This document shows positions 1 to 64,000 of a stretch of DNA of 64,000 bases, one piece after another. The stretch comes from Candidatus Multivorans sp. GTDB taxonomy: Bacteria > Acidobacteriota > Thermoanaerobaculia > Multivoradales > Multivoraceae. The stretch is taken from positions 800,001-864,000 of the forward strand of contig OZ245033.1 of assembly GCA_965224025.1 (NCBI GenBank). The letters run 5' to 3'. The number at the start of each line of letters is the position of its first letter. The first letter of the stretch is position 1. The notes below the pieces were generated by a model that saw only the letters and a list, made by a program, of their open reading frames with translations, had not been told where the DNA came from and searched no databases. The translations under genes and the position numbers were made by a program.

Positions 1-427
1 GGCGATCGTCCTTGACGTGTTCAGTCGGCGCATCGTCGGCTGGGCCATGGATTCGTCTCTGGCAACCGACCTCGTGGTCGGCGCGCTGGAGATGGCGATC
101 GCCCAGCGGAGGCCCGAGGGCGTGATCCACCACTCGGATCAAGGCAGCCAGTACACTTCCCTGACCTTCGGCAAGCGCTGCCGCGACGCCGGCATCGCGC
201 TCTCGATGGGTTCCGTTGGGGACTGCTACGACAACGCCATGGCCGAGAGCTTCTTCGCCAGCCTCGAATGCGAACTGCTCGACCAGTCCAGCTTTCGGAA
301 CCATGCCGAAGCCAAGGCCGAGCTCTTCCGGTACATCGAGGGTTGGTACAACACCCACCGTCGTCACTCCGCGATTGGACACTGCTCACCCGTCAACTTC
401 GAAAAGACCTACCGCGAAGCTGCTTGA
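1..427 (+). CDS. IS3-family transposase OrfB, C-terminal part (rve/DDE domain), 5' end outside window
   Basis: Motifs SRRIVGW, HHSDQGSQY, DNAMAESFF..LECE, YIEGWYN..RRHS are typical of IS3 integrase cores. Confidence 0.95.
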   Translation, partial: AIVLDVFSRRIVGWAMDSSLATDLVVGALEMAIAQRRPEGVIHHSDQGSQYTSLTFGKRCRDAGIALSMGSVGDCYDNAMAESFFASLECELLDQSSFRNHAEAKAELFRYIEGWYNTHRRHSAIGHCSPVNFEKTYREAA

Positions 428-440
428 TTCCCCAAACACA

Positions 441-468
441 AACTGTCCACGAAAACGGGGCAACTCCA
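441..468 (+). repeat. Right terminal inverted repeat of the IS3 element
   Basis: AACTGTCCACGAAAACGGGGCAACTCCA ends in CA just after the transposase stop, an IS3-type IR. Confidence 0.8.
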
Positions 469-884
469 TGGTACTCAGTACGAAGTCTGTTGGCGGCGCA
501 GGGCAGATCGGCGGCAGGCGTTGGCGATAGCGGCATGCGGGTGACGTCGCTCTTGCGGGTCACGCGCGTTTGACGCAAAGTCCGACGTGGAAGGGCCTTG
601 TACCGGACTGGCTGTTTGGTCGCGACGCCGACTCGCATGAGTGGATCGAGGCGAAGTGACAGTTGTTGGTGGTGCATCGGTTGCTGAGCGCTGGTCGCGA
701 CTGGATCGGGGGCGGCGGCGGCGTGACGGCTCGGGGGTGGCGTTGAGGGCTGGGATGATGGCACAAGGCCAGATGCGGGATGATCGGCCGGGACAGCGGA
801 ATCGTCCGCGGCCATGCTGGTTGGGCTCCATGATAGTGCGAGCGGGTGCTAGTGCTCCTATCCGTTGTCCAGTCGCACCGCGGT

Positions 885-2036
885 TCACGCCCGCCCGTCG
901 TAGAAGCGTTCACCGAAGCGTTGCAGCTTCTCGTCGTCGATCACGATGCCCAGGCCGGGGCGCTGGGGCAGGTGAACGTAGCCTTCGCCGTCGATCTCCG
1001 TGGTCTCGGCGAGGAGTGCGTCGCGCCCTTCCGTCGTCCAGCCCGGGGGCTCGTAGGGGAACTCGCACCAGTCGCAGTTGGGGCAGGCCGCCATCAGGTG
1101 GAGATTCGCCAGCAGGGCGAAGCCGTTGTTCCAGGTGTGGGCGGCGAAGGCGAGGCTGTTCGCCTCGGCAAGCGCGGCGACACGGCGGCCTTGAGCGATG
1201 CCGCCGAAGAACATCGCGTCGGCCTGGAGGACGTCAAGACACTGCTTCTCGACCAGGAGCCCGTACTCGTTGAACCGCCAGTTCAACTCACCGCCGGCGA
1301 GCGGGATCGAGGTCCGCTGGCGAAGTTCGGCGAGTCCGGCGTAGTTGTTGCGGTCGAGCGGCTCCTCGAGCCAGGTCATGTCGCAGGGCTCGATCGCCTG
1401 GGCGAACGCGGCGGCCGTCTCGACGTCCCACCTCGGTGGAGCGCCGGGACGGAGCGAGAAGTGGAAGCCCTGGTTTGCGTCGACCATCAACGCCAGATCG
1501 GGTCCGACCGCTTCGCGCGCCCGCTCGATGACCGCGACGTCGTCGCGCCAGTCGTGGTGGTGGGCGCGGAGCTTTACGGCTGAAAAGCCCATCTCCTTCA
1601 GTTCGATCAGGTTCTCGGCGCGCTCGTCGGGCGATCGGAGTTCGGAGGTCGAGGCGTAGGCCCTGAGTTTGTGCCTGTCCCCGCCCAGCAACTTGTAGAC
1701 GGGCCGGTCCTGAACCTTGCCCGTGATGTCCCAAAGCGCCGGCTCGAGCCAGGCCAGACGGATGCCGAGGGCCTCCCCGGCGTCGAGGACGCTGCCGAAG
1801 CCCTCGATGTCGAGCGGGTCGCGCCCAAGGATGAAGGGCCCCAGGGCATCGCCGAGGCCAGCGTGAAAGCGGCGCAGGGTCATGCCCGCCGACTCGCCGA
1901 CGACGCCCTGATCCGTCGTCATCCGGACGAAGGTCAGCTCATTGTGCGTTTGCCCGTGGCCGGGCTGCGCGGCGACGTGGAGCGGCGCCGGCAGGGGCGA
2001 CGCGACGTGGTACAGCTCGAGGCGGTCGATCCTCAC
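885..2036 (-). CDS. Mandelate racemase/muconate lactonizing enzyme family (enolase superfamily)
   Basis: KLR (KxK-like) motif, MVDANQ, WLEEPL, GGE, AHTW motifs. Confidence 0.9.
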   Translation of the reverse strand: MRIDRLELYHVASPLPAPLHVAAQPGHGQTHNELTFVRMTTDQGVVGESAGMTLRRFHAGLGDALGPFILGRDPLDIEGFGSVLDAGEALGIRLAWLEPALWDITGKVQDRPVYKLLGGDRHKLRAYASTSELRSPDERAENLIELKEMGFSAVKLRAHHHDWRDDVAVIERAREAVGPDLALMVDANQGFHFSLRPGAPPRWDVETAAAFAQAIEPCDMTWLEEPLDRNNYAGLAELRQRTSIPLAGGELNWRFNEYGLLVEKQCLDVLQADAMFFGGIAQGRRVAALAEANSLAFAAHTWNNGFALLANLHLMAACPNCDWCEFPYEPPGWTTEGRDALLAETTEIDGEGYVHLPQRPGLGIVIDDEKLQRFGERFYDGRA

Positions 2037-3073
2037 CGAGGCGGGCTTCCCTCGTTGCCGCCGGAAGCGCCTTCGCCGAACTCGACCGTCTTGAAGTCGA
2101 GTTGGTTGGGTACTCTCGGCGCGTAGCGGCCGCTCTGTTTGGCCCTGGCCAGGTGGTTCTCGGCCTGCGGGTCGGGCCCTCCGGGACGCAGCGCGCGCTG
2201 GAAGAAGCCGAGCACGTTCGTGATCCGCCGTGGGACCGAGCGCCCGGTGTGGGCGGCGCCCCGGACCAGGTGGTATTCGTGCGGGATGGCCGCGTCGAAG
2301 AGCAGGCGATGAACCAGCTCGGCGCTGAGGAACGTAAGGTTCGCGTCCTCGTCGCCGGCCTCCACAAGGAGCTGCAGACCCGATTCGCGAAGCCTGTCCG
2401 CGTTGTCGATGACGATCGTCGGCGGGTGACGCGCCCGCCAGTACTCGATGTCGACGGGATTGCCGAAGCGCTCGTGGAGGAACCGCATCGCGCCGGGACC
2501 GTAGGGCGTGAGGTCGAGGTCGGCGAAGGAGGCCACCGCTGGGAATCCCGGTTCGAGGGCCGCCGCGGCCGCGAACGTCTCGGGGTTGCGGAGGCCGATC
2601 CGGAGCGTGCCCTGGCCCCCCGCGGAGCCGCCGCCGAGCACGGTGCCGGCCCGGTCCTGCGCCACGTTGTAGTGACCTCGGACGTGGGGCAGCAGCTCCT
2701 GGAGTATGAAGGTCTCCCAGCTCTTCCCACCGCCCTTCCAGTCGATGTAGTAGGAGCCGCCTGTGATCGGAGTGACGACCACGATGTGCTCGATCGTTCC
2801 CTCATCCCAGGCGCGTTCGAGATGGGCGCGAAGACGGCGCTCCAGGTTGCCCTCGCCGCTGGAGCCGCCGTGAAGCCAGAGCAGGAGCGGGTAGGGTTCC
2901 GCACGTTCCGGGTCATAGGCCGGCGGCAGCAGGAGATCGAACCGCGGCTCGCCGGGCACCAGGTCGCTGGCGAGGGCGTGGTTCGTGAGACTGGACTCCT
3001 GCCCGGAACTCGCCGTGGCGCCCAGGAGGAGGGCGAGCATCGGGAGTGTGCTGATTTGTGAAACTCGGCGCAT
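2033..3073 (-). CDS. Secreted putative esterase (alpha/beta hydrolase)
   Basis: Signal peptide, YPLLLWLHG, GGSAGG nucleophile elbow; 4-bp overlap with the downstream gene. Confidence 0.8.
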   Translation of the reverse strand: MRRVSQISTLPMLALLLGATASSGQESSLTNHALASDLVPGEPRFDLLLPPAYDPERAEPYPLLLWLHGGSSGEGNLERRLRAHLERAWDEGTIEHIVVVTPITGGSYYIDWKGGGKSWETFILQELLPHVRGHYNVAQDRAGTVLGGGSAGGQGTLRIGLRNPETFAAAAALEPGFPAVASFADLDLTPYGPGAMRFLHERFGNPVDIEYWRARHPPTIVIDNADRLRESGLQLLVEAGDEDANLTFLSAELVHRLLFDAAIPHEYHLVRGAAHTGRSVPRRITNVLGFFQRALRPGGPDPQAENHLARAKQSGRYAPRVPNQLDFKTVEFGEGASGGNEGSPPR

Positions 3074-3159
3074 GATCGGACCTCCTCGTTCGTAACGGGT
3101 GCGTTGTGGACGTAGGCTCTCCAGTCTACGCATTGAGCCCGCAGGAAGGCCCGCCCCGC

Positions 3160-4680
3160 ATGAACGCAGCACGACTCGCCATCGAGAGCCTCGCCCGCTT
3201 TGGCGTCTATGACGCCGTTCGCTTCAAGGGGAAGACCAGGACGAACGAAGAGCAGGAACTCCTCGCCCGCAAGCTCGCGGCCGTGCTCCGGGCGCGCGGT
3301 GTCCGCCCCGGCGACCGCGTCGTCGTCATGATGCCGAACTGTCCCGAGATCTTCTGCGCCTTCCAGGCGGTGTGGAAGATCGGCGCCGTCATCCTGCCGG
3401 TGATGCCCCAACTCGGAGAGCGCGAAGTCGGCTACCTGCTCGAAGACTCGGGGGCCAGGGTCGCCCTGGTGGCGCCGGTCCTCGCTCCGGTCGTCGACGC
3501 GGCCCGGGGCGCCGCCCCGACCTGCGAGGCGCTCCTCAGCCTCGGTCCGGCCGAAGTCGCCGGCGTGACGGACATCACCTGCGAGATCGAGGCGGCGGAG
3601 CCGATCGACTCACTGGTCGAGCGGGCTGGCGACGACCTGGCTCTCCTGCTCTACACCTCGGGCACGACCGGCCGGCCCAAGGGGGTGATGCTCACCCACG
3701 ACAACATCCTCTGGTCGTCGCAGCAGATCGCCGGCATGGCCGAGATGCCGGAGGGAATGCCGATCCTGCACGTCATGCCGATGGCCCACTCCTTCGGCGT
3801 CCTGATGATGTGCGTCGGCTTCGTCAAGGGCTTCGAGGCGACGGTGATGGTGCGCTGGGACACGCGGCAGGTGTTCGAGAACGTCGAGCGTCACCGGATC
3901 GAGCGTCTGGGCATGGTGCCGACGATGCTCACCTACCTGCTCGACTTCCCGGAGCGGGAGCGCTTCGACATCAGTTCACTGAGCTGGGTGTGGTCGGGCG
4001 GCGCCGCGCTCGCCAACGAGGTCCGGCTCGACTTCGAGCGCGAGTTCGACTGCACCGTCCGCGACGGCTACGGACTGACCGAGTCCACCGCGGTCGCGAC
4101 CGCCTACTCGGACACCGATGAGTACCGAACGGGCTCCTGTGGCCGCGCGGTCGACGGCGTCGAGGTGGCTCTCATGGACGACGACCACAACCGGATGCCT
4201 GCCGAAACGCCGGGGGAGGTCTGCATCCGCGGCCGGAACGTGATGAAGGGCTACTGGGGCAGTGCCGAGGCGACCGCCGAGACCGTCCGCGACGGCTGGC
4301 TGCACTCGGGCGACATCGGCCACATGGACGCGGACGGTTTCCTGCGCATCACGGACCGAAAGAAGGACCTGATCATCAAGGGCGGCGAGAACATCTCACC
4401 TCGCGAGATCGAGGAGGCGCTCTACGAGCACCCGGCGATCTCGGAGGTCGCCGTCGTTGCGGTACCGCACGGGAAGTACGGCGAGGACATTTGGGCGGCG
4501 GTGGCGTTCAAACCCGGCGCCGCCGTCAGCGAGGAAGAGCTCCGCGCCCACACGGCGGGCTTCGTGACCCGGTTCAAGATCCCGAGCCGCTTCGTGGTCC
4601 AGCCCGAGCTGCCCAAGAACGCGGTCGGCAAGATTCTGAAGCGCGAGGTGCGGGAGAGGTTGCTCCGCGAGTTGTCCTAG
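3160..4680 (+). CDS. Long-chain acyl-CoA synthetase (AMP-binding enzyme)
   Basis: YTSGTTGRPKG, GYGLTE, SGDIG, RKKDLII, PKNAVGK motifs. Confidence 0.95.
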   Translation: MNAARLAIESLARFGVYDAVRFKGKTRTNEEQELLARKLAAVLRARGVRPGDRVVVMMPNCPEIFCAFQAVWKIGAVILPVMPQLGEREVGYLLEDSGARVALVAPVLAPVVDAARGAAPTCEALLSLGPAEVAGVTDITCEIEAAEPIDSLVERAGDDLALLLYTSGTTGRPKGVMLTHDNILWSSQQIAGMAEMPEGMPILHVMPMAHSFGVLMMCVGFVKGFEATVMVRWDTRQVFENVERHRIERLGMVPTMLTYLLDFPERERFDISSLSWVWSGGAALANEVRLDFEREFDCTVRDGYGLTESTAVATAYSDTDEYRTGSCGRAVDGVEVALMDDDHNRMPAETPGEVCIRGRNVMKGYWGSAEATAETVRDGWLHSGDIGHMDADGFLRITDRKKDLIIKGGENISPREIEEALYEHPAISEVAVVAVPHGKYGEDIWAAVAFKPGAAVSEEELRAHTAGFVTRFKIPSRFVVQPELPKNAVGKILKREVRERLLRELS

Positions 4681-4800
4681 CAATTTGCGGGGCTCCGCCC
4701 CTGGGAACCCGGGTGGCGCGATCCGCGCCACCCGCGAACCACTCCGTGCGCCCGTCATCGAGGTGCACGGATGAAACGCGGGCGTCTCGCCCGCATCCGC

Positions 4801-5706
4801 TCAGATCCCCGGATCCACCCCCGTCATCTCCACCGACAACTCCCACAACCGCTTGCCGAGTTCCGGATCGCGGCTGGTCGGATTCGACCACGCCTTGGTG
4901 GCTGGGCCGCTCAACTCTCCGAATCGTGCCGGTCCGAGATAGTCCCCTCCGCCGACGCCGGGCGCGGTCGCCGCCATGAGGGTCGGCCATGCACCCATCG
5001 CCTGGGTGTTGAAGAAGGCGCGGACCAGGGGCGCCGCGTACTGGATCAGGGGGAAGTGGCGGCCAATCTCGGTCTGGGCAAGGCCGGGATGGCAGGCGAC
5101 GGCGATCGTTCCAGACGCGCGGGCCTTGAGCCGCCGGTCGAGCTCATTCATGAACAGCAGGTTGGCCAGCTTGCTCTGCTGGTAGCGGGCCTGGCGCGAG
5201 TACACCTTCGCGCCGTCGATGTCCTCCCAGTGGATGCGGCCGCCGCGGTGGGCAAGGCTGGCGGTGATGACGACCCGGCTGCCCTCGGTTTCCTCGAGCT
5301 TCGGCAGGAGGCGCCCGGTGAGCGCGAACGTGCCCAGGTGGTTGACGGCGAACTGCGACTCGAAACCGTCCACGGTCAGGGTCCGGGGCGGCGCCATGAT
5401 GCCGGCGTTGTTGACGAGCACGTCAAGGCGCGGTTCGGAGGACACCTGTTCAGCCGCGGCGCGGACGCTCGCGAGGTCCGCTTGGTCGAGCGGCAGGAAC
5501 TCGACGTCGGCTTCGGGCGACTCGGCGCGGATCTTCGAGATCGCGTCCGCGGCGCGCTGCTCGGAGCGGCATCCCAGCAGCACGCGGCCGCCGCGCCTCG
5601 CCAGCACCTCCGCCGTCTCGAAGCCGATGCCGGTGTTCGCTCCGGTGACGAGGAACGTCCGGCCCGACTGGTCGGGCACGTCGCGGTCGGTGAATCCCTG
5701 GGGCAT
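4801..5706 (-). CDS. Short-chain dehydrogenase/reductase (retinol dehydrogenase-like)
   Basis: TGANTGIG, NNAG, YQQSK (YxxxK), HPG motifs. Confidence 0.93.
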   Translation of the reverse strand: MPQGFTDRDVPDQSGRTFLVTGANTGIGFETAEVLARRGGRVLLGCRSEQRAADAISKIRAESPEADVEFLPLDQADLASVRAAAEQVSSEPRLDVLVNNAGIMAPPRTLTVDGFESQFAVNHLGTFALTGRLLPKLEETEGSRVVITASLAHRGGRIHWEDIDGAKVYSRQARYQQSKLANLLFMNELDRRLKARASGTIAVACHPGLAQTEIGRHFPLIQYAAPLVRAFFNTQAMGAWPTLMAATAPGVGGGDYLGPARFGELSGPATKAWSNPTSRDPELGKRLWELSVEMTGVDPGI

Positions 5707-5754
5707 GAGCGTCGTCTCCTCGTTCGTTCGTGCGGATTTCGCCAGCGGCGGGGG

Positions 5755-5780
5755 GCCGGCGGGGACGCCGGCGCACCCGG
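5755..5780 (+). repeat. REP-like palindromic repeat copy
   Basis: GCCGGCGGGGACGCCGGCGCACCCGG, intergenic; same family as 10071-10096, 27676-27688 and the IS110 insertion site. Confidence 0.6.
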
Positions 5781-5850
5781 TATCAAGGAAGGGGGCCGAC
5801 GTTACCCTGAGCGAGGGAGAGCCACGCGCCCCGCGTCCACGTTGAAGACG

Positions 5851-6135
5851 CTACTGATACGCAGAACCTCGGTGAGCGGCAGTCAGAAGGAAGACGATCC
5901 GCACCTCTTCGTCGATCTCGTAGAAGAAGCGCCAGGCGCCGATGCGGTAGCGCCAGGTGGGCGGCTTATAGCCTTTGAGGTGCCGAATGTGCGGACCCAT
6001 GTGGGGATGCTGACGCAACTGGGGGTACACGACCCTCGTCAGCTTGTCGACGACGGCTCGATGGCCGGCGCGGGAGATCCGGCGTAGGTCGCGATTGAAC
6101 TGCTCGGTCTCAAAGAGCCGATAGTCAGTCAACAA
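5851..6135 (-). CDS. RelE/ParE-family toxin
   Basis: 94 aa, basic, with WRYRIGAWRFFYEID motif; overlaps an upstream antitoxin-like gene. Confidence 0.85.
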   Translation of the reverse strand: MLTDYRLFETEQFNRDLRRISRAGHRAVVDKLTRVVYPQLRQHPHMGPHIRHLKGYKPPTWRYRIGAWRFFYEIDEEVRIVFLLTAAHRGSAYQ

Positions 6136-6367
6136 ACGAGCCTTTGCGCCGCGCCGCGTCGCGCGAGCCCGCTTTTAGCCGGTGGAGCAGCGACTCGTCC
6201 TCCAGAATCTCGGCCATCTCCGCGTCGTCCACGAACTGCTGCTCGCGTACCTTGGCGAGCGCCGCTGTCTGGATGAGATTCGACAAAGGCCTATTCTCGG
6301 CGCGTGCGGCTTCCTTGAACTCCTCGTAAGTCGCCTCGTCAAGCCTCAGCGTGACCGTCTTGCTCAT
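6125..6367 (-). CDS. Ribbon-helix-helix (CopG-like) antitoxin
   Basis: MSKTVTLRLD N-terminal beta strand followed by helices; coupled to the RelE gene. Confidence 0.8.
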   Translation of the reverse strand: MSKTVTLRLDEATYEEFKEAARAENRPLSNLIQTAALAKVREQQFVDDAEMAEILEDESLLHRLKAGSRDAARRKGSFVD

Positions 6368-6543
6368 GGCGAACACAGTAGCATGCAGATGTATTCGTAT
6401 CGAGTACATGGAGTGGCGACTGCGGAGACATAGACACTCGTGACCGGCGACGCCTCGCCGCTACCACTTGCGGTCGGCAGCGCGATGAGGAAGGCTCAGC
6501 GCCCACACTCCACATTCAGCCCATGCCCGCGGAGACTCCTGCC

Positions 6544-7419
6544 ATGTCTGAAATCCGCATGCGCCAGATCTGCCTGGTCGCCCACGATTTCGATCGCATT
6601 CAACAGCAGGTCGAGTCGGTGTTCGGCGTCGAGGTCTGTTACCGCGACCCCGGTGTGGGGAAGTACGGGTTGCACAACTTCCTCAGCCTTTCCGGCCAGT
6701 CGATTCGGCTGCCCTTCCTTCAGAGACACGGAACGACCCTCGACCAGCTTGCCCTCGTTTCGGTGAAGAACCACTGGAACGGCGCCCGCAACCCGAACGC
6801 GCAGTTCCAGAGGGAGTGCACGGCCGAGGACGTGCACGCCGCACCGCCGATCGCCGATCCCTTCACCACGTTGCACTGCTGTCCGCTCGGCGAGGGCGCC
6901 GCTGCCGCGGTCGTGGTGTCGGAGGACGGCCTGCGCCGGCTCGGCATCGACAAGGACCGTGCGGTCCGCGTCCTGTGCTCGATCGCCAACAGCGAGCCCC
7001 TCACGCCGCCCGGCGAATCCCCCAATGTCGGGATCACGCGCGACGCGGTCTCGAAGGCCTACGACGAGACGGCTCTGGGCCCGGGCGATCTCGACGTGAT
7101 CGAACTCCACGAAGCCTTCACCATCGAAGAGATCCTCTATGTCGAGGCGATGGGTCTGTGCGCCGAGGGCGAAGGGGGCCCGTTCACCGAGTCGCGGGCC
7201 ACCTGGATCGGCGGCGGCTGAGCGGTCAATCCGTCGGGAGGCCTGCTCGCCATGGGACATCCGTTCGGGCCGACCGGGCTCGGTCAGATCGCCGAGATCA
7301 CCTGCCAGTTGCGGGGCGAAGCCGGCGCCCGTCAGCAGAAAGGCGCCCGTCTCGGGCTGGCCCACGTGGTCGGCGTCGGTGAAGTCTGCGTCGTCCACAT
7401 CCTGAGCAGGGATGGCTGA
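6544..7419 (+). pseudogene. Chimera: VOC/glyoxalase-like N-terminus fused to thiolase (SCP2-type) C-terminal half, with in-frame TGA at 7219-7221
   Basis: MRQICLVA..DPGVGKYGLHN, then KNHWNGARNPNA, CCPLGEGAAA, ELHEAF; after the TGA the frame continues AVNPSGGLLAMGHPFGPTG to a stop at 7419. Confidence 0.75.
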
Positions 7420-7424
7420 GACAA

Positions 7425-7709
7425 CTACGCCGAGAACCGGAGCTTCAAGCCGCAGGCCGCGGTGACTTTCGTGAGCGTGTCGAGTCTTGGGTTCCTACGG
7501 CCCGACAAGGCGCGGGAAAGCGCCACCCGGTCCAGCTCGGCTTGGCGGGCCACTGCGGATATTCCACCCTGCGCCTCGGCCACGTTGCGAAACGCCTTCA
7601 TGAGCAGGCGCGGATCGTCGCCCATCTCCTCCAGCGCCGCATTCAGGTAGGCGGCCGCGTCCTCCGGCGCCTTGAGATAGTCACTGGCCTTATGAGCTTT
7701 CACGGGCAT
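7425..7709 (-). CDS. Addiction-module antidote (HigA-like HTH)
   Basis: DYL..AAYLNAALEE, RVALSRALS..NPRLDTL pattern. Confidence 0.85.
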   Translation of the reverse strand: MPVKAHKASDYLKAPEDAAAYLNAALEEMGDDPRLLMKAFRNVAEAQGGISAVARQAELDRVALSRALSGRRNPRLDTLTKVTAACGLKLRFSA

Positions 7710-7712
7710 TTC

Positions 7713-8026
7713 GCTTCTCCTGCTTGTACGCTGCGAACGCAGACGCGCCGCTGTGATGTCAGCCGCCTGGCCCTTCTTCACGCCGCCCCCCAACAGAATC
7801 ACGAGCGTCTCACCGTCGCGACCAAGTAGAGCCGATACCCGGGGCCGCTGTCGATCCGAAGCTCCGAGACTCCGCCACCCACTCTCTTGTGATCTCCGAA
7901 GTTGCCGAGCTCCATGCGGTCGATCCGTGTCTGGACGCGGGCCCGAGCCTCACGCGATTGTCGTCGAAACCAAGTGTCGAAGTAATCTCTGCCGTCCTCG
8001 GAGACGTAGTGGACGACCCGGATCAA
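7713..8026 (-). pseudogene. Addiction-module killer (HigB/RelE-like), frameshifted
   Basis: RIDRMELGNFGDHKRVGGGVSELRIDSGPGYRLY; continuation ILLGGGVKKGQAADI lies in another frame. Confidence 0.8.
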
Positions 8027-8033
8027 GCACCAG

Positions 8034-8063
8034 ATCGTAGCCAACTGGCTACAGTTCTGTCAA
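8034..8063 (-). promoter_or_regulatory. Sigma70-like promoter with overlapping palindromic operator for the higBA-like pair
   Basis: TTGACA-18 bp-TACGAT on minus strand; palindrome GTAGCCA-AC-TGGCTAC at 8037-8052. Confidence 0.7.
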
Positions 8064-8181
8064 CGACTCGTCGCTAGCCACAGGAGCCGAGAATCATGCG
8101 CATCGAAGGACACCGGCGGCGGTACGCCTCTACGTGTTCGACGGTAGACGCGTCCAAAAGCCGCTGCAGGGAGATATCAGC

Positions 8182-9150
8182 ATGAAGTACACGAAGTTGG
8201 GAAGTTCCGGTCTCGAGGTCTCCCGGATCTGCCTCGGGTGCATGAGCTTCGGCGAGAAGTCGCCCGGGGCTCACGACTGGAGCCTCGACGAAGCGAGCAG
8301 CCGTTCGATCATCGAGCGGGCGCTCGACCTGGGCATCAACTTCTTCGACACGGCGAATGCGTACTCGCGCGGTTCGAGCGAGGAGATCACGGGAACGGCC
8401 TTGCGGGACATGGCCGACCGCGACGAGGTCGTGATCGCGACCAAGGTCTACTTCCCGATCCGCCGGGGACGTAACGCCCGCGGGCTCTCTCGCAAGGCGA
8501 TCATGACCGAGGTCGACGCGTCGCTGCGCCGTCTGGGCACCGACTACATCGACCTCTACCAGATCCACCGCTGGGACAACCGGACGTCGATCGAAGAGAC
8601 GCTTGGAGCACTCCACGACGTGGTGACCTCGGGCAAGGTCCGCTACATCGGCGCCTCGTCGATGTGGGCGTGGCAGTTCAGCAAGGCGCTCTACACCAGC
8701 GAGATGCGTGGTCTCTCCAAGTTCATCAGCATGCAGAACCAGTACAGCCTGCTCCAGCGCGAAGAAGAGCGCGAGATGCACCCGCTCTGTGCCGACCAGG
8801 GGGTCGGGACGATCCCGTGGAGCCCGCTGGGCCGGGGTCTCCTGACCCGTGACTGGGACGAGACGACGCGCCGGTCGAAGAGCGACCGGATGACCGCGAG
8901 GCGCTTCGACGAGGCGAAGGATCGACCGATCGTCGAGCGCGTGGCAGAGGTGGCGCGGGAGAAGGGGGTCTCGCGAGCCCAGGTCGCGCTGGCCTGGGTG
9001 CTGGCCAACCCAGTCGTCGCGTCGCCGATCGTCGGCGTCACGAAGATGAGCCATCTCGAAGAGGCGGTGGCGGCGCTTGAGGTCGAGCTCACGGCCGCGG
9101 AGAAGAAGCGGCTCGAGGAGGTCTACACGCTCCGGGCGAACCTCTTCTGA
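8182..9150 (+). CDS. Aldo/keto reductase
   Basis: [43 protein letters not shown] motifs. Confidence 0.95.
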
Positions 9151-9174
9151 GAGGCAAGCGGCAGACGGGGTCGT

Positions 9175-9981
9175 CTACGTCGCGGCCTTGTGCCGTGTCC
9201 CCGGGGCCGGTGGCGTCTCGGGCGCGCCCGCGAAACACTGCGCCATGCCCATCCACTCGGTGGCGATGGGTCCCACAACCTCCAGTGACGTGTCGGCGAC
9301 GTTGCGCACCTGGGTGACCACCTGGGCGAAGTCGACGGCCTTCCCGCTGATCACGTTGGACGCTTCCTCCACGTTCCAGGTCCAGATCTCGCCGGACGGG
9401 GCCGTAAGACGCAGGCACGGAACGACCTCGGGCGGCCTAAGTCCGCGCACGGCGTAGGTCCAGCCGAAGGTGTTGAGCCCCAGGAAGACGATGTTCTTGA
9501 TCCTGTCGGTCTCCTGACGGTCGAGGCCGAGCACGTCGAAGACCTCCTGGCCGTGCGCCCAGGTCTCCATCTGCCTTGCGGTGATCGAGCTGCGCACACT
9601 CATCGACGGTCCGAACCACTCCGCGCGCTGCCTCGGATCGACCCCGTCGAGCCGGGCGCACATCCGCGGGTAGTACTCGCGCCAGATGTCGTAGACGGCA
9701 CTGTTGCGCTTGCCCTCGAACCATTCGTCGGTCAGCTCGCGGAGGGTGAGCCGGCCGCGCCGCGCCGCCATGAACTGCTTGAAGTCCTCGAAGGCCGAAA
9801 GGTCCTGGATCGAGGCGTCGGCGGCGTAGTTGAAGATGTGGAGGTGGGCGACGACATCGTGAAGGGTCCACTCCTTGAAGAGGGTGGCTCGCTCGAAGTC
9901 GTCGTCCGACAGCGGCGCCAGGACCTCCGCCAGACAGTCGCACTCGGCTTGGAAGTCGGCGACCTGCTGAAGACTGCTCAA
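9175..9981 (-). CDS. TIGR03084-like DinB-superfamily metal-binding protein (copy 1, intact)
   Basis: WTLHDVVAHL, ARQMETWAHGQ, AQCFAG motifs; TTG start after a GAAGGAG RBS. Confidence 0.8.
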   Translation of the reverse strand: MSSLQQVADFQAECDCLAEVLAPLSDDDFERATLFKEWTLHDVVAHLHIFNYAADASIQDLSAFEDFKQFMAARRGRLTLRELTDEWFEGKRNSAVYDIWREYYPRMCARLDGVDPRQRAEWFGPSMSVRSSITARQMETWAHGQEVFDVLGLDRQETDRIKNIVFLGLNTFGWTYAVRGLRPPEVVPCLRLTAPSGEIWTWNVEEASNVISGKAVDFAQVVTQVRNVADTSLEVVGPIATEWMGMAQCFAGAPETPPAPGTRHKAAT

Positions 9982-10070
9982 CTCGTCTCCTTCGCTGGGA
10001 TGGGTCACTGGAACTCGCCGAGGCGAGCGCGGCAGTGTCGTCGCCGCTTCGCGGCGCGTGTCTCTCGGAA

Positions 10071-10096
10071 GCCGGCGGGGGCGCCGGCGCACCCAG
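10071..10096 (+). repeat. REP-like palindromic repeat copy
   Basis: GCCGGCGGGGGCGCCGGCGCACCCAG, intergenic. Confidence 0.65.
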
Positions 10097-10301
10097 TTTC
10101 TGCCGCGCAAGCTCCGAGCTGGTCTCCGGCGCCGCGAGCGTACGCGATGCTTCGCAGGCTGGCACTCGAGAGGAGGCGTCGCGACGCTGATCTGGAGCTT
10201 CGAAGCGGGCTGCTAGGGTGCTCGCCTGAGCGGGAACCGCGGTCTGCCGTCCCGGTCCATTGAACAAGTACCGGCGCAACCTCTCGGAGGAGAAAGAAAT
10301 C

Positions 10302-10808
10302 ATGGCGATCGCCTTCAAGCTCAACGGCAAGTCGACTACCGTCGAGGCGCCAGCGGAGATGCCCCTGCTCTGGGTCCTCCGTGACGAACTCGACCTGAAG
10401 GGAACCAAGTTCGGTTGCGGCCGGTCATTCTGCGGGGCCTGCACCGTGCACGTCGACGGCACAGCAGAGCGCAGTTGCCGCATGCCGGTCTCGCGCGCGG
10501 AGGGGAAGGAGATCACGACGATCGAAGGTCTGTCTCCGGACGGCGGCCATCCCGTGCAGCTCGCCTGGCAGGAGATCGACGTGCCGCAGTGCGGCTACTG
10601 CCAGGCCGGCCAGATCATGTCGGCATCGGCTCTCCTCGCGAGCACTCCCGAACCCACGGACGGGGACATCGACGAGGCCATGAGCGGGAACCTCTGCCGT
10701 TGTGCCACCTACACCCGGATTCGGGCCGCGATCCATCGCGCCGCGGAGATTGCGCAGGCGCCATCATCGAGTGCTGCCGAGACGGCCGCGGGAGGGAGTG
10801 AGGCATGA
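10302..10808 (+). CDS. iorA: (2Fe-2S)-binding small subunit, isoquinoline 1-oxidoreductase alpha-like
   Basis: GTKFGCG..CGACTV and QCGYCQ..NLCRC motifs. Confidence 0.9.
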
Positions 10809-13006
10809 GCGCCGCAAACGGAACCACTTCGCGCCGCAGCTTCCTTCAGGTCACCGCTCTGGCGGGAGGAGGAATGCTCCTCGGTGTGCGCTTCGGACTC
10901 GACGGTCCGCGCGGCGCCGGTGCTGCCGTAGCCGTCGCCGATGCCGAGGCGGTGCTCAGCGCGTTCGTACGTCTCACGCCGGACGGCGCGGTGACGATCA
11001 TGGCCCAGAACCCCGAGATCGGGCAGGGCGTCAAGACGATGCTGCCGATGCTCATCGCCGAGGAACTCGACATCCCCTGGAGTCAGGTGCGTGTGGAGCA
11101 GGCGGACTTCGATCCGACGAAGTACCGGGGCCAGATGGCCGGCGGCAGCATGGCGACGCCGATGCACTACGAATCGATGCGCCGCGCCGGGGCCGCCGCT
11201 CGCTCCATGCTCGTGGACGCCGCGGCGAAGGAGTGGAAGACGAAGCCTGAGAAGTGCATCACCGAAGCCGGAGTCGTCCGCTTCAAGAACAAGTCGATGT
11301 CCTACGGCGAGCTGGCGAGCGCCGCGGCGAAGATCGAGCCGCCCGACCCCCGGACCGTCGCCCTCAAGGACCCGAAGGACTTCACGATCATCGGCCAGGA
11401 GATTCCGGGAGTAGACAACCCGAAGATCGTCGTTGGCGAGCCGCTGTTCGGCATCGACGTTTCGGTGCCCGGGATGAAGCACGCCGTGTTCGAGAAGTGC
11501 CCGGTCCACGGCGGTCGGGTGAAGAGCGTCGACCTCGACGCCGTCAAGGCGTCGCCCGGCGTCACCGATGCCTTCGTCGTCGACTCGAACGCCGCTCAAC
11601 TGCCGACCAACGGCGTCGCCATCGTCGGCGATTCCTGGTGGCTGGTCAACGAAGCCCGCGGCAAGCTCGAAGTCACCTGGGAGGAAGGATCCACCGCGAC
11701 CCAGAGCACCGAGGACTTCGATCGTCAGGCGCAGGAGCTGTCGAAGGAGGCGCCGCAGCAGAGTCTCAAGGCCGACGGCGACGCGGCCGGGGCGATGGCC
11801 TCGGCGGCCAAGACGCTCAAGGCCGCCTACCAGTATCCCTTCCTCGCCCACGCGCCGCTCGAGCCGCAGAACACGACGGCCCACGTTCACGATGGTGAGC
11901 TGGAGATGTGGGCGCCGAGCCAGACGCCCCAGTTTGCGCGCGGCGACCTCAGCAAGGCCCTGGGCATTCCCCAGGACAAGATCACGATCCACTTGACCCG
12001 CATGGGTGGGGGCTTCGGCAGGCGGCTGTACTTCGACTACATGCTCGAGGCCGCGCTCATCGCGCAGCAGGCGGGAGTCCCGGTCAAGCTGCTGTGGACC
12101 CGCGAAGACGACACCCGCTTCGACTTCTTCCGCCCCGGCGGCTACCACTTCCTGGAAGGTGGTCTCGACGAAGGCGGGAACCTCGTGGCGTGGCGCGACC
12201 ACTTCGTCACCTTCGGTGAGGGCCGGCGCTTCGCCCCGAGCGCCGAGATGTCCCGGAACGAGTTCCCGCAGGCGTTCGTGCCGAACTTCGCGCTCGAGGC
12301 CTCGAAGATGCCACTCGGCATCCCGACCGGAGCGCTGCGTGCACCGACCAGCAACGCGATCTCGTTCGTGGTGCAGTCGTTCATCGACGAGCTCGCGGCC
12401 GAGGCCGGGAAGGACCCGCTCCAGTTCCGCCTCGACCTCCTCGACTCGGCGGAGGCCGGGACCAGGACCGCGTTCGACCCCCAGAGAATGAAGGCCGTAC
12501 TCGAACTCGTGCGCGACAAGTCGGGCTGGGGCAAGACCGAACTGCCGAAGGGGACCGGCCAGGGCGTCGCGTTCCACTTCAGCCATCGCGGCTACTTCGC
12601 CGAAGTGGTTCAGGCCACGGTCAGTCCGGAAGGAGAACTCGGCGTCGACAAGATCTGGGTCGCCGGCGACGTCGGCAGGCAGCTCGTCAACCCGAGCAAC
12701 GCGGTCAACCAGGTCCAGGGCGCGGCGCTCGACGGCCTCGGTCAGGCGCTCGACCAGGAGATCACCTTCGAGGGCGGACGCACGCGGGAGAGCAACTTCC
12801 ACAACTTCAAGCTGCTGCGCATGGACCAGGCGCCGCCGGTGGAAGTGCACTTCGTCAAGAGCGACAATCAGCCCACCGGCCTCGGCGAGCCGGCGCTGCC
12901 GCCGGTCCCGCCGGCACTGTGCAACGCGATCTTCTCCGTGACGGGGAAGCGGGTGCGATCGCTGCCACTTTCCAAGCACGATCTGAGCTACGGCCTGACC
13001 GCCTGA
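10805..13006 (+). CDS. iorB: Xanthine dehydrogenase-family molybdopterin subunit, isoquinoline 1-oxidoreductase beta-like, Tat-exported
   Basis: SRRSFL Tat motif, [18 protein letters not shown] motifs; ATGA overlap with iorA. Confidence 0.9.
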
Positions 13007-15415
<2,409 letters not shown>

Positions 15416-15494
15416 TTCGGTTTCCCCAACTCCCGGCTCAGTCGCTGAAGCGGAGCCGGCCTTGCGGCCGGCGCGTCGCTCTGGCCGCCTGCGG

Positions 15495-16409
15495 CGGCAG
15501 CTCTCGAAGACCCGCGGGGCTTCCTCGAGATGAACGAGCCGCCCGTGATCTTCGACGAAGTGCAGCACGCTCCGAACCTGTTGCCCTACATCCGGGAGCG
15601 GATCGACGCGAATCGCGATGCGCGCGGCCAGTACCTCTTGACGGGATCCCAGAATCTCATGCTGGCCGAGAAGGTGACGGAGTCCCTTGCGGGCCGCGCG
15701 GCGGTTCTCCGGCTGTTTCCTCTCTCGAGGCGTGAGTCCGAAGGCCGCCCGGAACTTCTACTGCCTTGGGAGGGTGGCTCCGCGAGAAGGCCAGCGCCGC
15801 GGGACGCCTACGGTGACCTTTGGCGCGCGTTTTTTCCTGCGGGTGCTGGCGGCACGGAGCGCGCAGTTGCTGAACCTGACCGATGTTGCCAGGGACCTCG
15901 GAGTTGCCGTCAACACGGTCAAGGCATGGCTGTCGATGCTCGAGGCGACATATCAGGTGATCGTGCTCCGTCCGTACTTCGCGAATGTCGGCAAGCGGCT
16001 CGTCAAGACGCCAAAGGTCTACTTCACCGATGTCGGCACGCTGTGCCACCCGGTTGGGTTGAAAGATCCGGGGCACGCGGCCTCGGGGCCAATGAGCGGC
16101 CCGATCATGGAGACTGCGGTCCTCTGCGAGATCGTCAAGACCTTCACTCACCGGGGGGAGGCGCCGCGGGTCTACTTCTGGCGCACGAGGGCCGGGGCCG
16201 AGGTCGACTTCGTGATCGAGGCAGGCGAGAGTCTCGTGCCGGTCAAGGTGAAGGTCTCAGCCACTCCGCGACCGGCGATGGCCAGGACGATCAGGACGTT
16301 GCAGGGGGAGCTCGGAGCGACCGCTACTCGCGGGTACGTCGTGCATCCGGGCGACGTGTCCCTGCCGGTGGGCCAGGGAGCAAGGGCTTTGCCGTTCGGT
16401 GAGTTGTAG
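15495..16409 (+). pseudogene. AAA+ ATPase with DUF4143 domain; N-terminally truncated, internally deleted and frameshifted
   Basis: IFDEVQH, LTGSQ, ESLAGR in one frame; KRLVKTPKVYFTD, FWRT..EVDF in another; no Walker A. Confidence 0.8.
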
Positions 16410-16569
16410 GCAACGGAGCGTCGGAAGAGACGTCTGTCCAGGATTGTTGACAGCAGTGTGCGGCGCCGCCGGGCCCCGGCGCCAAACGCTCGACAATCGC
16501 GGTTGTCAAGCATCCTTGACGTGCGCGCGGCACCACGCGAATCCTGGTGTGGCGACACCAGGCTGCGGC

Positions 16570-17586
16570 TCACAGGAAGGCGTCGCCGGCGTGATCCTCG
16601 AAGGCGTCCGCCAGCCGAATGTAGCGCAGCACCATGCCGGCGCTCGCGTGCCGAGTGACGTCCATGATCTTGTCCAGACGGGCGCCGTGGGCGGCGGCGC
16701 TGGTGACGAACCCGGCCCGCAGCGAGTGCCCCGAGTAGTCGGCCGGGTCGAGACCGATGGCCTGCACGCAGCGCTTCACGACACGTGCCACTTCGGTGGG
16801 ATGCAGCGCCTTCCCTCGCGGGCGTCCGCCCCGCCAGAGGCTCTGAAAGGCGGGGCCGTCCGTGTTTCCGGCTACGCTCAGCCAGCGCCGCATCCGCTCC
16901 ACCGGCCGAATGCTTGAACCCTCCGGGACCGCGATTCTCTGGCCCCTGCCTGGCTGGTCCGTCTTCGATCGCCGGATATGCAGGAACATGCCTCCCGGTT
17001 CATCGGTTCTACCCAGGAACTCGATGTCGGCCACCCGCAGGCCGCAAATCTCCGAACGCCTGAGCGCGCCCCGCGAAGCCGACCGCGACGACCGCCGCGT
17101 CCCGGATCGCCAGCGCTCGGCGTTCCCTCCGCGCGGCAAGCCGGTCACAGTAGGAGAGGATCGCTCTGATCTCACCTTCGCGAAGTGCCTTCACACGCCG
17201 CGGCGGCCCGCCGGCCAGTCGCCCGAGGCCCCGAAGAACGCTCCTCACCGTCTCGTGACGGGCCGGGGAGCCGAGGCTGCTCTCCCTGTACTTGCGGTTG
17301 ATCGCGGCCAGACAGATCTTGATCGTGCTGGGCGCCAGCGGCCCGCCTGTTTCATGTCCACACGCCGTGGGCCGGGCCCCGACGCCATCGCGACCAGGAA
17401 CTCCGCCACGTTCTCGGGCGTGACGGCCATCGGATCGAGCTGTCTCTCCTCGCAGTAGGCGGCGAACCGCCGCCAGCCGTTGCGGTACGCCATGCGCGTG
17501 TTCTCCGCCAGCGAGGTTCGCAGCGCGTCGGCGACGGAAACTTCAGTGGTCGGATCGTCGCGTTCAGGTTCGCCGTGGAAGGGCAT
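16570..17586 (-). pseudogene. Cre-like tyrosine recombinase with N-terminal SAM-like domain, two frameshifts
   Basis: LAENTRMAY..W..F, RDAA, LRRSE, RRSKTDQ, GHSLRAG, RH..Y pieces spread over three ORFs. Confidence 0.85.
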
Positions 17587-17959
17587 CGAGAACGTCTCCT
17601 TGTGCGGGGCATCGGTTCATCGTGCTTCCTCTGCTGTCAAGTCACGCGAGAGCGGTTCACCGGGCGGCCGGAGCACGCTCTGTAACCGCGATTGCCGGCG
17701 TTAGTGTGGTCGGCACAGCAGAGAAGCCAGTCCGGGAGGTTAGAACGTGGGGCGAGGCGATGCACGGGAGCGGCGGAGGGAGTCGTCGTGGTACGCGGTC
17801 TTCCTGTTGCTCGTCGTCTTCGCTAGGGCATTGCGGCGGGCGCGCCGACAGTCGTCCTCCTCAGTGAGGTTCTTGCCCTCTTGGCCCTCGAAGGGGGCGA
17901 CTTGACACAAGCTGCCGGCGTCGGCTCTGGCGCAGGCGATCACCAATGAGAGGATGCTC

Positions 17960-18271
17960 ATGTCCAGAAGACCACTATCGACGACGAAGCTGCTAACGCT
18001 GGTGGCATTGGCCGCCCTGTCGCTTCTCACTTGCTCGGGGATCGACTACAATATCAGCTATGCGCACGGCTACGGAAACACCGAAGCTGCGGCGTGTGAG
18101 CGTGCCCACGAGAACGCCGATGTCTTCGCGGGAAGGTGTCAGTTGGAACCCTGCCGGTACAGGTCCGAGGATGTCATTCCGGACGATATGGACGACTGGG
18201 AAGACTGCAACAAACGTCTGCCCTGTTACCGAGCGACAATCGTCATTGACTGTCCCGATTCGAGTTACTGA
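17960..18271 (+). CDS. Small Cys-rich putative lipoprotein, unknown function
   Basis: Hydrophobic signal ending LLTC; six further Cys; GAGAGGA RBS-like sequence upstream. Confidence 0.5.
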   Translation: MSRRPLSTTKLLTLVALAALSLLTCSGIDYNISYAHGYGNTEAAACERAHENADVFAGRCQLEPCRYRSEDVIPDDMDDWEDCNKRLPCYRATIVIDCPDSSY

Positions 18272-18331
18272 GTTCGGTGCACAATGCAGGACCTTGCCCG
18301 GAAGCACACATCGGCGCGCAGGAGAAACAGG

Positions 18332-19671
18332 GGCGCTTCAGGGTTGTGTGTGGGCATGAAGTGACTCCGGCGCGAGGTCGAGTCCGCCGAGATGGAAGTA
18401 GATGGCGAGCCGGAAGTGTGCTCGGTTTCGATAGCCGTGCGCTTTTCGCTTGATCTCCTGTATCTTCGCGTTGATGCCTTCGGCGCGGGCGTTGGAGACG
18501 GTGGACACGGCGGCGTTGATGACGGCATCCCAGTGGTTCTTGATCATCTTCGCCACCTGCTTGATCGGTTCCAGGCGACTGCGGACGGCCCAGTTGTACC
18601 AGCGCTTCCACCGTCGCTCGGCCCAGCCGCGGCGCACGTAGCCCCACGAGGAGCGCGCCATCTCCTTGATCGCCCAAGCGCGAGCCACGCGAAGGTGACT
18701 CGCGCGAAGAGCAGCGAAACGCCGCTGCTGCAGGCGCGTCATTCGTCCACTCTTCATCAACCACAGGTAGCGGCTCCGCTTCAGACGCGAATCCCCCGCT
18801 TCGAGCAGCTCCCGCTGCTCAGCACGGCGAACCAGGTCCACGGCGTGGTTCAGGTGCGCGACGATGTGGAACCTGTCGTGCACGATGTCCGCATCCGTGT
18901 ACTCCTCCACCGAGGAGATGTAGGCCGGCCACATGTCCATCGCCACCTGCTCGATACCCGCGCAGCTCTTCTCACCCAACTCCTGGAAGTAACCGTCGAT
19001 GGCCGACCGGCCGCGACCGTCGGCCACATGGGTCACCACCCCGCGTCCCAGATCGTTGACTACCGTCACGTACTCGTGGCGCTTCCGAAACGACGTCTCG
19101 TCCACGCCGATCAACCGAGGCGGCTTCATCTCTCGCCGTGCCAGACCCCGTTCCACGGCCCGCCGCTGAATCCCCGCCGCCTGATCCCAACTCAGACCCA
19201 GACGGCAAGCCGCCGCATGCACGCTTGCCTCACGCAGCCACTCGACAGCCTCCGCTTCGAACAGCGCCGTGAACCGCGAACCCGAGTCCGCCCAAGGCAC
19301 CTTCAACTGGCGAATGCCGTGCTCGACGCAACGCACCCGAGGCACCTCCGCGTGAACCCGAGTCTGGTGCTGCATCGTGTCCAGGTGACGCCAACGGCGA
19401 TGCCTCTTGTCGTAGCCCGGACACGGCAAACCGCACTCCGGACAGCGAGTCTCTCCACAATGCTCGACGTGGATCTCCACCGTGCCGCCAACCACCGGAC
19501 CCCGGCGACGCGGATGCCGCTCGTCCATGCGAAGCACCACCTCCCGCACACCCCACGGCGGCTTGATCCCCAACAGCCTCTCGAACGTCTTGGCACTCTT
19601 CATCCCGCCAGTCTAAGGCCGATCGGCAGCCTCTCTAGCAGCTCCGTCCCCACACAACAGCCTGAAGACCC
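18332..19671 (-). mobile_element. ISL3-family insertion sequence
   Basis: Imperfect IRs GGCGCTTCAGGGTTGTGTG / CACACAACAGCCTGAAGACCC; 8-bp direct repeat GAAACAGG at 18324-18331 and 19672-19679. Confidence 0.92.
18338..19603 (-). CDS. ISL3-family transposase
   Basis: CPEC zinc finger, [26 protein letters not shown] motifs. Confidence 0.95.
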
Positions 19672-19838
19672 GAAACAGGAAGAAGGGTCGGCTCCTGTTG
19701 CCTTCGAGAGAGGGGAGTTGCTCCGGTCGGTCCGACCCCGGCGGGCACGCCCTTAGGTCCTAACTGACTTAACAAGATCCGCAAGCGTAGCTCCTCGCGT
19801 TGCAGTCCACTGACACGACTACAAAGGAGAGGCAAAGA

Positions 19839-20954
19839 ATGAGTGAGAATCCCCAGGGGAGTCGCGGGGCGGCCCGCCTCCGACTTCTCCCGTCCCTGAA
19901 CACGCCGCTTACGGCAGCGGCCTTGATTCTCGGCTGCGTTCCAATCTTATTCTCCTATGCAGAGAGTCACCGCCAGCAGCCGGATGTCAAGCTGCATGTG
20001 GAGCACTACGCGGTTCGGGCTGACCCGGTGAAGCGCGTAACTGCGGACACGTTGGCGCTGGATCTGGAGGGGCTCGAATCCACGTACCGCCACGTCTCAG
20101 GAACTTACCTAATAGACGCGATGGACCGTGTGCTGGAGGTAACCCAGGCGGTGCAATCGAGCGGAGAAGGCGCCTCGCAAGAAGGGGACGCCGTGCAGAC
20201 AAAGGCTGACTTGGTTGCGATTCTCTCGGATACGCAGGATCAACTCGCCGAAGAGCTGAGGAGGAGAGAGGAGCGCAGGGGTGACTTGATAGGTGGACTG
20301 AAAAGGCTCTTGGAGAGCGGGGACGAAGTGTGGTCCGACGAGTCTTGGCACAGTAACATACGCGAGGAACTCGAGAACCTTGAGAGGCTTCACGCGGACC
20401 AGACGGGTCTTGGCATCGTGGCGCTCCTGTGGGAGGTGGATTCGTCGCCTCCCGAGGAAATGAAGGAGCGGATTGGAGGTCTTGTGGTTGCACTGGAGGA
20501 GGAGCGAGGGCTGGATGAGGGGGATCTGGCGGATCTACTCGAAGAACTGGATGGGCTACGTCAGCAGCACGCCGAGAGCGAACCGACACAGCGTCTTCAT
20601 GTGGAGTTGCTTCTTGAGAACCACAGTCAACTCGGTACAGTTGTGCCACGGAAGGCACGCATTCGGTTCACGGCCGCCGACGGCTCTACAGAGGACGTGG
20701 AGCTTACGGCTGACGGGGACGTCCGAATGGAGGGCCACTCGGTGGCGAACATGCAAGTAGAGTCAAAGGGCTTGGGTGATCTTGACAGCGAGGTGGCCGG
20801 ACTACTTCGCGGCCTAGAGGGCCGGCCCGTTAGGTGCGATGTTGTAGTTCTCGACCTCTCCGGGAGGTCTTGGTTTGGCGAGTGCGGAAAGGTGTCGCGA
20901 GCGGTGAGCTTGGACGAGAGACTCAAACAGGCTCTGAGTCAGGCCAAGTTCTGA
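19839..20954 (+). CDS. Hypothetical protein: N-terminal membrane anchor, acidic coiled-coil centre, beta-rich C-terminus
   Basis: Long open frame with AAGGAG RBS; lower GC than its neighbours. Confidence 0.65.
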   Translation: MSENPQGSRGAARLRLLPSLNTPLTAAALILGCVPILFSYAESHRQQPDVKLHVEHYAVRADPVKRVTADTLALDLEGLESTYRHVSGTYLIDAMDRVLEVTQAVQSSGEGASQEGDAVQTKADLVAILSDTQDQLAEELRRREERRGDLIGGLKRLLESGDEVWSDESWHSNIREELENLERLHADQTGLGIVALLWEVDSSPPEEMKERIGGLVVALEEERGLDEGDLADLLEELDGLRQQHAESEPTQRLHVELLLENHSQLGTVVPRKARIRFTAADGSTEDVELTADGDVRMEGHSVANMQVESKGLGDLDSEVAGLLRGLEGRPVRCDVVVLDLSGRSWFGECGKVSRAVSLDERLKQALSQAKF

Positions 20955-21280
20955 GTGAGGCGCGTCGATAGTTCCGACGTCATCCTCCCCCACACACACC
21001 GGTGAGCGGCCGCTTTCAAGGCGGCAAAAACGGTAGTAGAGGACGACGGGAAGGGCGGCAAACACCGCTTTCGTTAGCGGAATCGACATCGGCCGCCCCG
21101 CCTCCTGCCGCTCAACAGACCAACCCCTGGAACAAGAACGTATCGCCCGGCGGCGACATCGAGAGGCTCGTCTACAAGAAGGTCGACATCGTGCCGCCGA
21201 TCCTGCCGCTCCCTATGGAACCACTCCTCGCCGAACCCGTGAAGCAGGTGCCCCGGCCGACCCCCTCGAAGGGCCCAAAC

Positions 21281-21340
21281 TGAGGTAGTGCCGATCTTCG
21301 CGTGGAGGTCGAGGAATTCCTCCTCGCGGTCGGGACGCCC
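21281..21340 (-). mobile_element. Remnant of an IS3 element related to 34554-35850
   Basis: TGAGGTAGT end joined to sequence encoding EEEFLDLHAKIG (compare OrfA EEEIRDLHAKIG). Confidence 0.5.
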
Positions 21341-21706
21341 TCGTGCTGGCAACGCTGAGAACTGGGGCTAGCGTCGCTTGGAGGCATTGCTTGCAAGACG
21401 AGCCACCTCGGCCGTGCTTCAAGTGTACGGGAGTGTTCCTCCTCGTTCTCTTTCGGCGGTCAGTAGTCGCGTCGTTTGCTATGGCGGTGGGGCGTGTGGC
21501 AGCGGGCCATCGGGGGACGGAGGCCGCGTCGGGGCGCGGGAAGAGAACCTGCGTGATCTACTTAGTTGGGGGGCCGAGAAGCTTTGCCGCGCGTGCGGGT
21601 GGCGGCCGCCATGACCGAGCGAAGCATGCATGCGCTGGGAAAGAAAGCTACTGACCTGATTCTCAGGCGGCACGGAGACCCGAAGACATAGACAAGGGGA
21701 GGCAGC

Positions 21707-22207
21707 ATGAGGTTCATCAAGCTCGTCGGATCCACGCTTGGGGTGTTGTTGATTGCATCTCTCGGCCTGATCGTGTGGGTGAACGCGAGTTCGGATGAGC
21801 AGAAAGAGCAGGCGATAGAAGCAGCGGCCGAGGCGATGGTTGCGCCGTTGGAGGTCGCCGTCGCACTCATGGCGGAACCGCCGGCCGAGGAGCTTCCTCC
21901 AGACGACGTCATGCTGGCGGAGATCGAGACCTTGCTGGCGGATGTGGAAGCGCTCTACGCCGAGCTGATCGGCATACGCGAAGCGATCGAGGCTGCGCAT
22001 ACGGACGAATGGGAGAAGCGTTGGGCCAGGGACGCGGTGACCTTGGCGAGGATGGACAAGAAGCGGGCCGTCGAGGCAGTGAACCAGCGGGCTGAGAGCG
22101 CAAGGTCTGGCTTCGGCACGTGGCGCCGCGGAGCTCCAAAAGGCAATGGTGGAGCAGGAGGTCGCCAAAGCCAGGGAGAAGCTGCCGAGCGTCAGACGTG
22201 CACATGA
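21707..22207 (+). CDS. Hypothetical protein with N-terminal signal/TM helix
   Basis: GGAGG RBS, hydrophobic N-terminus, helical body. Confidence 0.55.
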   Translation: MRFIKLVGSTLGVLLIASLGLIVWVNASSDEQKEQAIEAAAEAMVAPLEVAVALMAEPPAEELPPDDVMLAEIETLLADVEALYAELIGIREAIEAAHTDEWEKRWARDAVTLARMDKKRAVEAVNQRAESARSGFGTWRRGAPKGNGGAGGRQSQGEAAERQTCT

Positions 22208-22292
22208 TCCTGTTGAGTGAGTCGTACCCGCGACTGGGACGAGACGGCCTGCCGTTCGGCGAGCGAACCGATGAGGGTTCGGCGCTTCGATC

Positions 22293-23093
22293 CTAGGCCT
22301 TGTGCCGCGAACCCGGCGCCGGCGGTGTCTCGGGCGGCCCGGCAAAGCACTGGGCCATGCCCATCCACTCGGTGGCGATCGGTCCCTCGACGTCGAGTGA
22401 GGTGTCGGCGACGTTGCGCACGTGGGTGACGACCTGGGCGAAGTCGACGGCCTTGCCGGTGATCCGGTTCGCGGTTTCGTCCGCGTTCCAGGTCCAGATG
22501 TCGTCGAATGGGGCAGTCAGGTGCAGGGCCGGAACGGTGTCGGGGATCTCCATTCCGCGGACCGCGTAGGTCCAGCCGAAGGTGTTGAGCCCCAGGAAGA
22601 CGATGTTCCGGATCCGGTCGGTTTCTTCCCGGTCGAGTCCGAGCAGGTCGAAGACCTCCTGGGCGTGCGCCCAAGTCTCCATCTGCCGTGCGGTGATCGA
22701 ACTCCGCGCGCTCATCGGCGGTCCGAACCACTCCACGCGCATTCTCGGGTCGACGCCCTCGAGGCGTTCGCACATCCGGGGGTAGTACTCGCGCCAGACG
22801 TCCTAGACGGCGCGGTTGCGCTTGCCTTCGAGCCATTCGTCGGTCAGCTCGAGCAGGGTGAGCCGGCCGCGCCGGGTGGCCATGAACTGCTTGAAGTCGT
22901 CGAAGGCGGACTGATCGTGGATCGATGCGTCGGCGGCGTAGTTGAAGATGTGGAGCTGGGCGACGACGTCGTGGATCGTCCACTCCTTGAACAGGGTGGC
23001 CCGTTCGAAGTCGTCGTCCGACAGCGGCTCCAGGATCTCGGCCAGACAGTCGCATTCGGCTCGGAAATCAGCGATCTGCGTGAAGCTGCTCAA
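22293..23093 (-). pseudogene. TIGR03084-like protein (copy 2) with nonsense TAG at 22803-22805
   Basis: Colinear paralog of 9175-9981; the Tyr codon TAC of copy 1 (AVYD) is TAG here. Confidence 0.85.
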
Positions 23094-23113
23094 CTCGTCT
23101 CCTTTCTCTGGCG

Positions 23114-24736
23114 CTAACGCCGAATCGGCCTGCCCGGCCGATTCCCCGTGGTCTCGCCGCCTTCGAACACCAACTGCCCATTGACCCACACCTTCTCGAT
23201 TCCCAGGGAAGGTATGTGCGGCTCCTCGTATGTCGATTGCTCCGTGACCGTCTCGGGGTCGAACAGCACCAGATCGGCGTAGTGACCCTCCCTGATCGCG
23301 CCGCGTTCAGCGATCCCAACGTGCTGGGCGGAGAGCGAGGTCATCTTCCGGATGCCCTCTTCGAGGGTGACGACGCCGCGGTCACGAACGTAGTGCCCCA
23401 AGAACCGGGTAAAGGCGCCGAACCCGCGTGGATGGGAACCGGCGAGCCCACCGTCGCTGCCGATGACGGTGTGTGGCCAGGCCATGATGGACTCGATGTC
23501 GGGTTCGTCCATGGCGAAACCCAGCATGGGGGATTCGCCGCCCGCTTCGGTGTCGGCCTTCAGTAGCTCCATCAGGGTCGTCTCGGGGTCGGAGCCGCGG
23601 AGTTCGGCGATCTCGGCGAGGGTCAGACCGTTGTAGTCCGGTTCCGGCAGAAAGTCGGGAAGGAGGATGTCCTCGGGCGAAAGCAGATCGCTGAGGATGT
23701 ACTCCGCCCCGTCCCGTCGATCGAGATCTCGATCCGGAAACACGGTCGTCAGCCAGGTGAAGGACGTGGCCCAGGCCCGGTAGGGGTAGATATCCGCCGT
23801 GATCTCGACGCCTGACGCCCGGGCTTCATCCAGCCGGTTCTTGAGACGTTCGGCCTGCCCCCACCAACGGTTCATGGCGAGCTTGATGTGGGCCACCTGC
23901 ACCGGTAGCTGGGCTTCGCGACCGATCTCGATGATCTCTTCGATCGCTTCCCAGAAGTACCGGTCCTCGCTGCGGATGTGGCTGATGTAGCGGCCTCCGT
24001 GGGCGGCGGCAACGCTGGCGAGTTGCACGACTTCTTCGGTCGTCGAGAAGGAACCCGGGTCGTACTCCAGCCCGGACGAAAGTCCGAGAGCGCCGGCTTC
24101 GAGTTCCTGGCGGAACAGATTCGCCATCTCGCCGACCTCTTCCGGCGTGGCATGGCGCATGTAGTCCTCGCCCATGACCTCGCTGCGCAGCGTCCCGAAA
24201 CCGGCGTAGGAGGCGACGTTGACGGCGGCGGGCGTGGTCTCGAGTTCGGCGAAGAACTCCGCCAGTGGGTACTGCTGGCCTCCGTCCTGCCCGGCCACGA
24301 TGGTCGTGATGCCCTGGTTGACCGCCGCCAGCGCCTCCGGGAGCTCGAACAGCTTGAAGTCGTGGTGACTGTGGACATCAATGAATCCGGACGCCAGGAT
24401 CAGGCCGTCCGCGTCGACGACGGCGTCCTCGGCCGACGGCTCGAAGTTGCCGACGGCGGCTATGCGGTCGCCGACGATGCGGACGTTGACGTCGCGGGAG
24501 GGTAGGCCGCTGCCGTCGACGACGCGGGCGTTGACGATGACGACGGGCGTCGGCGCAGGTTCGCCGGGGGCGCAAGTTGCCATGGTCAGGCCGAGGCTGA
24601 CCAGCAGCGCGAGACAGTGTGGCGAGGCTACGCCTCGCCCGATACTCCGCGCGGCGCCGCTTCGCGTCGCCACGCGGGGAGCCGGCCAGAGGCCGGCGGA
24701 CCCAGCGAAGCGATACCGGCGTCCCCGCCCCATCAT
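23114..24736 (-). CDS. N-acyl-D-amino-acid deacylase (amidohydrolase family)
   Basis: GFIDVHSH, GLSSGLEY, SHIRSE, GSDGG..HPRGFG, ADLVLFD motifs; start uncertain. Confidence 0.88.
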   Translation of the reverse strand: MMGRGRRYRFAGSAGLWPAPRVATRSGAARSIGRGVASPHCLALLVSLGLTMATCAPGEPAPTPVVIVNARVVDGSGLPSRDVNVRIVGDRIAAVGNFEPSAEDAVVDADGLILASGFIDVHSHHDFKLFELPEALAAVNQGITTIVAGQDGGQQYPLAEFFAELETTPAAVNVASYAGFGTLRSEVMGEDYMRHATPEEVGEMANLFRQELEAGALGLSSGLEYDPGSFSTTEEVVQLASVAAAHGGRYISHIRSEDRYFWEAIEEIIEIGREAQLPVQVAHIKLAMNRWWGQAERLKNRLDEARASGVEITADIYPYRAWATSFTWLTTVFPDRDLDRRDGAEYILSDLLSPEDILLPDFLPEPDYNGLTLAEIAELRGSDPETTLMELLKADTEAGGESPMLGFAMDEPDIESIMAWPHTVIGSDGGLAGSHPRGFGAFTRFLGHYVRDRGVVTLEEGIRKMTSLSAQHVGIAERGAIREGHYADLVLFDPETVTEQSTYEEPHIPSLGIEKVWVNGQLVFEGGETTGNRPGRPIRR

Positions 24737-26235
24737 CGACCGCCTCCGGCGGGAGGAGACCGAACGTCCAGGGCCGGTTGCTTCTCGAACACGAGGCCCC
24801 GCTCCGAGCCCGAACTCAGGCTGAATTCGGTGACTGCGCCGGTCGCGTTGCGTTCGAACTCGAGCCGCGCTGGAGACGCGGCCCACCCGCGGCTCTCGAA
24901 CTCGACCCGGAACTCGTCCTCGGCGACCGGAGCCACCGGAAGCGCCGGCTGCTGCTCGATTCGCACTGTGAGACCGCCATCCTCGACGGCGAATCGGTAG
25001 GTGGCGTCCAGTTCGGGGGAGAAGAAGCTGCCGGAGAACTCGGCCAGCTCGGCGGGCGACGGGGATGGTGCGTCGGGTTGCTCCGCCGCCTCGTCCTCGT
25101 CATCCTCCTCCTCGTCGCTGCCCTCCGACCCGAGCTGGTCCGCCAGGTAGTGGTCGGCAACCCGCCGCGCCAGCTCTCCGGGGTCTCCGTACTCGGCGTT
25201 GCAGGCGACGGCGATCGACAGGCCGGGCTCCACGTACCGCCTGAGTTCCGTCAGGAAGCCCCACGAGTGGCCGCCGTGCCCCACCGTGCGCAAGCCGCGA
25301 TACTCACCCGGAGTGATGCCGTGGGCATAGCCGATCCCGTCGCCGCTGTTGAGCGTGCCCTCGGTCAGCATCTCCCCGTAGATCGCTGGTTTCTCGGCGC
25401 CGTGCAGGTAGTCGTCCCAGCGCAGCAGATCCTCCACCGTCGTGTAGAGCTGCCCGTCGCCGGCGATCTCGAAGTTGTAATTGTGCACGATCCGCAGCCG
25501 TCCGTCGTCGTCTCGGTGGTAGCCGGTGGCGCGCCGCGGGATGATCTCCTCGCGGTTCTCGTACATCCGGCTGCTTTCCATTCCCAGCGGCTCGAAGATC
25601 CGCTCCCGCGCCAGCTCGCCCAGGGACTTGCCGCTGGCGCGCTCGAGGGCATGGGCCAGGAGCATGTAGCCGGTGTTGCTGTACTCGTACCGCTCGCCGG
25701 CAGGGAAGACCGGCGCGAGCTGCCGCGACATCATCGCCAGGAGTTGCTCGCGCGAAACCGCGTAGTAGTCGCCGGCGCTGGCGAGCGGAAACAGGTTCAG
25801 ATAGTCGCGCAGGCCGCCGGTGTGGTGGATCAGGTGCCGCAGGGTGATCGGCCGTTCGTACTCGGGCAGTTCCGGAAGCCACTTGCGAACGTCGTCGTCG
25901 AGCGAGACCGTTCCGCCCAGTGCCAGCATGTTGGCGACGGCGGCGACGAACTGCTTGGTCACCGAGGCGACGTCGAAGACTGTCTGCGGCGTGATCGGAA
26001 TGTCGTAGTCGAGGTTGGCGTAGCCGTAGCCCCGCGAGTAGATGAGGTCGCCGTCCCGCGCCACCGCGAGCGCGCATCCGGGCGAATCCCGCGTGTCCCA
26101 GGATGCGAACAGCGCGTCGACGGCCGGATTGTCGGCTCCGGTGTCGAGGCTGGCTTGCCGGTCGCCGGGGCTCGCGCAGCCGATGGCGAGCGCCAGGATC
26201 GTCACGGTAGCCGGGAGAGCGCGGTAGCGGGTCAC
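24733..26235 (-). CDS. Beta-lactamase-family serine hydrolase (putative lipoprotein)
   Basis: SVTK (SxxK), YSN, HGG motifs; AIGC lipobox-like sequence. Confidence 0.9.
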   Translation of the reverse strand: MTRYRALPATVTILALAIGCASPGDRQASLDTGADNPAVDALFASWDTRDSPGCALAVARDGDLIYSRGYGYANLDYDIPITPQTVFDVASVTKQFVAAVANMLALGGTVSLDDDVRKWLPELPEYERPITLRHLIHHTGGLRDYLNLFPLASAGDYYAVSREQLLAMMSRQLAPVFPAGERYEYSNTGYMLLAHALERASGKSLGELARERIFEPLGMESSRMYENREEIIPRRATGYHRDDDGRLRIVHNYNFEIAGDGQLYTTVEDLLRWDDYLHGAEKPAIYGEMLTEGTLNSGDGIGYAHGITPGEYRGLRTVGHGGHSWGFLTELRRYVEPGLSIAVACNAEYGDPGELARRVADHYLADQLGSEGSDEEEDDEDEAAEQPDAPSPSPAELAEFSGSFFSPELDATYRFAVEDGGLTVRIEQQPALPVAPVAEDEFRVEFESRGWAASPARLEFERNATGAVTEFSLSSGSERGLVFEKQPALDVRSPPAGGGR

Positions 26236-27146
26236 TTCGCCCATTCTCGCAACTGTTCGAGGGTCGTCGTAGCGCCGCCGCAGACGATGACCAGGACGGA
26301 CTCGAAGTCCTCGAGTTCCAGTGCGCCGTCGTACACGGCGGCGAGCGACGCTCCGCAGGCCGGCTCCACGACCACCCTGTGATCGGCGAGGAACCTGTGA
26401 CATGCGGACACGGCGGCCTGATCGGAAACCACGACGCTCCGAAGCGGATGATCCCTGGTGCAGTCGAACGCTCGTTTGCAGATCTTCTTCGCCCCAAGCG
26501 TAATGGCGAGGCTGGTGATGGCGGGCAGCTCGACCCGGGAGCCAGCTCGCACCGACTGAGCCAGGGAGTCGGCGCCTTCCGTTTCGACCGCAATCACCGG
26601 GACATCGGACCAGCCGCTGCTCCGTAGCCCCTCCACGAGGCCGCACAGCAGCCCGCCCCCTCCGACGGAGACGACCACGGCGTCGGGCTTGACGCCCGAC
26701 CGCACCACCTCGTCCACCAGGGTGGCATGTCCCTGCCAGACGAGAGGGTCGTCGAACGGATGAACCAGAGCATCAGACTCCTCGACCGTCGACATGGCCA
26801 GTTCATTGGCTTCCTGCCAGGAATCGCCATGGACGACGACTTCGGTGCCTTCCTGCCGGATCAGGGCCTTGGCCCTGTCGGACGTGGTTTCGGGCACCAC
26901 GATGAGCACGGGCACCGAGAGATGGCGTCCGGCGTAGGCGACCGCGATCCCCGCGTTGCCGCCGGACGACGAGATCAAGCGCCTGGCGCCCCGCCGAACG
27001 TACTCCTGGCAGGCGAAGCCGATGCCTCGAATCTTGAACGAGCCGGGCGGCTGCATCGCGTCGAGCTTCAGCCAGATGCTCCGCCCCGCGTGGATGGACA
27101 GCGGGCGCGACTCAAAGAGCGGCGTTTCGATGTGCAGTGGCTTCAT
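26232..27146 (-). CDS. PLP-dependent L-serine/threonine dehydratase (SDS-like)
   Basis: GSFKIRG, SSGGNAG, HPFD, SVGGGGL, VEPACGA, VCGG motifs. Confidence 0.92.
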   Translation of the reverse strand: MKPLHIETPLFESRPLSIHAGRSIWLKLDAMQPPGSFKIRGIGFACQEYVRRGARRLISSSGGNAGIAVAYAGRHLSVPVLIVVPETTSDRAKALIRQEGTEVVVHGDSWQEANELAMSTVEESDALVHPFDDPLVWQGHATLVDEVVRSGVKPDAVVVSVGGGGLLCGLVEGLRSSGWSDVPVIAVETEGADSLAQSVRAGSRVELPAITSLAITLGAKKICKRAFDCTRDHPLRSVVVSDQAAVSACHRFLADHRVVVEPACGASLAAVYDGALELEDFESVLVIVCGGATTTLEQLREWAK

Positions 27147-27289
27147 GACTGGTACTTCGTCCCCGGCGAGGCCCTGTAGCCTCGCGACGTTAACGGGTCG
27201 GCCAGGCGCCCGAGCGCTCTCTGGGAGGTGGCGGCGATCCTCTCGGCGCGCTCGTTGCGATCAGTCTGATCTACGGACTCTTTCACCGG

Positions 27290-27661
27290 CGCTTCTACCG
27301 GCTGAACGGCGAACTGAACGCGCAGACCGAGCTCCAGGTCTCGATCCTGGAGCAGCGTCGCCTGGAGTCGCTCGTGACGCACCTCAGGAAGTTGCGCCGA
27401 AGCGAAGTCCGGCTCTCGGACACGGAGGCCGTTCTGTACGGCGGGATCTTCGCCGCCATGTTCGCCTTCGTGCTCGGCAACGTGTGGATCGCGGCGACGA
27501 TTCCGATGATCACGGCGGGCGCGATCTTCGCGATTCTCAGCTACTCCTGGGAGTTCGTGGAGTCGAGCATCGCCCTGCCTATGGCGCTGCAGGAGTGGTC
27601 GCGGCTCGGCGAGATCCGCGATCGGCTGAATCGGGCCACGGAAGTGGCCGAGCCTGTCTAG
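27290..27661 (+). pseudogene. C-terminal fragment of an ABC six-transmembrane-domain-like protein
   Basis: Hydrophobic helices with AGAIFAILSYSWEF..LP; no N-terminus. Confidence 0.45.
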
Positions 27662-27795
27662 CGGCGACCATCCTGCGGCGCACCCAGCGGGTGGCTTCGG
27701 TTTCAGTACCAGCGTTGCACTGCCGCACATCCCCCGCTGGGACTCTCCACCCTTTAGCAAGTGTGTTTTGGGGAGGCTGCTGCGGGTCAGGGAGG

Positions 27796-29049
27796 TCATG
27801 CGACCTGGGCATGGCATCGCTTGTTGGGGTCGAAGAGAGTTCGGTCTCGGAGCATGGCGCAGGCGACGCCGAGGAGTCGGTCGACGAGTTGTCTGATGGC
27901 GCGTCCGTGCGTCTTTCCCTGGGCTTTCATGGCGTCGTACTTGGCGCGGCTGATCGGGTCATGCTCGATGGCGACTCGTCCCCAGTGATAGACGGCGTCG
28001 CTGAGGTGTTCGTTGGCGGCGAGTCGTCGCATGACGATGAGCTTCTTGCCGGACTTGACGGTCACCGGCGCCACTCCGCAGAGGCAACGCAGTGCCTCGT
28101 GGTCTCTGCGGCCCAGGCTTTGATCGGCCTCGGAGAGCAGGGTGGCGAGGCCGACCTTGCCGAGTCCGGGCAGCGACCTGAGGATGGCGGCGTCGCTCGG
28201 CTTAGGGGAGTCGTCGTCGTTTTCCCGTTGGGCCGGGGCCTCGAGTGCGCGGGTCATCCGCTCCAGCCGCTTGTCGGCGTCGGCGAGTTGGCGGCAGACG
28301 GTGTCGAGCACCGGCCGGAGGAGTCCTATGTGTTCGACGGCGGCCTTAACGGTGTCCGGGGAAACGGCGATCGGCTCGGCCCGCAGTTGATCGCGCAGTT
28401 GGGCGGAGGTCAGGCGCCGGATGCGGTGTTCCTTGAGCAGTTTGGCGAGCGTGGCTTCGCGCAGCCGTCGAGCCTTGCCGGGGGTCGGCGCCAGTCGCCA
28501 CAAGGCCAGCGCGAAGGGCGCCGACACCTCGTTCTTGACCACGGCGAGAAACTGCGGGTAGTAGCGCCAGAGCTGGTCGCGGACCTGGTTCTCCAGGCGG
28601 TTCTTCTGGTTGACCAACTGCTTGCGGGCGCGGGACACCTCGCGCAGCATGACGATGGCGGCATCGGATGGTTGCACGCGGTTCAGGCACTCGGGGTCGG
28701 TGCGAAGCGCGGCGGCGAGCACCCGTGCATCGCGGCGGTCATCCTTGGCGCCGGCGACGGAGAAGCGGTCCCTGAAGCGGTCGAGCTGCTTGGGGTTGAT
28801 CGAATGCACGGCGAAGCCCCGCTCCAGGAGAGTCTCGACCACCGGTCCGTGCGGCACCTCGATGGCGACGCCGATCTCGTCCGGAGACGTCGGTCGGGTA
28901 TGTCCAAGGAGCCAGTCGGCCATGGCGGCAAGTCCCTTGCCGCTGTGGTCGAACGCCCGCTCCCCCCTCACCTTGCCGTCCCGATCCAGCACACACACGT
29001 GGTGGGTCTCGGACCCCCAGTCCACGCCGACGAACCACGTCCTGGTCAT
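27796..29049 (-). CDS. IS110-family recombinase (DEDD RuvC-like domain plus Transposase_20 domain)
   Basis: VGVDW, AIE, KDDRRDA; SLPGLG, GVAPVTVKSGK (putative catalytic Ser); AAGGAGGA RBS. Confidence 0.95.
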   Translation of the reverse strand: MTRTWFVGVDWGSETHHVCVLDRDGKVRGERAFDHSGKGLAAMADWLLGHTRPTSPDEIGVAIEVPHGPVVETLLERGFAVHSINPKQLDRFRDRFSVAGAKDDRRDARVLAAALRTDPECLNRVQPSDAAIVMLREVSRARKQLVNQKNRLENQVRDQLWRYYPQFLAVVKNEVSAPFALALWRLAPTPGKARRLREATLAKLLKEHRIRRLTSAQLRDQLRAEPIAVSPDTVKAAVEHIGLLRPVLDTVCRQLADADKRLERMTRALEAPAQRENDDDSPKPSDAAILRSLPGLGKVGLATLLSEADQSLGRRDHEALRCLCGVAPVTVKSGKKLIVMRRLAANEHLSDAVYHWGRVAIEHDPISRAKYDAMKAQGKTHGRAIRQLVDRLLGVACAMLRDRTLFDPNKRCHAQVA

Positions 29050-29092
29050 CTCGTCCTCCTTCTCCCTTGCGGTAGTGTTGCCTGGTCGGCAT

Positions 29093-29233
29093 GCCGCGTT
29101 GCCTGCCCGTACCTGTACTGGTGCTCTAAGGCACTGACTCTCCACTGGGCGTCCAACGCGGCGAAGCAGCCAGGGCACGGGTCCCAGCCAGGTGCTCGAA
29201 GCACAGTGCGCCGGTGGTCGCTCCTGGCTGCTT
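29093..29233 (-). ncRNA. Predicted bridge RNA target-binding and donor-binding loops
   Basis: Two stem-internal-loop-hairpin domains; loop strands match the insertion target (CCGGCGCAC, GCTGGG) and the element ends (GTGGAGAGTC, GTACAGG). Transcript ends unknown. Confidence 0.82.
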
Positions 29234-29500
29234 GCCGACCTTCCTTCAGTGACTCCGGCAGGCCGGAAACGAAACCGACCGGCGGTCCCGGCTGCGGAAG
29301 CTGCCGGTCCCGCGGAAAACGGCAGACCGTTTCCCGCCGGACCTTGGAAAACCGGCAAGCCGGTTTCCCACAGCTACCGCAGCCGCGACGGCTACTGGTC
29401 GATTCCACCTCTCTCAACGACCCACCAGAATCCACCCGAGAAAGGTACAGGTACGCCGGCCTCCGGCCGGCATCCGGCGCGAAGCGCCGGTCTCCGCAAC

Positions 29501-29734
29501 TCAGGCCACAGCCCCGACTTCAACCCGATCAACACCCAGCCGGCCCTCCTCGATCACCAGGCCGACGGCGCCGCAATCCAGCGCGGTGTCGGTGACCTTG
29601 ATCAGCGCCGCGCCGTCGACCTTGCCGATCAGGCGGTCACCATCGACCTGCAGGGTCAACTCGTGGGTCTCGCCGAGCCGCCCCGGCCCGCGTAAGGTTA
29701 GCCTTTCGCTGGCTGCGGCACCGCCCTTTTCCAC
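29501..29734 (-). pseudogene. Orphan C-terminal beta-sandwich-like gene fragment
   Basis: Protein-like frame LTLQVDGDRLIGKVDG..GAVGLVIEEG with no credible N-terminus. Confidence 0.35.
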
Positions 29735-29828
29735 GACGTCTTGTGCATTGCCGATCCATGTGGCTGCTACTCAGCGGGAGCGGGAATCCCCCGAGTCCGA
29801 GTTCAAGCGGCGCTACGGGCCACGCGGA

Positions 29829-31331
29829 CTAGGCGGCCCGTGTACCTCGCGACTGACGCGGGCTTCCGCAAGCTCGTTCCCGGGCAACGACCGCCTCCAG
29901 GTGAGGCGGCGGCCGCCACAGGCATTCCATGACGTAGGGCAGGTCCATGGGCCGGCCGTCCCAGGCAGGCATCGACTCCTTGCCGGTGATCAGGATGCGG
30001 GCGTCCTCCAGGTGTTCGATCAGTTCTCGGGCTGCATCGAGGCCTACCGGTGGCGGTGCCGGACTCTGGTCCAGCGGCCGGCCGCGCGGATGGAAGAACT
30101 GCACGGCCGTGTTGGCGCTCAGTCGGACTCGGAACCCGCCCTCGTGGAGGAGGCGGTGGTGCCGGCGGCAGAGGAGTACGAGGTTCGACAGCTTCGTTTC
30201 GCCGCCGTCGGCCCAGTGGACGATGTGATGGCCGTCGCAGTGCTTCGACGTGTAGCCGGGGAAGCGGCAACCGCGGTCGCGGAACTCGAGGGCGCGCCGG
30301 ATGGGCGGTGGAATGGTGCGGGTCTTGCGGCCGACGTTGAGGATCTGGCCGGAACGGTGACTCATGCAGACCTTGCCGGCGTCGCAGGCGATTCGTCGCG
30401 CTGTTTCTGCGGAAACAGGAACGTTGGAGTCGCCGAGCCAGGCGCCGCTGCGTGAGGGCGGTTGTCTTGCCGGCTCAAGTCGGTTTCGCGTTTCCGCGGA
30501 AACGCGCGCGGCGGTTGCGTCCCGGGAACGCTTTCCCGACTGGTGCGTCGGTGGCGTTTCCGCGGAAGCGGGCGCTGCTGGCGTTTCCGGGGAAACACGA
30601 GGCGCTCGGGCAGTTGCTGGCGCGTCCCTCCGGGCCTTGAGATCTTCGTCGTTCACATGCACGACGACCTGATACCGATCGCCGCTTGACCCCGGGTCCA
30701 GACCGGCCCTGAGCGCGCTTTCGGCAACGAGGGCGAGAGCGTCGGCGCGCACCTTGCCGACTGGTGGCCGATCCTTCGGTTGCTCGGCATAGAGCCTGTC
30801 GCCCGCAGCCTTGAGCGCCTTCATCAGCACCTCGCCCGCCTCCGGTGCCAGGCGTCCGCGAATCACGAACATGCCGTTCTCGTCGATATGGGTGGTCAGG
30901 TGACTCGACGCGTCACGCAGCTCGTCGTCGGTTGCTTCGACGGTGCGATCGATCCGCCGCCACTCCCGGACGACGCGTTCGGCTTGCGCTGCGGTCCCTG
31001 CCTTGCCGAGGTCGACCAGCGACTCCTCCGTGTCGGGCCGGACTATGCGGGTCAACGCCCTCACCTTGGAGTAGGAGAGTTGGCCGCGTTTCATCGCCTC
31101 GCTCATCAGGGGCAGTTCGCCCAGGGCCCGGGCTACGCGCACCCGTTCGCGGGCCGCATTGGGCGCGAGACCGATGCGCCAGGTGAGCCAGTGGGCGCAA
31201 CTGAGAAAGCCGCAGTTCCAGCCTTCCTGTTCATCGAACTTGCGAATCAGAACGAGCAACTCGTAGGTCGCCGCGTCGATCCGAGCCGCGAGCGTGGCGA
31301 TCTCCTAGCCCATGCGCTCCTTGGCGCTCAT
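29829..31331 (-). pseudogene. DUF222 / HNH endonuclease protein with in-frame TAG at codon 9 (31305-31307)
   Basis: SCAHWL.WR, LSYSKVRALTR, RRALEFRDRGCRFPG, HHIVHW.DGGET..NLVLLC..HH motifs. Confidence 0.85.
30401..30596. repeat. Five copies of the palindrome GTTTCCGCGGAAAC inside the DUF222 gene
   Basis: Copies at 30401-30418, 30487-30506 (perfect 20-bp palindrome), 30517-30531, 30555-30570, 30583-30596. Confidence 0.8.
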
Positions 31332-31676
31332 GCCGGTTTCCTTGTCAATCATTGTCGTCACTCGTGCTGGGACCTTGCGGTCCGGGTTGGCACTGTGGCG
31401 GAGGTCACAAACCGGCCGTCGGGGCCTCCGTCGAAGGGAGACAATCTAGCACGAATGGACGTGAAACGCAATCAATCTCGACTTGGCACGGTTTAGGAAT
31501 CCGACGTCACTTGGACGACGGCGGTTCGGTTCTCGAAAAAGCGTCGGTCCAGATCGTCGAGATGCTCGATCAGCGAGCGGACGGCTCTGAGCAGTTCCAG
31601 GATCGCAGTCTCTGGAGACTCGACGCCAGACCCGGTTCCTGCGCCGAGCCTGTCCTCGAGCCGGACTCGGCCGGTC

Positions 31677-32225
31677 TTAGTAGGGATTCGAAGGCGTGAT
31701 CTTCCAGGCCTCGAGCGAGTGCACGTGGGCATCGCCGCCGACGGCGAAGAGCTGAACGCCGACGCTGTCCGGGCGTGACGGATAGATGCGCCGCGCGACG
31801 GCCTGGCGGCTGTTGGCGAAGACCCCGACCACGGACTTGTCGACGAAGACTCTCAGCGTCAACCGCTCGCCGGCCTTCAACTCGAAGGGCGCCGCCTCGA
31901 CGACCTTGGGCGTGTCTTCCGGGTCTGACTTGCGTGTATCTACGTTGAGCAGCTTCTTTTTGGCAACGTAGAAGACCGACGTCTCCTCCTGGCCGTCCGG
32001 CGGCGCGCACACCTTGATGCCGTACTCGGACGCCTCGGCGCTGTCCATCTCGACCAGCAACTCCAGGCTGTTGCCGGCGACGCCGTCTACAGGCAGGTCC
32101 GCGCCGGACGGCACGGTCTGCGGCCCCTTCCGCACGCCGCCGCGGCGCAGCGCCTCAAGCTCCTCGGGAGCCTCCATGCGGAGCAGGCCGTCCTCCCCGA
32201 GCAACAAGACCCGCGGCAGGCTTCC
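31677..32225 (-). pseudogene. Glycoside hydrolase family 32 C-terminal fragment
   Basis: SLPRVL, LRVFVDKSVV.VFAN, RIYP motifs; catalytic propeller absent. Confidence 0.75.
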
Positions 32226-34615
32226 GCGAAGAAGGCCACTTGCGCGTCGATGTCCCCGTTCCTCATCGCGGCGCGGTAGTTCCGCAGAGCGGTGAGCACG
32301 TCGGCCCCGGTACCTGCACCTGAGGGTGTACTCGCCGATCCACACATCAATCCGATTCCCTGCAGGCCGAGATTGTCGCGTACCCATCCCGCGAACGCCA
32401 GTGATCTCACGGTGTTGGATGTTCAAACAGTGTCCGCTAAGCTCCCGCGAGCTACCAGGTTCAGTAGCCCATCACCGGTTTCACCCACGAAGGAGGTTCG
32501 AGAAATGCGACGAGTCCAAGGTCCCATCGTCATCTGCATGGTCATGGCGGCGCTGATCGCCGTGGGCGCTCATGCCGACGCGCCTCAGACCGGCACGGTC
32601 GAAGGCGTCGTCACCGATGCGTCGGGCTCGCCGATCCCTGGAGTCGCCGTCTCGCTTGAGAGCGAACGCGGTACCCGGACGGCTATTGCGAACGCGGAAG
32701 GCGCCTATCGCTTCGGCCTGCTCGTGCCCGGCGACTACACGGTACGGGCTGCCATGGAGGGCATGCAGTCGCAGCCCGCGGCAGCGCCCCTCGAAGCCGG
32801 TACCCGCCTGGTGAGGAACCTCCAGCTCGCTTCCATCACGGAGGAGACGATCACCGTGATCTCCGAGGCGCCGCTGGTCGACAAGTACGAGGTGGGGGCG
32901 GCCTCGACCCTCGAAGCCGCGGTGGCGGAGAACGTGAGCTTCGGGAAGCGGAACTACCAATCGGCGGTCATGCTGCTGCCCGGTGTGACCAGTGACGCAC
33001 GGTCACAGGGCCTCGGCGATCACACACCCACCGTCAACGGCGGTCTGTGGAGCGAAACCGCGGGCTTCGTCGACGGCGTGGACACCTCGTTCAACCGCCG
33101 CGGCGGCAGTTCCCGCCTGTTCCTGCCGACCACCGCGCTGTCCTCGGTTCGCCTGGAGTCGGCCGGAGCGCCGGCGGAGTACGGCCGGGTGATCGGCGGC
33201 GTCACCAACGCCGTGGTCAAGACCGGGACGAACAGGTTCCACGGCGACCTGCTCTACATTCTTCAGCGTCAGAGCTGGCGCGCCCAGTCGGACGCCGTTC
33301 CGCTGCCGCGCTCGAGCGACAACACGAATAGTTTCGAACTCGCGTTCGGCGGTCCGTTCGCCCGCGACAAGGCGTGGTACTTCGTCGCAGGGGGCGAGAC
33401 GAACTCGAACGAGATCGACGCCTTCCGCGGCGGCGCCGTACTCGACAACAGCATGCAGGGCGAGCCGCTTGTCGGCAAGTTCAACTTCCAACCCCAACAG
33501 GACCACCAGTTCTCTCTCCTCTATGCCGACGGCAGCGTGGCCAAGGTGTCTTGGGCGGCAAACGCCGCCGACCTCTGGACTCCAGGCATCTTCGACCTCA
33601 CCGAGATTCTCACCCAGGGCGCCTGGAACTGGGCGGTCTCCTCGAACGCCTTTCTCGAACTGAAGGTGGCCGACTACGAGTCGGAGATCCTTCGCGGCCA
33701 GGTCAATCAGCGGCCGGTCGACTCCGGCGCGAACCCCGACAGTCCGGCGGGTAGCGGCGGCGCCTACTGGGACCTGACGAACAACCTCAAGTACAACTCG
33801 GTGTACCTGGGATCCGGCACCGGCTACAACTCCTTCCCGCGGAAACAGGGCAACGTCGCCCTGAACCTCTTCCGCGGCGACCACGAGTTCAAGTTGGGTG
33901 TCGACTACCAGGATCTCGAGTTCGAAAGCTTCAACACCCCGCCTACCCGGTATCAGGGTCGGGGTTACAACGAGAACCTCCCGGGCGGCTTCAGCGTGCC
34001 GGTACGCAAGCGAGTCTTCATTGTGCCGGACGAGCCGGTGGTCACCACCAGCGACAACCTGGCCGTCTTCGCGCAGGATCGGATCACCGCCGGCGACAAC
34101 TGGACGTTCAACCTCGGGCTTCGCCTGGACGCTCAGGACCACGCCAACGATGTCGGCGAGGAGGCCACCTCGCCGAGCGACGTGGCGCCGCGTCTTGCCG
34201 CCATCTACGACATCAAGGGCGATGGCAGGACGCTGCTCAAGGGCACCCTGGGACGTACCTACCAGCTCATCGGTACGCACATCGTCAACGGCTTCATGTC
34301 GCGGCTGCCGAACGGCGCCAACGCATTTCACCAGTACGGCTACAACCGGGCGACACAGCTCTACGACCGCTTCCAGTTCACGTCGATCCCGAACAACCGG
34401 ACGCCGATTCAGCCGTTCGACCCGTACTACAAGGACGAGATCACCTTCGCCGTCGAGCGGCAGATCGGCGATCTTTGGGCTTTCGAGGTCCGCGCCATCG
34501 TCTGGGAACTCGGAGACCTGTACTGGGGCAACGAGCAGTTCGACGCGAACGGCTGAGGTGGTCCCGGTCCTTTGGACAGTTTCGAGGCCGGGCTAAGGTG
34601 TACTCCATGTGTTGA

Positions 34616-35482
34616 TTACGCCGCAGCCGCCGTCGCCGGGGCTGTGGAAAACTCTCGATTCTGCGGAATGCCCATTAGTCCGCGGTGGGCTTCGGCAGGT
34701 GTCCTGCCGCCGAGCGCCGTGTGTGGCCGCTCCTCATTGTAGAAGGCGAGCCACCCATCGATCACCCGCCGCGCCTCGATGCCGTCGACGAGTTCGTTCA
34801 GGTAGACCGCCTCGTACTTCAGCGAGCGCCACAGGCGCTCGATGAAGATGTTGTCGAGGAAGCGACCCCGGCCGTCCATCGAGATCTTCACCGTCGCGTT
34901 CTCGAGAAGACCGGTGAAGTCGCCGCTCGTGAACTGGCTCCCCTGATCCGTGTTGAAGATGTCCGGCTTGCCGTACCGGTCGAGGGCTTCGGCGAAGGCC
35001 TCGACGCAGAACGATGCGTCCAGGCTGTTCGACAGCCGCCAGGACAACACCCGACGGCTCGCCCAGTCCATGACCGCCACCAGGTACAGGAACCCGCCGC
35101 GCACCGGAATGTACGTTATGTCCGAGCACCAGACTTGATCCGGACGCTCGATGGAAAGCCCCCTGAGCAGATAGGGATAGACCTTGTGCTCCGGGTGAGG
35201 CTTGCTGGTCCGCGGCGCCCGGTAGATCGCCGCGATACCCATCAACCGCATCAGACGCCGCACCCGGTGACGACCGACCCGAACGCCCTCTCGGCGAAGG
35301 TGGCGGACCATCTGACGCGAACCGTAGAACGGGTACAGCAGGAACAGCTCGTCGATCCTGCGCATCAGGGCCAGCGTCTCGGCGCTCTCGCCCTTGGGCC
35401 GGTAGTACAGCGAGGAACGGCTGATCTCGAGCAGACGGCACTGCCGACTCAAGCTCACGTCACCCGTCTCCCGCTCGATCAT
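34616..35482 (-). CDS. IS3 transposase OrfB
   Basis: WCSDITY, NTDQGSQF, DNIFIERLWRSLKYE motifs; -1 frame relative to OrfA. Confidence 0.95.
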   Translation of the reverse strand: MIERETGDVSLSRQCRLLEISRSSLYYRPKGESAETLALMRRIDELFLLYPFYGSRQMVRHLRREGVRVGRHRVRRLMRLMGIAAIYRAPRTSKPHPEHKVYPYLLRGLSIERPDQVWCSDITYIPVRGGFLYLVAVMDWASRRVLSWRLSNSLDASFCVEAFAEALDRYGKPDIFNTDQGSQFTSGDFTGLLENATVKISMDGRGRFLDNIFIERLWRSLKYEAVYLNELVDGIEARRVIDGWLAFYNEERPHTALGGRTPAEAHRGLMGIPQNREFSTAPATAAAA

Positions 35483-35502
35483 CCGCAGGCGCTCGGTCCG
35501 GC

Positions 35503-35784
35503 TCAGTGCCCGAGCCCCCTGGACAAGAAATCCCGCTCGATCGTCAGCTCCCCGATCTTCGCGTGCAGGTCCCTGATCTCCTCCTCGTGGTCCCGGCGCC
35601 GCTCCGGCCCGGCCGAGAAGGTCTCACTCATCCCCTCGATCGCCTTCCGCTTCCAACTGCTCACCTGATTCGGGTGAATCCGGTGCCGCGATGCGATCGC
35701 CGCGAGCGGCTTCTCCTCACGCAGCGCCTCAAGCGCCACCTTCGACTTGAAAGCCGCAGTGAACTTCCGACGCTTCCTCTTCAT
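35503..35784 (-). CDS. IS3 transposase OrfA (HTH)
   Basis: KRRKFTAAFKSKVALEAL, HPNQV..WK, LHAKIGELTIERDFL motifs. Confidence 0.93.
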   Translation of the reverse strand: MKRKRRKFTAAFKSKVALEALREEKPLAAIASRHRIHPNQVSSWKRKAIEGMSETFSAGPERRRDHEEEIRDLHAKIGELTIERDFLSRGLGH

Positions 35785-36559
35785 CCTGGCTCCTCCTCTA
35801 GGTCGAGGAGTACACCTTAGCCACCTGTCCAGTTTTCCGGGACCACCTCAGGCATCCCCTTCGACGCAATCGCCAACTACGACGAGGGCAAGCGCGAGTA
35901 CCAGGGGCTGCAGTTCGAGTACAACCGGCGCTACCGGGGCAACTGGACGCTCAGAACCAACTACACGCTCTCGAAGGCCGAGGGCAACGCCGTCGGGAAC
36001 ATCACGAACAACGACACGACGGACGCCGACACCTTCCTCGAGGGAAGGGGAGGGGTCGACGTGGTGACCGGTCGGACGGATAGCACCGCGGTCAACCGCT
36101 TCGGCCCGACTTCGTCCGATCGCACGCACAATCTCAACGTGGTGGCGCTCAAGCACTGGGAGTTGGGGCGCCACAGGCTGGGGCTCGGCGCGACTGGCTG
36201 GTTCCGTTCCGGCCGCCCCTGGACTCGTATCGGCCGGGCCACGGTGGCTCATCCGGTGAGCGGGCAGAGGATCGTCACCGAGACCTACCGCGAGCCGCGC
36301 GGCTCCAACGAACTCGAAAACACGATGAACATCCACCTGACCGCCACCTGGGACTTCCCGCTGAGCGGCCGCGTGGAAGGGCAGTTGCGAGGCGAGTTGG
36401 CGAACGCCACCGACGAGCAGGAACAGATCATCGTCAATCCGTTCAACGCCCGCCCGTTCCCCGGACGCATCTCCTATCAGGTGCCTCGAGAGTTCCGGGT
36501 GGTGGTGGGCATTCGGTTCTAGCGCGGGCATCGGGCAGGCCGCTGGTAGTACCTGCGGC

Positions 36560-36988
36560 TCAGCCCGCCCCGGCCTGCAACGAGGCGTAGCTCCGGTAGT
36601 GCCCGTCGGGCACCGCCATGAGTTCCTCGTGCGTTCCCTCTTCCCGGATCTCGCCGTCCTCCAGGAAGTAGATCCGGTCCGCATTGGCGATCGTCGACAG
36701 GCGGTGGGCGATGATGATGACCAGCTTGTCCTTCGCCGCCTCGTGCAGGGCGTTGACGAAATAGGCCTCGGTCTCGGGATCGAGTGCTGAGGTCGGTTCG
36801 TCCAGGATCAGGATGCGCGCATCGAAGAGGCGCATGTAGGAGAGCACGCGCGCGAAGATGCGCAGGACTTCGCGAAACGGGATGTCGGTGTGGACGTCGA
36901 GCGCACTCGCCGAGCGGTCGAGCTCTTTCTCTTTCTCTCGGAGCGATGCGCGCCATGTCCGCGGATCGTGGGACCTGGCTTGCCTCAT
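36560..36988 (-). pseudogene. ABC exporter remnant: N-terminus joined to the last part of the ATPase domain
   Basis: ILILDEPTSALD, IIAHRLSTI, GTHEEL present; Walker A, signature motif and TM domain absent. Confidence 0.8.
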
Positions 36989-36995
36989 CGTCTAA

Positions 36996-38403
36996 GCCGA
37001 AGTTCTGAGCTTCAAGTCGTGAAATCGCCTGTAGTGGTGGGCGTTTTCAGTTGTTCGGCGGTGTCTTGTACTGGGTACGTCGGCTTCAGGGGCGGATGCC
37101 GAGTAGTTTGAAGGCTTCGTTCTGGAGTGGAGTGGGCCGTGCGCGCACGGCGATGGCGTCCTTGCCGCGCAGGGGGTTCTTCTTGCGCCGCGTCGCCGCA
37201 ACGACGGCGTCGAGCTTGCGCTCGGTGGCTTCGAGAAGCTCCTGGCGCTTGCGGCCGCGTTCCTCCGCCAGAAGCGGGTTCCGGCACACCACGAGGCGCT
37301 CCTTCGGGTACAGCTCCGGGACCCTGATCTCGGCCATCTTCCGCTGGTCGAAGAGCGACAGTTGCAGGTGGCCTTCCTGGGCCAGCGTCCTGATCGCCGG
37401 CGCGCGCAGGGCGCTGATCCAGGACAGGCCCGCGGGGTCGAGGTCCTCGCGGATGCGCGCGTCGGTGATCAGGCCCCGGTCTGAGACCATCACGATCCTC
37501 TCCAGCGAGAAGCGGTCGCGGAGCTTCTGCACCTGGGCGTTCAGGGTCGTCGGATCGGCCGTGTTGCCCTCGAATACCTCGACCGCGACCGGGCATCCGT
37601 CCCGGCTGCAGAGCAGGCCGAAGACGATCTGGACCTTGCCTCTCTTCTTGTCCCTGGAGTAGCCGTGCCTGGCCAGCGTGCACTTCCTGCCCTCAAAGTA
37701 GACCGAGGTCACGTCGCAGAGCACCAGCGAGCCGTCTTCCAGATGCCGCCGGGCAAGAGTCCGCTCGATGCGCGGCTGTCTTTCGAGCAGCCAGTCCATG
37801 GCGCCGTAGAGTTCGTCGGCCGAGGCCTCCTGCACGCCGAGTTCCTCGCCGAGGGTGTGGCTCATGGTCTCGCTTGCGAGTCCGCGGGCGGTGGCGAGCT
37901 TGGATCGCGGCTCGAGGATGCGGGCCGCGATCATGGCCAGCGCCAGCGCCCGCTCGCGCGAGGGCCGTCGATCGAGGAGCCGTTCGAGGCCGAGGCTTCG
38001 GGCCGCGCCGAGGACGGCGGCGACGTGGCCGTGCGGTCTGGCGCGCAGGATCTCGAAGGCTGCCTCGAGCGAAGGCAGGGCGACTCCTCCCTTGAGCAGG
38101 GTTCTGAGTCCTTCGACGAGTTGGTCGGGCCACTTGGAGAGGTTGGCGAGAGTGCGTTTCTTGACCTTTCCGTCCTGTCGGTAGGACTCTCTCAGCAGGA
38201 CGGCTGGTGGTGAGTTTCGGTTGGGTACCCGTTCGATGTACATGGCTTCTCATTGTAGACGAAACCATTCAGAATATCTACATGACACGAGATCATTACA
38301 TGGCTACCAATGGCAGAAAACAGGGGCGGCCCAACACCCGAAAACCCAAGCACTGCAACGCCTCTCGACGACGAGGAGGCCCCAGGAGCCTCAGAACTTC
38401 GGG
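36996..38403 (-). mobile_element. IS1634-family element, internally deleted
   Basis: IRs CCGAAGTTCTGAG / CTCAGAACTTCGG; flanking direct repeat CTAA(G). Confidence 0.85.
37086..38243 (-). pseudogene. IS1634-family transposase with probable in-frame internal deletion
   Basis: LLRESYR..GKVKKRTLANLS, DVTSVYFEG, GYSRD, SDRG; jumps from AIAVR to the terminal PTPLQ..AF.LL, and the third DDE region is not seen. Confidence 0.8.
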
Positions 38404-40029
38404 CTAAGGTCGCGCGTCCGCGGAGGCGGTCAGTATCGATTCCGGCAGCGCCGCTCGCCAGCCCGCGTGCAGGCTACGGGACAGCTCCTCTACGTGCCCA
38501 CGCCGACCGGGATCAGACGCCAGATTCTCCCACTCGAAGGGATCTTCTTCGAGATCGTAGAGTTCGCGCTCCGTCTCGCCGCCGGTCGCCTCGAGCGGGG
38601 TCCATTCGGTGTACCGATAGCGCTGAGTGCGTAGGGTGCGGCCGTGGAAGCGCCCGCGCTTCGACTCCGAGAAGGCCGCCGACTTCCACGGGCGGTCCGG
38701 TTCGTCGAGCAGCGGCCGGAAGCTCGTGCCTTCGAGTTCATGCGCCGGTGTCGGCAAGTTGCACAGCTCGACGAGCGTCGGGTAGAGATCGACCAGTTCC
38801 ACCAGTCCGCCCGTGACGTCTCCGGCTTGCCGTCCGCCCGCGACCTCTCCGGCCTGTCGGCCGCCCGGAAGGCGGACGAGGAGCGGTACGCGGGTCGACT
38901 CCTCGAACTGGAAGGTCTTGCGCCACAGCCCCCCGTGCTCGTTCAACTGGAAGCCGTGGTCGCTGGTGAACACGACGATCGTGGAGTCGGCGAGGTCGAG
39001 CAGCTCCAGGGCGTCCAGCAGTTGGCCTACGTAGAAGTCGGTCATCGTGACCATCGCGTGGTACGCGGCAATGGCCTGCTTGCGTTGCCTCTCCGTGTGG
39101 GCGGCGTCGTCCGGCAGCAGTCGGAACGCCGCGGCGGGCAGGTCGTCGGTGTCGTCGGGCGGCGTCCGCGGCAGCCTGATCTCATCGACCGGATGCTGCT
39201 CGAAGAACTCCACGGGACCTACCCACGGCTGGTGGGGTTTGTGGAAACCGGCGGCGATGAAGAAGGGTTTGTCCCGGTTCTCGGCCATCAACTGGACGAT
39301 GCGCGTCGCCGTGGTTCCGTCCGGCGTCATGCGCGGCGACTCCCGGGTCGCGCGCCATGACAGGGGAAGACCTGCTCGCCGCCCCAGAGTCCTGAGGACA
39401 TCGGCGCGTGACATGCCGTTCTCGGAGCCGTCCACCCAGGTGTTGTCCCGCTGCTCGGACAGGTCGATGCCGGGCAGGTAACCCGGCAGGTGAAGGCGCA
39501 GTTCCGGCTCTCGCGACAGCACGAACTTCGACACGTCCCACATCACCACGTGCTCGAAGATGTTGTGGGCGATCTTGCCCACCCGCGCCGTGAAGTAGCC
39601 ATGATCGTGGAAGTGCTCCGGCAGCATGCGCAGGTCGTCTCCGATCTTGCTGCGGGGAGGCGTCTGGCCGTTGTAGATGTCCGTTGTGGGCGGCCGCAGT
39701 CCGCTCAGGAACGAGGTCCGCGACGGGTTGCAGAGCGGGTTCTGCACGTAGGCCCGGTCGAAGCGAATGCCTTCCGCGGCCAGGCGGTCCAGATTCGGGG
39801 TCTTCGCGCCCGCGTACTGCGGCGAGGGCGCCGAGGCGAGGTAGGAGCCCAGTGCGACGTTCAGATCGTCGGCGACGATGAACAGGACGTTTGGACGCTC
39901 GTCGAGGCCCGCTTGCCGATTCGGCGCCGCGGCCGCCAGCAGGAGCTGATCGGACCGGTCGCCGGGCTGCGCGGCGCAAGGCACGCAGAGCAGCGCGCTG
40001 AGGAGCAGGAGTGTCGCTTGCTTTCCCAT
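38404..40029 (-). CDS. Sulfatase (iduronate-2-sulfatase-like), secreted
   Basis: NVLFIVADDL, CNPSR formylglycine motif, GKIAH, KPH, SDHG motifs. Confidence 0.93.
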   Translation of the reverse strand: MGKQATLLLLSALLCVPCAAQPGDRSDQLLLAAAAPNRQAGLDERPNVLFIVADDLNVALGSYLASAPSPQYAGAKTPNLDRLAAEGIRFDRAYVQNPLCNPSRTSFLSGLRPPTTDIYNGQTPPRSKIGDDLRMLPEHFHDHGYFTARVGKIAHNIFEHVVMWDVSKFVLSREPELRLHLPGYLPGIDLSEQRDNTWVDGSENGMSRADVLRTLGRRAGLPLSWRATRESPRMTPDGTTATRIVQLMAENRDKPFFIAAGFHKPHQPWVGPVEFFEQHPVDEIRLPRTPPDDTDDLPAAAFRLLPDDAAHTERQRKQAIAAYHAMVTMTDFYVGQLLDALELLDLADSTIVVFTSDHGFQLNEHGGLWRKTFQFEESTRVPLLVRLPGGRQAGEVAGGRQAGDVTGGLVELVDLYPTLVELCNLPTPAHELEGTSFRPLLDEPDRPWKSAAFSESKRGRFHGRTLRTQRYRYTEWTPLEATGGETERELYDLEEDPFEWENLASDPGRRGHVEELSRSLHAGWRAALPESILTASADARP

Positions 40030-40085
40030 GTGGCTCTCCCTTGCTCAACTCCATGGCCTCGGTCCCCATAGAGTTGGGGGACCGA

Positions 40086-41117
40086 ATGTCTGTTGTACCG
40101 CCGTTGTCGCCGCTCAGGGCGATCGTATCCGGGCCGGCGATGCTGCTGTCAGTGCTCCTCGCACCGGTGCTCGGGTGCGTGCCCGAGAGCCGAGCCGACC
40201 GGCTGGAGAGCGGCGCCGCGGCCCACCGACGCCCCGCCGTCGGCGGTCCCCGCTACGGCGGCCACCTGCGAGTCGCCCACTCCCTCGAGCCCACGTCGCT
40301 CGACGCGGTCCTCGGGCGGTCGGGCGCCGACGCCTACTTCTGGCGGCAGATCTTCGATCAACTGGTGGATGCGGACCCGCAGCTCAATCCGCGGCCGGAG
40401 ACCTCACTGGCGACCTCCTGGGAGATCGCGACGGACCCCGACTCGATCACCTTCCAGCTTCGGGAGGGCGTCGTCTTCCACGACGGCACGCCCTTCAACG
40501 CCCAGGCGGTGAAGGCCAACATCGAGCGGATCCTCGACCCGGAGACGATCGCCACGCCGCGCGCATCGCTGGCTGTGATCGAGGCGGTCGAGGTGATCGC
40601 CGAGTACACCGTGCGCTTCGATCTGGCGCGGGCGTGGGGCGCGGGCTTCGGCATGCTGGCCGACCGGGGCGGCGTGATGAGCTCGCCGGCCGCGATCGAG
40701 GCGCTCGGCCCCGACTACGGCTGGAACCCGTCCGGGACGGGGCCGTTCAAACTCGAGGAGGTGATCACCGGCACGCTCGTGCACCTGGTGCGGAACGAGG
40801 ACTACTGGGGCCGGGACGAGCACGGCAATCAGCTTCCGTACCTCGACGAGGTGACGATCCGGGTGATCCGCGACGAGACGGTGCGCGCGGCCGCTTTGCG
40901 CACGGGGGAGATCGACGTCACCTACCTCCCCTACAAGGACGTGTCGACCTTCGAGCGGGACGAGCGGATCCAGATGGAGACGATGCCGGGCGGCGGCATC
41001 GCGCTCACGCTGGTGTTCAACGTGAACAAGCCGCCGCTCGACGACGTGAACGTGCGGCTGGTGGGGGACGCGCTGCGGGATCTGTTGGATCCGCGGTTGC
41101 GGGGGGTGATTCATTGA
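40086..41117 (+). pseudogene. Family 5 ABC solute-binding protein, truncated and fused to a DppC/OppC permease C-terminus
   Basis: LATSW, LREGVVFHDGTPFNA, GTGPF motifs; ends abruptly in LVGDALRDLLDPR. Confidence 0.8.
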
Positions 41118-41206
41118 GGGGGGAGCGGCGTTCGCTTCTAGCCTGGCGCGGGGGAACTTTGCGGACACTCGTGATGCAAAGCAACCCCGAACCGAACCTT
41201 CCTCGC

Positions 41207-42766
41207 TCACGCCGTCGTGCTAGCCGTTTGGTCTTCTCTAGGGCATGCGGAGTCTCCTTCGGGTGAACTCTGGCGCTCCAAGAAAGTGCAAAGGTGCTCC
41301 ACCTTGGATAGAAGCTCATCGAAGGTCATCACCACCACGTCCTTCGAGTTGTGGCGGAAAATCTCGAAAGATCTGACGCGGTCGTCCTCCGCCGGCATTC
41401 GCCCTGCGAGCAAGTACGCCTGCACGTGATGGGCTTCTACACGAAGCGTAGGATTGCGATGCCGGTGCCAAGCGATCTCGTCCTCGAACCTCTTCTTCTG
41501 GTCAAGTGCCTGGTTCATGGCGCCGACGAGTTCGCGCGACGGCACGTACACGCCCTTTCTGTATGCTCTCTGGTTAAGCAACCGTAACTTGGGTGTCTTG
41601 ATCTCGACCAGAGCAGCGTTGTTCGTCAAGGAATTTTTCACCAAGAAGTCCGTGATCTTGTCTCCACTTCCGTCGATCTTCCGGCCGCCAACAGATGCTT
41701 GGTCGGCGACGTAGACGAAAGGTCGGCCGAAGACCATTGACAACACGAATGGATTGGCCTGAAGGAAGTCCTGCCACGTTTCTTCATCGTGCTCGGTCTT
41801 CATCATCTTCCTCAGATTGTCGAGGAGGTCCCTCGTTCTTGCAGTCACGATCCCCGACTCCAGACCGTCGAGTGTGGCCGGTTCGTGCTCGAGAATGGAG
41901 CTGGCGTTTTCCGCCAGAGTATCTACGAGCTCGGTCTGTTCTGCGCGAGACAAAGGCCTTTCGCCGTTAAGGAGGGCGGTGAGAGCCTTTCGGAGTTCCG
42001 CCCTTCCATACTTCATCGGGCGGCTCGGGAGGCCTAGCACGGCGGCGAACTCGTTGTACGTCGATGTTTGGTTAACCGTGTTGGCCGCTGCGCGGGATGT
42101 GTTGTTAACGCGGTCGACCAACTTCTTGAGGGTTAGCATGTCGCTGGCGGAGACGACGAATGTCTTTGAGTCTTCCCGGTATTCCGTTGAGCCGTCTTGG
42201 GTGATATGGAGTTCTTGGGCGTCGGTGAGCTCCTCGATGGCGTACAGGACCGACCTGTAGGCCCGTCTGAAGCCCAAGCCATATTGGGGATCCTTGACGC
42301 AGTAGGGAGGGAGGCCAGCAAGGAGATTCAGGATGTCGTCAGTGGATGTCGGGACGGTTTCGTCAAGCTCTGGCTGCCGGATCTCGTGGTCGAGTTCTTC
42401 TCTCTTCGTCTTGCCGAAGTAGGAGCCCAGGAACTTGGGCTCCGGCTGCTCCTCGGTAGTTGGGTTGGCTCCGGAGTAGACGACGCGTCCGCCGGAGAAC
42501 GAGATCCGCTTGATTCGGTCGTACTTGGATCGGACGGCCCGTTCGGGGTAGACGAGGTTCTTCATCGGAAACATGGTCAAGAGCCCGTCTAGGACGTTGA
42601 CTTGAAACAGTCGAACGCGATCCGGTTTCGTGTCGCGCTCGTCGGCGGTGGCTCCGAAGCGTCGTTGGGGTTGGAAGTACACGTTGACTTCGCCTGGGCC
42701 GACTCGCTCGAGAGCAAGAGGGTCCTCCCAAGAGTGATGTTCAAAGTCGTCGTCAGGACTGACCAT
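41207..42766 (-). CDS. sduA: Shedu-like anti-phage nuclease (DUF4263) with large N-terminal domain
   Basis: E..WQ.FL..NP, DFL, VEIKTP, A.NQ..DQ, TFDELL motifs; lower GC. Confidence 0.82.
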   Translation of the reverse strand: MVSPDDDFEHHSWEDPLALERVGPGEVNVYFQPQRRFGATADERDTKPDRVRLFQVNVLDGLLTMFPMKNLVYPERAVRSKYDRIKRISFSGGRVVYSGANPTTEEQPEPKFLGSYFGKTKREELDHEIRQPELDETVPTSTDDILNLLAGLPPYCVKDPQYGLGFRRAYRSVLYAIEELTDAQELHITQDGSTEYREDSKTFVVSASDMLTLKKLVDRVNNTSRAAANTVNQTSTYNEFAAVLGLPSRPMKYGRAELRKALTALLNGERPLSRAEQTELVDTLAENASSILEHEPATLDGLESGIVTARTRDLLDNLRKMMKTEHDEETWQDFLQANPFVLSMVFGRPFVYVADQASVGGRKIDGSGDKITDFLVKNSLTNNAALVEIKTPKLRLLNQRAYRKGVYVPSRELVGAMNQALDQKKRFEDEIAWHRHRNPTLRVEAHHVQAYLLAGRMPAEDDRVRSFEIFRHNSKDVVVMTFDELLSKVEHLCTFLERQSSPEGDSACPREDQTASTTA

Positions 42767-42993
42767 GGATTGCTCTCTGAAGTTCTAGAGGGTGGCTACC
42801 CTTCGCTAGAGGACGTGGATGGGTATCGCTTGAGTGACCAAGTCGCTTTCCGGTGGGGTGGGCCAATCGTGCGCCCAGCCGCTGCTCTCGATCGTACCGG
42901 GCGCGGCGGTTGTCCGCCTAGTGCTGGTGTCCAAGAGCGTTGGGCGGGCTGCGGCTCCGAGGGCGATTCACTGAGCGAGGATGGGTGTCGTTC

Positions 42994-43022
42994 TTGACTA
43001 CTGTGTCGCTTAGCGCTACATT
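42994..43022 (+). promoter_or_regulatory. Sigma70-like promoter, probably leaderless, with imperfect palindromic operator
   Basis: TTGACT-17 bp-TACATT, 6 nt before the GTG start; TGTCGCTTAGCGCTACA overlaps it. Confidence 0.65.
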
Positions 43023-43028
43023 CTTCCA

Positions 43029-43283
43029 GTGAAGGAGATCGTCTACAGCCGTAGCGCCGTGAGGGTCCTGACCCGTATGCCCCGCAACCACGCCATGCGC
43101 CTACGCCGCAAGATCCGGGCTTTCGTCGAAGAACCCGCCTCCCAAGCGAACAACGTGTCCCGACTGCGGGGCTCCGGTGGACTACTCCGGCTTCGCGTTG
43201 GCGACTGGCGGGCCATCATGCGCGACGGTGACCGGCTTGAGATCCTTCACGTCGCGAGCCGCGGCAGTGTCTACAAGGAGTGA
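43029..43283 (+). CDS. RelE/ParE-family toxin
   Basis: RLRVGDWR, SRGSVY motifs; 84 aa, basic. Confidence 0.85.
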   Translation: MKEIVYSRSAVRVLTRMPRNHAMRLRRKIRAFVEEPASQANNVSRLRGSGGLLRLRVGDWRAIMRDGDRLEILHVASRGSVYKE

Positions 43284-43286
43284 CGC

Positions 43287-43634
43287 ATGACTGACACCGT
43301 GACGATCCCGAAGGCCGAGTACCAGCGCCTTTGCACCGTGGAGGAGGATCTGGCCGACATCCAGGCCGCCCTTGTTGTTCAGGAGAGAATCGACGCTGGG
43401 TCCGAGGAGTTCGTTCCGGAGGCGGTCGTCGGCCGGCTGATCGACGGCGAGCCGCCTCTGCGGGTCTGGCGCGAACACCGCGGCCTCTCGCAGGCCGCCC
43501 TGGCCCGCGCCGCCGACACAAGCCGCGTCCAGATCGTAGACATCGAAGCCGGTCGCCGAACCGGCTCTGTTTACACGCTTCGGCGACTTGCCGACGCTCT
43601 CCGCATTACCCTGGACGACATCGTTCCGGGTTGA
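43287..43634 (+). CDS. XRE-HTH antitoxin (HigA-like)
   Basis: PLRVWREHRGLSQAALA..IEAGRRTGS HTH; directly downstream of the toxin. Confidence 0.88.
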   Translation: MTDTVTIPKAEYQRLCTVEEDLADIQAALVVQERIDAGSEEFVPEAVVGRLIDGEPPLRVWREHRGLSQAALARAADTSRVQIVDIEAGRRTGSVYTLRRLADALRITLDDIVPG

Positions 43635-43672
43635 AGCCGCGGCTCGACGTGGAGGAGTAGATAGAACGTCGC

Positions 43673-43815
43673 TCAGCGCGAGCCGGCTTCGCGGACCTGG
43701 CCGCGGAGCTGGTCGAAGTAAGCGGCGTCGGCTTTGCCGGTCCCCGGCGACGCGGCTCCCGCCGAGAGTTGGTCGCGTAAGCGCTGGCGGTCGCAGTCCC
43801 TCCGGGTTACTTCGC
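43673..43815 (-). pseudogene. ParD-like antitoxin C-terminal fragment
   Basis: RQRLR..L.AGAASP...ADAAYFD.LR pattern. Confidence 0.5.
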
Positions 43816-43869
43816 GGACGTGGACCGTGGCGTCCATCGCGGCTTCCGGATGGATGTACCGCCTCACAT

Positions 43870-44331
43870 TCACGGAGCCGCGATGACGTGGCCAATCATC
43901 GTCGAGCCCTCGAACACCGCCTTGTCGGCGACGTTTCTCTCGTCGACAAAGAAGAAGTCGAAGGTCTCGTCTCGGTCGACGTCACCGTGGAGCATCACGA
44001 TGAACTGGGTGCCGGGCGCCGGCTCGGGGGCCGTCTGGACATCGATCGTCACGCTCTCGTGGGTGCCCGCGGGCAGGTACTTCGCGCCGACATAGATCTC
44101 GCCCTGAGGCTCACCGCCCTCGAAGGGGTGGAGCACCAGCCAACCCGGCTCCGCGAGAGTCACTTCACGGAACGTGAAGGTGCGGCCCTGGCGGGTCATG
44201 TCATCCACGACGATCGAGTTCTTCTCCCCGTTGCCGATCATCATTTCCTGGCTCGACGCCGAAGGCGGTACGGCGAACGCGAGAAGCGCGAGGCAGACCA
44301 GGCTGCGGCTGGCAGTGGGGAGGAAGTTCAT
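43870..44331 (-). CDS. Secreted hypothetical protein (small beta-rich domain)
   Basis: Signal peptide; GWLVLH and MLHGD motifs. Confidence 0.65.
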   Translation of the reverse strand: MNFLPTASRSLVCLALLAFAVPPSASSQEMMIGNGEKNSIVVDDMTRQGRTFTFREVTLAEPGWLVLHPFEGGEPQGEIYVGAKYLPAGTHESVTIDVQTAPEPAPGTQFIVMLHGDVDRDETFDFFFVDERNVADKAVFEGSTMIGHVIAAP

Positions 44332-44504
44332 GGTCGAGTACCCCTCGAAGCGGGAAGGCGGAATGTTGAGAACGCGCGGCAAGCTACCACGCTGCCCGGT
44401 GCCGGTCGGCCAGCCTCCGGGTTGCCGGCGAAGCTCAGATGGTCGGTTAGTGTCGCCGGCTTCGGGGCACTGCTCCGCTTTGGCGATCGACAAGCTGGAG
44501 GGCC

Positions 44505-44731
44505 TGGCGAGCGACCACTACACGTACAGAGTCACCTGGTCAGCCGAAGTCGAGGAGCACTTGGGCCTCTGCGTCGAGTTCCCGTCGCTCAGTTGGCTGG
44601 CACCGACGCCCGACGAGGCGTTGGCCGGCATCCGTGAGCTGGTTGCCAGCGGCGTGGAAGACATGCGAGCGAGCGGCGAGGAACCGCCGCTGTCGTTGGA
44701 GGACAGGGTCTATGCCCGCGAAAGCTCATAA
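44505..44731 (+). pseudogene. HicB-like antitoxin N-terminal fragment
   Basis: HYTYRVTWS, EFPSLSWLA.TP.EAL.GI, GEEPP motifs; DNA-binding tail absent. Confidence 0.7.
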
Positions 44732-44939
44732 GGCCAGGGTGATCAGTTCGAAGGTGGACGAAGCCGCCTGGAACGAGCTTCGCGACCTGGCAAGGGAGAC
44801 CAAGCGGAGCGTTTCGGCAGTGCTCTCCGAGGCGGTCGAGGAATACCTGGCGCGGCGCCGGGTACAGCCGGACGTGCTCCGGCATCTGGAGGACTCGATG
44901 CGCGAGAATGATGAGTTGGGGAAGCTCCTGGCGCAGTAG
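44712..44939 (+). CDS. Ribbon-helix-helix protein (antitoxin-like)
   Basis: ISSKVDE..W.ELR.LA.E..RSVS.VL.EAV.EYL pattern. Confidence 0.65.
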   Translation: MPAKAHKARVISSKVDEAAWNELRDLARETKRSVSAVLSEAVEEYLARRRVQPDVLRHLEDSMRENDELGKLLAQ

Positions 44940-44963
44940 CGTCTTCCTCGGCCGAGTTGCACC

Positions 44964-45875
44964 ATGCCTAGCCGTTCCATGGCAGCGTCTCTCCTTCGCC
45001 GCCGATCCCGTTCTCTTGGAACCGCCGTTCTCGCGGTCGTGCTACTGAGTGCGTTCTCGGTGCTCGCGGCGTCTCCGGCCGATGCCTGCACCTGCATGGG
45101 GTTGGATCATTGGGGCTTTCTGGCGCCGGAGAACGGACGTTTGCCTGCAAACGCGGTTGGCGTCGCATGGCACAGGCCCGTCCGGTCGAAGTCCATCTCA
45201 TTGGTCCTGGCGCAGGTCTCGGTGGAGATGCAACAGGACGATGCCTTCCACCAAGTGCCGGCGACGGCTGAGGCAGTTCCTGGCTTCCCCGGCGTATTCG
45301 CCATCGGGCCGCGGGACGGGTTCAGAGTCGGCATGACCTACAGGTTCACGGATCACGGCGAGCGCAGAGGCAAGGTGCCTCGGCAGGTGCTGGTGACGAT
45401 CGACGGTGCCAGACTGGAAGCCACGACACCGTTGTCTCTGAGAATCTGGCCGCTCTACTCGGAGATGATCAGTGTGTTGACCACGGGAGGCTCCTGCAGC
45501 ACCGCGCTATGGGTCGCTCAGGCTCTCACCGAAGTCACGCTGCCGGAGGTTGCCAGCGAATGGAGGGACCAACTCCTGTACCGGACGCTGGTCGACGGTG
45601 AAGTCTGGCGCGGCTCGGTTTCCCTGTGCGTTCACTATCTTCCTGGACGAACCTGGAGGAAGGTCGGCGAAGACCTCGTCTTCGCCGCCTGCCCCAAGCC
45701 GTCCGGTCGTGGCCAGACTGAAACAGGGATCGCCTATAGCGAGGACGGGGGCCACCGGGGGCTCAGTGCAGCCCAACACGCCGTCAAGGTGCAAGCGTTC
45801 CTACCGGGAACCGATGTCGTGCTTGAGACGGAGACGCTCACGGTGGACCTGAGCTGCCCAGGTCATCTGGAATGA
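44964..45875 (+). CDS. Secreted hypothetical protein
   Basis: Signal peptide ending ADA followed by CTC. Confidence 0.6.
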   Translation: MPSRSMAASLLRRRSRSLGTAVLAVVLLSAFSVLAASPADACTCMGLDHWGFLAPENGRLPANAVGVAWHRPVRSKSISLVLAQVSVEMQQDDAFHQVPATAEAVPGFPGVFAIGPRDGFRVGMTYRFTDHGERRGKVPRQVLVTIDGARLEATTPLSLRIWPLYSEMISVLTTGGSCSTALWVAQALTEVTLPEVASEWRDQLLYRTLVDGEVWRGSVSLCVHYLPGRTWRKVGEDLVFAACPKPSGRGQTETGIAYSEDGGHRGLSAAQHAVKVQAFLPGTDVVLETETLTVDLSCPGHLE

Positions 45876-45949
45876 AGCGAACGTCCGTGACACGGCGTCA
45901 CCGACCGCTTTGCTAGCTGACTCTGTTGGAACCGCTGTTCGCTGACGGT

Positions 45950-47359
45950 TCATCCTCCGTCGCTGGTCACCGGCTCCGTTGTCTCCTTCGGCTCCCGCCC
46001 GGAAGGCAGGACCCTTCCCTCCGGGTAGTCGGCGCCGGTGATGCTCTTGTCCACCGACCGGTTCCAGGCATCCAGCTCCGAGCGCATGCGGGCGGCGATC
46101 TCGGGCTGCTGTTCGATGAGGTTCTGCTGTTCCTCGGGATCGTCGATCACGTTGTAGAGCTCGAAGGCCTCGGGTGAGTCGGCGGTGTAGTTCCTGACCA
46201 GCTTGACGTCGTTGTCGAGCCAGGCGAGGCCGCCGCTGGCGCGGAAGCCGATGGGCTGGTCCCTGCGGGCGGGCTCGGAGTCGAAGACGTCGGCGATGGA
46301 GATGCCGTCGTGGACGGCGTTGATCGACGCCGGTTCGAGCTGGGCTACGTCGATAAGGGTCGGGAAGATGTCCATCGTGCTGGCGGGGAAGTTCGTGATT
46401 CTCGGAGCGATGCCGCTTGGCCATTCGATGATCGTCGGCACGCGCAGGCCGCCTTCGTAGAAGTCCTTCTTGAAGCCGCGCAGGTGGCCGGTGGTGTCGG
46501 GGCGCACGCCGAGGTGCTCGGGGCCATAGTCGATGTTGGGCAGGCCGCCGTTGTCGCTGGTGAACCACAACAGGGTGTTGTCGGCGATGCCGAGTTCGCG
46601 CAGGCCCTCGCGGAGGGAGCCGATGGAGCGGTCCATGGCGACGATCTCGGCGTGGTGGGTCCTGGAGCCGTCGTCCAGCTCCGCGAAGGGCTCTTCGTCT
46701 TCCGGGAAGGCGCCGAAGGGCCGGTGCGGGGAGGCGTACCAGATCACCGCGAGCGTGGGTTTGCCGCTTTCCGTCTGCTCCGAGATGTAGCGCAGCGCTT
46801 CGGCGACCAGGACTTCCGACGAGTCGCCCTCGAACTGCTTCGGCACGCCGTTCTCGCTGAGCAACGGGTCCAGGTTGAACTGGTTCGTGTGGCTCAGCCA
46901 GTAGTCGAAGCCGAGTTCGCCGGGGTTGTGGGGATCGTCCGCGGGGAGCGGATTGTCCCCGCTCGGGTGGACCTGGTTCAGGTGCCACTTGCCGAAGTGC
47001 GCCGTCGCATAGCCGGCTTGCCGGAACGCCGCGGCGAGCGTCTTCTCCTGCTTGTTGATCGAGTCGCCGACGCGGAAGGCCCCGGTGCGATCGTTCGTGC
47101 GGCCCGTGATGACCGTTGCCCGGGTCGGTGTGCAACTCGGTGCGCCGGCGTAGAACCGGTCCATGCGCAGGCCGGCGCCGGCCATGGCGTCGAGATGGGG
47201 CGTCTTGAGCAGTGGATGGCCGTAGTAGCCGGTCTGCGCCCAACCCATGTCGTCGGCCATGAGCAGTATGACGTTGGGCGGGTCGTCGCCGGCTTCGGGT
47301 TGGCTGGCGCAGGCCGCGATCAGCAGCACGGGGAAGAATCGGCCGAGGGGTTTCACCAT
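45950..47359 (-). CDS. Sulfatase (arylsulfatase-like), putative lipoprotein
   Basis: PNVILLMADD, CTPTR, GKWHL, SDNG, YEGGLRVP motifs; IAAC lipobox. Confidence 0.93.
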   Translation of the reverse strand: MVKPLGRFFPVLLIAACASQPEAGDDPPNVILLMADDMGWAQTGYYGHPLLKTPHLDAMAGAGLRMDRFYAGAPSCTPTRATVITGRTNDRTGAFRVGDSINKQEKTLAAAFRQAGYATAHFGKWHLNQVHPSGDNPLPADDPHNPGELGFDYWLSHTNQFNLDPLLSENGVPKQFEGDSSEVLVAEALRYISEQTESGKPTLAVIWYASPHRPFGAFPEDEEPFAELDDGSRTHHAEIVAMDRSIGSLREGLRELGIADNTLLWFTSDNGGLPNIDYGPEHLGVRPDTTGHLRGFKKDFYEGGLRVPTIIEWPSGIAPRITNFPASTMDIFPTLIDVAQLEPASINAVHDGISIADVFDSEPARRDQPIGFRASGGLAWLDNDVKLVRNYTADSPEAFELYNVIDDPEEQQNLIEQQPEIAARMRSELDAWNRSVDKSITGADYPEGRVLPSGREPKETTEPVTSDGG

Positions 47360-47524
47360 GCGATGGCTCCAGGAGTTGTTCCGCTGTGGGGATAGTTCTC
47401 CGCGCGGAGTCCGTCTATCCTAAGGTCGCACCGGCGCCGGAAAGCCGGGCTGGTCCCGGGTGGCCCCTCGGGGCGTGGGGTTAACCTAGAAGCCGATGTA
47501 ACACTCTCTAGCTGGAGGACGAAA

Positions 47525-48055
47525 ATGCACAAGTACCGAGCAGTAGTTCCGCTGATCTTCACGGCCCTCCTGGTCACGGCCCTTCCCGCTGTGGCGCAGC
47601 GCGGAGACGACTCCGCCAGGGCGAGCAAGAACGGCAAGGTGGAGGGGACGATCGACGGCGTCACGGTGACGCTGGAGTACGGACGCCCCAACGTGAAGGG
47701 CCGGACGGTCTGGGGCGACCTGGTCCCCTACGGCAAGGTCTGGCGTACCGGCGCCGACGAGGCCACCACCATCACCTTCAGCGCCGACGTCGAGATCGGC
47801 GGTGAGACGCTGGCCGCCGGCACCTACAGCCTCTACACCGAGCCGGGCGAGAACGAGTGGACCGTCATCTTCAACAAGGTCGCAGACGAGTGGGGCACCA
47901 GGTATGACGCCGGCCAGGACGCGCTGCGGGTGACCGCCACCCCGAAACCCATCGGGGAGCATGTGGAGGAGATGGAGTTCGTGATCGTGGATTCGTGGGT
48001 CGCGCTGCAGTGGGAGAGGCTCGCGGTGCCGTTCGAGGTGAAGAAGGCCGGCTGA
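47525..48055 (+). CDS. DUF2911-domain secreted protein
   Basis: YGRP..KGR.VWG.LVPYGKVWRTGA, AGTYSLYT.P motifs. Confidence 0.88.
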   Translation: MHKYRAVVPLIFTALLVTALPAVAQRGDDSARASKNGKVEGTIDGVTVTLEYGRPNVKGRTVWGDLVPYGKVWRTGADEATTITFSADVEIGGETLAAGTYSLYTEPGENEWTVIFNKVADEWGTRYDAGQDALRVTATPKPIGEHVEEMEFVIVDSWVALQWERLAVPFEVKKAG

Positions 48056-48147
48056 GGAGCGTGCGCCGCAAAACGTAGGGTGCGCCGATCTTTCTGCCGC
48101 GCACGCCCATGACGCGGCGAAACCAGTCGGCGTAGCGGCGGCAGTCG

Positions 48148-48245
48148 GAAGGCGATTCGCCGTACGCCGTCTACGGCGTCGAAGTGCGCGTCGTTGCTGA
48201 GTACCGGAAGGGCGTGTTGGCGGCACAGCGCGTCGATCCAGCCAA
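48148..48245 (-). pseudogene. PIN/VapC toxin C-terminal fragment
   Basis: WI.ALCRQH.LPVLS.DAHFD.V.G pattern. Confidence 0.6.
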
Positions 48246-48408
48246 ACCAGGGACCGCCGTACCGTAGCGGTGTGGTAAAGTCCCAAACTCCTACCAAGCG
48301 AGGAAGGCTGTCTTCCTGGACAGCGAGTACCGCATGGTGGTGTACCCGTGCCACAGCGAGGTTCCCCAGCGGTTCCAACGGTTGGGAGGGATCCTTGGCG
48401 AGGAGGCC

Positions 48409-50601
48409 ATGGTACAAGCGAGTTCCGCCGTCTCTCTGCAGTGGCCGGGATCGGTCCGTTTCGGACCGTTTCGCTTCGACCGCGCCTCCGGCATCCTCTC
48501 TCGCGGCAGCGAGGAGCTCTTTCTGCCGCCGCGAGCACTCAACGTACTTCAGGTTCTCGTGGACCGGTGCGGCGAGGTGGTGTCCAAGGACGAACTGGTC
48601 GAGGTCGTCTGGCACGACGCCGCGGTCACCGACCAGTCTCCCGCCGAAGCGATCGGAGTGGTGCGGGAGGTCCTGGGTGACGACTCCCACCATCCGACGT
48701 ACATCCAGACGGTACATCGACGCGGCTACCGCTTCATCGCCGACGTGGAGCCGGATGCCGAGGAGACCGCTCCCGCCGGGCCCGAGTTGCTCGGTCCTGT
48801 CGACCCGCGCGGGGTGCTCGCCGTCGCCCCGGCCGAGGCGATCCGCCCGAAGCTTCTGACGCCAACGGTCCTCGCGGTCGCCGTAGCGGTGCTGCTCGCC
48901 GCTGGGGTCGGGTTCTCCGTCTGGACTTCCCGTGGTGTCGACGGGCCGCGGGCGCCGGTGCTCCACCTGCCGGTCCCGCTTCCCTATCCGGTCCTGCCCG
49001 CCACCCCGACCAGCGTGGCGCTCTCTCCCGATGGCACCCGCCTGGTTTACCGGGCCGCTCTCGACGGCGGCGACGGTCTCTTCGTTCTCCACCTCGACCG
49101 CTTGGACCAACGTCCACTCGAGGGCACAGAGGGCGGCTTTGGCCCATTCTTCTCCCCCGACGGCCAGTCGGTCGGCTACTTCAACGAAGAGGGCCACCTG
49201 CTGAAGATCTTCCTGAGCGGCGGGCCGCCCGTGGAGGTGGCCAGAGCCACCGAGGGTCCGGTGAGCGGCGCCAGTTGGGCGGACGACGGTACGATCGTGT
49301 TCGCCAAGGGCCCACGTTCGAAGCTTTGGCGCGTCTCGGCAGAGGGTGGCCGACCGACGCTGTTGGCGGCTCCGGACCCCAGCACCGGCGAGAACGGTTA
49401 CCTCTGGCCGGAGGTTCTTCCCGGCAGCGAATGGGTCCTGTTCACGGTCGAGCCGGTGGGCATCGCCGGAGTCGAAGACTTCAGACTGGCGAGCCTGTCA
49501 CTACAGACCGGAGAGCTGCGTCGCCTGGAGGTGGGAGGCGGCATGCAGCCTCGCCGGTTGGGAAGACGGCAACTGGTCTTCGCCCGCCGCGCCTCGCTCT
49601 TCGCCGCGCCGTTCGACCCGGACGGACCCGAGGTGACCGGTCCGGCCGTGCCCATCGTGCAGAACGTGATGACGCTCAATCGGGGCGCCGGCCAGTTCGC
49701 GGTGAGCGTGGCCGGAGTCCTGGCGTACGTGCCGGGGGACGCCCTCGCCAGCACCCTGCATTGGGTCGGCGGAGATAGCGAGGAGGAGGTGCCGGTGCTG
49801 CAGGGCAGGCTCGGGCGCCACCGGCTCTCGCCGGACCACCGCTTCCTGGCACTGGAGATCGACGGGGACATCTGGATTTCCGACCTCCAGCGGGATGCCC
49901 TGACGCGCTTCACCACCGACGAGGCGGGCGAGTTGCTGCCGCTGTGGGCGAGCGACGGTGCCAGCCTGGTCTTCTCGTCCAACCGTGAGGGGCCCCTCAA
50001 CCTCTTCATCAAGCCCGTCGACGGAACGGGCACGGAGGCCGTACTGCTCCGCAGCGCCTACCCCAAACTGGCCGATTCCTGGTCCTCGGACGGCCGCTGG
50101 CTCGCCTACACCGAGATTCACCCGGATACCGGGCGCGACCTGTGGCTGCTGCCGATGCCGGAGGCCGGAGAGGCGCGGCCGCTGCTGCGGACCGGCTTCG
50201 ACGAGTCGCAGGCGAGCTTCTCTCCGGACGGGACCTGGGTCGCCTTCGTCTCCAACGAGCCCGGCACCTTCGAGGTGTTCGTGCAGCCGTTCCCCCAGCC
50301 GGGTCCGCGCTATCAGGTCTCCACCGGGGGCGGCAGCTCCCCACAGTGGTCGCCGTCGGGAGACGAGCTGTTCTTCGCCGTCGGCGAGACCCTGATGGCG
50401 GTCACGATCGAGTCGGCGTCGCCGTTTCGGGTGGGGGCGCCGCGCCGCGTCCTCGACATCCCCAACAGCAACTCCTTCTTCGCCGTGGGCCCGGAAGGCC
50501 GGCGCCTGCTGGTGGGCAAGCGGCAGCAGTCGGTCCGGCCGGACAGGCTGCACCTGGTCACCAACGGCGCCTCCCTGGTTCCTGCCTCGACGCGGGAGTG
50601 A
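48409..50601 (+). CDS. Winged-helix (CadC/OmpR-type) regulator with TM helix and TolB/PD40 beta-propeller
   Basis: RFGPFRFD, VVSKDEL, YIQTVHRRGYRF; one TM helix; repeated SPDG motifs. Confidence 0.9.
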   Translation: MVQASSAVSLQWPGSVRFGPFRFDRASGILSRGSEELFLPPRALNVLQVLVDRCGEVVSKDELVEVVWHDAAVTDQSPAEAIGVVREVLGDDSHHPTYIQTVHRRGYRFIADVEPDAEETAPAGPELLGPVDPRGVLAVAPAEAIRPKLLTPTVLAVAVAVLLAAGVGFSVWTSRGVDGPRAPVLHLPVPLPYPVLPATPTSVALSPDGTRLVYRAALDGGDGLFVLHLDRLDQRPLEGTEGGFGPFFSPDGQSVGYFNEEGHLLKIFLSGGPPVEVARATEGPVSGASWADDGTIVFAKGPRSKLWRVSAEGGRPTLLAAPDPSTGENGYLWPEVLPGSEWVLFTVEPVGIAGVEDFRLASLSLQTGELRRLEVGGGMQPRRLGRRQLVFARRASLFAAPFDPDGPEVTGPAVPIVQNVMTLNRGAGQFAVSVAGVLAYVPGDALASTLHWVGGDSEEEVPVLQGRLGRHRLSPDHRFLALEIDGDIWISDLQRDALTRFTTDEAGELLPLWASDGASLVFSSNREGPLNLFIKPVDGTGTEAVLLRSAYPKLADSWSSDGRWLAYTEIHPDTGRDLWLLPMPEAGEARPLLRTGFDESQASFSPDGTWVAFVSNEPGTFEVFVQPFPQPGPRYQVSTGGGSSPQWSPSGDELFFAVGETLMAVTIESASPFRVGAPRRVLDIPNSNSFFAVGPEGRRLLVGKRQQSVRPDRLHLVTNGASLVPASTRE

Positions 50602-50782
50602 CCGGCCCTTCCGGCGCTTAGGAACTCCTTAGCGCAAGTTTCCAGTCTTCTTCGAGCCGACTTTGAGACTGGTGCCCGGGCGCTGCATAGCGTACTGGCG
50701 GGAAAACAGAAGATCCCGACAACTCCAGGGTCATCGTGCCCGCCAGTTCAGCCGCGGTGGCTCCGGTCAAGGAGGAGGCACC

Positions 50783-53578
50783 ATGAAGGTCTCACCGCTT
50801 CGCTGCTCTTCGGCCCTCGACCCGCGCCTGCGCCCGCTGCCGCTCTGCGTGCTGGCGGCCGGCCTGCTCTTGCTGGCTCCTGTCCTGCCCGCGGCCGCCC
50901 AGACCACGGCGACAACGGCGAGCATCTCGGGCTTCGTCACCAACGCCAGCGGGGAGCCGCTCCCCGGGGTTACCGTCCTGATCGAGGATGTCGAGCGCGG
51001 CATGAGCATCACGCGCGCGACCGACCAGAACGGCTATTTCGTGCTCCCGAACGCCAGTCCTGGGCTGTATTCCGTCAGGCTCACCCTCGACGGTTATCAG
51101 GAGATGGTCTACGAGGACATCGATGCAGGTCCCAACGCCCGGCTCCGTTTCGAGTTCGAGCTGCAGCCGCAGGTGGAGGTGCAGGAAACGGTAACGGTGA
51201 GCGCCCGGGCGCCGGCGATCGAAACGAGCGAGGCGGCGATCAAGAGCACGATCTCCTACGATGAGTTCGACAAGCTACCGGTGCTCAGCCGCAACTTCCA
51301 GGAGGTGGTGGACATCCTGCCCGGCGTCACCAAGACCGGGGCGAACTTCAACATCGCCGGCTCCCGCAGCAACCAGAACATCTTTCTGATCGACGGCGCA
51401 CGCAACAACGACTTGAGCGGCACCTCGACCCGCTTCAGTCAGAGCGTCTACTTCATCGTCGCCTCGCAGAACCCCGACGATCCGACCGTGGGCCTGCAGA
51501 CCGGCTTCAACCTGCAGTCGTACAACCTGGACGCCATCGCCGACATCCAGGTCGTCACCTCCGCCTACTCGGCCGAGTTCGGGCAGGGTTCCGGAGGGGT
51601 GATCAACCTCATCACCCGGGCGGGCACAGACCAGTTGAAGGGCGGGGTCACGCTCAACTACCAGGACGACTCGTTGAACGACGACGAGTCGTTCGACACG
51701 TTGGGGCGCTCCCAGACTTCTCTCTCGCTGGGTGGCCCGATGGTCCGGGGCCGGAACTGGTACTTCGTCAGCTATGAGCGGGACGACTACGAAGTGGGGT
51801 TCGACAACCGGCGCATCGCCTATCCGGGCGAACCGCATGGCGCAAAGATCCGCTCGTTCGTGCTCGACACCGACCTCCTGCAGAGCGATACCAGCCAGGA
51901 TCGCTTCGCCTCGAAGTTCTCGTTCCAGATCAACGACGACAACCTCCTCAACCTCACCGTCAACGTCAACAAGGAGACATCGCTCTTCAACCAGGCCATC
52001 AACCGTCCCTCGGTCGACCAGATCGAGCCCCGCCACGGCGCCAACGACAGCATCAGCCTGCTGCTCAACGACTACCACACGCTGTCCGACCGGAAGTTCG
52101 TCCATAGCCTGCTGCGCTACGGCGAGACGGACCGCAGGAGCCGCTCCGACCTCGGCGTCGACGGCTACCAGCCGATCATCGTCAACGATGCAGGGAGGTT
52201 CATCGACTACTACGTCACCGGCGCGTTCGGCGAGGTACTCGATGCCCAACTGGACGTGTTCGAGTGGAAGGAGACCCTGACCTGGCTGACTGAAAGCCAT
52301 GCCGTCAAGTTCGGCTTCGACTGGGAGCGTTTCGAAGAGGATCTGCTCGTGCCGGCGCGCGAACTGTTCGTGTCGCACAACGTGGACGCTGGCGGCAACG
52401 TGATCCCGGTGAGCGGGTCGGTGGCGCCGCCAGATGCGCTGTTCGTCTTCTACTCGACCGGTACGCCTATCGATCAGCAGGCCAGCGTGGCGCTCAACAC
52501 CTACTCCACCTTCGGCCTCGACGACTGGAGCATCAACCCTCGCTGGACCCTGAGCTACGGCCTGCGCTACGACTACGACGACTTCCTCGAGAACCACGAG
52601 TTCTCGCCGCGTATCCACACCGCCTACGCCGCCAGCCCGCGGCTGGTCGTCCGGGGTGGCGCCGGAATCTTCCGCGATCGCTCCACTCTGCTCTCCACCG
52701 AGGAGGACACCGTGGTCCGCTCGCGTGGCCTCAGTTGGAACAAGGCCACCGGGCTGCCGTTCTCCGACCCGAACGTGCTGCCGGACGACAACGGGTTCCT
52801 GACCGACAACTTCAACTCGCCGATCACCAACCAGGCCAACATCGGTTTCGAGTACGACCTGGGCAACAGCTACGTCCTCGGAGCCAACTACATCTACAAG
52901 GACTTCGAGGATCTGGTGTGGACCGAGATCATCAACAAGCGGTCGATCGAGGGTTTACCCACCGATCCTTTGATTCCCGTCAACTCCAAGCTGATCGGCA
53001 ACTTCGGCTACCTGGAGGACCAGCTTCTCGAGGTGGTGTTCCGCAAGCGTTTCTCCGGCGGGGCCTACTTCAACTTCAACTACACACTGGAGGACACCGC
53101 GGGCAACACCTCCCAGGAGGTAGCGGCGCGCAACGAGACGGTGGTCAACTCCATCGTCGAGGCGGAGAGTCAGAGCGAGCGACGACATCCGGCGGACTAC
53201 GAGGTCGAGCACGCCCTGAAGGCCTCGGGCGTCTTTCTGCTGCCGTGGGGCATCAACGTCTCCACGGTGGCCAAGTACCGGACCGGAAGGCCGTGGACGC
53301 CCGAGGAGCGGATCGGCACCCCGTTCGCGTACTTCATCGCGCCCGAGGGAATCAACGCCCGCAACCTGCCCGACGAGTTCCAGTGGGACGTGCGGCTGGC
53401 CAAGTCGTTCCAGCTTGGCAACGACAATGTGCTCGAGATCTACGGGGACCTGTTCAACGTCACCGACCGTGACAACGTGCGCTCGGTGAACCAGATCATC
53501 ACGTTCGCCGGCTACGCCGAGCCGACCTCGTTCAAGCTGCCGCGCACGGTCCAGCTCGGCATCAAGTACCGCCACTGA
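50783..53578 (+). CDS. TonB-dependent receptor (Oar-like)
   Basis: Signal peptide, ISGFVTNASGEPLPG, YSAEFGQGSGGVIN, C-terminal PRTVQLGIKY. Confidence 0.92.
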   Translation: MKVSPLRCSSALDPRLRPLPLCVLAAGLLLLAPVLPAAAQTTATTASISGFVTNASGEPLPGVTVLIEDVERGMSITRATDQNGYFVLPNASPGLYSVRLTLDGYQEMVYEDIDAGPNARLRFEFELQPQVEVQETVTVSARAPAIETSEAAIKSTISYDEFDKLPVLSRNFQEVVDILPGVTKTGANFNIAGSRSNQNIFLIDGARNNDLSGTSTRFSQSVYFIVASQNPDDPTVGLQTGFNLQSYNLDAIADIQVVTSAYSAEFGQGSGGVINLITRAGTDQLKGGVTLNYQDDSLNDDESFDTLGRSQTSLSLGGPMVRGRNWYFVSYERDDYEVGFDNRRIAYPGEPHGAKIRSFVLDTDLLQSDTSQDRFASKFSFQINDDNLLNLTVNVNKETSLFNQAINRPSVDQIEPRHGANDSISLLLNDYHTLSDRKFVHSLLRYGETDRRSRSDLGVDGYQPIIVNDAGRFIDYYVTGAFGEVLDAQLDVFEWKETLTWLTESHAVKFGFDWERFEEDLLVPARELFVSHNVDAGGNVIPVSGSVAPPDALFVFYSTGTPIDQQASVALNTYSTFGLDDWSINPRWTLSYGLRYDYDDFLENHEFSPRIHTAYAASPRLVVRGGAGIFRDRSTLLSTEEDTVVRSRGLSWNKATGLPFSDPNVLPDDNGFLTDNFNSPITNQANIGFEYDLGNSYVLGANYIYKDFEDLVWTEIINKRSIEGLPTDPLIPVNSKLIGNFGYLEDQLLEVVFRKRFSGGAYFNFNYTLEDTAGNTSQEVAARNETVVNSIVEAESQSERRHPADYEVEHALKASGVFLLPWGINVSTVAKYRTGRPWTPEERIGTPFAYFIAPEGINARNLPDEFQWDVRLAKSFQLGNDNVLEIYGDLFNVTDRDNVRSVNQIITFAGYAEPTSFKLPRTVQLGIKYRH

Positions 53579-53602
53579 GGAAGCTGGCGAGCCAGCCAGG
53601 GA

Positions 53603-56113
53603 TCAGGCACCGCCACCGAGCAGGCGGGAGATCAGCAGATCGAGGTCGGCGCTGCTGCCCACCCCGCCGACCTCGACGGTGATCAGCACGCTGTGCTCGG
53701 TGCCGACAGCGACGCCGCTGCCCTCCGGCTCCTGGACCGGCAGCAGGAGTTCACCGGCGCCCGTGGCTGTGACGGCATCGGGTAGCGTGGCGCCGGTCGA
53801 GAAGTCGACATCGAGGCCGTCGAACAGCGAGCCGGGGGCACCGACGAGTCGGTCTGGCCGCACGCGGTCCTGAACGAAGCGCACGCCCAGCCGGCGGAGA
53901 AAGTCACTCCCGTCGAGATCCCGGGCCGCGTTCTGCCCGGCCAGGATCAAGCGCCCCACCTCGAGGAACCGACTCAGCAAGCGCTCTTCGGTCTCCGACA
54001 GCGTCTGGTACGCCTCTTCCCCCTTGATCCACAGCACGGTTTCGTAGCGCAGCAGGTCGGGGAGGGGAACGCGCGGCTCGGGCCAGTGGGACAGCAGGTC
54101 GAACGGCATGCCGAGACGCTCGAGGCCCTTCGTCCATTCCGTCTCGTAGAACCCTCCGCCGTCGTCATCCACCAGGAGGAGCCGGCTGCCCCACACGGGA
54201 AGCTCGAGCTTCAGCTCCCGGCGGCCCGCCGTGCCGAGGTTCACCACCAGGGTCAGCGGGACTCGTGAGCCAGGCTCTGCTTCGGCAGAGATGTCCAGCG
54301 TGAAGGAGACGGTCTGGCCCTGATCGAGCAGCTCGAGCCGCTGGCGCGGCCGCGGGATCGAGACCACGTCGTCAGCGGCGACAAGCTCCAGCTCCGTGCC
54401 GCGGTCGGGACCGCCGGGATTCTCGACATCGAGCTCCACCACCACCCGACTGCCCGGATGGAGCAGCCGGGCGCTCCCAACTTCACCAGGCTCGTCGGCG
54501 TCCGCCGCACCCGTCTCGGGCGGCCGGAAGCGGATCGCCGTCAGACGTGGCAGCGGCAGGCTCCCCAGCATGATGGCGTCGTACGCCTGCACCAGACCGG
54601 CGCCGGTGTAGGGATCGGTGCCGATCTCGCCGATGTCCCGACTGCTGCGGATCAGGCGATCGCGAATCTGATCGGGCATCAGCTCCGGCTCGTGCTCCAG
54701 CATCAGGGCGACGACCCCGGCCATGTGGGGCGAGGTGAGCGAACTGCCCGCCTGGTTGCCGAGCACCTCGTACCCGCGCAGCCGGAAGTGGACGGTGGGG
54801 AAGTTGCCCCACGGCGCGCTCAGCGCCACCACTCCCGTCACGCCCTCGGGGAGTGGATAGTCGTCGAACGGCGGCACGTCGACCCAGGTCACCGGTCCGC
54901 GGCTGCTCAGCGGCGGCAGGGAACCGTCCTTCATGAGGCCGCCGGTGGCGATCACGGCCGGCACGTTCGCCGGCGGCAGGATCTGCCGCGGCACCGGATA
55001 GGCGCCGCGCCAGTTGCCGGTTCCCGCAACCATCACGACTCCGGCCGCCACCGCGTTCGTGGCGGCGTGGCGCCAGGCGGCGTCGAGCGGTTTTTCCGCC
55101 GGCTCCCAACTGAAGCTCATGTTGATGACGTGCGCTCCTTCGACCACTGCGTACTGGAGCGCCTCGAAGGCGTCGTACTGAAACGCCCGCCAGAGGGTGC
55201 GGTTGTCGTGGCGGGTGCGCTGGTCGTACATGCGCAGCGTCATCAACTGGGCGGCCGGAGCGATGCCGGTGAGCATGCCGGAGCGGCCGTCGCCCACCAT
55301 CACACTGGCCGACGAGTTGCCGTGGAAGAAGTCGTCCTCGATGTTGCCGTTGCCGTTGGCGAAGTTGAAGCCGTAGATGTCGTCGACGTAGCCGTTGCCG
55401 TCGTCGTCCTCGAGGTTGCGCTCCACCTCGCCATCGTTGCGCCACAGGTGATAGCGGAAATCGGCGTGGCGATAGTTGACGCCGCTGTCCATGATCGCGA
55501 CCACCACTCCGCGCCCGAGGAGCCCGAGCCGCGACCACACCTGGTTCGCCTGAATGCTGGTGAGGTTCCACGACAGCTCTTCGTGGGCCAACACGTCATC
55601 GATCGTGACGGCCTTGCCCGCCGGTTGCTCGAAGGACCGCGTGTACTTGCCCTCGGTGGCGATGAGGTCCTCGGGCTTCTCGGTGCGCAGATACACCCTC
55701 GCCACGCGCGGCGACCGCCCGAGCCACTCGATTCCGGGCCGGTCGAGCTTCAGGCCGAGTCCGTTGACGATCCAGAAACGGCGCGTTGCCGCGGAGCGGT
55801 GCCCTGCGGCTTCGAACTCGTCCAGGAGTGCGTCCTGCGACCTGCCGGCAAGGGCCTGGAGCTCGTCGATCGCCGATCGGCGCCAGGTAGCCTTCCGGAA
55901 GTCGGTCTCACGCCTCCAGCTCCGCTCGTCCAGCCCGGACTGCTCGCGCAGGAGCACGAACAGCGGGATGGCGTTCTCCGTCTCCTCCAGGGCTTGTATG
56001 AGATCGGCGTCGAGCCGCTCGTGGTCCGGCTCCTGCGCGGCGGGCCGGCCGGCGATGGCGCCGCACAGAGCCCAGGCGAGGGCGATGGCCAAGGTGTTCC
56101 GCTTCGTGCTCAC
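53603..56113 (-). CDS. S8 (subtilisin-like) serine peptidase with C-terminal extra domains
   Basis: VAIMDSG, DDDGNGYVDD, FHGN, GSSLTSPHMAG, LLVDDDGG motifs. Confidence 0.88.
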   Translation of the reverse strand: MSTKRNTLAIALAWALCGAIAGRPAAQEPDHERLDADLIQALEETENAIPLFVLLREQSGLDERSWRRETDFRKATWRRSAIDELQALAGRSQDALLDEFEAAGHRSAATRRFWIVNGLGLKLDRPGIEWLGRSPRVARVYLRTEKPEDLIATEGKYTRSFEQPAGKAVTIDDVLAHEELSWNLTSIQANQVWSRLGLLGRGVVVAIMDSGVNYRHADFRYHLWRNDGEVERNLEDDDGNGYVDDIYGFNFANGNGNIEDDFFHGNSSASVMVGDGRSGMLTGIAPAAQLMTLRMYDQRTRHDNRTLWRAFQYDAFEALQYAVVEGAHVINMSFSWEPAEKPLDAAWRHAATNAVAAGVVMVAGTGNWRGAYPVPRQILPPANVPAVIATGGLMKDGSLPPLSSRGPVTWVDVPPFDDYPLPEGVTGVVALSAPWGNFPTVHFRLRGYEVLGNQAGSSLTSPHMAGVVALMLEHEPELMPDQIRDRLIRSSRDIGEIGTDPYTGAGLVQAYDAIMLGSLPLPRLTAIRFRPPETGAADADEPGEVGSARLLHPGSRVVVELDVENPGGPDRGTELELVAADDVVSIPRPRQRLELLDQGQTVSFTLDISAEAEPGSRVPLTLVVNLGTAGRRELKLELPVWGSRLLLVDDDGGGFYETEWTKGLERLGMPFDLLSHWPEPRVPLPDLLRYETVLWIKGEEAYQTLSETEERLLSRFLEVGRLILAGQNAARDLDGSDFLRRLGVRFVQDRVRPDRLVGAPGSLFDGLDVDFSTGATLPDAVTATGAGELLLPVQEPEGSGVAVGTEHSVLITVEVGGVGSSADLDLLISRLLGGGA

Positions 56114-58077
56114 GACGCCCCGATGCGCAGCACGAGGTGGCTGCGAAGACGGTCGAGGAGTGCCTCGATGCGCTCCCGGTCGACGCCGGCCTCGACCAGC
56201 CGGCGGATGAGTTCACGCGGTTGCGACTCGGCGGCGTCGAACACGAGGGCGACGTCGGCTTCGGGGTCCAGGAGCGGCTCGGACAGCTCGCTCGCCGCCG
56301 TCACGCGCACCAACACCGGGGCTCCCTTGAGGTCGCCGGGGCCGAGGAACAGTACGCGCAGGGGCGCCCCCTCCTCGCGGTCGGACAGCTCTCCCGGCTC
56401 GCTTACCACCCTGACCGACGCCGGTACGCTCGCCCGCAGGGCTTCCGTCTGCCGCTGCCCGGCCGGCTCAACGAGCACGAGATCGAAGCCTCGGGTCCGT
56501 AGCGTCTCCCAGGCTACCGGCTCGTCACCGGGTTTGACGATGCCGGTGACGAAGCCGTACCGCCAGAGATAGCGCGCCAGACGGCCGGAGGTGTCGTAGG
56601 AACCGGCCGCGACGTCGGCCGCTGCGCGCAGCGCCTGATCAGAGAAGTGTCCAACGACGCGCAGCATCTCGGGTGAGATCGTGCCGGCGTCGTCCTCCGG
56701 GGTGTGCACGTACGGCTGCGGGGCGTCGGCATGGGCGAAGAGCGCCGGAATGCCCTGAATCTGGAAGCTCCAGCCGTCACTGCCCCCGGCGCCGCGCAAC
56801 GTGAAGTGGGCGAAGAGTTCCTCTGCAACGCCCGCGCGCACCAGCGCGAGTTCCTCCGGAAAGTTGTGCGCGCCGAAGAGACGGAAGCGGTCTTCTCCCA
56901 CCCCTACGTTGTCCAGGGTCAAGGTCAAGACGATCTTGTCCAGCGGCCATCGAGCCTGTTCGAGAAAACGGCTCGATCCCCAGACCCCCTGCTCCTCGGC
57001 GCCCCACAGGGCAAACATCACCGAGCGGGCGGAAGGTCCCTCCGCCGCCATCACCCTGGCCAACTCGAGTACGGCCGCGGTACCCGACGCGTTGTCCTCG
57101 GCGCCGTTGTAGACGGTACCGTCCGGATCCCTGCCGCCGCCGTCGTAGTGGGCCCCCACCAGCACCAGCTCGTCGGCAAGTTCGGGGTCGCTGCCCTCGA
57201 GCAGGCCGAGGACGTTCGCCCCGACCTTCTCGGTGACGTACTCCACGCCCACCTGCCAGGCCACCGTCTTGCCGGTGTGGTACGACGCGTGCTCCCCCCG
57301 GTCGATACGCTGCTTGAGCGCGACGCCCTGGCCGTCGAGGAGATCCTGGGCGACGGCGACGTTGACCTTCGCGAGGAAGAAGCCGGGAAGATAGTTGCGG
57401 GGACGGAAGACCCAGATCCGCATCCGGTCCAGTTCCACGCCCGCGCCCGGATCGGAGACGAGGAGCAGGCCCGCGGCGCCGAGCTCCCGAGCCCGTTTCG
57501 CCTTGTTCATGTGGGCGGCCAGCCGACGCTCGAGCTTGCTGTGCGGCGGCATGCCGTCCATCGCCAGTAGTACTTTGCCCCGGACCTCGACGCCCTCGAG
57601 TTCGTCGAGCTTCGAGGTCGCCAGACCGTAGCCCACGAACACCACCTCGGCCTCGCCGCTCGTGGCCGAGGAACCATTGAGGAAGAAGTAATCCTCGCCG
57701 TAGACCAGCTCCTTCCTGCCCCGGCTCGGCTTTCGTGGCGCTTCGGTTGCGTCCGCTGCCGCGTTGGGAGCGGCCGAGTCGATGGCGAGCCGAACCGGCT
57801 GCACGAAGCGGTAGAACGGAAAGGTGAAGCGGTGCAGGTACGAGCCGTCGTCGCCGGCCGGCTCGAGCCCCGACTGCTCGAAGGCCTCGGCGATCAGCCG
57901 CGCTGCTTTATCCCCGCCGGAGGTGCCGGTCCGCCGGCCATCGAGCCGGTCGGCCGCCAGCGTCTCGACCCAGGCGTGGGCGCGCCCGGCCTCGAACTCC
58001 CCTGCCCGGCGCTGGCAGGCGGGTGGCAAGGTCGCGAGCAACGCGACAAGCAGCACCCCGTGAGACCGTGTTCTCAT
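56110..58077 (-). CDS. M28 family metallopeptidase with PA domain, putative lipoprotein
   Basis: GAHYD, GAEDNASG, AEEQG, SD, HTPED motifs. Confidence 0.9.
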   Translation of the reverse strand: MRTRSHGVLLVALLATLPPACQRRAGEFEAGRAHAWVETLAADRLDGRRTGTSGGDKAARLIAEAFEQSGLEPAGDDGSYLHRFTFPFYRFVQPVRLAIDSAAPNAAADATEAPRKPSRGRKELVYGEDYFFLNGSSATSGEAEVVFVGYGLATSKLDELEGVEVRGKVLLAMDGMPPHSKLERRLAAHMNKAKRARELGAAGLLLVSDPGAGVELDRMRIWVFRPRNYLPGFFLAKVNVAVAQDLLDGQGVALKQRIDRGEHASYHTGKTVAWQVGVEYVTEKVGANVLGLLEGSDPELADELVLVGAHYDGGGRDPDGTVYNGAEDNASGTAAVLELARVMAAEGPSARSVMFALWGAEEQGVWGSSRFLEQARWPLDKIVLTLTLDNVGVGEDRFRLFGAHNFPEELALVRAGVAEELFAHFTLRGAGGSDGWSFQIQGIPALFAHADAPQPYVHTPEDDAGTISPEMLRVVGHFSDQALRAAADVAAGSYDTSGRLARYLWRYGFVTGIVKPGDEPVAWETLRTRGFDLVLVEPAGQRQTEALRASVPASVRVVSEPGELSDREEGAPLRVLFLGPGDLKGAPVLVRVTAASELSEPLLDPEADVALVFDAAESQPRELIRRLVEAGVDRERIEALLDRLRSHLVLRIGAS

Positions 58078-58078
58078 G

Positions 58079-60160
58079 TCAGTCCTTCCACTGCATCAGA
58101 TCGACAGACACGAGGTCTTCCAGAAAGCGCGAAACGCCGGCCAGCTCGACGGTGCCGAGGTCGGCGGCCACCGCGGCCCTGATCTCCGTCGCGGTGCGGC
58201 GGCCGTCGGCGAAATTTAGGATCGCGTCCCGCCGCATGGCGTCGAGGCCTCCCTGCTGATACCACGCCCGGCGCGAGTCGGGGAGTCGCTCCAGAACGAA
58301 GGCGAAGCGCAACGTGCCGAAGAATGTACGCACCGGCACCCGGCTGCCCGCCGCGGTGGCCGTCGAAGCCGCCTCCGACTCGACGGGCAACCCCCGCAGC
58401 GTTGCCTCGTCGACGTAGGCGCGACGCAGCAGACGCCGACCGTTGACGGACTGCCGCTGCAGCGCTTCCTCGAGCCCGGATATCCGCCGCTCGCCGGCGG
58501 GATTCATCCCCAGGCGCCGTACCGAGCCCACCGATTCCACCGCGTGCAGGGCTGTGTGGCGCAGACGGTTGTCCTCGACACGCCAGACCGCGTCCAGCTC
58601 GGTCACGGTTGCGAGCCGGTTGAGCGCGGTGGCCAGCCCGGTGCTGAATCGCGCCGCCGACGCTCCCCAGACGAGCTGCGCGAGGGGAACTGTGTCCCTG
58701 GGCCCGGCGTCGGCAAGGAAGGCGACCGTGGCGGCGGTGACGTAACCCGCCCGCATCAAGGTGGTGGCATCGATGTGATCGGCGGTGTCCTCGTTCGAGT
58801 GGTAGAAGTTGTCGGGGAAGGTGCCCAGCATGACCGCCGGCACGGCGACCGTGCTGTCGACGAAGTGCGCGTGGTCACTGATGACTCCGCTGTACGCCAC
58901 CTCTTCGAAGTGGAACGGGTTGCGTGAGCCCCAGCGCGACCGGTACTGCTCACGGGCCACCTCTTCGAGCAGGCTCTTCACCAGGTCCGGCAGGTAGGAG
59001 GGGAGAAAGCCTGGTGTTCGCGTGAGTTGGAAGATCGATCCCGATTCCGCCTGGTCCGCTCCCACCATGTCGTTGTTCATGACGGCGATGCCGCGACGGT
59101 TCCAGTCCCGGTTGAGGTGGAGGAAGATCTGCGTGCCGCGGTGCTCGGGGACCCACAGGAACCGGACTGTGCGACGGGGCGCCAGCAGGTCCCGCTCGAT
59201 GAGGCGGCGCAGCACCTTGGCAACCTCCAGGCTGAGGCCGGAGCCGCTCGCGTTGTCGTTGGCGCCCGGGCGATGATGGTTGAGGTGCGCGATGACCAAT
59301 ACCTCTTCCTCGGCGAGGTCGGTGCCGCGAATGGCCGCGCTGAGGACCTCGTACTCTCCATCCTCCAGGGCGGCATCGATCCTGGCGTGCAGCCGCACCG
59401 GTCCACGCTCCAGCCGGCGGAGGAGCTCCGCGGCCATCCGCTTCGAGATCGAGAATGCGCTTCGCCTCGGCTCCAGGCTCTGCGGCACCGCCTGCCACGC
59501 CACCTGGTCGGGGAACGGGCTACGGTCGGGAAGGTAGTTCCCCCAGTGAGAGACGACCCCCAGGATCTCGAAGCGCCCCTCGGCGAAGGCGAACACGGAC
59601 GAAGCGGTGGAGGAAGCGAGAACGAGCTTCCCGTCCACGTCCTTGCCGGCCCACTCGGCCTCGTCGAGCCCGGTCCCGACGTCCACTAGTTCGGCCACCG
59701 AGTCGACGCCGGAGGAGTACTTGACGATGCAGGTCGGGACGTCGAGGTAGCGGCAGACCGGCTCCCCGCTGTCCGCGTAGGTGAGCGAGCCCCCGCCGAG
59801 ACGCCAGGCCCAGGAGGCGGTGTAGGTGTCGAGGACCGGACTCCTTCCGTCGGCCGGGTACCGGATCACCTGGATGTCCTCCAGGCCTACCTTGGCCGCC
59901 TCGGCACGCACGTACTCCACGGCCCGATGGAAGCCCTCGGTCGTGGACGTGCGGTCGTAGGTGGACAGTTGCCATACGTGATCGAGCGCCACCTGCCCCT
60001 GGAGCTCGTCGCGAATCAGACCACGAACCTCCGCCGAGACCGGCGAGCCGTCGACCCCCTCCGCCAGGGCAAGGGGCAGCGATGCGAACAGCGCCGTCGA
60101 GAGCACGGCGAGGGCCGCGCCAACGCTCGCCCGTCGTTGCGCCGAGGCCATGCACAACAT
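58079..60160 (-). CDS. M28 / DUF4910-like metallopeptidase
   Basis: AHLNH..PGANDNASG, RFLWVPE, NNDMVG, SDH, YHSNED motifs. Confidence 0.88.
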   Translation of the reverse strand: MLCMASAQRRASVGAALAVLSTALFASLPLALAEGVDGSPVSAEVRGLIRDELQGQVALDHVWQLSTYDRTSTTEGFHRAVEYVRAEAAKVGLEDIQVIRYPADGRSPVLDTYTASWAWRLGGGSLTYADSGEPVCRYLDVPTCIVKYSSGVDSVAELVDVGTGLDEAEWAGKDVDGKLVLASSTASSVFAFAEGRFEILGVVSHWGNYLPDRSPFPDQVAWQAVPQSLEPRRSAFSISKRMAAELLRRLERGPVRLHARIDAALEDGEYEVLSAAIRGTDLAEEEVLVIAHLNHHRPGANDNASGSGLSLEVAKVLRRLIERDLLAPRRTVRFLWVPEHRGTQIFLHLNRDWNRRGIAVMNNDMVGADQAESGSIFQLTRTPGFLPSYLPDLVKSLLEEVAREQYRSRWGSRNPFHFEEVAYSGVISDHAHFVDSTVAVPAVMLGTFPDNFYHSNEDTADHIDATTLMRAGYVTAATVAFLADAGPRDTVPLAQLVWGASAARFSTGLATALNRLATVTELDAVWRVEDNRLRHTALHAVESVGSVRRLGMNPAGERRISGLEEALQRQSVNGRRLLRRAYVDEATLRGLPVESEAASTATAAGSRVPVRTFFGTLRFAFVLERLPDSRRAWYQQGGLDAMRRDAILNFADGRRTATEIRAAVAADLGTVELAGVSRFLEDLVSVDLMQWKD

Positions 60161-60272
60161 CGTGACGGCGCGCCGTCCTCAAGTCTCTAAGCCGTCTCGA
60201 AAGAAACCCAAAAGATCGTCGAAAGAGACCGACCTCCGCGGCTGCCCCGGCGACGCCGGGGCGGGTTCCTCG

Positions 60273-62741
60273 CTAGTGCTCGAGATGGGTTTCGAACAGT
60301 CCGAGAATGCGCCGGAAACGGTCCAGCCAACTGGTTGGATGCACGAAGCCGTGAGACTCCAGCGGGTAGACGGCCAGCTCCCAGTCCTTCTTCTCGAGTT
60401 CGATCAGACGCTGCACCAACTGGATGGTGTCCTGAAAGTGAACAGTGCGGTCCACCATCCCATGACTGATCAGGAGCGGGCGCTCCAGTCCCGCGGCGTA
60501 CTCGATCGGGGAACTTCGACGGTAAGCCTCCGGGTCGAGCTCCGGTGGGTTGAGGATGTCCGAGGTCCATGGGTAGTTGTAGTGCCCCCAGTCGGTCACG
60601 GGGTTGATCGCAACTCCCGCGGCGAAGAGCTGGGGCCTCTTGAACATGGCCATGAGCGTCAGGAAGCCACCGTACGAGTCGCCGTAGAGGCCGATGCGCC
60701 GGCGGTCGACGCCATGGTTGCGGACGAGCCAGTCGACCCCGACCTCGAGGTCCTGGACCTCCGGCTCTCCCATGTGCCGGTAGATCGCCGTGCGCCAGTC
60801 TCGTCCGTATCCCCGGGACGCCCGGTAGTCCATCTCGAGCACCACGTAGCCTCGCTGGACCAGCAGACTGTGGAACATGAACTCTCTCGCGTACCACGGT
60901 TCCCAGCCTGCATGGGCGTTCTGGAAGTAGCCGGCCGCGTGCACGAGGAACACGGCCGGCGGGGGAGAGGCACTCGCGGGCTGTTCGGAGCGGTAGAGCC
61001 GGGCGTAGATGGGACGCTCGGTGTGCGGCGAGGGAATCGCCACCAGCTCCGGCACGACCCACGGCGTCTCGAGAAACGCCTGGCTGGTCGTGTGGGTCAA
61101 CTGCCGCGCGGTGGCGCCGGCCTCGGCTCGCTGCACGTACAGCTCCGCCGGGCGGTTGGAGCGCGTCACGGTGAGCAGGAGCCTCTGACCGTCCGGCGAG
61201 ACGGCGAAGGTGGTCACGCCGCCGAAATCGGTCAGCCGTTCGACCTGCCCGCTGGACACGTCGGCCCGGTAGACCTCCCAGACGCCGGGGTGCTCGCGAT
61301 TGGCGGTGAAGTAGAGGTGGCGGCCATCACGGCTGAGGGTGGGCCTCGAGACCGTGTACGTTCCCTCCGTGAGTCTGCGTCGATCCCCCCCGTCGAGCGG
61401 ATGCAGAACCAGATGGGAGTAGCCGCTCTCCTCGGAGAGATAGAACAGGGTGCGACCGTCCCTCAGCCAGCCGACGTCCCGGAACACGCGGGTGACCCAC
61501 GCAGGATCGTGCATTCTCACGATCGGGACCACTCGACGCGACTCGAGGTCGATCTCGGCGATCCACCGGTCCTTGCAGTCTAGGGAGAACAGTTGCACCA
61601 CCACCCGCTCGCCGTCGTCGGACCAGAGGATGTTCCAGAAGTGGACCGGTCGCTGCCGAGCGCTTGCCGTCGCCTCGCCGCCGGCGGCGACGGCCTGAGC
61701 TCCCTCGCCCGCCTCGCTGCGCTCGGCGGCCGCTCGCCGCAGGTCCGCCAGCGGGTCCTCGTCCATGCCGGGGAGCGAGCTCAGGTCGAGGGCGACCCGC
61801 TCGTGGGAGGAGCGGTCGAGAAGCCACAGGGTCTCTTCCCGCTCCTCGAAGTCCTCCGCCTTCGGACGCCCCGGATCGGAGGCGACGTGGCCGCTGTCGG
61901 TCACGTAGCGCGGGACCATCTCCGGCAGGCGCGGCTTGGCGGCCTTGCTGGCGGTGGTGAGGAGGAGCCACCGTTCGTCCGGTGAGATCGAGAGGCGGTG
62001 CACCTCGACGTCGTCTCCCAGGTACCAGGCGGGGTCGGCCAGCGTGGAGTCCTTGCGTCGTTCATCCTGCTCGCGGTCGCGCGCCAGCCTCGTCTCGTCC
62101 CGTTGGACCCGGAGCACGTCGAACAGCCGCCGTTGCCGGCGCTCCACGTGCCCGGCCTGCTGCTGCTGTTCCCGCTCGACCTCCACCGGATCCCGTTCGA
62201 GCAGCAGGACGAACGGCTCCTCTTCCAGGCCGCTCGCGAGATCCCGCACCAGCAGACGAGCGCCTCGGCGGTAGGCGACCCGTTGCTGGGTGAGCGGCCA
62301 CGGATCGCTCTCGGTTTCGTGGGTGCGGGTGAGCTGCCGTCTCCGGCCGTTGACGAGGTCGCGGGCCCAGATGTCCCCCTCTCGGGCGTAGACCTTGAGG
62401 CGTCGGTCGCGGCTGAGCCTGCCGCCTCCGGCGTCGACGCCGCCCCGCTCCCCGAGCGGGACCACGCGCGTCTCTCCCGTCTCGAGCTCGAGCTCGACGA
62501 GGTCGCGGCCGCGCTCGCCCGTGAGTTTCTGGAAGTAGAAGACGGAGGCGCCGTCCTCTGCCCAGTAGGCCCTTTCGGGCGCGTTTCCCAGCCAGTCGAG
62601 GTCGGACGCGATCCGCTCGAGCGTGAGCGGCTCGGCAGCGGACTCACTACTCGGCTGGGATTGAGCCTCCCGCGCGAACAGGCAGAGGCACAGGACAGCG
62701 CCGAGCGCCGCCGTCGTCGCACGGGCTCCCGATCGCCTCAC
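60273..62741 (-). CDS. S9 family (DPP IV-like) peptidase, secreted
   Basis: Propeller repeats, GDSYGG nucleophile, HGMVD, ESHGF; GTGA overlap with the upstream gene. Confidence 0.9.
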   Translation of the reverse strand: MRRSGARATTAALGAVLCLCLFAREAQSQPSSESAAEPLTLERIASDLDWLGNAPERAYWAEDGASVFYFQKLTGERGRDLVELELETGETRVVPLGERGGVDAGGGRLSRDRRLKVYAREGDIWARDLVNGRRRQLTRTHETESDPWPLTQQRVAYRRGARLLVRDLASGLEEEPFVLLLERDPVEVEREQQQQAGHVERRQRRLFDVLRVQRDETRLARDREQDERRKDSTLADPAWYLGDDVEVHRLSISPDERWLLLTTASKAAKPRLPEMVPRYVTDSGHVASDPGRPKAEDFEEREETLWLLDRSSHERVALDLSSLPGMDEDPLADLRRAAAERSEAGEGAQAVAAGGEATASARQRPVHFWNILWSDDGERVVVQLFSLDCKDRWIAEIDLESRRVVPIVRMHDPAWVTRVFRDVGWLRDGRTLFYLSEESGYSHLVLHPLDGGDRRRLTEGTYTVSRPTLSRDGRHLYFTANREHPGVWEVYRADVSSGQVERLTDFGGVTTFAVSPDGQRLLLTVTRSNRPAELYVQRAEAGATARQLTHTTSQAFLETPWVVPELVAIPSPHTERPIYARLYRSEQPASASPPPAVFLVHAAGYFQNAHAGWEPWYAREFMFHSLLVQRGYVVLEMDYRASRGYGRDWRTAIYRHMGEPEVQDLEVGVDWLVRNHGVDRRRIGLYGDSYGGFLTLMAMFKRPQLFAAGVAINPVTDWGHYNYPWTSDILNPPELDPEAYRRSSPIEYAAGLERPLLISHGMVDRTVHFQDTIQLVQRLIELEKKDWELAVYPLESHGFVHPTSWLDRFRRILGLFETHLEH

Positions 62742-64000
62742 AACCGTCTCTCCAGCGTAACCAGGCCGTGCCGCTCCAGAATCCGCACCAGACGCAGAAC
62801 GTCGCTCATCGAAATCCGGCGAGAGTCCAGGGAGAAGTCCTCCACCCTCCCGACGCCGTGGGCGTCGAGCCCGAAGTCGAACGCTTCGGCGCTCAGCGCG
62901 TCCCGGATGTCGAGCAGGGAGCGCTTGCCGTCCATGAAGTTGAGCAGCTCCGAAATCCGAATGTAGGAGTAGGGCAGGCGGCGCCTCAGACCCTCGAGCC
63001 ACTCCCGGTCGGTCTCCTCGACATCTTCCTGCAGGAGCTCGTCGCGCCATCGCTCGTTGAGGAGCGGCCTCCCCCGTCGCGGCACCAGGTCCGCGGCCGT
63101 CCGCTCGTCCGCGTCGAGGGGACGCACACCCGGCGGCTCGCCGGCGACCGCCTCGTAGGCCTGGGCCAGCGCGCCGCCCAGGGCCTCGAGCTGCCGGTCG
63201 ACGGCGCCGGCGAGGTCGTCGAGGTGCGGGTCGAGTCCGTTTGCCAGCTCTCCGACGGCACGCAGTGCGCGCCGTTCCCGGGCGCCGTAGTGAACCAGCT
63301 TCCGCTCGGCGAGCCAATACGCCTCCGTGAGCTGGTCCCCTCGCACCGAGCCGAGCAGGGCCAGCCCCTCCCGGGCGGCCCCGGCGAGTCGGCCCGTTCC
63401 CTCGGCGAACACTTCCCACGCGATCCGTCGCGCCTCAGCCTCGCCCGCCGTAGCCAGCAGGTAGGCGGCCCCCGCCGCAATGATCCCGGCGCGCTCGAGG
63501 TTGGTTGGGTCCACCTTGTCCGGGGCGTCCAGATTGGTGTGGTGGAAGGGATCCGGACCCGAGTGAAGGAACACGGTCGGAATGGCCAGGGCGCCGTCGT
63601 TGAGGATGTAGTGGTCGCTGTCCGGACTCCACGGTTTCACGCGGACGTTCAATACCGAGTCGGAGCCGGTCGGGGCCCGGAGCGGCACGCCGTCCAGCCA
63701 GCGTGTCAGGTTCGTCACGACATCGAGAAAGTAGGAGGGCATGGAGTCCGGGGGACGGCGGATGTTGAACGGTCCGTTGCCGGCATGGGGACCCTCTCCC
63801 ACCATGTCGAGGTTGATCGCTGCGATCACCCGGTCAGCCAGATCGGGGTGAGCGTCGAAGAAGGCGTAGGTTCCGGCCCCCTCGGTCATCCACAGGAAGC
63901 GGATCGTTCGCGCCGGAGGCTCGATCAGCCCGGCGTCGATCAGGCGGTGGAGGGTGCGGGCGATCTCAAGCAGCAGGCCGCTGCCGCTGGCGTTGTCGTT
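62738..64000 (-). CDS. M28 / DUF4910-like metallopeptidase, 5' end outside window
   Basis: NDNASGSG, RFLW.TE, NLDMVG, SDH, HHT..D motifs; paralog of 58079-60160. Confidence 0.88.
   Translation of the reverse strand, partial: NDNASGSGLLLEIARTLHRLIDAGLIEPPARTIRFLWMTEGAGTYAFFDAHPDLADRVIAAINLDMVGEGPHAGNGPFNIRRPPDSMPSYFLDVVTNLTRWLDGVPLRAPTGSDSVLNVRVKPWSPDSDHYILNDGALAIPTVFLHSGPDPFHHTNLDAPDKVDPTNLERAGIIAAGAAYLLATAGEAEARRIAWEVFAEGTGRLAGAAREGLALLGSVRGDQLTEAYWLAERKLVHYGARERRALRAVGELANGLDPHLDDLAGAVDRQLEALGGALAQAYEAVAGEPPGVRPLDADERTAADLVPRRGRPLLNERWRDELLQEDVEETDREWLEGLRRRLPYSYIRISELLNFMDGKRSLLDIRDALSAEAFDFGLDAHGVGRVEDFSLDSRRISMSDVLRLVRILERHGLVTLERRL

Follow-up and report, generated by a model that had tools for sequence, protein, structure and literature searches.

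An IS110-group element in an uncultured Acidobacteriota lineage

Mobile elements of the IS110 group raise a question that the locus studied here poses in full: does the minus strand at positions 27740-29451 hold a complete RNA-guided recombination system, and does that system still move? Positions refer to the window, i.e., the whole stretch of 64,000 nucleotides analyzed (contig OZ245033.1 of assembly GCA_965224025.1, Candidatus Multivorans sp., positions 800,001 to 864,000). The initial annotation had proposed an apparently intact IS110 element with a CC core and a bridge RNA whose four guide segments match donor and target. Our analysis leads us to conclude, with high confidence, that the locus is an IS110-group insertion sequence, intact in structure, whose movement would rely on recombination guided by a bridge RNA; its transcription, RNA-protein binding, chemistry, and programmability would be those expected from its membership in the family.

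Anatomy of the element

The element measures 1710 bp counting one core and consists of a left end (LE), a recombinase gene, and a right end (RE), with a CC core at either junction:

29452-29459, minus strand: left target arm CCGGCGTA in this copy, forming the 3' flank of a REP-like hairpin
29450-29451, minus strand: left CC core, the same in 14/14 copies
29050-29449, minus strand: LE, the left non-coding end, 400 nt, beginning TGTACC
27796-29049, minus strand: recombinase gene, 417 aa plus stop, with a GGAGG ribosome-binding site at 29059-29055
27742-27795, minus strand: RE, the right non-coding end, 54 nt, carrying a candidate -35 hexamer and the left donor arm
27750-27742, minus strand: left donor arm GTGGAGAGT, inside RE
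27740-27741, minus strand: right CC core, read from the copy ends
27736-27739, minus strand: right target arm of this copy, CAGC, read from the junction

On the minus strand, the left junction thus runs CCGGCGTA (29459-29452), CC (29451-29450), and TGTACC from 29449, and the right junction runs GTGGAGAGT (27750-27742), CC (27741-27740), and CAGC (27739-27736). The REP-like hairpin at the left flank lies about 50 nt past the stop codon of the upstream gene. Re-reading of the minus strand, checked by script, reproduced every coordinate and string given previously. The proposed ends and the CC core at both junctions also held, as the 14 copies in the same genome diverge exactly outside the two CC dinucleotides. 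Reading the two tips (TGTACC... and ...GGAGAGT) revealed no terminal inverted repeat.

These features are those of the IS110 group: an LE far longer than the RE (400 versus 54 nt), a noncoding RNA upstream of the gene, a 2-bp core at both junctions, and site-specific insertion, here into one repeat family in 14/14 copies. The IS1111 subgroup, in which a seekRNA lies downstream of the recombinase gene, shares the DEDD recombinase superfamily with our element. However, IS1111 elements carry a long RE with the guide RNA and subterminal inverted repeats, whereas here the two-loop RNA is located in the LE, upstream of the gene, an arrangement described for the IS110 group (PMC11208160). We therefore attach a negligible probability to IS1111 membership.

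The recombinase

The recombinase has the N-terminal DEDD RuvC-like domain and the C-terminal Tnp domain of the IS110 group. It matches DEDD_Tnp_IS110 (PF01548, E 9.6e-35) over residues 7-165 and Transposase_20 (PF02371, E 2.4e-12) over residues 288-371, and it scores 177 bits against the NCBIfam model NF033542 (transpos_IS110, "IS110 family RNA-guided transposase"), whose cut-off is 140. Along with the IS621-type layout, these matches corroborate the IS110 identity first assigned to the element. In phmmer comparisons, the protein aligned with the solved IS621 recombinase (8wt6, chain 8wt6_A; E 7.6e-12) and, in the C-terminal domain only, with ISCro4 (9t56; E 4.3e-10). The motifs VGVD, IEV, KDDRRDAR, and KSG (positions 7, 62, 102, and 331) align with IGID, IEA, KTDTVDAR, and ESG of IS621, in which the D, E, D, D, and Ser of these motifs are described as the catalytic residues (PMC11208158). 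Judged from this alignment, the catalytic D, E, D, D, and Ser are conserved. Among the 120 protein relatives listed, names are absent or read only "transposase," and literature searches returned no paper on this ortholog, which the supplementary tables of large IS110 surveys may list.

The bridge RNA and its guides

The LE holds the following features of a bridge RNA:

29254-29267, minus strand: 5' stem-loop before both guide domains, TCCGG-CCTG-CCGGA, with an equivalent hairpin in relatives
29085-29239, minus strand: bridge RNA body, its closing stem (29239-29233 with 29091-29085) around the target- and donor-binding domains
29164-29233, minus strand: target-binding domain (domain 1), closed by an outer stem of 11 perfect pairs (29233-29223 with 29174-29164)
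29214-29206, minus strand: left target guide CCGGCGCAC, followed by U at 29205
29204-29192, minus strand: domain 1 inner hairpin, GTGC...GCAC
29188-29183, minus strand: right target guide, GCTGGG
29182-29181, minus strand: target-loop handshake dinucleotide, AC
29093-29162, minus strand: donor-binding domain (domain 2), closed by an outer stem of 9 perfect pairs (29162-29154 with 29101-29093)
29145-29136, minus strand: left donor guide GTGGAGAGTC
29134-29121, minus strand: domain 2 inner hairpin
29118-29112, minus strand: right donor guide, GTACAGG
29111-29110, minus strand: donor-loop handshake dinucleotide, UA

After the 5' hairpin come two stem-loops, each with a large internal loop. Loop 1, variable among relatives, reads the target, and loop 2, conserved among them, reads the donor, in line with the IS621-like layout proposed earlier. 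The single-sequence fold of the bridge RNA has a free energy of -80.3 kcal/mol (z -3.5). A search of Rfam with positions 27000-30200 gave 0 matches at E up to 1, which has no bearing on IS110 membership.

All four guides match donor or target, and each guide string occurs once in the 400-nt LE. The four strings never occurred together in 20,000 mononucleotide shuffles of the LE, their single frequencies being 0.0068, 0.296, 0.00065, and 0.029; the string check and the shuffles both substantiate the four matches claimed at the outset. The one mismatch reported with them is real: the guide has C where the left flank of this copy has T, giving a C-A mismatch. Since the commonest genomic target has C at this position, the guide matches the consensus target perfectly. 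Loop 1 is complementary to the two target strands and loop 2 to the two donor strands, with the caveat that Watson-Crick pairing of the left-hand guides extends to the first core base but not to the second. The next base, opposite the second core position, is U in the target loop, where a wobble is possible, and A in the donor loop.

According to the handshake rule, these guides are complementary to the non-cognate DNA at positions 6-7, without complementarity to the cognate DNA (PMC11208158). Here, the two product junctions, GT-CC-CAGC and TA-CC-TGTAC, are complementary to the right target guide extended by AC and to the right donor guide extended by UA, respectively, as the rule demands. AC faces the donor GT, and UA faces either the target TA, at both positions, or CA, at position 7 only; neither dinucleotide pairs with its own substrate. 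By its anatomy, copy ends, guide matches, and conserved catalytic motifs, the element is apparently intact.

Copies and target sites in the genome

The genome contains 14 copies with the same ends and CC at both junctions; 12 measure about 1708 nt, and the left end is shorter in the other two. DNA identity among them is 96.8-100%. The full 417-aa frame is kept in 10/14 copies and damaged in the other four (one stops at 27 aa, three are without a normal stop), and four copies encode identical proteins. One copy is split by another insertion, and a fragment consisting of the bridge RNA only is also present. The identical proteins and near-identical copies suggest recent activity.

All 14 copies reside in one REP-like repeat, each adjoining its hairpin, and 13 of the sites read CCGGCG(C/T)A-CC-CAG(T/C), the other ...CC-CGGT. 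Reconstruction gives the target CCGGCGCA-CC-CAGT for nine copies, CCGGCGTA-CC-CAGC for four, and ...CC-CGGT for one. The commonest target 14-mer is found vacant 38 times as an exact match, versus 0.29 expected from base composition, and vacant sites total 53 when near variants are counted. Vacant sites in the window include:

5768-5781, plus strand: vacant target-like site with the CGGT variant of the right arm
10084-10097, plus strand: vacant site identical to the commonest target

Two guide alleles, with C or U in the left target guide, coexist in this one genome. A single site type in this genome fits the U allele of the left guide as well as the right guide and the handshake dinucleotide; it is filled in 4/5 cases, versus 9/47 for the commonest site type (Fisher p 0.011). 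That the handshake dinucleotide alone causes T-type sites was discounted: in a relative genome that shares this dinucleotide but has only the C guide allele, 0/17 flanks are of the T type. The U guide allele is for this reason the simpler cause.

Guides covary with flanking DNA in relatives

We compared 80 related loci (L009-L088). L084, which has no donor loop, was left out of the guide-flank comparisons; L055, in which the 5' half of the target loop is replaced, was left out of one comparison and kept in the class comparison without its left end. The loci come from metagenome-assembled genomes (MAGs) labelled Candidatus Multivorans, Thermoanaerobaculia, and Vicinamibacterales and from one Azospirillum canadense. 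Their recombinases are 57-93% identical to the present one, and they share with it the bridge RNA architecture, the donor arms, and the CC core. The left end could be placed in 78 and the right end in 72 of the 80 loci; CC is present at all of these and, judged from them, is the core of the whole clade sampled, not of this element alone.

Across the 80 loci, the stems are kept by compensatory changes. In the consensus structure, 98.9% of cells are paired and 11/31 pairs have changed on both sides, whereas slid controls pair 28-43% only. None of 500 shuffles reached the observed pairing, double-change, or covariation-score values; the observed number of further pair types was attained by 4/500. 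Donor loops hardly vary and target loops are hypervariable; target-loop guides and insertion sites vary by lineage, and the guides shift together with the flanking DNA through about ten specificities. Guide/target covariation, named in the initial annotation as a check on its reading, is therefore found across the set.

The longest exact match between a left flank and its cognate loop averages 8.25 nt in 16 left-target classes, versus 4.5 nt in 240 non-cognate pairings. On the right side, guide and flank match over 5-8 nt in 12/14 classes (non-cognate mean, 2.96). Target position 7 is paired with the first handshake base of the donor loop in 15/16 classes, by three different pairs (U-A, G-C, and C-G), and the sixteenth shows a G-T wobble. 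A few loci fit less well: the right flank of L082 matches its guide over 2 nt only, one of three L030-type flanks and one of four flanks in the L009-L012 genome fit poorly, and L066 and L083 have a donor-like right flank. Relatives of the Vicinamibacterales type carry U at both core positions of the left donor guide.

These data bear on whether the protein, or the structure of the REP hairpin, picks the target, the LE RNA being a leader or regulator whose matches stem from common descent. The position of every insertion beside a REP-like hairpin is compatible with such a choice, and structure is described as adding to RNA pairing in another IS110 element (10.64898/2026.03.19.712850). However, descent alone cannot explain the matches, because guides covary with flanks across about ten unrelated targets, on both sides of the core and at the handshake position, and non-cognate pairings fail to match. 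In IS621, moreover, the RNA is reported to be necessary and reprogrammable (PMC11208160). We thus hold target choice by protein or hairpin to be very improbable, and guidance by the bridge RNA remains our preferred reading.

A candidate junction promoter and a structured left-end module

Four further features may bear on the expression of the bridge RNA:

27760-27755, minus strand: TTGCTA, candidate -35 hexamer, in RE
29442-29447, minus strand: TACCTT, candidate -10 hexamer, with a 17-nt spacer to the -35 in the circular form only
29285-29389, minus strand: three-way-junction module between the LE tip and the bridge RNA (-90.9 kcal/mol, z -7.3)
29268-29292, minus strand: terminator-like hairpin with a U-rich tail, from a consensus scan only

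A promoter split between the right and left ends and rejoined at the circle junction is the principle described for IS621 (PMC11208160). TTGCTA and TACCTT may likewise form a candidate promoter in the circular form only; this promoter is read from sequence, and its -10 fits 3/6 consensus letters. Relatives carry TTGNNN at the same place in 72/72 right ends and TACNNT in 78/78 left ends. A consensus scan of the linear element found 0 sigma-70-like sites. About 190 nt, holding the very stable module and the terminator-like hairpin, separate the -10 from the first guide domain, and this stretch could hinder bridge RNA synthesis.

The module is conserved in class relatives and absent from two copies in this genome and, unlike in the element studied here, from the Vicinamibacterales-type relatives. 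It is also found in IS21 elements. At one module-bearing locus, L089, the minus-strand open reading frames are without a transposase domain, and the element is of the IS21 type on the other strand.

The possible block to transcription leads to a second question, whether the lineage has kept the bridge-RNA anatomy while being immobile in this host, its copies being relics of a past burst and the RNA not being made, for example, because the module and the terminator-like hairpin stop transcription from the junction promoter. The four broken frames, the split copy, and the bridge-RNA-only fragment are consistent with this, as are the lack of a promoter-like site in the linear sequence and the position of the hairpin upstream of the guide domains. 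Yet the 10 full-length frames and four identical proteins, the identity of up to 100% over about 1.7 kb, and the intact guides, stems, and catalytic motifs all argue for mobility, and same-class relatives in other species carry the module but are multicopy, e.g., with 17 copies in one genome. We consider immobility unlikely. No RNA run was among the 23 sequencing runs listed. Logan contigs of four runs, fragmented inside the repeat, gave no RE-LE joint or clean empty site and are neutral on activity. One low-depth contig (depth 3.31) skips from 27727 to 29450 with 12 other letters between, and it is taken as another REP locus, not as an excision product.

Proposed mechanism

In the bridge-RNA-guided pathway that we favor, the element would excise as a circle joining RE, CC core, and LE. 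The circle junction would set the -35 17 nt from the -10, allowing transcription of the LE, which would encode the two-loop bridge RNA. Loop 1 would pair with both strands of the REP-like site CCGGCG(C/T)A-CC-CAG(C/T) and loop 2 with GTGGAGAGT-CC-TGTAC, the junction of the element's two ends. Strand exchange at the CC core would then be carried out by a DEDD/Ser recombinase tetramer, and the handshake dinucleotides, complementary to both product junctions, may aid this exchange.

We tentatively raise a broader reading, which we regard as possible but doubtful. The element would belong to a natural CC-core lineage centered on Acidobacteriota with a slightly altered reading rule, in which the right guides alone read both core bases, the core G's face U, A, or UU in the left guides, and target choice in vivo reaches past the two target guides to the donor-loop handshake base. 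The module shared with IS21 would be a transferable RNA or DNA regulator gating the bridge RNA.

Comparison with known systems

The founding bridge-RNA recombinase, IS621 of Escherichia coli, is described as having the same DEDD RuvC-like and Ser Tnp domains, and a long LE whose RNA has a 5' hairpin and loops for target and donor (PMC11208160, PMC11208158). The loops carry top-strand sense on their 5' sides and its complement on their 3' sides, with handshake dinucleotides; IS621 also has a 2-bp core at both junctions, REP-type targets, and promoter halves split between RE and LE. These features recur here, the promoter halves as candidates. The present recombinase is only distantly related to that of IS621, as the phmmer E value indicates, and its core is CC, in contrast to CT. 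Its left arms read 8-9 nt, the second core position faces U in the target loop and A in the donor loop, and about 105 nt of its 400-nt LE form an extra structured module. Known from sequence alone, the element is carried by an uncultured Acidobacteriota lineage.

IS622/ISCro4 of Citrobacter rodentium, engineered for human cells (10.1101/2025.05.14.653916; PDB 9t56), is of the same family, with 14-nt two-loop recognition and handshake guides; it differs by its reported CT core, and the sequence match is limited to the C-terminal domain. ISPpu9 and ISPpu10 of Pseudomonas putida (PMC12288879, 10.64898/2026.03.19.712850) are likewise described as multicopy IS110-family elements in host REP sequences, in another phylum and at another target, and are likened to our element by description.

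Significance

The element is a new, uncharacterized example of the bridge-RNA mechanism known since 2024; the mechanism itself is not new, and its understanding is unchanged. Bridge recombinases are under development as programmable tools for DNA insertion, excision, and inversion. IS621 and IS622 are reported to use a CT core, and the other cores tested are AT, GT, and TT. The present locus offers a complete natural CC-core system, with a defined donor and target, two guide alleles, and 14 occupied and 38 exact vacant sites, to which the relatives add a graded series of other targets. This completeness makes it a ready candidate for testing whether the protein or the RNA sets core preference, and it is also a candidate for widening the range of addressable sites. 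For the biology of the host, the REP-like repeats of an uncultured Acidobacteriota lineage serve as landing pads for RNA-guided elements.

A CC-core element and its recombinase

A search of the element's own assembly (5.14 Mb, 67.6% G+C) returned 12 matches of 1724-2001 nt at 96.8-100% identity, 2 more copies with a shorter left end and several fragments. Junctions were located through internal anchors (9 left, 15 right), and looser parsing extended the reading to all 14 copies. Each copy has ...CCGGCG(C/T)A, CC, TGTACC... on the left and ...GTGGAGAGT, CC and then CAGT, CAGC or CGGT on the right. Because CC is the sole sequence common to both junctions, it is the core, as the initial annotation had proposed for both ends; a check for copies with differing ends found all 14 in agreement. 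The element measures 1708 nt plus one core, with non-coding ends of 400 nt (left) and 54 nt (right).

The one long ORF of the region, on the minus strand from an ATG at 29049, encodes a 417-aa protein. Its proposed identity as an IS110 recombinase was confirmed by Pfam (DEDD_Tnp_IS110, E 9.6e-35; Transposase_20, E 2.4e-12), by NCBIfam NF033542, "IS110 family RNA-guided transposase" (177 bits; cut-off 140), and by the solved structures of IS621 (8wt6, E 7.6e-12) and ISCro4 (9t56, E 4.3e-10). When aligned to the solved structure, VGVD, IEV, KDDRRDAR and KSG stand opposite IGID, IEA, KTDTVDAR and ESG of IS621, where the DEDD and Ser catalytic residues are described (PMC11208158). The 417-aa frame is kept in 10 of the 14 copies, 4 of which yield one and the same protein; the frame ends at 27 aa in one copy and has lost its normal stop in three.

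One copy is split after recombinase residue ~50 by foreign DNA with TTAGTGCGAGAAA-like repeats (G000:C1:13083-13648 and 5044242-5045399, on the contig of the window's own assembly). Its halves lie at opposite ends of the contig; on a circular contig, the distance between them would be ~16 kb. A solitary 207-nt fragment elsewhere in the genome (L090:468-674, minus strand; G000:C1:4322367-4322573) is 95% identical to the 5' hairpin and both guide domains. It has neither the element tip nor the recombinase gene, and its right donor guide is altered to GTGCAGG; it is probably a deletion remnant.

The predicted bridge RNA and its guides

Folding was run as a check on the predicted bridge RNA, and the 156-nt stretch 29240-29085 (-80.3 kcal/mol, z -3.5) gave a closing stem around a pair of stem-loops, both of which have an inner hairpin and a large internal loop. 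Ahead of both domains comes a short hairpin (29267-29254), as in the published consensus. The consensus structure of 23 representative sequences had 33 pairs, and in 11 of these both sides vary; removing two predicted pairs inside the right target guide left 31, with pairing in 98.9% of cells. In 500 shuffles, the observed values for pairing, double changes and covariation score were never reached, and the count of further pair types was reached in 4. In a control with the partner slid by 1-3 columns, just 28-43% paired.

In the published layout, internal loop 1 reads the target and loop 2 the donor, and 4-7 nt on the 3' side of a loop pair with the top strand; the pairing takes in the core (PMC11208160). 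The four guide matches claimed by the initial annotation all hold and fit this layout; a script check found its strings and coordinates correct throughout. In loop 1, the left guide CCGGCGCAC reproduces the left target arm together with the first base of the core, and the right guide GCTGGG is the complement of CC-CAGC. In loop 2, GTGGAGAGTC does so for the left donor arm, likewise with the first core base, and GTACAGG is the complement of CC-TGTAC. Every guide string occurs once in the left end, and all four occurred jointly in 0 of 20,000 mononucleotide shuffles.

The handshake guides, the dinucleotides directly 3' of the right-hand guides, are described as pairing with positions 6-7 of the other DNA after strand exchange and never with their own DNA (PMC11208158). 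Here, the target loop runs on with AC, complementing donor GT, and the donor loop with UA, complementing the TA of the window copy's target and position 7 only of the commoner CA target; neither AC nor UA pairs with its own substrate. Since these dinucleotides fit, the 3' loop strands are complementary to both product junctions. This fit, which goes beyond the initial annotation, strengthens the bridge-RNA interpretation.

Guides follow flanks across relatives

Scanning prokaryotes at one genome per species gave 80 loci. Candidatus Multivorans is itself placed in Acidobacteriota, Thermoanaerobaculia, and the best 120 protein relatives listed are nameless or called "transposase" only.

Relatives by recombinase identity
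Candidatus Multivorans MAGs: 72-93%
Thermoanaerobaculia MAGs: 66%
Vicinamibacterales MAGs: 56-59%
Azospirillum canadense, one locus: 58%
Gammaproteobacteria MAG, one locus: 57%
Acidobacteria MAG, one locus: 57%

The core is CC at every end that could be located through CC-containing end motifs (among the 80 loci, 78 left and 72 right ends). An alignment of 33 distinct sequences over the 230 nt upstream of the start codon shows conservation in the stems and the donor loop and hypervariable guide positions in loop 1; these guides follow the flanks.

Loop-1 guides and genomic flanks in relatives
Left AGGGGTCCC, flank ggggtc-CC; right GAAAAGG, flank CC-ttttc
Left GTGGACGC, flank gtggacg-CC; right GGGGAGG, flank CC-tcccc
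Left TTCGTCCCC, flank ttcgtc-CC; right GGGAGGG, flank CC-ctccc
Left GTGATAGCCC, flank gtgatagc-CC; right GACAAGG, flank CC-ttgtc
Left AAGCGATCCC, flank gcgatc-CC; right CAAATGG, flank CC-atttg
Left AAGCGGATCC, flank aagcggat-CC; left side only
CCGCGCACC, right flank CC-cggt; complement of guide CCCGGT

In this check of guide/target covariation, cognate matches exceeded non-cognate ones on both sides. The longest exact left flank/loop match averaged 8.25 nt in 16 cognate classes versus 4.5 nt in 240 non-cognate pairings, whose high values stem from near-identical target classes. In 12 of 14 classes, right guides matched 5-8 nt of their flanks (non-cognate mean, 2.96). Of 16 classes, 15 have the donor loop's first handshake base paired with position 7 of the target (U-A, G-C, C-G), and the sixteenth has a G-T wobble; the second handshake base pairs in 9 of 16.

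There are misfits. The right flank of L082 agrees with its guide for just 2 nt, and the fit is poor for one of the three flanks of L030 type and for one of the four in the L009-L012 genome. L055 lacks the 5' half of loop 1, and L084 lacks the donor loop. In two further relatives, L066 and L083, the right end is followed by CC-TGTAC..., like their own right donor arm and unlike the sequence expected from the right target guide. These flanks are compatible with insertion by donor-type recognition, described as a "half-match" (10.64898/2026.08.31.748434), or with a tandem remnant.

Between two Multivorans genomes (L009-L012 versus L013-L028), the fifth non-core position of the right target guide is U versus A. 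The flanks track it (CAGCA versus CAGTT), single flanks matching 9 of 9 letters (L012, L020), so in this clade the reach of the right guide can extend to five positions past the core. In the Vicinamibacterales relatives L041, L044, L047, L049 and L059, the right end lies ~3646 nt past the donor loop, versus ~1650 nt in L043; the ~2 kb extra between recombinase gene and right end is possibly cargo. Enlarged IS110 elements are reported in a 2026 preprint (10.64898/2026.08.14.744561).

Target repeat and guide alleles in the host genome

The reconstructed target is CCGGCGCA-CC-CAGT in 9 of 14 copies, CCGGCGTA-CC-CAGC in 4 and CCGGCGCA-CC-CGGT in 1. The commonest 14-mer stands uninterrupted 38 times in the genome, where base composition predicts 0.29, and 15 near variants are also vacant. 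Sites lie on the 3' side of a GC-rich hairpin, mostly just past genes; the window copy sits ~50 nt past a stop codon, between convergent ORFs.

Vacant target sites in the window
5768-5781
10084-10097

A second, different IS110-family element of ~1.65 kb has ~15 copies (G000:C1:111845, 225688, 363111, 981689, 2108967 and 10 more). In some (e.g., 225688 and 3024161), a conserved right flank, TGCGCGGCAGAA..., runs into the first element's post-target sequence, reverse-complemented. The two RNA-guided elements may use neighbouring positions of one REP-like repeat.

The single left-arm mismatch noted by the initial annotation is present: the window copy has C in its guide and T in its flank. At this seventh position of the left target guide, 9 copies have C and 5 have U. 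Guide and flank alleles combine as C-C (7 copies), U-T (2), U-C (3) and C-T (2), a loose linkage that is expected if bridge RNAs act in trans. T-type sites (TA-CC-CAGC, with TA before the core) fit the right guide without wobble, the full handshake dinucleotide and the U guide allele. They are filled in 4 of 5 cases, and sites of the commonest type in 9 of 47 (Fisher p 0.011, small numbers). The four insertions have unrelated outer flanks and are therefore independent events. Since T-type flanks number 0 of 17 in a related genome that carries the C allele alone, the U allele would be the main cause of T-type insertions.

Candidate promoter halves and a left-end module

TTGCTA (27760-27755) and TACCTT (29447-29442) are candidate promoter halves that the circular form would join, 17 nt apart; at the same places in relatives, all 72 right ends read TTGNNN and all 78 left ends TACNNT. 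The element and its class relatives carry ~170 extra nt between the candidate -10, TACCTT, and the 5' hairpin.

Structures in the extra left-end sequence
29389-29285, minus strand, three-way-junction module (-90.9 kcal/mol, z -7.3)
29292-29268, minus strand, terminator-like hairpin

The module (~105-125 nt) recurs at four other loci of the genome at 87-89% identity (G000:C1:3672584-3672706, 2474161-2474283, 4048787-4048909 and 1301954-1302035), with one repeat sequence shared upstream by all four. Of these, the first (L089:3085-3207) was examined, and there the module lies just downstream of, and opposite in orientation to, an IS21-type IstB-like gene (PF01695, E 2.6e-77). In Multivorans and Thermoanaerobaculia relatives it is better conserved than the adjacent left end, and one of its hairpins shows a compensatory change. 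Two own copies and the Vicinamibacterales relatives lack it. The module had no Rfam match.

Relation to known bridge recombinases

At the sequence level, every defining IS110-group bridge-recombinase feature tested is present, the junction promoter standing apart as a candidate. Compared with IS621 and IS622, the recombinase protein is distant, the left-hand guides have non-Watson-Crick bases opposite the second core position, the left end is long with a structured module added, and the host lineage differs (Acidobacteriota). The core is CC in place of their CT; the initial annotation had already set it apart from the CT of IS621. Among the papers listed by literature searches (20 of 30 and 10 of 43 found), none named a CC core together with bridge RNA terms or treated IS110 in these taxa, and large supplementary IS110 catalogues may already contain the clade. 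We rate the element as a very clean, fully readable putative example of the already known bridge-recombinase kind. Unsurprising to a specialist, it is useful as a natural CC-core system.
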